Source of the DNA: Gekko japonicus
Taxonomy: Eukaryota
DNA length: 64,000 bases
NCBI RefSeq assembly: GCF_001447785.1
Contig: NW_015161948.1
Span: forward strand, 1,203,556 to 1,267,555
Reading direction: 5' to 3'
The first letter of the stretch is position 1. The number at the start of each line of letters is the position of its first letter. Of this stretch, positions 1-64,000 are shown in pieces. A model generated the notes under the pieces. It did no database searches, was not told the origin of the DNA, and saw only the letters and a program-made list of their open reading frames with translations. Made by a program: the position numbers and the translations under genes.

Positions 1-1553
1 AGCTTTTGATAAAGTTCCTCATCAAAGGCTCCTAAGTAAGTCACGGGATAAAAGGACAAGTCCTTTTGTGGATCAAAAACTGGCTGATTAATAGGAAACA
101 GAAAGTGAGTATTAATGGGCAATTTTCTCAGTGGAGGGTGGTAAGCAGTGGGGTACTGCAGAGATCAGTACTTGGTCCAATGCTTTTAACTTGTTTATTA
201 ATGATTTGGACNNNNNNNNNNNNNNNNNNNNNNNNNNNNNNNNNNNNNNNNNNNNNNNNNNNNNNNNNNNNNNNNNNNNNNNNNNNNNNNNNNNNNNNNN
301 NNNNNNNNNNNNNNNNNNNNNNNNNNNNNNNNNNNNNNNNNNNNNNNNNNNNNNNNNNNNNNNNNNNNNNNNNNNNNNNNNNNNNNNNNNNNNNNNNNNN
401 NNNNNNNNNNNNNNNNNNNNNNNNNNNNNNNNNNNNNNNNNNNNNNNNNNNNNNNNNNNNNNNNNNNNNNNNNNNNNNNNNNNNNNNNNNNNNNNNNNNN
501 NNNNNNNNNNNNNNNNNNNNNNNNNNNNNNNNNNNNNNNNNNNNNNNNNNNNNNNNNNNNNNNNNNNNNNATAAATCGATGGTAAGTCCTCATTTGGAGT
601 ACTGTGTACAGTTCTGGTCACCACACTTCAAAAAGGATATTATAGCATTGAAAAAAGTGCAGAAAAGGACAACTAGAATGATAAAAGGGTTGGAACACTT
701 TCCCTATGAAGAAAGGTTAAAGCGCTTGGGGCTCCTTAGCTTGGAGAAATAACGGCTGAGGGGTGATATGATCGAGGTTTATAAGATTATGCATGGGATA
801 GAGCAGGTTGAGAAGGAAGTACTTTTTTCCCTTTCTCACAATACAAGAACTCGTGGGCAATCCATGAAATTGCTGAGCGGTCGGGTTAGAACAGATAAAA
901 GGAAGTCCTTCTTCACCCAAAGAGTGATTAACACATGGAATTCACTGCCACAGGAGGTGGTGGCGGCTACAAGCATGGACAGCTTTCAAGAGGGAACTGG
1001 ATAAACCTATGGAGCACAGGTTCATCAGTGGCTATTAGCCACAAGGTATAGATAGGAACCCACAGGCTGGGGCAGGTGATGCACTGTATTCTTGGTGTCT
1101 GGGGGGGAGGCAACAATGGGAGGGCTTCTAGTGTCCTGGCCCCACTGCTGGACCTCCTGATCGCACCTGGTATTTTGGCCACTGTGTGACACAGAGTGTT
1201 GGACTGGATGGGCCATTGGCCTGATCCAACATTGGCTTCTCTTCACTGCCACATGAGGTGGTGGCGGCTACAAGGATGGACAGCTTCAAGAGGGAACTGG
1301 ATAAACCTATGGAGCACAGGTCCATCAGTGGCCTATTAGTACAAGGTATAGATAGGATCCCACAGGCTGGGGCAGGTGATGCACTGTATTCTTGGTGCCT
1401 GGGGGGGCAACAGTGGGAGGGCTTCTAGTGTCCTGGCCTCACTGCTGGACCTCCTGATGGCACCTGGTATTTTTGGCCACTGTGTGACAGAGTGTTGGAC
1501 TAGATGGGCCATTGGCCTGATCCAACATTGGCTTCTCTTATGTTCTTATGTTT
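1..1553 (+). mobile_element. CR1 LINE, 3' portion (RT C-terminal region plus duplicated 3' UTR), degenerate
   Basis: ORFs [47 protein letters not shown] and MIEVYKIMHG...INTWNSLPQEVV are typical CR1 ORF2; tail is CTCTTATGTTCTTATG; gap at 212-570. Confidence 0.93.
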
Positions 1554-1759
1554 TTAAAAAGATTGTGAAAACAATAATAAATAGAAGTTAAGCAATAAAA
1601 TCAATATTAAAACCAACTGTGCAGCAGACCAGAGCGAGCTTGCTTTGATCACAGAGCTCAGATGGAAGCGTTTTGGAGTGGCGCTGCTGGATAATTTACT
1701 AGATTAAGAAAGTCATCACTGTCAGCAAGGGAGGCCAAGATGGATTTGGACATCCAATG

Positions 1760-2600
1760 CCTCAACCCAAAGCTCGACAGAACAGCTCCATTTTACAAGC
1801 ACTGCAGAATTGTAACAGATCCTGTTGGGCCCTGATCTCAACTGGGAGCTTGTTCCACCAGGCAGGGGCCAGGGCCAAAAAAGCCCTGGCCGAGGCTAAC
1901 TGGATGTCCTTTGGGCCAGGGACAGTTAAGACATGTTGATCACTGGAGCATAGGGCTCTGTGGGGCACATATGGGGAGAGGCGGTCCCAAAGATATGAGG
2001 GTCCCTGGCTGCATAGGGCTTTGAAGGTCAGCACCAAAACCTTGAACTGGACCCGGGACTCTATTGGAAGCAACCACAGTTGGCACAGCACGGGCTGAAT
2101 GCGTGCCTGCACAGACTTCGCTGGTAACACCTGTGCTGCTGCATTCTGCACTAGCTGAAGTGTCCAGGTAAAGTACAAGGGTAGCCCTGCGTAGAGCGAG
2201 TTACAATAATCCATTCTGGTAGTGACTATTGCATAAGACACTGTAGCCAAGTCCTGAGAAGTGAGATAGGGAACCAGTTGCTTGATCAGTCGGAGATGAT
2301 AAAGGGCTGATTGAACAATGGTGGCATCCAGAACCACTCCTAAGCCCTTCACCCTCAGCGATGGCACCGTGTCCTGTGGAGTTGGATTCCCGTTTCCTAA
2401 GCCCTTCACCCTCAGCGATGGCACCAACGGTGTCCTGTGGAGTTGGATTCCCGTTCCCAGATTCCCGTGGCCTAGGTACAGGACCTCCCTCTTCATTGGA
2501 TTCAGTTTCAGTTGACTCTGTTGAAACCATTCAGCCACAGGCTGTAATGCCCTGTTCAATACCTCCAGAGCGGAGTCTGTCCATCCATCAAACAGATATT
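1760..2600 (-). mobile_element. L2 LINE 3' fragment (RT C-terminal region)
   Basis: ORF 1762-2559 has LKLNPMKREVL, ALYHLRLIKQLVPYL, TRMDYCNSLYAGLP and LQLVQNAAAQV, typical of L2; internal ~58-bp tandem duplication at 2339-2457. Confidence 0.9.
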
Positions 2601-3075
2601 ATTCCACCTAATACTGAACACAAAGCTCATGCAGCTGCTGTTACAGTCACTGTGACAATAAAGTAAGAAGCCCCAATCAGTTTCATAGTGTATATATACG
2701 TAGCAGAATTCTCAGAGTTGAATCCAGTCCTCTGAAACCTTCCAATGTTATAATTTCAGTTTCCCACACAAGGCCTATTTTACATTAATTACTTCCTCTC
2801 TGAATTTGAGCTGGTACAGTCATAAGGAGAGAACTTCACCATCTCAAAAAATTATAACACTGGCCCTTCGAAATGCCTGCGTGCAGCTTTGGAGACCTTT
2901 CAATCGATTCCTGACGGCTTACAGAAAATCAGGCAATGGGGAAAACAGAGCACAGCGAACAGATGTAAGTGTACACAGCGCCAAGTCAATCAACAAACCG
3001 CAGGAATTCTTCTCTATGCTGGCATATTCCCTTCTTCACAAGATGCCTAAATGTCAACATCAAGGTACACAATAT

Positions 3076-3328
3076 CCCTGTTCACAAGTTACAGTGAATG
3101 CACACAGAATCTATGTATAGTGTACACTTCATTTTTCTTCATACATGGGCTTTCATGCTACGTTCAAGGCATGTACAGCTAAGCATGCAATTTAAACCCC
3201 ACATTTACTTGGGTACTGGTTCCTGGTTTCATTTGTCAAGTGAATGCACATTACCTCCTTCTTACACGCAGGAGTATGCATGTACATGCAGGTTGTATGT
3301 GCATTCACCCTGTAACATGTCAACAAGA
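3076..3328. mobile_element. Palindromic MITE-like element
   Basis: Imperfect terminal inverted repeats CTGTTCACAAGTTACAGTGAATGCACA ... TGTGCATTCACCCTGTAACATGTCAACAAG. Confidence 0.55.
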
Positions 3329-3475
3329 CCAGCTGCAGCATGCAAAGAACAGGATGATTACTGCGCCTCTTGAGTGCTACAAGCAGCCGTGGCATTCTGG
3401 TTACTAGCAGTGACACAAACAGATGGACAAGCAAGTATGAACGCCACTGTTAGCACAAGGCTTGATCCTTCTTAC

Positions 3476-3734
3476 CCAAGTCTGGATCTCCCGGCTGGTA
3501 GCAGTGGAGATCCTGACTGTGGTTCCCCCATTCGTCTTGCGAGTACTCCTCCATTGTGCTGCCATCCGACTCCAGCTCTTGGTAGAGGCCACTACTGTTG
3601 ATAAGCACTGGCTGGCAGGGTTGAGAGTCCCATCCTCCTTGGCCAAACACCTGTTCCAGCTGTTCAAAAGTGTAGCTGCTTTTCCTCTTCCCAACTCCAT
3701 GCTCTTTCACTCGGCTGTAACACCTGCGAAGGGT
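3476..3734 (-). CDS. MSANTD2: MSANTD2 coding exon 2 (259 bp)
   Basis: Translates [77 protein letters not shown]..., matching vertebrate MSANTD2; acceptor ccttttgtatcttAG (AG at 3735-3736); donor G|GTAAG (GT at 3475-3474); in frame with exon 1 (phase 0). Confidence 0.95.
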
Positions 3735-6451
3735 CTAAGATACAAAAGGCACGTGTTAAGTTTAGACTACTCCGGAGTTCATTCAGTGCCCTATAATGAA
3801 TGACTACGTTCTCTTCTGTTCTGTATTCTGTAATCCACCTTGAGTCTCAGTGAGAAAGGCGGGCTATAAGTAAACTATGAATAAATAAAATACCAAGACT
3901 GCTAAGTATGATATGCATTAATTTCTATTTCTATCTTCACCCAAGCATTGCACATACTTGGACCGCTCTAGTTCTAAAATGGGATACTGCCAAGTAGCGT
4001 TAAAGCCAGGTTGAACTTTCACTGTCATCTACAGTTTTTGATATACAGTGCCTTTGCTTGCGTATTTACCACAAGAGGACAAGACATTGATGAGAGAGCA
4101 CTGGTTTAAAACAGTGATTTCATTTGTCGTTCTTTACAGCCAAGGCCTTTCACAATCCCCAAACTAGCCATAATTGATACAGAATTAAATCCCAGTCAGA
4201 TACCAACGAGCCCGTAAGACATACACCTTTAATAAAGGAAGGAGTGAAAATAGCTACTGTTTTGCCCATAGTCTGGAGAAGTTTAGGGGAAGGAGGGGGA
4301 CAGAGACAGAAGAAAGAAGTCACCAAAAGCAGACAGTCCGATCATCCCTTACTCCAGTAAGAAAACATTAAGAAGGTTTTTTTTAAATTGTTTGCCTAAA
4401 CTCTTTAGCTAGTAAAATATATTACTTACATATTTTGCATCCTTACTAACTCACTCTGTCTCTTGGGAAGCTGCTGAAATTTAAAAAAGGTGAAATCAAT
4501 AATGCTCTGAATTCCCATGCTTAAATATTAACATACAGTACTAAGATGGTTAGGCCTAATAATCAAACATTAAACCTAAATGTCCAGACTCTAGTCTTGA
4601 GTCTGCTGTGTTATATGCATCGATCCTAAATTGAGGTTTCGGCCACTTTCATTGTTGTTCTGATATCTCATGGGGTTGCTAGGACCATACATTTATGCAG
4701 CACAAGCATAAAGCTTTGTAAATACTTTGGCTGGGATACTATAAGACCTATACTACCCCCCACCCCTTCAGTAGCATGGAATTAGATTGACAAAAGAAGC
4801 ACTGAAAGTTACTCTTGACCATATTTTCCACCTGCCCCTGTGACACTGCTGCTGCTCATATGTTGTCCAAAGCCTGCAGTGTAAGAATTAACTAGTGCCC
4901 TTCCTGGTATTTGGAATCCCAAGTGTGGGAAGAAAGTTACTAATTGCAGTTTAATTTCATGATGCTGCTTTGGAGAAGTGAAGAGAGCAAAAAAGGGAAG
5001 AACAAGAATCATTTTGCTGCTAGAAGTAAACTACATTTTGTCAGATTCTGGGAGGCAGATAGACATTGCTGCTCCCTAAATTCACCACTGCTGAAACAAC
5101 AGACCTGGGAATGGCTGAACCACTGACCAAAAATACCAGCTTTAAGACAGAACTTTGGGAAACAGCACTTAGGAATAAAGCCCCCCCCCCATTTTTTAGA
5201 GAGCCCAGTCAAACAGATTAGGAGATTCAAGCCTGTTCACCTTCTAAGTCCAGTTCAGCCCATTCAACAAAATGACTTTTAATGATGTTTTGTAAACCTC
5301 CAGTGGGCCTTTCATCAAACTACTGACATAATACCATGTTTCACATTGTTCAGCATCCCGTGCTTAATACTTGTGCTTTGTTCAAACAGATTCACCCCAA
5401 AATCCTACAATTCCTGCTCCTATTACATTGTTTATTAGATGTATCATCTTATTGATTGTATTACCTTGTGTAACCTGCCTTGTGTTTGAGTGAGAAAAGA
5501 GGACTATAAAATAAAATTAAGTTAAAAATAAACAAAAGGAAACTAACTGATCGATCCCAACCCACTCCTTCAAGGATCCCAATTCTCTGATCAATAGGAA
5601 GGGGAGGGGGAGAGAAAAGAATGCATTGAATGCCATCTCAAACAGCAGGGCCAAAATCGGCCACCCTTTAGTATGTTCTGAATAAAACAGTCTTATTTGG
5701 TGCCTACTCTCACACTGAGCCTCAAACATTTTAAATCAAATTATTAAAATGTAAAGATATGTACACATGCACACATTTGTGATAAACACATCCAAAATAT
5801 TTAAGTAAGAATGGATTTTATGCCTTTCCACTCTTTCTGATAATGTTCCAGCAGAGGACACAACCAACTTACTGCAAAGACTTAGACTACATGAATAGGA
5901 TTGGTCAGCATGCCTTGTTGAGAGGTCAGAAGAACGAAGTCCACTAAAACTCGAATGCTTCTCCTTAGCTACATTAGTGAGAACTGAACCTAATAATATC
6001 GCAACCATTAATGCAGGCTAATTAGAGAGGATAAACACTTTTATTAACAGTCAAGCCAAGAACAAACAATGTCTCTATCATAATTAGCCAACAAATCTTA
6101 ATACACACTGATGACAGTCCCCTGGGAGTCTCAACACTTGCAAATATCTCTCCAAATGCTTGGGAGTCAATTTAGTATTTGAAGGTGTCTCTTCTCATTT
6201 CCTGCTACAGTGATACAGAAGAAATGTGACACAGTTTTTTAACCCAAAGTAAAGAGACTTCAGAAACACCCCCCACCCCGAAACTTGATTAATGAGGTTC
6301 AGGGATAAACAGCTACACTGCTCAGAGGGCTGGATTACGGACAGGAAATACTGCAAAATCACTCTCCTGACTCTTGGATCAGCGGAACTGATGCTTGCAG
6401 AAAGAGGGGATGATTATGTGGCAACTAATCCACGTGGAAGTCCAGGGTTGC

Positions 6452-6560
6452 TATGCAGAGGCAGGTGATAGCAAACTACCTCTGAACATCTCTTGCCATG
6501 AAAACCATAAGGGGGCTGCTGTCAGTCAGCTGTGACTTGACGGCACTTTCCACCACCAGT
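6452..6560 (+). mobile_element. SINE 3' tail fragment (RTE/BovB-like bipartite tail)
   Basis: GCAGAGGCAGGTGATAGCAAACTACCTCTG...GAAAACC...GACTTGACGGCAC is the same tail as the 5S-derived SINE at 27352-27582; related pieces at ~18725-18820 and ~58050-58140 (minus). Confidence 0.6.
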
Positions 6561-6825
6561 CCACATGGGTCTCCAGCCCTAAGAATCAACTTCCCTGGGG
6601 CTGCAAGGAACTGCTGGAAGGAAGGGTAATAAGGGAAAAACCCCTGCATGAGCAGATCACAAGATTCAACCTCCTGTAATTTACTGTTGGCAAAAATACA
6701 CTTCCTTGCATGTGAAAACAAGCTTTTCCCCAACTGTTGCAGAGTGCAGAAGTTTAAAAACAAACTAAAGGTATCAGCAGCACGTGCTTCTCAACAAGAA
6801 TATATCTACAGGACTCCCTGTAAGT

Positions 6826-7171
6826 AAAGGTAAAGGTTCCCTTGCTCGAAAGCCAGTCGAATCCGACTCTAGGGTTGCGGTGCTCATCTCTGTTTCAAAG
6901 CCGAAGAGCCAGCGCTGTCCGAAGACATTTCCGTGGTCATGTGGCCGGCATGACTAAACACCGAGGCGCACGGAACGCTGTTACCTTCCCACCGAAGGGG
7001 TACCTATTTATCTACTTGCAATTTCTTGCTTGCGAACTGCTAGGTTGGCAGGAGCTGGAGCTAGAGACGGGAGCTCACTCCATCATGCGGCACTCGGGTT
7101 TCAAACTGCTGATCTACTGACCTTCCACAGACTGCAGTTCAGCGTCTTAACCACTTGAGCCACCGCAGCTC
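6826..7171 (-). mobile_element. Sauria SINE, full length
   Basis: Minus strand has a tRNA-like head (GAGCTGCGGTGGCTCAAGTGGTTAAG...GTTTGAAACC) and an (ACCTTT)n tail; flanking direct repeat CCTGTAAGTA; closely similar to 22735-23084. Confidence 0.9.
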
Positions 7172-7449
7172 CTGTAAGTACCCTGTAAGTACTTTGCTAC
7201 AAATAGGTCTAGGAAAGTCTCAGACACTTAGTCATCTTGAAATATGAAATTTTCCCAGCAATAGTTGCAAGAATTGCCGCATTAAGTCAAACCAGCAGTA
7301 TCCCAGCTTTACCCTGTCTTCAACAGACAGCAGTTCTGAATGTTTCAAGGCAAGATTACAACAGCATAGGCCAAACACTGTTTGTACCCCTTGGTACTAA
7401 AAGCATAACCAGTTTAAGAAAATTGTCTAAATGTCCCTGGAGTAGTAGT

Positions 7450-7630
7450 CATAGATCAGTGACAGAGCTTAGCATGTACAAAGTCCCCAGCGCTGCCTCT
7501 GGCATCTCCAATTAGAAGGATCTCAGACAGCAGAACACCTGCTTGAGACACTGGAGAGCTACTGCCAGTCAGAGCAGACAATACTATACAGGGCTAGACA
7601 AACCCACCTATAAGGCAACTTCACACTGTT
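7450..7630 (+). mobile_element. Old tRNA-derived SINE with CR1-like tail
   Basis: Degenerate head, then CTGGAGAGCTACTGCCAGTCAGAGCAGACAATACT...TATAAGGCAACTTC; related minus-strand pieces at ~18150-18270 and ~32445-32525. Confidence 0.55.
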
Positions 7631-7849
7631 TGATTTGTAAATAGAACCGACATCAAAGTCAGTTTGCTTGTCACTAGTCACTCTTGTCCTTGACGGAGGT
7701 GGTGAGAGAAAAGGACAGAGTACAAGGCTGCTTGGGCCAACCAACCTGATTCCTTAAGGCAGTGCTTCTCAAACTTTTAACTTGCCCCAACCCCTCCTGA
7801 ACTTTCTTGTCCTTAAGGTTCACTAAATAGTATCCTGGTCTCCATATGC

Positions 7850-7968
7850 GGTTTTGTGCTGCCTCTTGCTGCATGTAATGTGGGATACTAATCCAGTCCT
7901 GTCTTTACGGGGTTTTGTGCTGCCTCTTGCTGCATGTAAGGTGGGATACTAATCCAGTCCTGTCTTTA
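7850..7968. repeat. Local tandem duplication, 2 x 58 bp (61-bp period)
   Basis: GGTTTTGTGCTGCCTCTTGCTGCATGTAA(T/G)GTGGGATACTAATCCAGTCCTGTCTTTA at 7850-7907 and 7911-7968. Confidence 0.9.
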
Positions 7969-9195
7969 GAAGAGGAATAGAACAGCATACCTACTGCACC
8001 CTTCTAAATCACATAAAGGGAACTCATCCTTTCTCCAGCTGAGACTGAGGCCATGGGGCAGCCGCAATACAACCCCACATATCCAGTGAGGATGACTGAA
8101 GGGACCATCAATCTCCTGCTTCAGGAACCTCCTTTCCCTGTGATTTTTTTTTTTTTAAACCACTTCAGGGATCTTCTCGTGCTCCACTATGGTCAGGCAT
8201 CTCCCACAAAAATCACTGCCCTTGGGTGACTGAGAAGGTGATCCAAAGAAGAACAAAGGCGTCAAATGACAGACGTTCTCCACACAGTGACTCCACCCCC
8301 AAATGCTGATAATCAAAACACACAGCAGTCCTGCTACACTTACAGGGTAGGAGAAAGGGATGACATACAGACTGCCTGGCCAATCAAAAAAGAGATACAA
8401 GGAAGTGCTAGGGGTATCTCCTCCATCATCTCCTACGAATTATCTACAGACACTAATCTCACATGCTTAGATCCTCTGGCACTGGGAACAAAAGACACAG
8501 TACCCTCTGGTGCTGAGTTTCTGACTGTCTGGGTACAGCCTCAACTGGTTAATATCTGCTGATATAAACATGATATTTTAAAAAGGGTTTAATTGCTGAC
8601 CAGTGGCCCCCATTATACCCGAACCTTCCAAATGATTAATGGAAGGCATACGGTTTCTTTCAGTGTCCTGCTGGAAATAAGATTAGCAATTATGCTCTCC
8701 CTCACTGATTCGTTCTTCTTTCTTCCTAAGCAGTAGCTGCAAGTGTACTCAACTGCCTCAACAGAAAATGTCTTTCTATTTGTGTTTTTTTTTTCCAGCC
8801 CAACCCTCAGAATGTTTACATGGAAGTAAGTCCCTTTGATTTCAGTAGAACTTACTTCAAAATACCTTGACAGCCTAAGGTCCACTAGGAACTTGATTAG
8901 TAACACTCTAACCTCCGAGACCCAGCCAATACATTGAAAGCAATTCTCTGGAGAAATAGAAAGGATCTGTAATTTTCCTGTGCAGACGCTACACAGCACA
9001 TAAGAGGGAGTAACTCGCAGTCTTATTACTAACCCTTCAAAAACCTTCCTGAAGAAACGGGCACAAAATAGGAAACTGGAGCCTTCAACGGCAACCCCAT
9101 ACCTGCTGAAGGACTCACGCGATTACCTGCTTACCCAAGAGTAAATTAAGACTAGGATCTGACAGTTTCGGAGCAGTGATTCAGTATATGCTCGT

Positions 9196-9322
9196 TCCAG
9201 AGGGTAAGCCATGCTGGTCTGCAACAGAACAGCTAGATACAAGTCCAGGAGCACCTTAGAGACTGACAACATTTAAACCTTGTTGGTCTCTTAAGGTGCT
9301 CCTGGACTCGAACCGAGCTGCC
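9196..9322. mobile_element. Short Penelope-derived inverted-repeat element
   Basis: AGTCCAGGAGCACCTTAGAGAC ... GTCTCTTAAGGTGCTCCTGGACT inverted arms; same family as 11380-11607. Confidence 0.6.
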
Positions 9323-11018
9323 TATGCTCAGAAGAAAAGCAACCCCCCCCCAAAAAAAAAATCAAATGCCCCAAGGCAGACAGTGGTACGCAAACAAGCC
9401 CAGGGTACCTAATCTGTGTGGCTAACTATTGGTTCCTTTGAAAATTAATTACTTTAATTCTCCCAGGCAAATGAAAGGAAAGTTACATCCAGGAAGGCAA
9501 ATGGCAAACATGATCTGCACTAAATCGAGTATCAAATGAGGAGATCAACATGTTATCACTGCGCAAAGAGCAGCACGCAGCATCACATTCTGTAAAACAG
9601 GCATAGCAAAGGCTTATCGGGGATGCTGACTTAGACCTAGATTAACGCTGAATGTGTGTCAGATAATAGTTGTCCAATATAAGTGGAAAATATTCTGTTA
9701 AGATAATGTTTTATTCAAAGGAACAAGATGTTTGCAGGCGCTGAATACATACATTTTAAGGAAGGACAGACCTGACCATTGCTTTGACTTTGTGCATCCT
9801 AGATGAGTAATTTTCCTCTCCTTATTACTCAAGGTGTTGCTTGATTAAAAGATAGGGGATTTTTTAATTTGAAAACAACTTTGAAGACTGCAAATGGTAA
9901 AAAGACCCATAGCTTTTAATAGCAAAATGAAAGTTAGGAGCAGAATCATCTTTATTTCTCCATTTAGAATATTCTATGCTGCCTCTTTATAGTATGGCTT
10001 GAGGCCGCTTACAATTAAAAATCACAGTATTAAAAGCCATTAAAAATGAAAACACCACAATCTTACTTCCCCCTTGAAGGTGTGCATATTTCTCAGCACC
10101 ATCTTTAGGAGAGGCAGAGGCACAATTCTTTGCTACATAAGCAAACATCACTTTCCTTATACAATTTATTAAAAAAAATGCAACAGCTGTTTCACAAACA
10201 TCAGAACTTTGACACTTATGATAGAATGGTTTCCTATCTGCATGTAGTTAAGAACAATGTGATAATTCCATTCAAACACTTGTGGAAATGATTTAGTGTC
10301 AAGGAAATTTGTCTCCTTGACCTCAAAGTCTGGCCAGCATTTTTTCAACCTTCTTTACCCATCAGGGGTTGATTTCTCAGGCAAGTGTTTAAGGGTCACT
10401 AATACATCCTAAAGGAAATAGCCACCCTGAGCCTGCTTTGGTAGGAAGGGCGGAGTATAAATTGAATAAAATAAATAAATAAACTGTCAATATACAGTCC
10501 AATCTTGTGCCCATTTACTCAACAGCCAGACCCTCTGGGTTTAATAAAGTTCACTCAGAGGTAAGTCCATACATGCTCTTTTAATGCAACTTTCTAAAGG
10601 AAAACACAGGGTCCACAGGGGAGAAAAAACCCAATTTTTGTAATACCTTACATTAAGATGAGCTGAAATATTGTAACAGTGTATGCAGGCTTCTCAGTTC
10701 TCTAACTTTCTTCATGAGGCAAGAAGCTGGGGGTTGGGGGAAGGATTGGGTAGAAAAAGAGGAAAGACAGACGGCCCAGGCCATAACACTAAGGCCTATG
10801 GCATCTTTTGCAAGATGTGTTGCAGATCAACTTTTGCTTTTCTGGGAACAGAAATAAAGGAAAATAACATTTTCCGTTGAAGAATATAAAAGCCAGCAGG
10901 TAATCAAATTCTCTCCAGCATCGAGATGCTTTAAAAGGCTGTTGGGGAAACACGGTAGTCCTTACACTAACAAAACTGATGCAACTAGTAAAAGAGCCAG
11001 CCAAACTGAGCAATTTTA

Positions 11019-11488
11019 CCTCATAAGTGGAGGGCAACAAGCCCCCATAAGCAAATCTTCATCCCAGATTATCTTCTTGCAATGTAAAAATCCCTCTGAT
11101 AGCTAAATTAAGACCGTTTAATTAGACTCTCTTGATTTTTTTTAGGTGGGTAGCCGTGTTGGTATGAAGCAGTAGAACAAAGTTTGAGTCCAGTGGCACC
11201 TTTAAAACCAACAAAGTTTTATTCAAGGCACAAGCTTTCATGTGCATGCACGCCTCATAAGTGGAGGGCAACAAGCCCCCATGAGGAAAGCTTCATCCCA
11301 GATTATCTTCTTGCAATGGAAAAATCCCTCTGATAGCTAAATTAAGACTGTTTAATTAGACTCTCCTGATTTTTTTTTAGGTGGGTAGCTGTGTTGGTAT
11401 GAAGCAGTAGAACAAAGTTTGAGTCCAGTGGCACCTTTAAAACCAACAAAGTTTTATTCAAGGCACAAGCTTTCATGTGCATGCACGC
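11019..11488. repeat. Tandem duplication, 2 x ~234 bp, including the left arm of a Penelope-derived repeat
   Basis: CCTCATAAGTGGAGGGCAACAAGCCCCCAT...TGTGCATGCACGC at 11019-11253 and 11253-11488, with few differences. Confidence 0.92.
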
Positions 11489-11607
11489 TTTCTCAGATAC
11501 AGACACTAACACTTGTTTGTATCTGAGGAAGTGTGCATGTACACGAAAGCTCATACCTTGAATAAAACTTTGTTGGTCTTAATAGTGCCACTGGACTCAA
11601 ACTTTGT
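11380..11607. mobile_element. Penelope-like pseudo-LTR inverted repeat with minimal hammerhead-like motifs
   Basis: Arms ~11412-11500 and ~11519-11606 are reverse complements; the right arm contains CTGAGGA-A-GTGTGCATGTACAC-GAAA-GCTCA. Confidence 0.7.
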
Positions 11608-13191
11608 GGTACTGGATTTTTCTGTTATTAAAGTGTATGCATTGTGCTCTTTGAGCACATATACAAGTCATATGAAAGAGATTTTAAAATATGCCCATGA
11701 CTGAAAAGCACAATATGCATTTTCATCTTCAAAGTTGTATGTGGAAGCAATAAAAATATTGTTGGAGCTAACCAGTTCACGGTCAAAAAGCCCTTCAGAT
11801 AGAAAACTTGAAAACGATTGTAAAAAGGAGTTTTATCATAAACCCACTACCATAGCCTTGGAAGGATCTTAATCTGTGTAGGGTGGCACTGCATATCAAA
11901 TTATTTATTTACGTTATTTATAGTACGCCTTTCGCACTTGGACTCAAGGAGGATTACATGGAGTCAGGCAATACAATCCACAAATGGGACATTCAATAAA
12001 CAATGCAATGGGATTAAAATAACGTTTTTCAATGTTCACCTGTGTTATAACTAATACTTGTCATACAGGAAGTTAAGATTACACAGTATCCCCTTCAGCA
12101 GTTGGCACTGTTTGACCTCAGACACATACAGCAACACGTCCTTTAAAATCCACTAAAATCTGGACTTGAGAGATGTTAAGAGTATGGAGCTATACCATGC
12201 ACTTTTGCAGGATTTCTCTATGATATGAATCTGGAAACACCTTGCAGTAAGTCCACAAAATCAACATTGTTTGAAAGTGCACCACTGACAAGCCAAACAG
12301 TGAGCAACTGAGCCTTTCAGAAGTTGTCACACGGCCTCATAAGCATAATGAGAGAGCTGCTTACTCAAACCTCTGCATTATGAGCTTGTTTCTCAAACTA
12401 GGTCTTCCAAGTTCAGTGCTCTATCCAGTGGTAAATGGCCTGCTATATCGTTCTCAGTATCTGGCAGCAAACCGGAACTGGATTCACCTTATGAGCCAAA
12501 TCTCTTAACAGCAGCTTTGGAATCCAGCAGAAATACCAAGAACTTGGAAGGAACAGTGCAAGAATCAATTAAACTATGCTTATTAAGAATGTCCGCAGAC
12601 CTAACAGTTATTAACGTCTATTACAATTATAGAATGCACATGATGAAGCAAGTCCAGCTGTAAGAATAACTAAGCTGAGAATCAGCGCCAAAACTTTCAT
12701 CTAAAGTTGTATTGGTAAAATGATGCAGTGTGGACACTCACGTGTAGTGATGACAGGAGAGCTGAGACAGAAGACTACAAATCTTTAAAAAGCTCACATC
12801 ATTAGATGTTCGATTTAGACCCATCTTCATACCAAGGATAGGAACCTCATCCATCTGCAATGATGCTACTAATATATTTGGCTCATTAAGCTGTAACTAA
12901 AATGACATCTACCCACAATTCTGCAGACCTCTATCATTCCCCATGGTATCCCCTCACAGTAGAAATACCTTGCTGTATTTACGCTGAACAAATGCCCCTG
13001 TTGAAAGCATTGTCTCTTTGAAAGCTAGGAATATATACTTCAATGGCTTTGTACTTGAATAATGAATGTCTGAGTGAAACTATGAAACTGATGTAAAGCA
13101 TCTGTGAGTTAAACAAGAGAATACCCAACTTGGAATAACTGCAACAACTGAAATCCGGTTTAAAACCTTTCCTTCAAGTAAATGCTTAAGA

Positions 13192-13508
13192 CAGTGGTTC
13201 TCAAACTTTTTGAAATGGTACCCATTTCTAAACTGACTGTAGCTTTTGGACCCTACATGCAAAGTAACTTCATGCTACTTCCCTCTTCCTTAACTCAAAC
13301 TGCAAGAATTTCACATCCATTAACACAGAACAAGTTTAAAATTTAATCGTTACACATGTATATCACCTGTGAGACAACAGGCTATATACTTTACACAGCC
13401 TCTTAGAACCTCCTCTTCCAGCTCACCCTGCTCCTTCTGGTCCCACCACTCATGTGCAAGAGAACTGTAATCAACTGTTCATCGCAACCCACAGTTTGAA
13501 CACCATTG
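13192..13508. mobile_element. hAT (Charlie-like) MITE
   Basis: TIRs CAGTGGTTCTCAAAC ... GTTTGAACACCATTG; degenerate 8-bp flanks GCTTAAGA / CCTTAAAG. Confidence 0.65.
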
Positions 13509-13532
13509 CCTTAAAGGAAAGCTGTTCAGGAC

Positions 13533-15019
13533 TAGAGATGTGAAGGCCCAGGAAAAAAACTGGGAAAATTTGGAGGAAAAGAACCCCAGTTTTTTTCCAA
13601 GGCTTCCCCCCGATTTTCCAATGGGAAAACAGGAAATTTGAGGCAGTCCTGAAAAAAAACTCCTACAGATTTTAGAATGAGTGAATTGCTTTTAAAGGTG
13701 GACATGCTGTAGATGTATACAGCTCTTAAATACAAGACGCATTTTTGTCCTTAGAAGGATACCTGATCTTCATGAGGGCAGCATGCAGGGCTTTCATGGC
13801 TTCTGTGGCCCTTCTGACCTGACTCTTCCCTTATGCTGACCTTTTCACCTCTCCCTCAAACCACTGACACATATGCCCAGAGTGGGTATCAAGTAGCTTA
13901 TTGCCCTACCTTACTGGAGGGGGGAAAAGATGAGAAGAAGGTGGGCAGAAACTGCTCCAAAGCCTCAGAGACAAACTCTGGAAGTTTCATTAAGAACTGA
14001 GCTCTCCCTAACCAGTAGCTACAAGAAAGAAGAAGGTACAATCTAGCTGGAACTACATTTAGCTGTGCTGATGCTATTATTGACCCTTTGTGCAACCCTT
14101 TTTTCTTGACCAACTAATATACTTTATGTTTTTACCACAAAGCTAGTGTTTTCTGTTTAACTCCTATTTTTTCTTACATTTCTGATAGCAAAAAAATTAA
14201 GGTATATGGGCTAAGGCAGAATAGGGTACATCAGCTTGCACATTTCTCTTAAGCACTGAGTATATTCACAGTTTTGCTTGCAGAAAACTAAGTCATTTAT
14301 AACTTTTAAATTCCATAAATATTTCAACTACTGAAAGATAAATGATGCATTTTCTGTTGTTAAAGCAGTAAGATTAGGGCTCTTTAACTTGAAGAAATGA
14401 CGATTGAGGGGTGACATGATAGACGTTTACAAAGTTATGCATGGGATAGAGAAGGCCGAGAAAGAAGTCCTTTTCTCCCTTTCTTGCAATACAAGAACTC
14501 GTGGGCACTCAATGAAATTAATGAGCAGTAAGCTCATAGAATAGATAAAAGGAAGTATTCCTTCATCCAAAGAGTAAATAACATGTGGAATTCACTGCCG
14601 CAAGTACTAATGGCAGCTACATAGACAGCTTCAAGAGGGGATTGGATAAACATATGGAGCAGAGGTCTATCAGTGGCTATTAGCCACAAGATATGGTAGA
14701 TGGAATACTATGTCTGGGACAGTGATGCTCTGTATTCTTGGGGCTTGGGGAGCAACAGTGGGAAGGCTTCTGGAATTCTGGCTCTGCTGGTGGACCCTCT
14801 AATGGCCCTTGTATTTCTGCCACTGTGTGATACAGAGTGGATGGGCCACTGGCTTGATACAACATGGCTTCTCTTATGTTCTTAAGATTAGTTTAGGTTT
14901 GACAGGATAACAAGTATTGCATGTATTTCAATTTTCCCCAAAATTTCCAGTTTTTCCCAGGGTGGAAAATGCTCCCCCCCATCATGGCTTCAACATTTCC
15001 TGGAAATTTTACATCTCTC
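13533..15019. mobile_element. Non-autonomous hAT DNA transposon carrying a nested CR1
   Basis: TIRs TAGAGATGTGAA ... TTTACATCTCTC; subterminal GGAAAA repeats; 8-bp TSD TTCAGGAC (13525-13532) / TCCAGGAC (15020-15027). Confidence 0.8.
14378..14882 (+). mobile_element. 5'-truncated CR1 LINE
   Basis: LRGDMIDVYKVMHG-type region, 3' UTR and CTCTTATGTTC tail; TSD TAAGATTAG at 14369-14377 and 14883-14891. Confidence 0.9.
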
Positions 15020-15880
15020 TCCAGGACACATAACAAAAGATTAATACCCACTGATTGGGAGAAGCCAACTTCTTTCTACCAGTGGATCGGATCAGCTGCT
15101 AGAAGATGCTGGAGAGAAGCCCCCTAACACCCTGGATGTGTTCCTTTTGCAGCACTCCAGCTAATACACAAGTGATCTCTTCTGTCAGCAATCATAATGA
15201 GCTGACGGAGAGAGCACATGCTAGATTCCATCCAAGTGTGACCTTCCTCTACCTTTTCATATTAATTATACAAAAATAATTTACCCTTACTGGCAATGAC
15301 TCAGAAGTAATATTGCATGCAGAGAGGTTGGTGGAAGAATAAAAAGGAATACAAGAAACTTTGGGCATATGAGCACATTTATAAACTGTGGCATACACAT
15401 TACCTGCACAAGTTCAATTTAATTAAGAGAACTATCAACTGCACAAAGTGGCAGATCCTCCTCCCCCATGCCTAATCTCACTCAGAAACAATGATTCACA
15501 AACGGAAAATCAAGAAAAACTACTGCCACTGTGATTATTAACACTGTTTTACCAGTCGTGACATCCCAAGAGAAGATCAGCATGGAGAACATACAACCCT
15601 TACCCAACAGATTAACATTTATGCCATAAGGCACTTTTACCTTAACGAGGAAATTAATTCATGTTGCTAGTAAGATCCATGTAGCATTTCTGTTCCATTC
15701 AATTTAGAATTAAAGATGCAATCTGTGCCTTTCCAGAACTATTTAGTGTCCCTGTAATTTGGCAGAAAACCCAATCAGATGACTAACTGACACAAGATCC
15801 TTCATTATCTGGAAGTTTAGGAAATTGGCAGTTTCAGAAACTCTGAGGTCCTGTCTCACATAATGTGCTACTCATCCCCC

Positions 15881-15947
15881 TGGCGAGATCTTGTCCATGG
15901 GGTTGCGAAGAGTCGGAATCGACTGTGCGACTGAACAACAACAACAA
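15881..15947 (+). mobile_element. Extreme 3' fragment of BovB (RTE)
   Basis: GTCCATGGGGTTGCGAAGAGTCGG...GACTGAACAACAACAAC matches the 3' end of the BovB at ~21.4 kb; flanking repeat CATCCCCC. Confidence 0.85.
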
Positions 15948-16559
15948 CATCCCCCCAGATTTAAAATTGTCACATTCCGCTGCCCTTGTCTCTGCTTTTC
16001 CAGTAAAGCTAACACTCAAAAGGCCACAGAAACTAAGCTCACCATTGTGAACTGCTTAAGTCAACTAACTGGGCTAACAACATTTATCATTCTACATTAG
16101 ATGAAGTTGTTGCTCATTATCTTAAGATCACAAGTGTCCACAGAACTTCCTGATCATGTGTGTCTCCCCTCCCCCACAAAAAAAGAGAGGGCGGCTTCCA
16201 ATCTGAAATATCTGCTTGTCAAGATGTGCTCAACTCACTACTGCTCCGCTACATACTAACACTGCACGGCCAACCAAGTTTAAACGGCAAGCTTAAACTC
16301 TTTTGCAAACGCAACAGACCAGTTCAGAGAGGAAAACAACGAGAACTTAACCGTGACTGCCACCGCTCACCTTACAAAGCCTCTCCAAATGAGGGCCGAA
16401 AATCTTTCCCGTTATGAAAAAGATTAAATTTATGGCCCAGGGATTATCACCACGTGAACCAAAAACAGGATTTACACAAACGGTAGGTCGATGGCAGCTG
16501 GCTGCAATGGACCACACGAGACTTACAAAGAGACGTTAAAGAACATAGGATGCGTTTGC

Positions 16560-17580
16560 CGGCCAGCAGAGAGACCGGCCGTGTTTTTTGAACGGGGAAG
16601 GAACGAGGGTTAGGGCAGGCGGGACGTCCCAGCAGCCAGCACTCCCCAGCCAGCCAGCCCGCCCCAGAGAAGCCCGCGACCGCCAGCCTCGCAAGACAGC
16701 AGCGCCTCTCTTCCGCCTCCGGAGCATCCTCCTCATCACTCGCGGGGCGGCGGCGGCGCTCGCGTACCTTGATGCGCTCCCGGCACTGGGACGGTGTCCG
16801 CTCGTAGCCCAGCTCCGCCAGGGCCCGGGAGACGCGCTCGTACATGGCGGGCCCGGGGGCCTTGCTGCCGAAGACGGTGCCGGCGCCCTCCAACTGCTGG
16901 TAGCGCGCCTCCACCAGCCGCTCGTTGCCCCACACGGCGATCAGCGCGTTGGTCTCAGCCGGCGTCCACGACATGCCCCGGCAGGCGGCCGTCGTGGCGG
17001 TGCCGCCGGGCGAGAAGGAGACGGACGGCGAGGCTCCGCCACGGCCCCCGGCGCCGCCGCCACAGCCTCCNNNNNNNNNNNNNNNNNNNNNNNNNNNNNN
17101 NNNNNNNNNNNNNNNNNNNGAGGAGCCACAGGGCGCCGCCATATTGGAGCTGCCGAGCCGAGCGGGCGGAAGTGACGGAGGAGCGCGAGCGGGCGGGGCT
17201 TCCGCCAGGAGGCGACGAGCCAGGAGCGAAGCGGGAGAATAGAAAAGGGGAGAGAGAGAGAGAAGCGGCGGGAGGCGCGCGTGCGGTGTCGGTTCAGCTG
17301 GCGAATCGGGCGGAATGTGTCAGCGCCACAACGGCAACAGTCGAGGGCCATCGTTGGGGGAGTGAGGCGGTCTGAGGTGAGGCCGCTTCTCGCTCAGGTT
17401 CGTTACAAGATGGGGCTTCTTCTTCTGGGTCGGGCCGTCACATACACACACACATATCCCCGGTCAGAAATGAAACGCAGAGCGGATTTGAAGGGGGGAG
17501 GCGGCCCTGTGAAGGGGCTGCAAAAGGCCGGCTGTTTACCTCAGTGTATCGCCCCCCCCCCCGAACGACCGTGGTTGGTT
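16560..17580. promoter_or_regulatory. CpG island / MSANTD2 promoter
   Basis: Very GC- and CpG-rich block spanning exon 1; ETS-like GCGGAAGTG (~17167), GC boxes (GGGCGGGG), YY1-like AATATGGCGGC at the ATG (minus) and CAAGATGG at ~17406 (plus). Confidence 0.85.
16768..17142 (-). CDS. MSANTD2: MSANTD2 coding exon 1 (start codon and Myb/SANT-like domain; contains an assembly gap)
   Basis: MAAPCGS...SVSFSPGG...[73 protein letters not shown], then donor GTACGC (GT at 16767-16766); matches vertebrate MSANTD2; N gap at 17071-17119. Confidence 0.96.
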
Positions 17581-19191
17581 TAGGTCAGTTCAGGCTGCTG
17601 GTGAACCATATTAAAGACTGAGTGGTTGAATGTCCGTAAGAGGAGTTCAGCAATTTACTATCTACAGTTTCCTTTAAATCTTTAAATTGTGCTGAATATC
17701 CCATGGGGCAAAGCCCACTCATGTCTTCTTCAGTGGTCCCTCTGACTTTTCTAGAAACACACAGTGCTCCTCAAGCTTCACTCCAGACTGGCCAGGAACC
17801 AGTGCCTTTTAAGGGGTTGGAAAGGGTGGGCAGTAAGCTCATATCTCTTCCGAGGAAAACAGAAAAAAACCTGCGGGAGCTGGAGCACCGTTTTGCGTGT
17901 ATTTTGAATAGGTGGTTCGTTTGATGTGAAAGAGGCGCTTTGGAGAAACTGTGCCTGTTGAATACCCGCCTGGGCGCATCCATAAGGTCCCTGGGTCGCC
18001 GAAAGACCTGTTTCTGTGTCTGCATAATGGGCTGGCATAATACGTGAGACGGTCTACAGTGGGTTCTTTTGCTTATGGAAGTGAATGCATGAAGCTCCTT
18101 GTAATGAGAGGCTTGTCGATTCTGACTGGCATTGGCTTTTTCAGAGTTTTTCAGGTGTATGTTGTCTCTCATAGCTTACTACCAGATTCTTTTAAAACTG
18201 GAAATGCCAGGGACTGAACCTAGGATCCTTTTACTCACAGAGCAAACTCTGTCACTAAGCTGCTGCCTCTCCCTGCAGAAATTCAGCTGTAGATTAACTT
18301 GCATTAATTCCATTACTTTTTTGTGGTACACAGGATCGATTTGTGAAGTGGCTTAATTTATCATCCTAAAGCTTAAACTGCCCTGAGCCTGCCCCACAGG
18401 GAGGGTGGGGTATAAATTGAATAAATAAATGTTTTCAATCCTAAATATAAATACCTTTTCTAGATATCATTTTTAGTTGGAGGACAATAATATAATAATG
18501 ATGTAGTACAACACAGCAAAGGTTCTTCTGTCTTACAGTCTTTTATATCTTATTCTGTTTTATCTGACTTTCCCCCACATTATATGACAGGTTGCCGAAA
18601 GCAATTGGAGGGTGCCTGATTAAGGCTATTTTATTCTCGAGTTTTAATGTAAGTTGCAGGCATTTTGTTAGGTTAGGGGTGGAATTGGGGTTTTGCTGCT
18701 TGCTTTCCTCTGCAGAATTAGAAACATCTGTGGCAAATGGCCTCTGTTTTTCTTTTCCATTGAAAACCTTAAGGGGTCACATGTCAGCTGCAATTTGATG
18801 GCATTTCACACGCACACAAGCTGCCTTGAGCCATAGTGGAAAACCAGGATATGATTAAATAAATAAAAGTGGACTCATGAAAGCTTGCACCTCACTAAAT
18901 TTGTCTTTTTATGTCATTTTAACACAACAATCCCCCTCATGGATCACTGCCTTGTCGTGGCGAGGGGGCTTGCATGGTTCGATGAGGCTGTGGGGTATGC
19001 CGTGGAGGGCCACCCAAGACGGACAGGCCACAGCAGATAACTCAGACCAAGCGTGATCCCCTGGAGAAGGAAATGGCAACCCACTCCAGTATTTTTGCCA
19101 AGAAAACCCCATGGACAGTAACAAAAGGCTAAAAGATATGACGCCGGAAGATGAGCCCCTCAGGTCGAAAGGTGTCCAATATACTCTTGGG

Positions 19192-19250
19192 CAGGGGTCA
19201 TTTCGCAGAAAAAGAGGTGCAGGAGCTCATTAGCATAACTCATTAGCATA
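19192..19250 (-). mobile_element. Single end of a hAT MITE inside the BovB
   Basis: CAGGGGTCATTTCGCAGAAAAAGAGGTGCAGGAGCTCATTAGCATAACTCATTAGCATA is the reverse complement of the right end (49482-49540) of the intact MITE. Confidence 0.88.
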
Positions 19251-19361
19251 AATCATGAGCTACTCATTGCAAAATTCAGACTTAAACTGAAGAAAATTGG
19301 GAAAACCACGAGGCCATTCAGGTTTGACCTAGATCGCATCCCTGATGAATATACAGTAGAG

Positions 19362-21403
19362 GTGAAGAATAGATTCAAGGGTCTGGATTTGATAGATAGA
19401 GTGCCTGAAGAACTATGGACAGAGGTTCGTGACATCGTACAGGAGGCAGCAATCACCACCATCCCAAAGAAAAAGAAATGTAAGAAAGCAAAGTGGCTTT
19501 CTGATGAGGCTTTACAAATAGCAGAGGAAAGAAGGAAAGCGAAAGGCAAAGGCGAAAAGGAAAGATTTACCCAACTGAACGCAGATTTCCAGAGAACAGC
19601 AAGGAGAGATAAGGAGGCCTTCCTGAATGAACAGTGCAAAGTAATAGAAGAAAACAATAGAATGGGAAGGACTAGAGATCTCTTCAAGAAAGTTGGAGAA
19701 ATCAAGGGAGCGTTCCATGCAAAGCTGGCCATGATAAAGGACAAAAACGGTAGGGACCTAACAGAAGCAGAAGAGATTAGGAAAAGATGGCAAGAATACA
19801 CAGAAGAACTATACAAGAAAGACCTCGATGTCCTTGACAACCACGACGGTATAATCACTGACCTCGAGCCAGACATCCTGGAATGTGAAGTTAAATGGGC
19901 CTTAGAAAGCATTACTAACAACAAAGCTAGTGGAGGTGATGGTATTCCAGTTGAGCTATTCAAAGTCTTAGAAGATGATGCTGTTAAAGTTCTGCACTCC
20001 ATTTGCCAGCAAATTTGGAAAACGCAACAGTGGCCACAGGATTGGAAAAGGTCAGTATACATTCCAATCCCAAAGAAGGGCAATGCCAAGGAATGTTCAA
20101 ACTATCGCACAATTGCACTCATATCACACGCTAGCAAGGTCATGCTCAAGATCCTACAAGCTAGGCTTCAACAGTACGTGGATAGAGAACTACCAGAAGT
20201 ACAAGCTGGGTTTCGAAGAGGTAGAGGAACTAGAGATCAAATTGCCAACATTCGCTGGATTATGGAGAAAGCAAGAGAGTACCAGAAAAATATCTACTTC
20301 TGCTTCATTGACTATGCTAAAGCTTTTGACTGTGTGGATCACAACAAACTATGGCAGGTCCTTAAAGAGATGGGAGTACCAGACCACCTCACATGTCTCT
20401 TGAGAAACCTGTATAAGGGCCAAGAAGCGACAGTTAGAACCGGATATGGAACAACTGATTGGTTCAGCATAGGAAAAGGAGTACGACAAGGATGTATATT
20501 GTCACCTTGCTTATTTAATATATATGCAGAGTACATCATGCGAAATGCTGGCCTGGATGAATCACAAGCGGGAATTAAGATTGCTGGGGAAAAGATCAAC
20601 AACCTCAGATATGCAGACGATACCACTCTGATGGCAGAAAGTGAAGAGGACCTCAAGAGCCTCTTGCTCAGGGTAAAAGAGGAGAGCGCAAAAGTGGGCT
20701 TGAAGCTCAACATCAAAAAAACTAAGATCATGGCATCCGGCCCCATGACTCCTTGGCAAATAGAAGGGGAAGCTGTGGAAGTAGTGACAGACTTCACGTT
20801 CCTGGGATCCCAGATCACCGCAGACTGTGACAGCAGTCATGAAATTAAAAGACGCCTGCTCCTTGGGAGGAAAGCGATGGCGAACCTAAACAGCATGATA
20901 AAAAGTAGAGACATCACCCTGCCAACAAAAGTCCGCATGGTCAAAGCAATGGTATTCCCAGTAGTCATGTATGGCTGCGAGAGTTGGACTATAAGGAAGG
21001 CCGAGCGCCGAAGAATAGATTCTTTTGAACTATGGTGCTGGAGAGACGCTTGAGAGTCCCTTGGACTGCAAGAAGATCAAATCAGTCAATCCTAAAAGAA
21101 ATCAACCCTGACTGTTCCCTGGAAGGCCAGATAATGAAACTGAAACTCAAATACTTAATGAAACTGAAGCTCAAATACTTTGGCCACCAAATGAGAAGGG
21201 AGCACTCACTGGAGAAGACCCTGATGCTGGGAAAGATTGAAGGTCAAAGAAGACGGGGACGGCAAAGGATGAGATGGTTAGACAGTGTCATAGATGCAAC
21301 AAACATGAAGTTGAGCAAACTTCAGAGGACGGCGGAAGACTGGAAGGCCTGGCGTGATGTGGTCCATGGGGTCGCGAAGAGTCGGACTCGACTGTGCGAC
21401 TAA
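19362..21403 (+). pseudogene. BovB reverse transcriptase ORF (563 aa open, then frameshifted C-terminus)
   Basis: Motifs NYRTIALISHASK, QAGFRRGRGTRDQI, FIDYAKAFD, GVRQGCILSP and LRYADD; 1-nt frameshift at WCWR (~21045); 24-bp tandem duplication at ~21131-21180. Confidence 0.93.
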
Positions 21404-22734
21404 ACAGCAAAACACAACAATAGAACCTCTTTTTGAAAAAGGCAAAGTAACTACTGCCAAGAGAATCAACAAGGCAAAAAGCAAATTGAGGGGGGGGGAC
21501 CCTCTTTGCAAGGGAGATGTGTGGAAAAAGACCAAGTTAATATTTATTGCTTCAGCACTTTGGAGGTTTTGTTAATTTTTAAAGTTTATAAAAGGTCTTA
21601 AGTCACCTTGACTGTCAATATTGGTAGAAAGGCAGGATATAAATACTTCACATTTAAAAAAATCTAGTCATTAATGTGTTCTTGTACAAAACTGAATTGG
21701 AGGTTTCTGATGTATGAAATACAGCCCATTTTAGCTGAGATTTGATGGAGATTGGAGTTTATCAAGGGCCATGCAGGAAGGTGAGTATACAACTGTGTCT
21801 CAGGTTTCAGCAGTTTACAATGCATGTGCAATTTCAGTTTTCTGTTTCTGAGCCTGCTTAAAAAGGGCCAAGAAGATCAAATCTGGCAAATTAATGTTAG
21901 TGTTAGGGGCAGGGCTTAGGATGGACTCCTCCTTTTTCTCAGTAATTCAGTGGGTCCTCCCCGGAAGGGAGAACAAAATCAAAATATGGATGATTTTAAG
22001 ACTTACTTGAAACAACAGAGAAGAACAGCATTTGGTAGTAGGTTTATCTGGTATAATAGGCACCAGAACTTGTTTGGATGACAGATTTTTTGCAGTTCAG
22101 TTATGACTTCACAACATGAATGAGGTGTCTCCTTCAATTTTATCCCCGCCCCCTCCGTCCATTTTGTGTTTACATTTTGTCTTTGCCATTTTTTTCGATT
22201 CTAAGGAGCCTTGAGTGCCAGTACAACCTCTTTTTCAAATGGCAGCTAATTTCTCAGTGTATCTTGATTTATCTTCAATCTGTATTCTTTATTTATAAGG
22301 CCTTCAATTATATGCATATGTCCACTGGAACAAGGCTTCTCATCTAGCAGAAGGGAGTTGTAGAATCCAATCCAGTGTTTTCATAATAAATCTCTTCAGC
22401 CAGGATTCTAAATCCACTGAAGTCAGTTTCCCTAAAAAAGTATGATATTGCTTTGGGTAGCACTGTCAGACATAATGGTTTGGTCACTACATTAGGAACC
22501 CTGAGGGTTGCTCCCCCCACCCCATTGAATGCAATGATATAATTAGTTGTTTGCAGGTTTATGGCAAACTGTGGTTAGTGCTTACCCTTCGTAGCAAAAT
22601 TCCAAACCATGATTCCTGTTATCAGTGTTGGTTGAAGGGCAAGAGCTAAATATAGTTTGCTGGTTAGGATGTAAAATGGCAAACTGTGGATTAACACAGA
22701 CCTGGAGATAACTAATTATTTAGCTGCGTGTAAT

Positions 22735-23084
22735 GAGCTGCGGTGGCTCAAGTGGTTAAGACGTTGAACTGCAGGCTGTGGAAGGTCGGTAGTTCAGCAG
22801 TTCGAGACCCGAGTGTGCCGCATGACGGAGTGAGCTCCCGTCTCTAGTTCCAGCTCCTGCCAACCTAGCAGTTCGAAAGCAAGAAATTGCAAGTAGATAA
22901 ATAGGTACCAATTAAGTGGGAAGGTAACAGCGTTCCGTGCGCCTTGGTGTTTAGTTATGCCGGCCACATGACCACGGAAACGTCTTCGGACAGCGCTGGC
23001 TCTTCGGCTTTGAAACGGAGATGAGCACCGCAGCCCTAGAGTTGGATTTGACTGGCTTTCGAGCAAGGGAACCTTTACCTTTAC
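22735..23084 (+). mobile_element. Sauria SINE, full length
   Basis: A box TGGCTCAAGTGG, B box GTTCGAGACC, 3' ACCTTTACCTTTAC tail. Confidence 0.9.
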
Positions 23085-24401
23085 TTAATGGGAGGAGACA
23101 GCACAGGAACTTGACAATCCCAAGGCTAGTTCATGTAATGGCCAACCATTACTGTGAACCCAACTGAAATGCAGTAGTTACTCTGTTTCAACAGTTCTCA
23201 AGCTTCCTATCTGAGGGGCTGTTGTCCCTCACTACTGATTCCTGTAGTTAACAGACAGCAAGCTAAAAATGCTTTGAATATGAATGATCAATGAAGCAGG
23301 GCATTTAAAGGGTTAAACATTGTAATGATTCTAGCCCGTCTCACTCTGCACCATATTTTTAAAAATGCATTTTATTGACAGAATGAGCATCCCAGGACCT
23401 GAAAATGAAGATTTGTTTATCTTCTAGGAAGAGCCTTAGAGACTGCATCTTCATCACACCTGGAACTCCGGTCCCCTGCTGTATATTATATTATTATAAA
23501 TGGTAAGTTGTAAATTACTTAGATTGTGAGTCCTTGGGGGACGTAAATGTGTTTGGAAAAACCACTGTAAGTCACTCTAAATCTGTGTGATGGAGCAGAA
23601 TATAAATAATAATAAATTCTAGAAAGCGTCTTTCCAGCTGCTGTTCAGTAAAAACCTAATAACATTACTGCCTACTGCTGCTTTTCATTAAAGTGCTATT
23701 ATGGTTTCTGATACCAAATTGGAGCATGTCTTGAATATATGTTATAGAAAGATGGTAGCTAGGGAGGGAATCCTACAGATGGTTCTTCAGTTATATTTGC
23801 TTTCCAACATCGTAGGGAATGCAAACCTTTTTCAGTACAATCCTATGCAGTTATTCCATTCCCTCCAGTCTGTAGTATCTATGCATGATATTGTATTATA
23901 AGTTTCCTACATTTTGATCGACGCCTGTTCCCTTGAAAATAACTCCCACTGTGGAACTTATTCCTAAATAAATGTTCAGGGGATTACCCCCCTAATTTGG
24001 AAAATTCATGAGTTTATTGAAGATTTGCCATGATTTTCTTCATGAGAGCAGAGGGTACAGAAAGTTTTTCACTTCCCAGATGCTCTCTACAAAAAAAATA
24101 AGTAGGAAAAGAATTTAGGAAGAGTGAAGAGAGAGTATCTGATTGGCAGAGTGCAGGCAAGGCTAGTCACACAGAAAGGGAAAGTCCAGTAGTACCAAGT
24201 GTGGTATAACATGCCACGCTGGCACTTATTTCCAGGTTTCAAGGTGCTAGACCTCACAGAGGAGATAATTTCTTCAGTTTTATTGCACCCCTCACCATGT
24301 GAAGCCAGTCACTGCCTGAGGGAGGGAGCAACCTATGAGGTGGCTGGGGCATTTCTCCAGGACATTTCTCCAGGTTGGATGAAAGGGCAGAGAGGAGGAG
24401 T

Positions 24402-25188
24402 GTGTAGATTCTCTCCTCCCCAGACCAGTCCAGGAATGGGAGGGAAAGAATTCTACACTGGAACCATACATCACACAAGAACCCAGGAGAGATAGCCTCT
24501 CTGGATTTACAGACACAGCCACCAGGATCTCTAGATTAATCCCTCACCAGCCTGAGATTAGAGATCCAGAATCTCAGTTGGCATGTGGATTTTACACTTC
24601 CACAACTCTGTCTAGAGCTGTACAGTTAATCTTAGCAAGGTAGCATAATTGGTGAGCGGTCCTGACAACAGGACTTAGCTTGGAGTCAGTTGCACATCAA
24701 GCAGACACTATTTATAAACAAGAATAAGGTTTATTCAGTACAGACTTGCAATCAGACTAGAACTTGCAAGCACATAGCCATGTGCTTCAGCTGCACCAAG
24801 GAGTTCTTTGTTCCCCTCGGGACAGCAGTCCCAGATGCAATTCCAACAAATAAAGAGAGCAAGAAAATCTGAGCTCTCCTCCAAGGGTCAGACAATGAAA
24901 AACCCCAATCTCATTATGACCAGCCATGGCCAGTAGCCAATCGCAAGGAGACAGGGAGTTTCCAACTTTTGGGTTGTCATGGTAATGGGTGGGGGATAGG
25001 CTAGGTCTGGGGAACACCCTCTGCAGTCAAAATGACCCCCATAGTCCAACCCACCCTTGGGCCTTCCTGACTGTTGTCTTGTCAGCTAGGCCATCTGGTC
25101 TTCGTGGAAGTGTGAAGGTATGTTTATGGCAGAGCTATGAAGCCCATTTGGCTTCAAGAGGAAATGCACACAGCAGGGGATCGCAAGA
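24402..25188 (-). mobile_element. LTR-like insert between 121-bp direct repeats
   Basis: TG-start (TGTAGATT) and CA-end (GGATCGCA); AATAAA on the minus strand at ~24727; flanked by direct repeats at 24281-24401 and 25189-25309. Confidence 0.55.
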
Positions 25189-27153
25189 TATTGCACCCCT
25201 CACCATGTGAAGCCAGTCACTGCCTGAGGGAGGGAGCAACCTAGGAGGTGGCTGGGGCCTTTCTCCAGGACATTTCTCCAGGTCAGATGAAAGGGCAGAG
25301 AGGAGGAGTCAGCCCTGGGAGAAGATTGGAAGGGCAGTCTGTTCAAGGAGGATCTGCAGCAGGCCAGGGAGGATGAAGTATCCCTGCTCAGGCAGTGTGT
25401 AAGAGCTGAGGGAACAGGAAGGAGGAGCAATGTGATGTAACCCCCTTCCCTTTACAATCTGAGGTCTAGTGGATTTTCCACTGTGGGGAGGGGCATGGCA
25501 GAACTTGGACAATGCAGCCTTGACCAGAGAGAACATCACACCACATTTCGTGTTCATATCTTTTTTACCATCGTCCATCTTCTGGTAGGCCATCTCCTTT
25601 TTGACCATGTGCTGTCATCTTATCCTTTGTGAGTCTGTCGTACAGAACAGAAGTTTTTTATAATGCCAATAGAGCACTCACTCCCCTGCTACTGAGTGGA
25701 AAATTACCTGCTAAGAAAGGCTAGAAAGTTCTTGTTACCACCATTGAAGATGCACTGCTTGCTCCAGTAATGCAAACCTCTGTTGTTTTCTGGACTACAT
25801 CTGTTAATATATGAATTGAGGTCCTGCCAATTTTTGCAGACTGGGATATGGGGAAAATGCTTTCTCATCCTTTTGACTGTATGGAAATGTAGGTTTAGCT
25901 TAGCCTCTGAGCATTCACCTTACAAAGTGATATATTTTTATACAGATAGCTGAGGTGAAGTGTCATCTGGACTTTTCAGGAGCGCCAGGATCAGAAACTG
26001 TAGGGAATTGGGTGGCAGCTGGACCCATATATTGCATTTATGACTCCTTTTGAAATACAAGGAAACAGGAAAGCACTTATGTGCTCTGTTATAACTCCAC
26101 CCAGGTTTTATCATACACCAGCTTACTGGGTACCTATGTATCTTTTTAGGGGAATTCACCTAGCAGTCAAACATTTGTGTTCTCTTTTGGGGGGCAGTTT
26201 CACCTAAGTCTACCTTTAAGCAGGTTGAGTTCCTCGGCCAGGGACAAGATCTGTAGTTTGTTGAGAAGAATTCAGCATTGATTGTGGCTTCTGGTGCTAA
26301 GAGAGAGAATGTTATATGGAGTGCCCAACTTTCTGGAGGATTGAAATCGCTTTGTATCTCCGGGGCTGACTATTTCCTAGTCTCTGGTCTCAATTGATGC
26401 TTTGAAGGGATATTCAACACATGTCCAATGAGAGGTCAAGCAGGCATACAGAAAGCTGTTTGCCCTGAACAAGGTATGAGAGGAAGAGAAGCCTTACTTG
26501 GGTTTCAGGGTGTTAAAGACTACAGCATTTACTGAGCAATGGGGACTGATATATTGGAGAGGAGGAAGAAATAGTTAAGAATGCCTTTTTAAAACATGAG
26601 CTGCTTTGAAGATTTCATAGTTGAAAAGTGAGAGTTTAATCAGTTGTCAACAAATCATCAATGGTAGACTGGAAATTAGGAAGCGGCTTTGAAGTTCAGA
26701 AACAGTCTCTCTGTGTGAGACCAAAGAACCGCACTAGAGTTCCTGTTGTGTGGTATTATATTCAAGAAGCTTTTAAACATTTTCTGTGATTAAATGTTCT
26801 AATTCCCTTATTCTAGTCAAGATTCCTCCGTTATCTACCCTGCTGCAACTGGATGTGGTTTCACCCAGCCATATTGTTTCCAGTTATGCTCTGGCTATCA
26901 GGCAGGGCTGCAAGAAGCTCTTAGAAAAACTTACCACAGAAGTTTATTCTCATATTTAGGGAGCCGTCTTAAGCAGGCCCATTTTATTTAATAGGGCTTG
27001 ATCCCAGGAAAGATCTGTAGTCTTGATCTGGCTTTTGAATGTACTTACCCTTTTACCAGCTGATCATCCTGGATCTTCCCTTTGTTTGACACTCTCTGTT
27101 TCCTAATGGTGTCGTCCTTCCCATCAGTGTCCCATTTTGCAAATACTGTATAT

Positions 27154-27724
27154 CAGGGATCCCCAGTAAGGTGTGCGTGAGCACCCATGGTGCCTGCCAA
27201 CACTGTTTCCAGCACCCACCAAATGTTTTTAGAAAATGAGTGGGGCCAGGTGGGGCTTTTGCCCAGCAAGGCTTCTGAGAGGCTGTGCAAATTTTTAAAA
27301 ACATTGCTTTGGCGGCAACAGCCTTCACAGCACAAGAATTTTAGCTGAGTGCCCCTGACCTGGATAGCCCAGACAAGCCTGATCTCGTCAGATCTTGGAA
27401 GCTAAACAAGGCCAACCCTGGCAAGTTCTTGGAAGGGAGACCTCTAAGGAATACCAGGGCTGAGATGCAGAGGCAGGAAATAGCAAGCCACCTCTCTGAA
27501 ACGTCCAAGCCCCACTAGGGGTTGCTGGAAGTCAACCATGTCTTCCAGGCATACACATGCACACATACTACACACACAAAAATTAGCTGAGTGACTGAAA
27601 GTAAGCTGTAGCAGCCATTATGAGGCTGTCTCTACCTCCTGTGGCAACCATTTTGTGGTCACATCCACCATGCTATGTCAGAATTTGAAGGTGTCCATAG
27701 ACTCAAAGAGGGTGGGGACCCCTG
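27154..27724. mobile_element. hAT MITE hosting a 5S-derived SINE
   Basis: TIRs CAGGGATCCCCA ... TGGGGACCCCTG; flanks CTGTATAT / CTGTACAG; related inverted copy at ~54386-54712. Confidence 0.75.
27352..27582 (+). mobile_element. 5S rRNA-derived SINE (SINE3)
   Basis: GCCTGATCTCGTCAGATCTTGGAAGCTAAACAAGG...TTCTTGGAAGGGAGACC...GGAATACCAGGG resembles the 5S rRNA internal control region; RTE-like tail and CA repeat; 11-bp TSD TTAGCTGAGTG. Confidence 0.85.
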
Positions 27725-28369
27725 CTGTACAGGAACAGTTTTTGTGAGTCTACTTGTGTTTTGGGTATTCTTTTCTACTATGTCACACAACATTTGTTCA
27801 TGCAATTGCATTTACAACGCCTTATTTTGAATTTTGTTCCTGTACCTTGCCGTACATTTTTGCCCAAGTTGACTTTGCTAATCTAGTTGAACTGAAGCAG
27901 AATGCTGGTATTGCATCGTGTGTACTAAGCCTGGTTCACAAGTGGAGGAGAATAAGGTGGTAGAATGGATAGGCAGAGGTTCACACATTAGTATGCCCCC
28001 ACTGTGTTTAAAACTCCCTGCTAATAGAAAGCCAGCACAGCAAGCAAATAAAAGGGTTAGAACCAGTTTTCTGTTTGCTTAGAGTAGAATCTACCACATG
28101 CCGTTCGAAGTAAAGTAGTTTATTGAGACATTTCAGGTCTCTGCTACTACTTTGTTTTGCACCTATGAACCATGCGTCTGGTACAGTATTTTTGTTGATG
28201 TACCAGTTCCATTTATCATCCTTGGACAGGAATGACTAGAGCCCTTCATCTAATCTTTCTTTTCCCCTTCAGCTTTTAAGGATTTAAAATGGGAAGTGTG
28301 TTTACAAACAGGGTATCTTGCCAGAATATAGGAAACTCTCATGTTGCAATGCTTAACAACCATAATGGG

Positions 28370-30670
28370 ACTGGATAAAAGGACAAGTCCTTTTTTGGAT
28401 CAAAAACTGACTAATAGGAAACAGAGAGTGAGTATAGATAGGCAATTTTCTCAGTGGAGGGTGGTAAGCAGTGGGGTACCACAGGGATCAGTACTGGGTC
28501 TGATGCTTTTTAACTTGTTTATTAATGATTTTGACTTGGGAGTAAGCAGTGAAGTGGCTAAATTTGCAGATGACATAGAATTGTTCCGGGTGGTGAAAAG
28601 CAGGGAGGATTGTGAGGTACTCCAAAGGGATCTGCCGAGGATGGGCGAGTGGGCGTCAACATGGCACATGGGGTTCAATGTGGCCAAGTGGAAAGTGATG
28701 CATATTGGGGCCAAAAATCCTAAATACATGTTTTGCTTTGTTTTCAAATCCCTGGAGGGATATTTTTTTATTTTGCAAATACTACAAAAACTACAAAGAA
28801 ATATTAGGGAAGGGACTACAACTAAGGATAAAGGAAAGCAAACCACACTAAACTAAAACCCCAAGAGGAGGAGGTCTTTTCACTGTTAGTAAAAATGTTA
28901 GTACAATTAGTTTTAATATCACAATATACTTGTAGAGTTCTTGCTTATAACAATTAGTTATTTATATGTTATTTTGTTAGTTGTTATGAGAGAAGTCTCT
29001 GATCATTTTCTTATTCATTGCTTCTAAAGGCCATTTTCCAAGTCCTTCTGCCTTTATTTCGGCTTCCTGTCTCTAAAATCGTATACCACTCTGGCAGGTC
29101 CAGCACCCTTTTCTGCCGCAGAATCCTCATCCGTTCCCGAGGTAGCAGAGTCACTAGACTTCGTTTCTTCCTCTTTGGACTCTTCATCTGTCCCCTGCTG
29201 ACGCCTCAAAAATTCATTAGCTTTAAAAGTGGAGTCTATCATCTCTCTTCTATCATTGATCTTAAAGATGACACCCTCCGGAACCGCCCATCTGTACGAT
29301 ATCCCATTAGTTTGAAGAAAAGAAATTAAGTCCTTATAATTTTTCCTTTTTGGTCTAATTTCAAATAGAATGTCCTTTAAGGTTTTGATGGTTACATTTC
29401 CCATTTTCAGTGGAGTTGCTGANNNNNNNNNNNNNNNNNNNNNNNNNNNNNNNNNNNNNNNNNNNNNNNNNNNNNNNNNNNNNNNNNNNNNNNNNNNNNN
29501 NNNNNNNNNNNNNNNNNNNNNNNNNNNNNNNNNNNNNNNNNNNNNNNNNNNNNNNNNNNNNNNNNNNNNNNNNNNNNNNNNNNNNNNNNNNNNNNNNNNN
29601 NNNNNNNNNNNNNNNNNNNNNNNNNNNNNNNNNNNNNNNNNNNNNNNNNNNNNNNNNNNNNNNNNNNNNNNNNNNNNNNNNNNNNNNNNNNNNNNNNNNN
29701 NNNNNNNNNNNNNNNNNNNNNNNNNNNNNNNNNNNNNNNNNNNNNNNNNNNNNNNNNNNNNNNNNNNNNNNNNNNNNNNNNNNNNNNNNNNNNNNNNNNN
29801 NNNNNNNNNNNNNNNNNNNNNNNNNNNNNNNNNNNNNNNNNNNNNNNNNNNNNNNNNNNNNNNNNNNNNNNNNNNNNNNNNNNNNNNNNNNNNNNNNNNN
29901 NNNNNNNNNNNNNNNNNNNNNNNNNNNNNNNNNNNNNNNNNNNNNNNNNNNNNNNNNNNNNNNNNNNNNNNNNNNNNNNNNNNNNNNNNNNNNNNNNNNN
30001 NNNNNNNNNNNNNNNNNNNNNNNNNNNNNNNNNNNNNNNNNNNNNNNNNNNNNNNNNNNNNNNNNNNNNNNNNNNNNNNNNNNNNNNNNNNNNNNNNNNN
30101 NNNNNNNNNNNNNNNNNNNNNNNNNNNNNNNNNNNNNNNNNNNNNNNNNNNNNNNNNNNNNNNNNNNNNNNNNNNNNNNNNNNNNNNNNNNNNNNNNNNN
30201 NNNNNNNNNNNNNNATAGAGCAGGTAGAGAAAGAAGTGCTTTTCTCCCTTTCTCACAATACAAGAACTCATGGGCACTCAACAAAATTGCTGAGCAGTCG
30301 GGTTAGAACAGATAAAAGGAAGTCCTTCTTCACCCAAAGAGTGATTAACACATGGAATTCACTGCCACAGGAAGTGGTGGCAGCTACAAGCCTGGACGGC
30401 TTCAAGAGGTAATTAGATAAACATATGGAGCAGAGGTCCATCAGCGGCTATTAGCCTCAAGGTATAGATAGGAACTCTCAGGCTGGGGCAAGTGATGCAC
30501 TGTATTCTTGGTGTCTGGGGGGGGGAGGCAACAGTGGGAGGGCTCTTAGTGTCCTGGCCCCACTGCTGGACCTCCTGATGGCACCTGGTATTTTGGCCAC
30601 TGTGTGACACAGAGTGTTGGACTGGATGGGCCATTGGCCTGATCCAACATTGGATTCTCTTATGTTCTTA
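28370..30670 (+). mobile_element. CR1 LINE 3' portion interrupted by an L1-type insertion and an assembly gap
   Basis: SGVPQGSVLG, VAKFADD and KVMHIGAKN at 28370-28730; CR1 resumes after the gap at 30215 and runs to the CTCTTATGTTCTT tail. Confidence 0.9.
28731..29422 (-). mobile_element. ORF1-only L1-type (HAL1-like) element, 3' half (5' part lies in the gap)
   Basis: L1 ORF1 C-terminal-like peptide ...FEIRPKRKNYKDLISFLQTNGISYRWAVPEGVIFKI... with stop at 29054, ~320 nt 3' UTR, AATAAA and A-rich tail; homologous to 52261-53848. Confidence 0.75.
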
Positions 30671-31073
30671 CATTGGATGTTTCAAGGACTTTCCCAAGCA
30701 AGTTAGCACTTAGCTTGGTCTTGAAGAGCTATCCAATTTCAGAACAGCAGAGGGAGCTCTTGCTCCCTATAAAAGCAGCAGCTTTAGTAACTTGCTTTGT
30801 GGAACTGGACTGTCAGCATTATCCTGAAGGGGCTCTTGTGGATTGCAAAAAAAAAGCATTTTGTCACAATAGTTTCCATTAAGCCTGTATACTAAAATGA
30901 CTGTCTGGCTTATGTTCACATACCCACCTTCTCTGTTAAAATGTGATGTCCTCTGAACCACAGTGGCATCAGGATTATCCATATATAGGGTCTGTGAATA
31001 GAACCCCAAATTTCTGTTGGATCGGGCCCTAAAGATTTATCAAAGTTATATGAATATTAGTTCTGGCACGCCT

Positions 31074-31316
31074 TTTATTTATTTCATTCAGTTGTATCCC
31101 ACCTTTCTCCCCAGTGGAGACATGAAGCAGCTTACATTGTTCTCCTCTCCTCCATTTTACCTTATAACAACTCTTTGAGAAAGGTTATACTGATAGAGAG
31201 AGAGAGAGAGATTGAGACTGGCTCAAGAGCACCTGAGTTTCCATTGCAGAATGGAGTTCAAACCTGGGTTTCCCAGATACTAGTCCAACACTCTTAGCAC
31301 TACACCACACTGGCTC
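31074..31316 (-). mobile_element. tRNA-derived SINE with L2-like tail
   Basis: Minus strand GCCAGTGTGGTGTAGTGCTAAGAG...GGTTTGAACTCC head and GGGATACAACTGAATGAAATAAATAA tail; internal (GA)n. Confidence 0.7.
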
Positions 31317-31395
31317 TTTTGCATGTGTGTTCACATTAAAAAAAATGACTCCATGGACTCAAAATGCCATGTTTGGAATCTCCTTTAGTTTAGTT

Positions 31396-32826
31396 CAGGG
31401 GTGTTGAACTCATTTGATACAAGGGCCGGATCTGATATAAATAGGACTTTGTTGGGCCGGGCCATGTGTGTCATAAAATGTAATGGCAGGTAGCGAAGAT
31501 AATTAGGAATTTCAGACAGACAATATAATCCGGAATAGGAACGGTTCCGAAAGGGTTTCTGGTCTGGAATATATTTGTAATTTCAGACACAAATGCTTCT
31601 GTCCCATTTAGGAAATGTGGCTGAAGCGTTTTACCTGTCAACTGCTTCCAAGTAGTCTTTAGTTTCCTCTCCCAGTTCCGATGCGCTTTTCCCTGCCGTT
31701 TTTCGCCCACGCGGGCGATCTCCAGCTTTAAAAAAAAGTTTGCTTTAGAGCGCTATAACGGTATAACGCTATGACACAACAGCATTGTATCAACCCCATT
31801 GGAACGCCTGGAGTGTTTTGTTATAGTTCTATAGCGCTCTAAAGCGGACGTTCCAAAAAAAAAAACGGCGGGGAAAATCGGTGCAGTCTGAAATAGCAAA
31901 CCGCTTCAGATCCAGCTCTTTATCGGAAGGGGAAAGCCATGTGTGAAATGGCAGCCCTATACCAGTTTACTCCATGACGGATCAAAAACGGCTTCAAAAC
32001 GGGTTAAAAAGGGTAATGTGAAATTCCTCATCAACTTTATAAAGAACACCAACAAACACAATTAAAGGGGTTTTTAAACTTAAAATACAAACATGCTTAA
32101 AACAGTAACACTCTTGCCATAGTTTATTTAACAGTGTCTGATAACTGACACTTCCCAAACCTTCCCCCCTGACCCTTAAAAGATGCCTACCTAAAATGGA
32201 AAGGTGGGGGAATAGTGGGATTTGGCAATGCAGTTTTTTAAATAAAACATCAAGAAAAAGATGTTTCCGCAGCACTTTCGAAAGTTTTGAGAGTACCTTT
32301 CAGTGCCCAGAGTGATTCACACAAATCATTTGGTTACGGTCCTCCCGACAGCTCTGTGCATGGGGCCTGTTCCTGTGTTGAGGGGCCCTGGGCCGAGAGA
32401 GGTCACTACTCCCCTCTGCCCACTCACACTTGAACACACATGGAGCTGCTGTCTCCTGAATCAGACCCTGGGTCCATCAGAGTCCATATTGCCTACTCAG
32501 AGTGGCTGTGGCTCTCCAGCCATCATCTGGTATGTCCAACAGGTAGATCGCGATCTACCAGTAGATCGCGGAGGGGTCAGAGGTAGTTCACAGCCCCACT
32601 TGGTCTCCTGGTTTGCAGTTCTTTCTGGATCTTGGTCTCTCTGTTTTGTTTTTGCTTATTTTGCTTGCCAGTAAATGACAGAAGGTGCATTATAAATGGG
32701 GGGGGCAGTGGAACCCAACTTTAGTGGGTTAAAATCTAATTTGAAACTTTATTTTCATGGTGGTAGATCACCGGCACTTTTGGCCGGAAAAAATAGATCA
32801 CTACCTGTTCGAAGTTGGACATGCCT
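31396..32826. mobile_element. Cluster of hAT-type MITE pieces with a nested palindromic MITE
   Basis: CAGGGGTGTTGAACTC start; internal inverted repeat GCTTTAGAGCGCTATA ... TATAGCGCTCTAAAGC (31742-31844); end GTTGGACATGCCTG; boundaries uncertain. Confidence 0.5.
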
Positions 32827-32932
32827 GGCCATCATGACTAACCACTCATTCCTCCTGTCTGTCAAGGTTTATGTCCATCCCTTCTGAACTTGCTCTGTTT
32901 TTCTGGGTGATATGGAGAAGTGCTTATTTGGT

Positions 32933-33180
32933 GAGGGCCAGTTTGGTGTAGTGGTTAAGAGCGGTGGACTAATCTGGAGAACCGGGTTTGATTCCCCACT
33001 CCATATGAAGCCAGCTGGGTGACCTTGGGTCAGTCACAGTTCCCTCAGAGCTGTTCTCTCAATAGCAGTTCTCTTAGAGGTCTCTCAGCCCCACCTCCCT
33101 CACAGGGTGTCTTGTTGTGGGGAGAAGAAGGGAAGGAGATTGTAAGATGAGTGAAGGGCGGGGTATAAATCCAACTCTTC
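32933..33180 (+). mobile_element. tRNA-derived SINE with L2-like tail (squamate type)
   Basis: A box TGGTGTAGTGG, B box GGTTTGATTCC, body CAGCTGGGTGACCTTGGG, tail GGGCGGGGTATAAAT. Confidence 0.8.
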
Positions 33181-35005
33181 TTGTTTTTGGTCTAGGGTGA
33201 CATTATTTTAGTAATGTTTTTCTTTTTGTTGGTGTGTATACGTGTATGTGCATGCAGCTGAGTAAGTACATGGGGCATGACTTTCAGTCCACTTCGCCTC
33301 CCCTCCTTTTGCACATTTTAAGAATTTTAAGCATTTCAGCACTGCAGCCAAGCACAGAATGATCTTCTCTTGTCCCAGCAATTTCAATTTCATTTTAATA
33401 TCTTGCAGCTAATTCACACTTACCACTGCTTTCCTTGGTCTTGAAGTGCTTAGATTATGCAGCACTGCAGTGGTTTGAATGATTCCATTTAAAGGAAAGG
33501 TTACTGAATGGTCCCGGGGCTCAGTGTTGCAGCATAGTTGAGCACAGTTTTGCCGCAGGACCTGCAGGGTTTGCTGCACATAATCTATGTTTAATGTGTG
33601 CTGCATTTACAAGGTGCCCTGACTTCAGATTAAATTATGGCCTTCCAGACCTGCCTTGTAAATTTCCTTAGAGTTATTTTATACCGAAAGATTTCTAAGG
33701 CTGCAATAGGAGATGCGTGCCTGTTATGTTAAAGCAGCACAAGTCTAGGTCCTTCAGAGATCCCTGAACTGGACAATGTTTCTGCTTGCTATGTCATTTA
33801 ATGTTTTATGGCAGACAGAACATTACTTGAGGATATCACAGCATTAAAGAGGGAACTGCACAAAGGATAAATTCATAAAATTGTGATAGTTTTTGTCTTC
33901 ATGTCTCTTCTTTCTATGACTCCGTACACTGTGGCATCATTCTTCAAGTAAATGTTATGCATGGAACTGGCAAATGTGTAACAGACAAGGGTGTGCTTCA
34001 GAACAGCAGCAAGGCAGACATGCCTGAAAACACCTGGAAGGCAAAGAGAATGTAGGAGGCAGCAATCATTTGAAAGAATGGAGGAGTAGACAGAGGTTGC
34101 TGCTTGAGAGTAACTGACAAATTGTAGCTTACTGAGGGTTGCTGCCTGTTGGTGATTCACTATAAGACTAGGGTTGGCTGGTCAAGTGCTGGAAGCCAAT
34201 TCTCTGCCTTCTGTTATAGATGCTGATGACAAAAGTCTGTTGGAAACACATTGACAAGAACGGCCAGTTGTCAGGGAGTAGAAAAATAGATTCGTGGTTA
34301 TAAACAGAGGTTTTAAGAAAGGGACTCACGAGGACTTGCAGGGGCCCTATCAATCCTATAGATATCTTACTTGAAAACCTATCTCTTCTCTCCCCATATC
34401 TTCAGCCTTCCTTCCCCAGACAGCTGCTCCCCTTTCCTTCTCTCCCACCATCCACCTTCCTTATTCTGTACTCCTTTGACTTCAGTTTCCCTTTTTAATC
34501 TATTCTGCTTCTCCATCCTCCAGCTTTACCTCCCCTCTCTCCTCTTTTTTAGTCTGTCGTTCACCCCCCACCACCACCACCCACATGCTAGCACTGTAGC
34601 TTGGAATCCTTGGCAAGTTACAGTCTTGGAAGATCTCATTGGCATCCTTAAAGCAGCAGACATTGCTTCTATGGTTTTGGGGTGTTTTTACCCCAAGGCA
34701 TTTTTTAATTTTTGCATTTCATGTTTTTCGGCTAACCTGGGACTTGTCGAAAAATCCACTTTATCTGTCCCAGGTTTCACTGTGTGGATTTTTTGAACCT
34801 CACTCTACAACCTCTGTTCAGAATTAGATTTAATGATGGAAGTTATTGTGCAGAAGCTTAATTTCTACGCTGCAGAGCTGTGTGACTTTGGCTTTAGAGT
34901 TATTATGTTAGAGCTGCAGTTCTCAAGACAGGGTGGCTTTTGTATATATTTGCATCTCTTATTAGCAAAGGCTAATAAAGAGGATTTTCCTCTTTCTCTT
35001 ACTTT

Positions 35006-35235
35006 CATAAGAACATAAGAGACGCCAATGTTGGATCAGGCCAAAGGCCCATCCAGTCCAACACTCTGTCACACAGTGGCCCAAAATATCAGGTGCTATC
35101 AGGAGGTCCACCAGTGGGGCCAGGACATTAGAAGCCCTCCCACTATTGACCCCCCCAAGCACCAAGAAGACAGAGCATCACTTTCCCCAGAGCCCCTATC
35201 TATACCTTGTGGCTAATAGCCACTGTTGGACCTCT
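35006..35235 (-). mobile_element. CR1 3' UTR fragment
   Basis: CATAAGAACATAAGAGA tail (reverse complement) plus the same UTR as the other CR1 copies. Confidence 0.88.
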
Positions 35236-35450
35236 GCTTTATTGCTTACTTTGTTTTAAATCTTCCATTTATACTGCTTTCTTCCTTCCAAATTCATTCA
35301 ACTTTCTTTGCAGTTTTTTCTTCATATGTTGCTTCCTTCTTAGTATATCTTTGTTCTTACATTCTTTCTTCTCTTTTACTGTTCACAGTGTAGCACCATT
35401 GACACAATGGTGACCAAGTATTCACCCATAACTATACTTACATAACTATA

Positions 35451-36297
35451 CTGGATGAATCACAAGCGGGAATTAAGATTGCTGGGAAAAAGATCAACAA
35501 CCTCAGATATGCTGACGATACCACTCTAATGGCAGAAAGTGAAGAGGACCTTAAGAGCCTCTTGCTCAGAGTGAAAGAGGAGAGCGCAAAAGTGGGCTTG
35601 AAGCTCAACATCAAAAAAAACTAAGATCATGGCATCCGACCCCATCACTCTTTGGCAAATAGAAGGGGAAGTCGTGGAAGTAGTGACAGACTTCACGTTC
35701 CTGGGATCCCAGACTGTGGGATCCCAGACTGTGACAGCAGCCATGAAATTAAAAGACTCCTGCTCCTTGGGAGGAAAGTGATGGCGAACCTAAACAGCAT
35801 GATAAAAAGTAGAAACATCACCCTGCCAACAAAAGTCCGCATGGTCAAAGCAATGGTATTCCCAGTAGTCATGTATGGCTGCGAGCGTTGGATTATAAGG
35901 AAGGCCGAGCGCCGAAGAATAGATTCTTTTGAACTATGGTGCTGGAGAAGACTCTTGAGAGTCCCTTGGACTACAAGAAGATCAAATCAGTCAATCCTAA
36001 ACGAAATCAACCCTGACTGTTCCCTGGAAGGCCAGATAATGAAACTGAAGCTCAAATACTTTGGCTACCAAATGAGAAGGGAGCACTCACTGGAGAAGAC
36101 CCTGATGCTGGGAAAGACTGAAGGTCAAAGAAGACGGGGACGGCAAAGGATGAGATGGTTAGACAGTGTCATAGATGCAACGAACATGAAGTTGAGCAAA
36201 CTTCAGAGGACGGCGGAAGACTGGAAGGCCTGGCGTGATGTGGTTGATGGGGTCGCAAAGAGTCGGACTCAACTGTGCGACTGAACAACAACAACAA
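35451..36297 (+). mobile_element. 5'-truncated BovB
   Basis: Near-identical to 20551-21410 (LRYADD to the 3' end); (CAA)n tail; small indels and a duplication at ~35700. Confidence 0.93.
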
Positions 36298-38659
36298 ATA
36301 CTAACAAGATTGCTGTCGCCAGATCAGACTCCTCAGTTTCTAACAATATTCACTCTGCTACTTATCTTTTCAAGCATCCTTTGCCTGTGCATGAATCTAG
36401 AAAGGAATGATCCTAGAAATTATTTGAACTCCCAAACATAAAGCCTGTTTAATAACAGAGTGATTGCTTCCTGGAACTGATGTTTATTTTTTGGATGCTT
36501 GGGTATCTGAGAAAGCAGTTGTGGAGGAAAGAATGTCTGTATTCCTGATTGTTTTGTATTTTAAAGTAATAGGTCCATTGTATTTTACAGCAAAATCCAG
36601 GACCAACAAATGGGGTCCCAATTGTATCTTTTATTCATTTAATGTGGCAGTATAACTTCATAACAAAAGGCCTATTGGATTAGCTGATAAATTAAGCTTA
36701 GCCGTGCTGCAATTCATCATCTCCCTTTCCACACACACGGTGGTACTATTTGATCTGTCCAGTGATTTGCCCTAGCAAGCCTTTCCTATTGTAATTACTG
36801 TGGTCTGTAAGGAGAGGATATGTAGGGAGCTCAACTGTATCTAACAGGAATGCTAAACTCCTGTGAAACTTGGATGGGTTCTCAAAGCCTTCCTCTTGGC
36901 AGAGCCTAGACAAAGCTGAGTCTCTCAGCAGTCACTTTGCTGGTCGGCAGCTCATTTGAAGAGCATCTGTTTCAAATTTATCGTTCTCTGTTGTCATGCT
37001 TCAGTGTAACAGATTCTGGTTCTTGCTTCTCCTCTCTGCAGACCCTTTTACCAACTGCAGCCCCAGCTGAGCCTTCTCCCAGGGGCCTCAGTAACACCTT
37101 AGGCCAGCCTGCCCCAAAGGAACAGAAGAGCAGGTGCTGAGCGGGATATAGACAGTGGAGTAATTCTCTACTGCATCCCAGAACACACACATGGGCATGC
37201 AGGGTGCCACACGCGGCTTTCCCATTTCACAGCCTCTCATTAGTTTGATGTCTGTGGGGTGATTGTAATGAGGGGTTTATCGTGTCTATAATGAAAGATC
37301 TTTGCACTAATAATATTAGAAAAGGGGGGGAAGGAACTGTCATAAGCCAGGCTCATGTACCCACCATTGCTATAAAGTGTTTGAAAGAGGAACGTTTATA
37401 TTTTCTCAGAAATATTTTGAGCTATGTCCTGCTCATACCTTCCAGTGACTTAACCCACCATTTCTTCTCTTGAGAATGATGGCAAATCTGAGCAATTCAG
37501 AAAACTGCTCTATCATGTGCAATGCTTATAGTTAGTTACTAATACCAGCTACTTATACAAAACAGTTGTACAGTTTTATTACAAATTTGCTCCAAAAACA
37601 AATGCTGATTTCCCCCCCCCCACTCTCTTGTGAGCAGGACTGATTGCTTATCAAGGTTTACCAATATTTGGGCTGTAATTTTTTTATGGAGGCTCACTAA
37701 CAGTTTGAGAACCTCTAATATTTACCTCTGAGAGCAAACAGTGACTCCATATCATACAAATTATACAAAGTTATTATGGTATAGGAATGAAATACTGAAC
37801 TATGATATACATCAAATTTCATAAGAAACAATACTGAGGAAAAATTCCAGCTGTATTCTTATCCTTTTTCACTATCTGATTTTACTCTCTCTTACTACCT
37901 CTCTCTACCAGCCCATGTTAACTATATTTGCTCTCTTTTCTGATGTTTCAATTTAGCACCAACCACAGATACTGTAATCTTCCCACTGAGTTCTGAGAAG
38001 TTGTGCTGTTGATGAGATAAGGAATGCTTTCCTCGTGGAAAATGCAGCTCCACAACTTGCCAGGTTAGCCATGTTTTGGAACTATTTTAGATTCCCTCTG
38101 ATTCCCATTATTATTGTTCCACAAGGAGTTGTCACAAGATTCATGTGCTGCTTGTGGAAGTATATATGATGGGAAAGGTGGAATCAGTTGGTTTTGGTTT
38201 CATCACCTTGTGACGGGTTCACTGACTGCCAAGTGCACACCAGCATAATCCAATACTGTTAAAAACTTTGAATCTAGTCACCTCACTCACAGCTTATAAG
38301 GGAGTACCTGTGACACCAATGCAAAAAAATGGGGCTATGCCATCCAGTGATTTGGTGATATCCAATTCACAAACTATCTATGGCCCTTGCTTGCGTAGTC
38401 ACCTTGTAGGCATGTCCTTCATAGTATTCAGAAGCTAGATTGGAGGTGTTGTGGCAAGGTTTAGAAATTATTTTGAAATTTAAGATATTTACAAAGAAAA
38501 CTATGAACCTATGTGTGAAAGAATTGGCCCTGTTCTACACACAGGTCCAGCTAGACAGGCAAAGTTATGGGTTTCAGTGTTTCCAGAGCTTAGATTTCTC
38601 AGGTACCAGGGAACCTTCTAGGATATGCTGAACCTGTACAAAACAGACAGGCTTCACTT

Positions 38660-39797
38660 GAATTAACAGGAAACAGAGTATAAATGGGCAATTTTCATAG
38701 TGGAAAGTGGTAAGCAGTGGGGTACCACAGGGCTTGGTACTAGGTCTAGTGCTTTTTAAATTGTTCATTAATTATTTGGAGTTGGGAATAAGCAGTGAAG
38801 TGGCTAGGTTTGCAGATGACACTAAGCTGTTCAGGGCCGTGAGAACCAGGGAGGAGTGTGAGAAGCTCCAGAGGGATCTGTCAAGGCTGGGCAAGTGGGT
38901 ATCAACATGGCAAATGAGGTTCAGCGTAGACAAGTACAAAATAATGCACATTGAAGCCAAAAATTTTAACTGGTGGTATACCAGGAGAGAGATCTTGGAG
39001 TCATGGTAGATAACTCACTGAAGATGTTGACTCAGTTTGTGACTGCAATAAAAAAGGCAAATGCTATGCAGGGGATTATTAGGAAGGGGATAGAAAACAA
39101 ATCAGCCAGTATCATAATGCTCCTGTATAAATCAATGGTGCAGCCTCATTTGGAATACTGTGTACAGTTCTGGTCACCGCACCACAAAAAAGATACTATA
39201 GCGTTGGAAAAGATGCAGAAAAGGGCAGCTGAAATGTTTAAGGGGATGGAACACCTTCCCTATGAAGAAAGGCTAAAGAGGTTAGGGTTCTTTAGCTTGG
39301 AGAAACGATGATTGAGGGGTGACATGATAGAGGTTTACATAATTATGCATGGGATAGCGAAGGCAGAGAAAGAAGTACTTTTCTCCCTTTCTCACAATAA
39401 AAAAACTCATGGACATTCAATGAAATTACTGAGCAGTAGGCTTAGAACAGAACAATGGAAGTCCTTCTTCACCCAAAGAGTAATTAACACATGGAATTAA
39501 CTACCGCAAGAAGTGGCGGCATCTACAAGCATAGACGGCTTCAAGAGGGAACTAAATAAACATATGGGCCAGAGGTCCATCAGTGGCTATTAGTCACCAA
39601 GTATAGATGCTATGTCTGGGACAGTGATGCTGTGTATTCTTGGTGCTCGGGGGGGGGAATGGTGGGGGGGCTTCTAGTGTCCTGGCCCCACTGGTGGACC
39701 TCCTGATGGCACCAGGTATTTTTGGCCATTGTGTGACAGAGTGTTGGACTGGATGGGCCATTGGCCTGATCCAACATTGGCTTCTCTTATGTTCTTA
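38660..39797 (+). mobile_element. 5'-truncated CR1 LINE, degenerate
   Basis: SGVPQGLVLG, FADDTKL, ERDLGVMVD and [11 protein letters not shown] motifs; CR1 UTR and tail. Confidence 0.92.
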
Positions 39798-42009
39798 CGA
39801 CAACGGAGGGAAAATCTTGCCTCTTGAGGAGGGAGGGAAGTGGATGGGCTGTCATAGTATCTTACCAGAATCATATACTGAGTCCACCTGGGTGACCTAG
39901 TACTCTCATTTTGTGTTCTTTAACCACTTGATTGCTGCAATTTTCTCTCTTAAACTATGAATATTTATGATTACAAACCAAATTTACATCTCATGGAATG
40001 GGAACACATGCTCATCTCCCCATTAATGTACTTCCCTTATGTCTGGGAATTCTGGGTCTATAAGCAAGTGTAATGAAATAGCCAAAAGGAGTTAAGTAAG
40101 CGAACCTCAAAATGCATACAATTAAAAAAACAGAGTTTTAATTAGCCATAAGTTACAATAAAGTAACAACCAGTAGACCATATACATACAAATGTATCCA
40201 AATATATATACGAAATTTTCCTAATGCTTAGCACATATTGTAGACTTGTAATAGAGTTGGAAGTGAGGAAAGTTCTTACAATCTACATTCATAACAAGGC
40301 TTCTTTGAAGTCCTGTCACTATGAGATGTAGGCACATAACCAGATCAAAAGTTGGGTAGGATAATATTTGTACAAGCATCCAACAGCAATTGTCATTTTG
40401 ATTGTCCGTTACAGATCTTTTCCCTCCCCAAAAAGCTTGAACTCTCACTTAGTGGTGTGGCAAGGAGATGATCACCACAGGGGACTGGGGCAGAGAATAT
40501 CGCACTGTTATGGGCAGCACTGGGAAAGATCTGGACTTTCCCCATCTATACAGCAGCCATTAGGGGCAGCCTGGGTTTTGGGGCACCCTAAGCTAGGACA
40601 GGGAAGCTGCCACTCCCCCTCCTCCCCCAGCACTATGCTGCAGGAGGCTGCCGCACATCCTCCTCACCCAACACCGTACTATGGGGAGACAGAAGAGGGA
40701 AGGAGGAAGGGGTGGGGAGGAGCAGGCTTCCTGTGGGCCACAGTGAAGGGAAGGGAGGGGAGGAGCCGACATCCTGTGGACCACTCACTGGGGGTGGGGG
40801 CACCTCTTGGGGCTGCTGCTTGCAATTGCAGACCTTGCTACTTCAGGGTGGCGGAGCACTGAGGGCTGGTTGGTGCCCCTCCATCTCTGGTGTCCTAGTG
40901 GACAGGGCAGGCCCTGGCACCCATCCCTTGTCCATATGATCTTTCCAAGAAGATTGTAGTAAAGCAGGTTTTCAAAAGATAGTTGGAAGACTGGAAGGTG
41001 CACAAGAGTGCCATAATGCTGTGTGGAGACAAGGAAAAATACCCTCATCCTAATAGCATTGGAACTGGGCCAAACACCTTGTGTAGAAGTGGCTGATATT
41101 TTCCAGGCCCGCTCCCACCCAAAGGTGTGGCCCATAAAGTGGGTCAGTTCATTATTGCCACCATTCACACAGAGGGGTTTGGGCACACAGGCACATTTTC
41201 CAGCCTCCTTACCTTGCTTCTTTTCACTGTAGTAACCTTTCAAATGAAAGTATGCTGACTTCTCCCATTGATATACAGTGGGATGAAATGAATAGATCAT
41301 ATACTCAGAATATTTTAATGAAAGGAAGGAATTACAACACCAGAAAGAAGTGGGGTGATGAATGGATAAATTTTTAGTTACAGTGAAGTCAGTTGAGCAA
41401 TAGAACTGGCAGATAGGTTTGTGTACCCAGATATATCTGGTTCAAATAGATACCTGAAAAAGGGAGATGGGCTGTGGCTTCCCCCATACCTATGCAGAGG
41501 TCTGCCCCATAGCAGCCTTCTACCACCCCATCCTCTGGCTGGGATGGTGCAATGAAGAGGCCTAGCAAGGCCTTCTTCATTGAGGCTGCAGGAGCAGCAC
41601 TGTCTGCAGAGATACCTGAGGTAGGTGCTGGATCTAGGCTATGGTCTTCTGCTCAGACTACCCCTCTCCTGGATGTTGTGACTCAGCAGCAGCTGCAGGA
41701 GCAGCCTGAGCTGTCTTTTGGGTTGAACTTGGAGAATGAGAGTTTTCAGGCTCTCAAGTGCATCCCAAGGACCCAGAGACTGCTGGAGGAACAAGAGGAG
41801 CTGGCTGGCAATTCCTCCAGTGTCTAGCAGAACTTCTAAGGAGAGGAAGAAGAGATGGAGGGCACCCTGAGATGCTGCCATCTTAACCCCGTCTCCCTTG
41901 GGCATCCCCTGCCCCCCCCCCAAACACAGAGTGCCTTTCCTGAGCACCTCACAGGAGGTGGCTCCAGCAGTGCCTGCATCTGTTAGTCAGGCTGAGGGCT
42001 CCTATACCC

Positions 42010-43083
42010 TCTCCATCTAGAAGCACTTCCAGCGGATGGAAGATTCCCATTTCACACAATGCCAGCTGTGTAGGGCTAGGACTGGTTGAGGGGAAGACCT
42101 GGCTCATCTCTCAATACCCAGGCTCAAGAACCATTTGAAGACATATCACCAAACTGTGCTTGGGGGGGTGGGGGGCTGGTTTGGGGCATGCAGCTGCCAG
42201 CCAAGAAGGGAATTGCTGTGTGCCCTCCGGGTCTTCCCTAGAGAAAGGATGCCAAGTGTCTCTGACAGATGTTTGGTATGACTGGTGCTAGGGTGCCAAG
42301 GGGTGGGCAGTAGCAGACTGGGAAGAGGGTGAGATGATTGCTGTATATGAGCAGCCATTTTCTGTTTTTGAGGATGCTTGGTTCTGCAGGCTGCTCTGAG
42401 ATTCCTATCCCTGGCACATGATCATTGCTCGCATCATGCTGAGCAAAACCATGGCGTCCTCTCTGTTTAGGGCTGCCAGGAACCATACAAAGGCACAGTT
42501 GGTCCATCCTCATGGGAGAACTGCACACTTCACAGGCAATGTTTGGAGCTACTCTCAGGCACAGGAGATACACTTCTTCATGACTGCTCATTGGTGGCAA
42601 CCTATGGATGGTTCTGGGTGGGCATGGGACAATCAGAGCTGGGCAAGGTGAGAGGGCCTGCCAGGCCAGATGTTGCCAAGCTTTGTTCTGTGCTAAGGTC
42701 CTAGACAAGGTGTCCATGTTGGCCAACATCTCTGCTGCCATCAAGAAGCAGTTAGTGGCATGAGTAGGCATGGATCTCCTTGGCTACATACTGATTGATG
42801 GCGGTGTAAATATTAGGGCAGAGGCACAGGCTGTGGGCCTGAGGTGCTTTTATTGTGTGGTCTACCTCCTTCACCTGGTGCTGAAGGATGCTTTGGGTTT
42901 GGGTCCTGCAGAGAATCCCAAGCAGGATGCTTCAACTTGTGATTTTCAGTGTCTGCTCCAGAGCTGCTGGGATTTCACATGTCACTTCTCACACAGTGTG
43001 AAGGCTACCTATCACCTGTGCCAGAAGCAGGTTCTGAGGGGTGTGCCAGAGCACTGCCTGATCAGGGATGTCAGCCTTTGGTA
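42010..43083 (+). pseudogene. hAT (Ac/ZBED-like) transposase fossil
   Basis: BED finger remnant KHF...C-x2-C...L.NHL...H (~42015-42150); HFTGNVWS...MTAHWW (first catalytic D region); IDGGVNI...C..YLLHLVLKDAL; HFSHS...HCLIRDVSLW; multiple stops and frameshifts. Confidence 0.8.
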
Positions 43084-45967
43084 GGAGCTTAATATGTGGA
43101 AATGGGCAACTGAAACTTTTCATGGAATGGAGGGAAATAACATCCTGTTAAACCTTTATTGAAGGGGCATGTTTTTCTCCCTCTAGACTCCCCCCCCCCC
43201 CCGCTGTCCTGGTTTCATAAAATGATAATTATAATAGCTTAACTTGTACCAGTTGGTCTGTGGCACTTTAAAGAAGGTCCCCAAATCACTGCCTAAAGGA
43301 GGGTATTCTGAATTAGGTAGAGGTGTTGCTTTGCTTCTTTTTTGTGTGTGCCATTTATCTAAAACATCTAAACACACCTCTCTATCAAGCATTCATTGTA
43401 TTAGGTAAACTGCATTGTTAGTAATACAGATGTTACCATTAATGGCTGATGTTGTCAGTTGTCAATATAAATTTGTTGCTGCTTGCTCTGTTATATTGCT
43501 GTTGGGTCCAGTCTGCTGTTTTGTTTTCTCAAGTGAGGCCTCCCAACATGCACTTGAGTAGATGAGAAGATAGGAGTGGAGATGAAATAACTAATTGACT
43601 TTGCCTCATCTGTCTGCTTGGCTACTTCAGTGCTATGAAAAGGCACATGTACTTGTCAAGTGGACACAAAAAAGAGGTCAAGATGTCTATTTTACTATGG
43701 CCAGGTCATGACCTCAGCCTCTGTGGCCAGTATCTTCAAATCCCCACAAGGCAATGGGCCTGTGGTGTGCCTGACCATGTGTGTGAGAGAAAGAAACCCT
43801 CCCACTGAGAATGTAATTAAAGCAGCTTGAAAACAGAGGGGGGAACTATGCGTTCTCTGGGGCTCATTTTATTCCAGCTTTGATTAATGAGGTTGGGTAG
43901 AGTTAATGAACAGAGAGTTTAAAAGAGTGTGCAGCCCAAGCTGATAGATCTCCCTTCTCTTGGGAACTTGCTATGGGTTTTGGGCAGCAACAATGATCCA
44001 GCAATGGGGGTTTTAAGGGATCAGGTGCTGTCCCTATCTCCTTAGATCATTTATGCAGAGAATTATCTCCAATGGTATTTCTCCTCTTTCTCTTGGCCGG
44101 GACACAACTGACTTAACCTCCTTGGGTTTGTAGCTAGAATAGCCAGTGGGAGCTCCTTGACCAAACCAGGCCATGTGAAGCACTTAGCTTTGTTCTTGGT
44201 TCCCTAAGGGGTTTCATTGTCTATATATAAAACTGCTCTTTCACTTGTATACACAGAGAGTGTCAGAAGCCCTTTTTAGCTTGAGCCATCAAAGATTTCT
44301 GTCTCCTTTTTATGTTCCTTGGTTGTTTGTGTTTGATTACTCCCTTAGCCAGCACATTTTAAAAGATGCATTCCTTGTAATGCAGATATTGAGTGTACTA
44401 TGCAATTCTGTGCCTTCTGCAGAATCCAGATAATCTCAGTTTTCCTTAAAAGGAAAAAGTTTCTGGACATTGTGACTAGAGAGATATGCCTGAATGTAGA
44501 CAGTTTCTATTTTAAATAAAGATTTGAAATCTGAGAGTTGCTGTTAGAGGCGGAAATCTTTTGAACTCAGTTCTCAATCCTTTGTTAGCCAAATTGCTTT
44601 ATTTTCTTAATAAATGTGGGGAATTATGAATATTCATTGGCAACAGGCATTAACTATGGGACCAATAACCTAGGTATACGAAAGTCCAACTTATCCAGAT
44701 CCCAGAAATAGACACTGAGGCTAGATCTTAAAAAGCAGTGATTTCTTAGTAGGGGATTCTCACACATACAAATATAAAATCAAACATACACACATACAAT
44801 ACAGAGCTAAGAATTCAGATAGAAAAGTACAGACACATTTGCATTAGCAGGGAGTATCGTTGGTGGTGTGATACTGTATCTGTCCAGCAAGACGAGTGGG
44901 GCAAAAAAGGGACAGAATAAGGAAAGGGATCGTGGGCTGTCCAGCAACACACGTAGGAGGTTCCAAACAGCGCTAGGAATGGAACCAGTGATATAGGGTG
45001 GGCTTAGGAGAGGTAAAGCAAGAGATCAATGGGGTGATGCTTTCCTTTTATACCTTAAAATGACTTGAAGCTGTGCTTCTTTAGTCACGTCATCCCCAGG
45101 AAGTACTAGAAAAATCTAGATGCTACTAAGTTAGGAGAATGGGATTAATTGTTGGACAATTGAAATAATGTTTCACTAATAGTGACACCTCTTAAGGGGA
45201 ATGGGGGAAGACAAAAGAAAGAAAAGAATGATGATGTCCCAGCTCCATTGCCGGTAGTTTGTATTAACGATCCGATAGTTAACAGCTGTGTTATCAGGAT
45301 GGGTGGCTGGCTGGCAGGGTTGCCTGCTCACTAATCCTCTCATGGAAGAAGTTCTTTTGTTGAGGCTGAAGTTGCATACTTGCTTCACCTGGGGCTGTCA
45401 CTATGCAGGGGTGGGGGGGGAGGTGCCTGCATGATGGAGAAGAGAGTTTTCTATGGTGTCTGTGAAGGAATGTCCAGGTTCCCTTTGCAGAGCAAGGCTT
45501 CTCTTCGGTGAACTGCTGCTGGCTCCGCGTGCTTGCAGGGTCGGGGAGGCTGGTTTGCCTTCTGGCATCAGGCTGCAGAGGTGCAGGAACGAGAGGCATC
45601 GAGTCTTCAGTGGGTCCACATCTGGTTAGGCACGTTGCTTCAGGACAAGGTTTCCCTTGCCTGGGCACATGCCAACTGTCCAGTAGGGTGGCACAGTCTC
45701 ATGGCTACTGTTCACTCCATTTTCCTGGCACACTATTTGCACAGTCCAGCTTTACAGTCATAGTCCACAGCTATTATAGTTGTTGTATAAGGTGGCAGCA
45801 TGGCAACACCTTCCCTGCCTCCATTTTCTTTGACTGTTAATCACAAGTGATCATAAAAATAAGACTGTCTGTACTTCTAAAAAGGGAACAGGAAAATACA
45901 CAATATATAAACGAGGCATTAGCAATGAAACAAGGGGGAACCTGTATTACATATTTTATGCCTCTTG

Positions 45968-46165
45968 TAGAAGGTTGACAACTCTGGGTTGGGATATACC
46001 TGGAGAATTTGGGGGTGGAGCCTAGGGAGGGACTCAGTGGGGTATAATACAATAGAGTCCACCTTCCAAAGTATCCATTTTCTCCAGGGGGACTGATCTC
46101 TGTCACCAGGAGATCAATTCTAATTCCAGGAGGTCTCCTGGCCCACCTGGAGGTTGACAGCCCTG
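45968..46165. mobile_element. Short hAT-like MITE (TAGGGTTG-type ends)
   Basis: Ends AGAAGGTTGACAACTC ... GAGGTTGACAGCCCT; related degenerate element at ~34169-34349. Confidence 0.55.
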
Positions 46166-47941
46166 TGTCTTGTACTGGGCAAGAACTACATAAGCTTCCT
46201 CTATCTCACACCTGTGAAGAAAGAGAAGCGCAGAAATTGCACAATGGGAAAAGGGGTGAAGAGAGGAACTTGCTGTTTAGGAAAAGGGCACAACTGGGTA
46301 GAAGTCAATTCTGTCCCCTTCGTTTGGGTGATCATTGAATGAGTGACCTGGTGATGGGGGAAAAGGAGGTTCTTCAAAAGAAGAATTGGCGTGTCGAAAA
46401 TTATCACATCTGCAAGTTGCTAGTATGTATAATACCAACAGTTTAACATTAGCCTCAGTTCTATCAGTGTGAAAGCTGAGTAGTCGAGGACTTTAGCAAA
46501 GAGATGGTTATTGGGCTGGCTTATAATCATACGGAGTTCTTATCTCCTTTTAGCAGCTAAAATCCCTCTGAGGAGCTAGATTAACAAAAGGACTCTCACA
46601 GTGAATGAGGAAGCAAATCCTGTGGTTGTTCAATCAGTGCAAGTGACTACATCCAAGAACAAGTAGGGGACACACAAGAAGAGAGAGGCTTGCAGGTCCG
46701 AAGTGAGTGGGGACAGTCTGTCTAGAGTTGCCGTCTAGTTTAGCACCAGAATCAACAGGTGTACGTAGGACCAGTAGGCTCTGTAAAATGAAATTAAAGT
46801 GAGTCGCAGCTTGTAAAGTTATTGACACGAGCAGAGCTGTACCCCCATTATTTCCTCCGGCAAACACTGTCCATTCGTTTTCTACTGAACTAGTTATGAA
46901 ACAAGACTGAAATAGGTTGATAATGTGTAGAGCTCATAACATTTTAAAAGTAAGTAAAGATCTCAATTAGTTATTATCCTGAGCATAATCTAAGACCTGA
47001 CATCGTTACTATGTCATACTAAAAAAACTAAATAACTTCTGAAATATGCCCTGCCACAGAACTCAGTAGTGCTACATTCTGTGATGTGTGAATGTTTATG
47101 TAAAAATAGTTACAGCTATTCTGCTTTTGATCAGTTCCAATTGTAATCCTTTGTAATAAACAAGATGTCCAGCCTAACACAACTTCACTTAACTTGTGCA
47201 CTGACCTTTTATGGAGTTTAGTACAAAATGGAAAAATAGCTCTGATTTGTCTGCCCCAAATTTAAAGTGTAAGCATGCTTGTTTATACGTGTGAATAATA
47301 CTGCACTGATTGCTCAGTTATATTGGAGAACTGGGAAGGGATCAATTGTATGGTGGGTGTTAATGTATTTGTAAAGGAAGAGCTGATGTTAAATGTACCT
47401 AAGTCTCTTCTGATTGTTAGCCCCTGGTAATTGTGCTTCATGGTTGGGAAAGCTCTGTTTGTTCTTGCCTGCTTAATTCCAGTTGCCTTTGTTAGTGGTA
47501 TTCCATTTCTCACATTAGCCAAAATGCTTTAATTACAGAGCCATTTGTACGAATGTTGGTTAAACAAATCAGTGTTTGGAGAAAGCAGGAGTCTTCCGCA
47601 GAACTAATTTCCTCAGCTGGGTGGGAAGGGCTTGAGGAAAAAAATTCTCCCAAAAAGTAATATGGAGTCTAAGCAATCGCAGCTGTCAGGACTCCAGGAT
47701 GGAAGCAATCAGATATGTAATTATACAATTCTAATTACAGGGATTACGGAGATCGTGGCATTACAAATTACATGAGCTGGGGGCATTAGAATACATTAAG
47801 TGCTTACTTGCAAGCAAAACAAAGCAGGTGACTAAGCCAAGGATGCTTTGATTTTTGTAAAAAATGATATGTAAAACTGTTTATTCCTCAGTTCTGTGGT
47901 CTTACTGCACAAAGGCAGAATTTGATAAGAGGCATGCACAC

Positions 47942-47978
47942 ACTATCCTTGATCTTAGCCAAAAGGCCAACAAGTGAT
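47942..47978 (-). pseudogene. 3'-truncated U2 snRNA pseudogene (first ~37 nt)
   Basis: Minus strand ATCACTTGTTGGCCTTTTGGCTAAGATCAAGGATAGT versus U2 5' end ATCGCTTCTCGGCCTTTTGGCTAAGATCAAGTGTAGT. Confidence 0.85.
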
Positions 47979-48113
47979 CCTTTCTAGCTTCACAATGAAT
48001 CAGATATACAGCCACCCCAGCAGAATACTTATTTCAGCTGGAGATTCCAAGCCATTGGAGGGCGTTCACTCTCACTAGATGTCAAGCGCTCCCAACAGCA
48101 ATAGTAACAGGGT

Positions 48114-48852
48114 TGTGACGACCTCTTATTTGGGGAGGTCTAGTTTTACTTTAAAATGTTCTTTCAGTTTTACTCTGTAGGGTTTTCTGGCTGCCACCAG
48201 GGAAATCTAGGTTTTCCCAAACCTTTTCTATAAGATTGTTCCTCTCTGGGTAGGTGTACCATGGGTCTTAGGCATTCATGAAGGTCTATGTGGTCTGAGG
48301 AAGGATTATTTGCTGAGCTGGTATACTTGAAGGAATTAGGATTTATTTAAAGAAAACTTAAATACGAGGGTAAACAATGTAAACAGTACTGGGAAGGAGT
48401 TGAACAAATGCTTGGTGTCTCTCACAAGCTTCTCCTTTACTGACAGGGAGGTTAAAGCAACTTTGTAATCCTTTTCACTGTACTTTTCTTGGACTCTCAG
48501 CTTTCAATTGTAACTCTTATAACACAGAACTTAACACAGAGACTTTTACTCTTATATTTCACACAGGAACTTCTCACACAGAGACCTCAGGACAAAACTC
48601 ATATCAACTGCTTTTACACAGCACACTCTGCTCTGACTAACTTTTTCTGTTAAACCTTAACTGCCATCTCTTCCCCAGTCACTCCTGATAGACATTCAAA
48701 TCATCCACACATCATCCATTCCAAAACCCCTCCCCCTCTCTGTCACTCACCAATCACACCACTTGCCTGTTTCAGCATTCTAGATTGTCCCACACAGCCA
48801 TGCAAACTAAACTTTTAAAGACACACACACACATAAACATGGAATCGTTACA
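48114..48852. mobile_element. Solo LTR (739 bp)
   Basis: TGTGACGA ... TCGTTACA inverted termini; 5-bp TSD AGGGT (48109-48113 / 48853-48857). Confidence 0.88.
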
Positions 48853-49140
48853 AGGGTGATATAAAAAGATTCATTTGAATGAAAGATTATGTCCCTGTGG
48901 CAGTGGCGAGATAGAAGCAACAGAACATGTCCTCCTTTACTGCCCTTTTAATCAAATGAATCACTCAAAGTTTATCTCCCCCCTGTTCAATAGAAACCCT
49001 GGGTGTTCAAATCCAGGATATGTTAAAACGTTGCTCCTGGGAGAAAACCCGCAGGTGACTGCACTTTGTATGGAATTCTCTGCAGCATCCTGCAAAACTC
49101 AACTGAATATTCAAGAATTTAAGGAAACATAAAGTATGAC

Positions 49141-49540
49141 CAGGGGTCATTTCCTGTAGGAGTGCACAGGACTGAAGCTCCAGTGGTAAAGAGCCCAGGG
49201 GGTGGGCACATGCAACAAGCCCCACCCCCTGCTCCCAGCAGTCCTCAGTCAGAGCAAGAAGCAGCCAGGTAAGTTGCAGAGCTCCCCCCGGTCCAAAACA
49301 GTCCAGTGGCATCTTTAAGATCAAGTTTTATTCAGGCACAAGCTCTCCCTCCTCTGCGAGGACAGATCTGCACCCCCCCAATAGCTAGCAATCCAAAACA
49401 GTCCAGTGGAGCCTGAGCAGTGGGTGTTGCCTTCTGACACACCTCCGGTGATGTCAGGGGGGGTGGCATATGCAGATAGGTTATGCTAATGAGTTGTGCT
49501 AATGAGCTCCTGCACCTCTTTTTCTACGAAATGACCCCTG
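49141..49540. mobile_element. Intact 400-bp hAT MITE
   Basis: Perfect 13-bp TIR CAGGGGTCATTTC / GAAATGACCCCTG; perfect 8-bp TSD AGTATGAC. Confidence 0.93.
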
Positions 49541-50189
49541 AGTATGACACAACCTAATATAATACATATAATTTTATAAATTTTAAGTCTTAAAGGTTAA
49601 AATCCTTCTCTCACAATATATCTCTATGTATTATTGGAACGTTATTTACAATTTCTTATACAAAGTTTATTATAGTTTATCTGAAACTTTTAATGATTTT
49701 GAGTGATAACTATGGTATATTTTATTCTGTGTTTCATGCTGGTGTAATACCATAATAAATGACTTTGACTTTGATATGAAATGCAGAATTCAGCCTTCTG
49801 CAGTTCCCAGACATTATCTAAAGGGAGGGGCAAGTTGGAAACCTTTAAATCTGTAAAGATGGACCTGCAAATCTGGGGGCTGTGTGGGCTGACATCTCAG
49901 AAACCAGAAGATGAGCTAAACAGGCATTTCACAGGTTAACGTGTTGGACTTCAGAGCCCTGCATAGTCCCTGACTCTTCCCATGACTTACAAAAGCAAAT
50001 AATAAAATCCAAATGCAGAACCTTTCTCTTGAAATAGAGTTCGTTTTGCATAGAATATATTTAGCACTGATACTGGGTAGAGAACAACAAAGAAAATTGT
50101 GTCAGGTAACTGAAATCACATGACTTTCCCATAAGCCAGTCCCTGATTTTTGTGCTAATATCATATACAAATGCCACCTTGTTTTCCAG

Positions 50190-51860
50190 TGGCACTCCAG
50201 TATGCTCCGAGGATCCGGAGGTGACATCAAATCAGGTAGCTGCCCAAATGGTATCCCTATCCAGAGCTCCAAAGGACTGAGATTTTACAATCAGGATAAA
50301 ACAAGAACTCCAGATTTTGAAATGCACCTACCCTGAAGACTGCAAGTTGTCAGGGGATTTCAGTGCTGATGAGATTTCCAAGGCACTGAAGGATATCAAG
50401 AATGGAAAGACACCAGGCTTTGACTGCATCCATAAGGAGTTTCTGATCAACAGTGGCACGTTCACTAAGAAGTGACTCACACAGTTTCTCACTGACATAA
50501 GAGCAGGAAGACTCCTAGAGGAATTCAAGAATGCAAAGGTAGTTGCTATTCTGAAACCTGAAAAACCAAAACATCTGGTGGAAAGTTACAGACCTATTTC
50601 CCTTCTGAGCTCCTGTTATAAACTCCTCAAGAGGCTAATCCTGAACAGAATCAGTGACAAAATTAACCAACATGTCCCTGTAGTGCAAGCAGGATCTAGA
50701 CCCCGTCGTAGTTATGAAGACCAGGTTCTCAGCTTAACAACTTTCATTGAGGCAGGGTATCAGAAGTGTCTTAAGCCATTAGCAGTTTTTGTCGATTGGA
50801 CTGCCGCTTATGACACAGTCTGGAGGGATGGTCTGCTGTACAAGTTTTCCTTTCACCTGCAGAACATTATTTTGATTCCTAAATAACATGAGCAATAGGC
50901 CTTTCCAAGTAATTATGGGTCAGTCAGTCAGCAAGCAGAAGAAATGGAATTATGGTCTACCCCAGGGCTCGGTCCTTGCTCCAGTTCTTTTCAATCTATA
51001 CATCTCTGGCGCTCCTGATATCCAGGAAGATTGCTTATGTCGATGACATGATGATTGCAGTAAGGCATAACTCAATTGAAAGGACTGAGGAAATACTGAC
51101 TAGGGACCTTGACATTTTTGCTGACTACTACTGTAAATGGTGGCTCATTTCAGGTCCAGGAAAAGCAGAATGCTCCTGTTTCTATTTCAATAACAATCTT
51201 ACCAACCATGAACTGAATGTCCACCTTAATGGCACCTGACAACACACAACCATACATCTAAGTACCTTGGTATTACCCTGGACAGGACCTTGAGCTACAA
51301 ACACCATCTTACCAATGTAGCAAATACACACACAAAACAACATTCTCCAAAAATTATGTGGTACAACTTGAGGTGCGTCTGCTACAACACTTAGATGCTC
51401 AGCTTTGGGGTTGGTATATAGTACTGCAGAATATGGTGCTTCCAAGTGGCTCAACTGCCCCCATGTCCACAAATATGGTGTCCAACTCAATACAACAATA
51501 AGAAACTTCAGCAGATGTATTAAACCCACTCTGACCATCCCAGTTGTGCCACATCGCTCCCCCGTATCTCCAAAGACAGGATGCTTTCCTTCGTGAATAT
51601 AGAAAGATAATTTAAAACAGAGTTGTCCACCCACAAAGACATGGCTGATGCGGGCCTATCCAGACTAAGCAATAGGATCTGCACAAATCCTGCAATCATA
51701 ACATTTCGATCTAGGGAATGAATGGTTGCGAACATGGATGCAAGCAGTTCCACCCAATATCCATAACCTGATAAGTACCAACGAGAGGCCCACAGGATTT
51801 GACATGTCATATAAAGTCTGGAAGACAGCTAATAGAGTACGAACAGGCTTTGGAAAATCT
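50190..51860 (+). mobile_element. Vingi (Ingi-like) LINE RT fossil
   Basis: SYRPISLLSSCYKLL, QAGSRPRRSYEDQV, AVFVDWTAAYDTVW, GLPQGSVLAP, AYVDD, YLGITLDRTL and GLVYSTAEY motifs; many stops and frameshifts. Confidence 0.82.
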
Positions 51861-52260
51861 TTATCATAACTCTTACATTTAGAGTGATTAATATCTTTGT
51901 TTTATAAATAAGAAAATCACAAGTCAAACAAAGTCGAGACTCGCAGTTTAAAACAGTAACCTTATTTTGTGGTACAGTTGCTTTCAGTGCTCACTGTTTT
52001 GTGTCATTTTGGTGCTTTCTAATACAAGTTATTATGTGGTTGGTGCTTTGTTTTTGGGTCTGGATTTCAAGGGATAAATGCCAGTGTACTAGGGTTTGCT
52101 GTGGCCAAATTCAGATATATAAATTACTAATGACAGGGCTCTGGTCATGAGAAGCATTCATAGGCCATTATAATGCTTACCTTACAGGTGTATTCATAAT
52201 GCTTCCATATTATCTACAAAGCTGGAAGTCCTTGGTTCTAAGCCCCTGTTAACTATTTTT

Positions 52261-53848
52261 TAAGCCCCCGGAAGGGATTTTTTATTGATTTTTTAAACAC
52301 TACAAAAACTAGAACAGAAAAAAGGGAAAGGGAAAGCTACATATAAGGGAGAAAGTAAAGAACCCACTACTAACTAAAAACCCAAGAGAGGAGATCTCCA
52401 ACTAGCTTTTTATACTTCATTCAGACTTTTCATCTTTGTACTTCTTATGAACTGTGTCAATCTTTTAACCCTTTTAACCATCCCCAGTTACATTTAATTG
52501 CCCAATAACAGTGCCCCCCATCATCCCCTAGAAACAAAAGTTCTCAAAGGAACAATTCAGAGTCCTTCAGCCTTTACTTCTTCGTCTCTCTCTTCCGCAG
52601 TTTGTAGGAACTTTTCGGGGCTGATGCCCCCTGCTCAGACAAAGAGTCCTCACCAGACGAACCAGTTTCCAGCTCTCCACTGGACTTATCGTCCTCTTCT
52701 TTTTTCTCGTCCTCTGGCCTTCCCAGCTGCTCCTTTAGAAACTCTTGAGCTTTAAGAACAGAGTCAATCTTGACCTTCTTCTCCTTGATCTTGAATATTA
52801 CTCCTTCTGGAAACAGCCATTTATATCCAATTGAGTTTGTTTGGAGGAAAAACACAAGTTCTTTGTATTTCTTTCTGCATTGTCTTACTTCAAATGGAGT
52901 ATGCTTTAGCGTTCTGACAGCATTCTCCCCCACCTTCAGGGGTGTCGCAGAAAAAAAACAGTTTTCTTTTCCAATTTTTGCACTTCTTTCCTCACTATCT
53001 GCGTTGTCTCAGCCATTTCCTTTACTTTCTCAGCATCCTGCTTCATTACTTGAATCAAATCCGTTATTTGCGTTTGTTGAGCAGTAATGCTTGTTGTCAC
53101 AACTTGCAGCTGCTTTTGTTGTGCAGTAATATTCGCTGTTACAACAGACATCTGTTCTTTAAAGACATTGAGCTGTTCCAGGGCGCATAACCTCTGTCAT
53201 CACCTTTGTCGTCTCACTGGTCGTTTCCGGCACCTTCGGGGACTCTAGTTTCGCTTTTAAAAGTTTCTCTTTGTCTCTGTCCCTCTTCCCCGCCATCTTT
53301 TTCTCGTTTGTTTGCTTTCGCAATAAATTTTAAAGTGTCTGAATATGCGCTTATCTGTATAGCTCAATGGATGAGTACTTCTGGGCAATTTCTTGTTTAT
53401 TCGTCCACTCCCTCCCCTTTCGCTCAACGATTTATGGGCATGGGAGGCGTCTCTCCCACCACTCGTTTCTGCCGTTTCACTGCTTTGGGTAAGGAGTGTC
53501 TTTTCGTTTAAAAATCAGTTCTCATTTGACTCAGGTTCATAGTTGGTCTTCCGACCCCTTTTCATTCATCATTTCAAACGCCTTATCTCCTATGCTTGAC
53601 CCGGCTAGCTTCACTTGTACCATCAGGTCTCTCGGCTGGACGGACCACTGGAGCAAGGGGGAGCCTCGATTCTCTGGCATTCGGCCAGAGAAGAGGCTAC
53701 CCCCTCAAAGCTCCTTGGCCAGGTGCCCTTCCCCGGGCTCCTGGGGGAGTTTATGAGCCTGCTCACCCCCTCCGTCCGCCAGAGCACGGAGACACCCCCG
53801 GGAGGTCCAGGAGGTGAGTCTGTGAGCGTGCCGCCATAAACCGGAAGT
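52261..53848 (-). mobile_element. Complete ~1.6-kb ORF1-only L1-type retroelement (HAL1-like)
   Basis: 18-bp TSD CCCCTGTTAACTATTTTT (52243-52260 / 53849-53866) at a TTTTT/AA site; 5' end ACTTCCGGTTTATGGCGGC; CpG-rich 5' UTR; one ORF; AATAAA near the 3' end. Confidence 0.85.
52574..53296 (-). pseudogene. L1 ORF1p-like protein (coiled coil, C-terminal domain and acidic/basic tail; ~240 aa; 2 frameshifts)
   Basis: AAGATGGCG start at 53296: MAGKRDRDKEKLLKAKLESP..., then heptad region LEQLNVFKEQMSVVTANITAQQKQL...VQKLEKK, then SATPLKVG...FEVRQCRKKYKELVFFLQTNSIGYKWLFPEGVIF. Confidence 0.75.
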
Positions 53849-54385
53849 CCCCTGTTAACTATTTTTAATAAATGTCTGAGTAAACTATTTTTAGTTTACC
53901 CCTAAGACCTGCCTAAATATATCTCCACTGAGGCTAATTTGGGAGTGGACCAGTTCTGGAAAATCCTGTATGCCAGATTGTTTAGGTGTTTCAGAATGTG
54001 ACCCTGGCATCAGAGAATGTTGTCAGTTTTCGCCATCCCTTTGCCAAGCTGACATATAGTAATTTAATGCTGGCTTTTATGCTTTTTGAAATCCTTGCAG
54101 TTGTGAGTGACTGCTACTGGTTGATGCTAGATTCTGATAATCCACGTTGCTAAGTATTAAGGTTACTAGCTCTATTTCTTCAGCAAACTGGCTATAATCA
54201 ACGCACAGTGGGACAGTGGGATTGCCCATTTTCTCAGATGAAAATATCTGGTCCTGCTTTACCCTTGTTGCTAGATATCATGCATCTAGAGGAACGGCTG
54301 CTCCCCCAAGGCCTCCATGGAACCTTCAAGCGCAGCAATTGGAGTAGCACCCAAGGACTAGGGGGACGAGGAGATGACAAATCTA

Positions 54386-54712
54386 CATTGGAGTCCCCAA
54401 CCCTTTTGAGCCTGCAAGTACCTTTGAAAGTCCAACACTGAGTGGTGGGCACAGCCACAAAATGGCTACTACAGGAGGTAGAGCCATCACAGAATGGCTG
54501 CTCCAGCTTACCTTCAATCATACAATAAGGATCCTTGTGCTATGGTGGCAGCTGCTGCCAAAGTCAATGTTTTAAAATACCTACGCTGCCAATCAAATCT
54601 CCAGTGGCCAATCAGAAGCCTTGCTAGGAAGGCCCGATCTGGTCCTGCCCACTTTCTAAAAGCACAGAGCAGGCCCCAGGGAAGGTGTCAGCAGGTACTG
54701 TGAGGACTCCTG
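54386..54712. mobile_element. hAT MITE (same family as 27154-27724, inverted)
   Basis: GAGTCCCCAACCCTTTTGAGCCTG ... GAGGACTCCTG; shared internal CCAATCAGAAGCCTTGCT motif. Confidence 0.7.
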
Positions 54713-56491
54713 TTCTACATTATTGTCTTCTTGATGCCTTCATCACTCACCACTGACTACTTTTAAAATACAAATTAATTATGCTTATTGTATTATTGTG
54801 AGCTGTTTTGGAGGCCTTTTGTCAGGGACAAAAGTGACATATAAATATTTTGAATGAATAAATGAAGGTGTGTTGCCAATGTGTCGAGATAAAATTGGTG
54901 TTCCTGTAGCCTTTAGGTCCACATTTGTTCCCACAAGCCCCCAGATTCCCTCTTTCACTATTGCAGTATTATGGTGAAAGACCATGTAAGTTTTTGCCTT
55001 TCTGATGGGAGTTTTTAAAGACCTGATCATGAGACAGGAATTGCTTCGAGTGTGAAGAACAGCCTGGGAACCGGTTCATCTCTCTTTGTGGGTAGCCGTG
55101 GGCACATCCTGTCTCAGATCTACAGATGCTGTTAGTTGTATTCTCCAGGGTGTGTTAACTCATAGGAATCTCAGGTGTTTTGTGTAATGACAGTTCAGAT
55201 ATAAATGTGAATATTCTGCAAAATGGTCCACCTAAGGAGTTAGATATGATTGACAATAGTACAAAATTTAAACTTGGTGTCCACTGGTAACTCCAAGTGC
55301 AGTTGTGTATAAATTAGAAGCTTTGAGAACTTTACACATAAATTATTATGGTATTGTGGGGCTAATTATAAAACTGAAACTGTGTATGTACACAGGAGAT
55401 CAAATATAACCACATGGCCAATGTTCACACCTATTTAAATGTATTTAAAATTTAAATTATCTTAAACTATTAAAATTTACTGTGGGTGGAGGCAGTCTTC
55501 CAGGTACCCTGAGCTTAAATCTTGGAAGGCATGATTTGGTCATGGCGGTACATGTTCTGACAACATCAAACTTCTTTTCAAAATATTGTTTTTAATGCCA
55601 CCCTTTCCTAAAAGCTAAGAAATATTTATGTGAAAGAATATGTTTGGACATTGAGAGTCCTGCAGTGTCTTTAATGCATTAAACTGAATAGATGTCCCAG
55701 GAAAATGTATTTAACCCTGGAAGGTTTCTGAAAACCACCTCGCCTCCCATTTGCAATGAGCGCTTGTTTGCCTCTTGCACTTGTCAGTTCCCTGAGCAGC
55801 CCTAGAGATGATGAGTAGCAAACTCATTACCCCAAAATACAATTTGCAATTCTAATATAGATGTTATCCAAAGGTGCCCCTTGCGCTTTTATAGACTTCA
55901 ACACTGTAACCCACAGCAGGAAATGTTATTTGCTTTACACTGGATTTCCATCCTCTTGCTGTACTAGTCTTGGCTTAATCTGATATACACATTTTATCTC
56001 TAATGCATGAAGGATGCAGATGTCAGGCGTTAAAGTGTGCACTATTAATCTGTGGACTACATGTTTTTTGTACTTTTTTAAAAATCTGAAGTATCTGAAT
56101 GCATATCATTCCTGACCCAACTGTTCATTTTAAACTCTAAAGCCATCATTGCTTGTGATGCTTGCTGATCTGAAAGAGAGAAATTTCAGTTCTGGAAGGA
56201 GTTGAAAGGTGTGGGTGGGCACCATTACTGCACAGTAGAATGAGAAGCAAAACAGTCAGGGAACTTATCCCATCCACAATATTAAGCCTCACTCTAGCAA
56301 AAGCTAACAAAGACTGAATGTGGTATAGGCTGCCGTACACCGTAGTTTCATAGCTCATAAAATTGTCTGATCTTTGAGTGTGCACTGATAGTGTACATAA
56401 TAATTGATAAGTAAAATTTTAGTAATACATAAGGGAATTGAGTGGCTTATAAAATCAAACTGTTCATAGGTGTGAAAATCAGATAAAAATA

Positions 56492-56627
56492 CATGGTTGA
56501 AAAACATGGTTAATCATGGATGGATGAATATTGCACTCAGCAGTTTCGCGATTACTTTGTGAATATGTTTCTAGCATAAAACCGCTGAGTGATCTATTCA
56601 TCAATCCATGATTTATTAACCATTTTG
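56492..56627. repeat. Imperfect palindrome, possibly an ancient hairpin-type repeat
   Basis: 35-bp arms AATCATGGATGGATGAATATTGCACTCAGCAGTTT (56512-56546) and AAACCGCTGAGTGATCTATTCATCAATCCATGATT (56579-56613), 5 mismatches. Confidence 0.8.
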
Positions 56628-59600
56628 AGAAATATGCTTCGGACATTAATAATCCTGTAAACACCTTTCTGATCTGTGAGCCATGTGATAGTGAGGCTTA
56701 GGTGATGGCAGCCTATTTGTGCAACTTGTCCTTTATAGAGCATGGCTCACAAAATTAAAGATGTATATATTTAAAGCTGGAGTGATTTTGGCTTGGTGCA
56801 TGCTCAGTCCATCTCTGCTTCGTGCTGTTTAACTGCTATACTGCAGTTGTCTGAAAAGGGAGGGGAAGCTGACAACCATTAGTTNNNNNNNNNNNNNNNN
56901 NNNNNNNNNNNNTCACAGTTACTAAATCAGGCATCTCTCCAGTCCAGCTGACAGAACTATATGAAAAAGATGGGCCAGCCTAAGGCAGTGGACAGAACTT
57001 GCTTTAATGCATTCAAGTACAGGACAACTTCTGCAGAGCCACTGTTCCTTTGAAATGGTATGTTCTTGTGAGCCAAGGCTTTCCAGACAAATATACGTGT
57101 TCTAGAAACTGATACAGATTACAGTTGCGTCTTGGAAGCCCTCTCTGTCTCTGACAGTTGCGGCTCTCCTATCCCATTCTTCCTGCCCCATCTGCTCAGA
57201 GATCAAATTAGTACTACTAACTCCAACAGGAAGGAGGAGGAGGTAGTAGAAGGCGAGGGCGGAGATGATTGCAACCAGTTCCCCTTTCACAGCAATGGTG
57301 CTTTTAAAAGGCATCTCAAGGCATCAGCCTGGCAATCCTATGCTGACATCATGCCAGAAGCCCCAGTGACTCATCTGGCACTTGCTGAGTTTATCATGAA
57401 TCACAAGGCATATTTCTGCTTTCTGAGCATACCTATTGCCTCCTGAGACATTTCCCATCTTTCCAGTCTCTGGATTCTTTGCTGTTTTCTGTTAGGTCAA
57501 GCCTTCGTTTTCTGTTCACTTGGGGCTTTAATCAGAGAACACCATCTATGTAAAACCTTTTGTTAGGGACAGCCCAATGACGCATAGTGGTGTGTGAGCG
57601 TTCAAGTTCACCAGATCTCTTCTTCAGGCTGGATGTTACAAAAAATTGTTTTTAACTGGTTTAGGAAGGGAAAATACTTCAGGATGTGTTGTTACGTCCT
57701 GTTGAAGCCTGTACCTGTGTATTTGGTGCAGAGCAGATTCAAGTGGAGCTGGTTTCAAATTACCCCAAGCAAGATGCAATAAAACAACTCTACAGAAGTC
57801 TCTCTAACCAGAAGAACATCCCCATCAAGCAGAAACTGGCTCTTGGGCATTTGGGACTGAAAACTGAATGAGGAGCTAGAAATCACCTGAAAGTCACTGT
57901 TATCAGTTCAGGTGATAGATTAAAAGTGTTGCACACCAGACATAAAGTCAATTGAAGCCAAATTATGTGGGTTTTTTAAATCTCACATGGTATTCCTGTA
58001 GTCACACTCTTTTGCTAGTCAAATCAGCATCCAGATTATGCTTTTTTTTTGCCATCAAGTCTCAGCCAATTTATGGTGGCCCATAGGGCTTTCAAGGCAA
58101 GAGACATTCAGTGGTTGTTTGCCATTGTGTGTCTCCATACTTGTCTTTATTGGCTGGAATCAGTTATCATAAAAGTAGAAAGAAGTTGTTTAAAGCTATG
58201 TTGCTCCCAAAGTAACACTCCCCAAAAAGAACACAGGCCATGTAATACCTTTTATGAGGGCCAACCCAATGGCACATAACAGTGTTTAAGCCTCTTATGT
58301 TCCTCATGCTGTAAATCGACCATTCCTGGCCTCCTTGTTCTATGCTATGTAGCATAGGATTGATCCCAATTCTGGACTAGGGTGGTGATTAAAAAAAACC
58401 CAGACACCCTACTTCCTTACATTCATCTCTGCTGTGGTTTATAAATTTGGATTGCTTGGAGTGGGATTTAAAAACAGGTCTATTTAATCCTTCCAACTCC
58501 ATTCTGTTGTGCTTTGTTGGCTTCATGGCACTTTTAAATAGAAAAGCACCAAAGAGTCTTTGAATTTAAGAATGTTTTTAGGGTTTTGGTACTTCTGCCA
58601 TCAGTAGAGCATTACACAGCAAAGGAAAAATCTAAATTGGAATTAAGTTTCCCTTGCTTTTTATAATCCAAGACAATAGGGAAAATTTGCTCCCGAGCCA
58701 AGTATGATGTGTGCCTAGCTCTCTCTTCATCCTCTTTAAGTCCTGACACATCAAAATGTAATTCCATCCTGTCTATTGCTAGAAATGTTTGCTTTGAGGA
58801 AGATTCATGCTGCCCAAAGCCTCCTGTTTGCCTTATGAAAATCTCCCTGTTAGGGAGATAATAAGAACAAAATTAGAAGGACTCTTGATAATCCAAGTGG
58901 TCCAAAGTGAATGAGGAATGCAAATCAGGTGAATGGTTAATTACTTTTTGAAAAATTCATTATTTGTCTAGAGCAGCTGATTGAAAAGCAGCGTTGCAAT
59001 TTAAATTAGGACTATTTGTTCATTTTAAGAATGCAATAGTGTAATTTGACTTATAAACTGTTACAGTTTGGATGCGTTAACAGTGATCTGAGAGCCGAGG
59101 CTGCTTTTGCCAATTGAATAACAAAGCATTCTGATGAAGCAAGTAGAGGTAAAGTGAGGGACCTCTTCTTCTGATTTTTCCCTACAAAACTAGCAATTTG
59201 TTGTTGCCACTGTTTGAGACATGCTAGTGCCTTTTGTCCTAACCCACTTGAATTTTCATATCACATATCATTCTTTGTGTTGATCTGGGGGATGATTATG
59301 ATTGGCTGAGATATAATATACAACCATTCATCTTGCACTTGCTGCACTTATTTCCCTTTCATCAAGTTACAGGCTTTGAATATGTTCTAATCATGTCACC
59401 ATAAGCTATCAAAGTCATATTTTACAAACATCATATATATAAAGGCAGTTCTTCCCTCCAGGATGATAATGAATTATGGTTGCACTACATTGTAAGGCAG
59501 TATTAGTAGTTTCAAAATTGTACCTTTATCATCAGAACAGCATGTGACTATTTTAAAAAAAACCTGGAATCAGTTTCTTTGCCTTTGGGGGAAAAAATCT

Positions 59601-61111
59601 GTGTTTCTTTAATAGTGGGATTCACTCTTGTTGGTTAATCAGTCTGATAGTTGTTTCCACTGGTTTTGATGGAAAACCAGTGGCCCATAGCAACCCATTT
59701 GCTACCGGACTTTCCCTGGTGTCTGTTTACTCCGCTTCTGCGGCAGAGCAACACAGGTTGCTGACAGCTGTGAGACGCTTCCCAGATGTTTGTTTTTGAG
59801 CGCGCCCTTTAAATCCACCTGGCATTTGCACCTATGTCGGGGCTAATTGTGCATATGAATGCAACCTAAGTCGTCTTCTCCAATAGCGGGGATGAAAATT
59901 TCCTGCAAATTGCAACCCTTGTCCAAGATATCCTCTCTGCCAAATTACAGACAGGAGCAAGTGTTCCTATTTTAAAGACAAAGCTCTCCTTTAGAGTTTG
60001 AATGCAGTATGGACATTGTTGTGAGTAAATGGGTGAAGGGAAAAAACAGAGCATGCAGGAAAGGGGAACTAAATCCTGAACGCTCACGCACCTGCACCTT
60101 ACCTCAGTATGGGCTGACGCTTTCAATCCTTTTCTCACAGTCTGGCTCCAGTACTGGAAGTCAGCAGGGCTGGGAGAATAATCCAGAAAACACTGAAGCA
60201 CGGAATGGGATGGAGCAAGGTTTAACTTCTTTCACCTACATGCTCAATTTTTGTTTAAAATAAGACATCATATATGGGAAATCTTTGTCCTCTGCCAGGT
60301 TTAATAGCAAGGTGTGGGTAGATGTGTGGGGATTTGTACAAACAATGAATTAAAGAGATGAGACTGCAATATCACAAATTTGATTTTCATCACTGATCTC
60401 TTCACATAGACAACCTGGACCCTTTATCAAAGATGTCTCACAGGTCGTCTTGATTGTTTCTGCCTTTCATGGGCAGAAACTTGCCTCAACCATCCTTTCT
60501 GCACCATGTGTGGCCTTCCAGCCAGCAGGGAAAAGGAAGGTAAGGCCTTTACCCCTTTCCCCTGCAGGCATCCTGCTCTGCCTATCATGGAGGTAGGAGG
60601 TGGGAATGCAGTGTAGCTTACCCTTTCCTTCATCTGCAGCCTTCCAGTGTAAGCAAGCAACAGGTTTGCCCTTCTGTAGTGCCTTGTCTGGTTTTGGGGG
60701 AGGGGTAGTTAGCACACCTAGCAAGTTTGCAAACCAAGTGAGTTGCCTGACTGGGGTGGGGGACAGAGTCTGAATCTCTGCCCCTATTCCCCCCACCATT
60801 GTATAGTCTTGCCTCTGCCTGACAGCAGCTCGCATATGAAACAAAAGATAACCATGTATATGTACCTAAGCACCCCAATGTATAACGTGCAAACAATAAA
60901 GATAGAAAATGAAAACCAATCTGAATTGTGTGTTATTTATAAAGTTATAAATTTCCTTGATATAGATACAACAGGTTAGTAATAATATTAATAACAATCT
61001 GATAGGGGGGATACAAAATTCATCAGCAGAAAAATATTCTCCAAATTATTAGTCAACACATAAGCTCAAGGATAGCTTCTGAAGACGGTTGTCAGAATGA
61101 TTTTCACTCCA

Positions 61112-61338
61112 ACCGGAGATCCCACTTGTATAAAATCAAGCAATGACTAAACCTGTGCTCCGTGCTGAATGAAGACTTGGCGGTTGTCTCTGGTTGCCAC
61201 GGTCCCTGCCACAATCCCAGCCCGAACTGGAGATCCCACTTGTACAGATTCAGGCAATGGCTAATTCTTTGCTCCATGCTGAATAAAGACTTGGTGGTGG
61301 TTTCCGGTTGCTACGGTCCCGGCTGCAGTCCCAGCCAA
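61112..61338. repeat. Diverged tandem duplication, 2 x ~113 bp
   Basis: GGAGATCCCACTTGTA...GCAATG...TGCTGAAT...AAGACTTGG...CGGTCCC...TCCCAGCC occurs twice. Confidence 0.8.
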
Positions 61339-61689
61339 CAGGTGAGCTAGCTAAACTAGACCACGTTTCGCCAAAGCTTTCTCAAACACAGAACCACTTT
61401 CTGGTACAAATTGACACAATTCTGAAAACTGTTAAATCAGGAAAATACTCTTATGAAGCAGGTCGCTAAGAAAATTCTTCAGACCTGCTATTTCAAATGC
61501 AGTGGTGGGAACATCAGTGAGCTGTTTGGGTTGGGTGATGTACCTGACACATATCTGCTGAGTCACTCTATGTCCTCACCATACACCTTAAACAATGGGC
61601 ATGATTCAGTTCAGAAGTTTGTTAGAAAAGTTCTTAATGTACATCTCTAATAACCAGTGGTGACTCCGAGTGCTTTCAAATCAAGAAAT

Positions 61690-63080
61690 TCTGAGGTCTG
61701 TGTGCCTGTACAGTGGCAGAGCAAGAGCAAGCTAAAACTAAATCCAGCCAAGATAGAAGGGATGCTGGTTGGTAAGGTGGAGTCTTTGGCTGGGATTGTC
61801 CTAGTGTCATGGATCTGCCTGCCAACACATCCTTGAATGAGGAAGAGATGGAGGATGCTGACCCCAGCTCTCAGATGCTGCAGGAAGATCCACCAAACAA
61901 GGTGGAACTCCATCAGATGCAGAGGGGGAGACTCAGACTCAGGTCAGCATGCCATGCCCTCAGTCCTGCAGCCCAGTATCTGAACCTGAAACAGTGGCCT
62001 TTCAATTGCCAGCTTCAGCTTGGGTTGCCAGCTTCACCCTGGGGTTGCCAGAGCACTTAGATGTGGTGGGCCTGGAGGGAGGCCCAGGAGCGGTGCTGTA
62101 GTGTGCAGTTGGCAGCCCAGCACTGGTCAACCTCTGCATGTGAGTTGGAGTTACTGCAGGATCAAGTCTAATAACCCCCTAGGCTGCTCAGCCATTGATG
62201 AGTTGCACTGGGCCTTCAATGATTCCTGATAAAAGCCGCCAGAAAAACAAGAGCCAGTGTGGAAGCAACTCATCTACAACTCTTGTGTGCTGATGTGCCA
62301 TGCTTCAGGCCTCTGTGTGCTTGACCTTTGGGACTATGACCTGGCTTATGTTCTTCAGATTAGCCCTTCTGGTGTGATGCTTGGACTTTTGAATATCTGT
62401 GCTTTGACCCTGGAGTGCGTTTGAATTACATTTATTGCCTCTTGCCCCAGCTACCTGCCTAAACTTGGCCACCTGCCAATTTAGCTGGAGTGTCGTTGAA
62501 TTTGGCTACCTCTATAAAATGTTTAGGGTATTTGGATCTTGCATTTTTGATAGATGATCAGGTAAATGTAGTGGCAAAGAAAGCTTACTGTCAGCTGCAT
62601 TTGGTATGGAAATGATCTCCCTTCCCTTTCTTGAGCTCCATGGACCTGGCCACACTGATCCATGCTTCTGTAACCTCAGAGCTGGATTATTCCAACATGT
62701 TTATGTGGGGCTGCCATAGAAGACTATCCAGAAACTACAACTGGTATAGAATAGAGTGTCTCACTTATTGGTTGAGCCACCTATTACTTCCATTTGGGGG
62801 CAGTTTCATTGCCTACTGATGCACTTCAGTGTTCCATTCAAGATGATGGTTTTGATCTTTAAAGCACTATCCAGCCCGGAGCCAACTTACTATCTCTCCC
62901 ATTCGTGCCTGTTTACCAGCTTGCATCCTTCCAGGGCCTCCTCCTAGCTGAGCCCTCCCTTCAAACCCTCAGATTAGCCACCTCACTTGCCCACTCTTCT
63001 TCATTGGCTGCTCCAGCATTGTGGAATGCTCTCCACAAGAAGAGGTGTAGAGGTCCCTACCACTTTCTGCCTCTTTAGGC
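61690..63080 (+). mobile_element. Degenerate L2 LINE interrupted by an LTR-like insert (~61805-62480)
   Basis: KLKLNPAKIEGMLV at ~61730; DLATLIHASVTSELDYSN at ~62640; FKMMVLIFKAL; the insert starts TGTCATGG. Confidence 0.7.
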
Positions 63081-64000
63081 AGGTATTAGGCAGTAATTAT
63101 ATACAAAGGTTATTATCTTGAGGGAAGTTGTGTAGCTGTGTTGGTCCTGTCTGTTTTATTGGCTTTTAATTGTTATTTGCTGCAGGCCTGGGTTTTTTGT
63201 AGCTAGTGTGAAACCACCACTGTCAGCAGAAACTGGTATATAGATATTTTAATAAATATAAATATTCACAACTTCCCAGATCCAACTGTCTGTCTGTTCT
63301 AGAATAAAGAATTCTAGGTTGTCTGCTGTAAAGCAGGCTCTGTTAGTGGTTAAAAGTATATGGCCTGGGAGTTTGTACAATACATTCTGGCTATTAAACT
63401 GTGTCACTTTGAAGCAAGTGTATGAAGCTGCAATCCTATGCACATTTTTCTGGGCATAAATCCTACTAAATTCAGTGGGGCTTATGACTGAAGAAGACAC
63501 ATGCTTAGTATCATACTGTTACAGTCAGACACTAGAAACTGTTTGGACCCTCTTCATGAGGAATGGTTTTGGAATTGCAACAAAGCATTCAGTGTCCACA
63601 TTTCCAAGGCATCTTTTCAAGATTTGTTTCCAATAAGATTTCTATCGAAGAAACTCAATTTTTTGCTAAGGGGATTTTTTCCTATATGGAATGTGGCAGG
63701 GGTGCATGTTTGTACCTACCATATGGGAGCAGTCCAAGTCTTTCAGAATGTTGTAGAACATAGTAATTCCTCTGACGCTTTCATCACTGGTCCTGCATTT
63801 TCTTTGGACATCTTTCTGGTGGGAAGCTTGCTACTGCAATAAGCACCTACTCCCACCTTGCTTTTGTGAGTGTTATGTATCTGTTGCACTGCACGCAAAA
63901 TTAGAGCATTTCTGTTCCATCTTAGTTTACTACCTTCCAGTTTGCTGATTAAAGTGGATACTTGTTAGCTTAGCCCAAAGCTCATCTGATCTGGCAGTAG

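What the first reader, a model, noticed from the sequence alone, without database searches (positions are those of the whole stretch)
52261..53848. Complete non-autonomous retroelement encoding only an L1 ORF1-like protein (HAL1-like) in a lizard
Seen: a 1.59-kb unit bounded by a perfect 18-bp TSD ending in TTTTT and followed by AA. Its 5' end reads ACTTCCGG-TTT-ATGGCGGC. It has a ~550-nt CpG-rich 5' UTR, a single ORF (53296 to 52574, two frameshifts), a ~310-nt 3' UTR and AATAAA. There is no room for EN/RT. Known: TTTT/AA is the L1 endonuclease target, ETS/YY1-like motifs at the very 5' end are typical of L1 internal promoters, and ORF1-only 'half-L1' (HAL1) elements are described mainly from mammals. 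Inference: an independently derived squamate element that supplies its own ORF1 in cis and borrows ORF2p from autonomous L1s. I cannot tell whether this family is already catalogued.
Basis: partly seen in the sequence, partly recalled or inferred. Interest (0 to 1): 0.82.

Follow-up and report, generated by a model that had tools for sequence, protein, structure and literature searches.

The report
Lizard ORF1-only L1-derived retroelement, damaged copy
This 1.6-kb insert is a real but damaged copy of a very abundant, transcribed lizard retroelement family that keeps only the first gene (ORF1) of an L1 element and has no reverse transcriptase, much like mammalian "half-L1" (HAL1) elements.

Summary
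There is a perfect 18-bp target-site duplication and an L1-type TT|AAAAA insertion site. The unit has the 5' terminus ACTTCCGGT..ATGGCG, a 552-nt 5'UTR, one broken ORF, a 313-nt 3'UTR and AATAAA 20 nt from its end. There is no room for EN/RT.

The ORF belongs to the L1 ORF1p lineage. Its C-terminal domain finds 142 relatives; every one with a species name is from a squamate. Their profile matches human L1 ORF1p at E 6.5e-15. The predicted fold of the window's own domain hits only L1 ORF1p C-terminal domains among the top ten.

It is a family trait, not a one-off deletion:
- A second, old-diverged copy at 28745-29422 has the same layout, ORF stop followed by about 310 nt and the element end.
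- Summed DNA-contig depth over the element is 600 to 10,000 times that of the flanks.
- RNA reads cover the element but not the flanks.

One correction: this copy is not complete. The second "frameshift" is the junction of an internal deletion that removed the whole RRM domain. The first break is a 5-nt gap.

Borrowing ORF2p from autonomous L1s is inferred, not tested. The scan's first readers noted many similar ORF1-only units elsewhere in this genome. I found no open paper describing them in squamates. I rate it a new member of a known kind, of moderate interest.

The parts
53849..53866 (-). 5' copy of the target-site duplication (18 bp). In element sense it begins AAAAA and is preceded by TT.
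53830..53848 (-). 5' terminus of the element, reading ACTTCCGG-TTT-ATGGCGGC: an ETS-type motif and a YY1-type motif. The same two blocks form the published 5' consensus of Anolis clade-1 L1, but here they are spaced more closely.
   Evidence: PMC5381506
53297..53848 (-). 5'UTR, 552 nt with 25 CpG. The first ~200 nt are GC-rich.
53162..53296 (-). ORF piece 1: the N-terminus, from an ATG in a good start context. The frame is lost at 53179/53180, where 13 of 35 RNA reads carry 5 more letters.
52958..53178 (-). ORF piece 2: the coiled-coil region. It aligns to residues 39-88 of the relative P0001.
52951..52957 (-). Junction of the internal deletion: a run of T between the two sides. Relatives carry the RRM domain (about 90 codons) here, and the two sides are out of frame in this copy.
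   Evidence: (loose ends at 52950 and 52952-52958)
52574..52951 (-). ORF piece 3: the L1 ORF1p-type C-terminal domain, followed by an acidic/Ser-rich tail and a basic end, with the stop at 52576-52574.
52261..52573 (-). 3'UTR, 313 nt, with no ORF longer than 30 aa and no EN/RT.
52261..52395 (-). Pyrimidine-rich 3'-terminal block (66% C+T). It is 79% identical between the two copies even though synonymous sites are saturated. It does not fold better than shuffled sequence.
52281..52286 (-). AATAAA polyadenylation signal, 20 nt before the element's end.
52243..52260 (-). 3' copy of the target-site duplication.
28745..29422 (-). Second, diverged copy of the family. An intact 122-codon C-terminal part of the ORF is followed by a ~310-nt 3'UTR and an A-rich tail. 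Upstream it is cut by an N-run (29423-30213, not filled).

Best explanation
Window 52261-53848 (minus strand) is a dead copy of a high-copy, recently active, transcribed non-autonomous non-LTR retrotransposon family of a lizard. The family unit consists of an L1-type 5' terminus and internal promoter, a ~550-nt 5'UTR, and a single gene for an L1 ORF1p-type protein (coiled coil, RRM, C-terminal domain). A ~310-nt pyrimidine-rich 3'UTR, AATAAA and poly(A) follow. It has no endonuclease or reverse transcriptase.

Shown here:
- the architecture
- the ORF1p homology
- the L1-type insertion signature
- the repetitiveness and the presence of RNA
- long purifying selection on the ORF

Inferred: family RNAs are polyadenylated, coated by their own ORF1p in cis, and copied into TT|AAAA sites by ORF2p from autonomous L1 elements of the same genome through target-primed reverse transcription. 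This is the model proposed for mammalian HAL1.

This particular copy carries a 5-nt gap and an out-of-frame internal deletion that removed the RRM, so it cannot make functional ORF1p.
For: Insertion signature:
- Perfect 18-bp TSD and a TT|AAAAA site.
- At the 3' end, 123 RNA reads run into 13 or more T on the + strand, which is poly(A) in element sense.

ORF1p homology:
- A profile of the C-terminal domains of the two window copies finds 142 relatives. Most are ~300-350 aa with the match at their C-terminus.
- All seven relatives that carry a species name are from squamates: Gekko (two proteins), Eublepharis, Phrynocephalus and Sceloporus.
- 17 of 61 full-length relatives hit Pfam Transposase_22, best E 8e-8.
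- Their profile hits human L1 ORF1p 2YKP/2YKO at E 6.5e-15 across the coiled-coil end, RRM and CTD, and 2LDY at 2.9e-13.
- An AF2 model of the window's own domain has core pLDDT above 95. Its ten best PDB matches are all L1 ORF1p CTDs, with probability 1.0 and TM 0.66 to 2JRB.

Family-level evidence:
- Copy 2 (28745-29422) has the same layout. Between the copies pS is 0.81 (saturated) and pN is 0.31; identity by codon position is 0.65/0.73/0.37.
- Summed DNA-contig word depth is 46,000-780,000 inside the element and 74-94 in the flanks, with sharp edges at both ends. 5,333 contig pieces were laid, 1,137 of them at 99% identity or more.
- RNA reads cover the element and the flanks have none.
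- None of the best-supported loose ends (the 24 listed of 412) leads into foreign sequence after the ORF stop. The ones listed there are homologous variants clipped at indels.

Literature (PMC5381506):
- The 5' consensus of Anolis clade-1 L1 is GACTTCCGGTG-N8-ATGGCG.
- Lizard L1 3'UTRs carry C/T-rich tracts and end in AATAAA plus poly(A).
Against: - The window's own ORF pieces get no Pfam hit, so homology rests on transitive profile and fold evidence.
- No autonomous partner L1 was seen. The window's only RT ORF is not L1-like by my reading.
- This copy's own A-tail is at most 5-6 nt.
- The tool warns that summed depth is not a copy number.
- RNA reads lie equally on both strands, so self-driven transcription cannot be told from read-through.
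Confidence: 0.8

Rival explanations
1. ORF1-only copies are recurrent dead-on-arrival by-products of autonomous L1 RNAs, made by internal deletion, premature polyadenylation or splicing. On this reading they are not a self-propagating ORF1-only lineage.
For: Without a census I cannot show that ORF1-only masters exist. The middle of the 3'UTR does not align between the two copies, so a shared ORF2-loss junction is not demonstrated.
Against: - Two copies separated by saturated synonymous divergence share the stop-codon context, the 3'UTR length (313 vs ~310 nt) and the terminal block.
- More than 1,000 contig pieces are at least 99% identical to this unit.
- Depth over the 3'UTR equals or exceeds depth over the ORF, and no listed break leads into ORF2.
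Confidence: 0.1
2. The family is mobilised by a LINE clade other than L1 (such as CR1, L2 or BovB/RTE, all present in this genome), through recognition of its conserved 3'-terminal block.
For: The last 135 nt are more conserved than synonymous sites. This copy has almost no A-tail. BovB-like and CR1/L2-like RT remnants lie in the window.
Against: - The 18-bp TSD, the TT|AAAAA site and AATAAA 20 nt from the end fit L1, as do the poly(A) run-ons in reads.
- The terminal block has no structure better than shuffled sequence.
- C/T-rich 3'UTRs are themselves a lizard L1 trait (PMC5381506).
Confidence: 0.06
3. It is a processed pseudogene of a host gene domesticated from L1 ORF1, in the manner of L1TD1.
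For: ETS and YY1 motifs at a 5' end are also typical of housekeeping promoters. The unit has an mRNA-like layout with AATAAA. RNA is present.
Against: - Summed depth is hundreds to thousands of times the flank depth.
- There are several subfamilies, and a second diverged copy lies 23 kb away.
- The scan's first readers noted dozens of such units in this genome (unchecked).
Confidence: 0.03
4. It is a single L1 copy that lost ORF2 by a deletion after insertion.
For: This copy does carry an internal deletion, though it is in ORF1.
Against: Copy 2 has the same ORF1-stop-to-3'-end structure. The repeat depth is continuous across the ORF/3'UTR boundary.
Confidence: 0.01

Closest known systems
Mammalian HAL1 ('half-L1') elements (Smit 1999; Bao & Jurka 2010, as cited in PMC5753468)
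   Same: It is a non-autonomous L1 derivative that encodes only ORF1p, is multi-copy, and shows L1-type insertion hallmarks. HAL1s are known to have arisen several times independently.
   Different: - The host is a squamate. HAL1 is described from mammals, and I found no open paper on squamate ones.
- The ORF1 belongs to a squamate-wide branch with a YRW..PEG motif in the CTD.
- It appears far more abundant than lizard L1 families are reported to be (PMC5381506).
- Whether it descends from a lizard L1 was not tested.
Autonomous lizard L1, clade 1 of Anolis (Boissinot & Sookdeo 2016, PMC5381506)
   Same: - The 5' terminus has the ACTTCCGGT and ATGGCG blocks.
- The ORF is A-rich (36.8% A).
- ORF1p has coiled coil, RRM and CTD in relatives.
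- The 3'UTR is C/T-rich, with AATAAA and poly(A).
   Different: - There is no ORF2.
- The 5'UTR is shorter (552 nt).
- The spacing between the two 5' motifs is 3 nt rather than about 9.
- The unit is 1.6-1.9 kb against 5.4-6.4 kb.
Drosophila HeT-A and other gag-only telomeric non-LTR elements (PMC13534243 uses the term 'ORF1-only')
   Same: A non-LTR element that keeps only the first ORF and depends on a partner's RT.
   Different: It belongs to the Jockey clade, has a different ORF1 type, and targets telomeres. It is an analogy only.
L1TD1, a domesticated L1 ORF1 gene of mammals (PMC4161310)
   Same: A protein of L1 ORF1 origin without ORF2.
   Different: L1TD1 is a single-copy host gene. This is a TSD-bounded, high-copy repeat.

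Membership tests
HAL1-type ORF1-only L1 derivative | Encodes a protein homologous to L1 ORF1p | tested here: met
   A profile of 61 relatives matches human L1 ORF1p at E 6.5e-15. Pfam Transposase_22 hits 17 of 61 relatives. The fold of the window's own CTD matches L1 ORF1p CTDs.
HAL1-type ORF1-only L1 derivative | No endonuclease or reverse-transcriptase ORF between the ORF1 stop and the 3' end | tested here: met
   The 3'UTR is 313 nt with no ORF longer than 30 aa. Copy 2 is the same.
HAL1-type ORF1-only L1 derivative | The architecture is shared by a multi-copy family and is not a one-off deletion | tested here: met
   There is a second diverged copy. Summed contig depth is 600-10,000 times the flank depth with sharp edges, and no listed break leads into ORF2. 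No whole-genome census was made.
HAL1-type ORF1-only L1 derivative | L1-type insertion hallmarks: TSD, TT|AAAA site, AATAAA and poly(A) | tested here: met
   Poly(A) is seen in run-on reads, but this copy's own tail is at most 5-6 A.
HAL1-type ORF1-only L1 derivative | Derived from, and mobilised in trans by, an autonomous L1 of the same genome | not testable with these tools
The only link is that the 5' motif matches the published Anolis L1 consensus.
L1 ORF1p (type II: coiled coil + RRM + CTD) | The window's own pieces reach Pfam Transposase_22 or Tnp_22_dsRBD | tested here: not met
   There were no Pfam hits for the N-terminal or CTD pieces, and only weak coiled-coil-type hits for the middle piece.
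L1 ORF1p (type II: coiled coil + RRM + CTD) | RRM domain present | tested here: not met
   The RRM is absent from this copy. Relatives and reads carry it between the two sides joined at 52950/52958. In copy 2 this region is hidden by the N-run.
L1 ORF1p (type II: coiled coil + RRM + CTD) | CTD fold | tested here: met
   The ten best Foldseek matches in the PDB are all L1 ORF1p CTDs, with probability 1.0 and E 0.01-0.1.
Processed pseudogene of a host gene | Low copy number tracing to one intron-bearing parent gene | tested here: not met
   The repeat is high-depth, with pieces at 90-100% identity, and there are two old-diverged subfamilies.

The most novel reading that the evidence does not exclude
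Squamates carry an old, still active ORF1-only L1 lineage, a HAL1 counterpart that arose outside mammals. Its ORF1 has stayed under purifying selection, and in this genome it outnumbers by orders of magnitude the low-copy autonomous L1 families it depends on. RRM-less variants like this copy may ride on it as second-order parasites. To my knowledge of the open literature it has not been described.
Probability: 0.4. Interest if true: 0.65.

Novelty: new member of a known kind. Interest (0 to 1): 0.55.

Why it matters
Non-mammalian vertebrates are described as holding many L1 families, each with few copies (PMC5381506). A non-autonomous ORF1-only derivative at roughly a thousand copies or more would show that L1 machinery in a lizard can drive large amplifications, just not of L1 itself.

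It would also give a second, independent natural case for asking why keeping ORF1p in cis helps a parasite of L1. That bears on how cis-preference works, and it can be tested by comparing selection on ORF1 in HAL1-like and autonomous lineages.

For annotation it matters because gene predictors already list relatives as host proteins. Two Gekko relatives are named 'apolipoprotein A-IV-like'.

Tried and rejected
- Pfam on the three ORF pieces found nothing useful.
- Word-based protein searches with the CTD piece and with P0001 found nothing, or only the query itself.
Genomic context in other species is therefore unknown.
- Bao & Jurka 2010 is not held. The supplement with Anolis L1 consensus sequences is not held either, so I could not compare with a named L1 family.
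- Folding the conserved 3'-terminal 135 nt gave z-scores of +1.9 and -1.1 against shuffles, so there is no support for a structured tail.
- Rfam gave one sub-threshold chance hit.
- Search of earlier findings by sequence was blank.
- Looking for an L1 ORF2 in the window turned up only one RT ORF. I read it as BovB/RTE-like.
- tblastn of all 143 fetched proteins against the window found only the two copies, plus one unrelated match at 1900-2571 to a zinc-finger protein.
- Rejected as foreign junctions: the loose ends at 52396/52397, 52533/52537 and 52581. Read by eye, they are homologous variants clipped at small indels.

I did not fill the N-run in copy 2. I built no consensus and no mended ORF.

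Full report
**What is in the sequence.**
Read on the minus strand, the unit runs from 53848 to 52261 (1,588 nt). It lies between two perfect 18-bp direct repeats at 53849-53866 and 52243-52260. About 5e-5 such repeats would be expected by chance in 2.5 kb.
In element sense the repeat begins AAAAA and the base pair before the 5' copy is TT, the site cut by L1 endonuclease.
- The first bases are ACTTCCGG TTT ATGGCGGC.
- A 552-nt leader follows. Only its first ~200 nt are GC-rich (0.64-0.65), and it holds 25 CpG.
- An ATG at 53296 opens a reading frame that reaches a stop at 52576-52574 only through two frame breaks.
- The 3'UTR is 313 nt and has no ORF longer than 30 aa.
- AATAAA sits at 52286-52281, 20 nt before the end.
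- The A-tail is at most 5-6 nt and merges with the A-run of the target duplication.

**What the protein is.**
Pfam finds nothing in the N-terminal or C-terminal piece, and only weak coiled-coil-type matches in the middle one. A word-based search of the C-terminal piece was blank.
A second copy in the same window supplied a profile (below). With it, an exhaustive HMMER search found 142 relatives at E of 1e-3 or better. The best was P0001 at 8e-27. Most are 300-350 aa, with the match at their C-terminus.
The relatives that carry a species name come from Gekko japonicus (two proteins), Eublepharis macularius, Phrynocephalus forsythii and Sceloporus undulatus.
- Of 61 full-length relatives, 17 hit Pfam Transposase_22, the L1 ORF1 RNA-binding domain, with best E 8e-8.
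- A profile of the 61 hits human L1 ORF1p (2YKP, 2YKO) at E 6.5e-15. The alignment runs through the end of the coiled coil, the RRM and the C-terminal domain. It also hits 2LDY (RRM-CTD of L1 ORF1p) at 2.9e-13.
- An AlphaFold model of the window's own C-terminal piece has pLDDT above 95 over residues 21-80.
- The ten best PDB matches of that model are all L1 ORF1p C-terminal domains, with probability 1.0 and TM 0.66 to mouse 2JRB. The E-values are only 0.01-0.1, as expected for a 65-residue domain.
- The ESM Atlas puts P0001 next to clusters named as L1 RRM-domain or L1TD1-type proteins.
I take the L1 ORF1p homology as established, by transitive sequence evidence plus fold.

**This copy is damaged.**
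The middle piece aligns to residues 39-88 of P0001, which is coiled coil. The last piece aligns from about residue 182 onward. The roughly 90 residues between them in P0001 are the RRM.
The reads show the same gap:
- At 52950, 124 RNA reads with 0.96 agreement leave the window sequence. In element sense they run upstream into a sequence that translates to the end of the family's RRM.
- At 52952-52958, reads and a contig coming from the coiled-coil side run on into a continuation of the coiled coil.
- In the window the two sides are joined by a run of T (52951-52957) and are out of frame.
Nearly all reads near the junction also carry other letters than this copy at 52899, 52903 and 52986. From this I infer that the deletion is private or rare, but I could not count copies that share it.
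The first break lies at 53179/53180, where 13 of 35 RNA reads have five more letters.

**It is a family, and an old one.**
BLASTN of the unit against the window found its last ~130 nt again at 28750-28877, at 79% identity. Upstream of that match lies an intact 122-codon reading frame (29422-29057). It is 52% identical in protein to the C-terminal part of copy 1 and has the same stop-codon context. A ~310-nt 3'UTR and an A-rich tail follow. Further upstream this copy is cut by an N-run (29423-30213), which I left alone.
Between the two copies, synonymous sites are saturated (pS 0.81; third-position identity 0.37), while pN is 0.31. The two lineages therefore separated long ago and the protein stayed under purifying selection.
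The last 135 nt are pyrimidine-rich (66% C+T) and better conserved than synonymous sites. They do not fold better than shuffled sequence. I leave that conservation unexplained beyond noting that C/T-rich 3'UTR tracts are a described trait of lizard L1 (PMC5381506).

**Abundance and RNA.**
Twenty runs from seven studies of one organism hold 0.27-0.56 of the unit's words. I laid four of them on 51761-54348 at 90% identity or more.
- In the DNA run, the unique flanks have a word depth of 74-94.
- The element's bins sum to 46,000-780,000, with sharp steps exactly at 52261 and 53848.
- 5,333 contig pieces were laid, 1,137 of them at least 99% identical.
- The tool warns that summed depth is not a copy number. 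With the flank as an internal yardstick it points to hundreds to thousands of copies, more for the 3' half than the 5' half.
- In two RNA-seq runs the flanks have no reads, while the element has depths of about 20 to 650. Reads lie on both strands about equally, so the direction and the source of transcription stay open.
- At the 3' end, 123 RNA reads run on into 13 or more T on the + strand, which is poly(A) in element sense.
- The best-supported loose ends after the ORF stop (52581, 52533/52537, 52396/52397) are, read by eye, homologous variants clipped at small indels. Among the 24 loose ends listed of 412, none leads into an ORF2.
Independently, the scan's first readers noted dozens of 1.6-2.5-kb ORF1-only units in other windows of this genome. 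Those notes are unchecked leads, but they agree with the depth data.

**Link to L1 beyond the protein.**
Boissinot & Sookdeo (PMC5381506) report three relevant traits:
- Anolis clade-1 L1 families share the 5' terminus GACTTCCGGTG-N8-ATGGCG.
- Lizard L1 ORFs are A-rich.
- All vertebrate L1s end in AATAAA plus poly(A).
The unit has both 5' blocks, spaced more closely, at its very first bases. Its ORF is 36.8% A, and it has the same 3' signals.
No L1 ORF2 is present in the window. The only RT ORF (19362-21053) looks BovB/RTE-like to me. The partner element could therefore not be named.

**Mechanism.**
Shown: the structure, the homology, the L1-type insertion footprint, the repetitiveness, the RNA, and selection on the ORF.
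Inferred by analogy with mammalian HAL1 (PMC5753468, citing Smit 1999 and Bao & Jurka 2010): intact family members are transcribed from the internal 5' promoter and polyadenylated. They are then bound by their own ORF1p and reverse-transcribed at TT|AAAA nicks by ORF2p supplied by autonomous L1s.
This copy is a dead end. Whether its deletion arose before or after insertion is unknown.

**Novelty.**
ORF1-only L1 derivatives are a known kind in mammals. My searches of the open literature found no description of them in squamates. I could not query Repbase or Dfam, so the family may well be catalogued there under an L1 or 'unknown' label.
The reported low copy numbers of lizard L1 families make a high-copy derivative noteworthy, but it is not a new principle.

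**Limits.**

Noticed in passing
window 52261-52395 and 28745-28879: The last ~135 nt of the two copies are 79% identical although synonymous sites in the adjacent ORF are saturated. The block is C/T-rich, contains a small terminal hairpin (CCC..GGG) kept in both copies, and overall does not fold better than shuffled sequence. What constrains it is unexplained.
   Followed up: partly
window 19362-21053 (+): A 563-aa open frame with a strong RVT_1 domain (E 8e-41). By my reading of its motifs it is a BovB/RTE-type LINE, not L1. Its nearest solved structure is L1 ORF2p, but no RTE structure exists for comparison.
   Followed up: partly
window 28341-28856 (+): A 171-aa RT fragment with a FADD motif, of CR1/L2 type by my reading. 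Copy 2's 3' end lies on the opposite strand within it, so copy 2 appears to have inserted into an older LINE.
   Followed up: no
window 16447-17142 (-): A GC-rich ORF with a Myb/SANT-like DNA-binding domain (PF13837, E 4.5e-13), interrupted by a short N-run. It is probably a host gene exon in a CpG island.
   Followed up: no
window 1900-2571 (-): This stretch shows 30% identity (E 1e-12) to residues 562-726 of P0091, a 1,616-aa zinc-finger gene model that also contains an ORF1-like part. The 265-aa ORF here has no Pfam hit.
   Followed up: no
window 51761-51847: Another high-depth repeat (word depth ~15,000 against ~80 in the unique flank) ends about 400 bp from the element. It also has RNA reads.
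   Followed up: no
P0004 and P0027 (Gekko japonicus XP_015280709.1, XP_015276813.1): Relatives of this ORF1p are annotated in RefSeq as 'apolipoprotein A-IV-like'. This is probably a mis-naming caused by the coiled coil.
   Followed up: no
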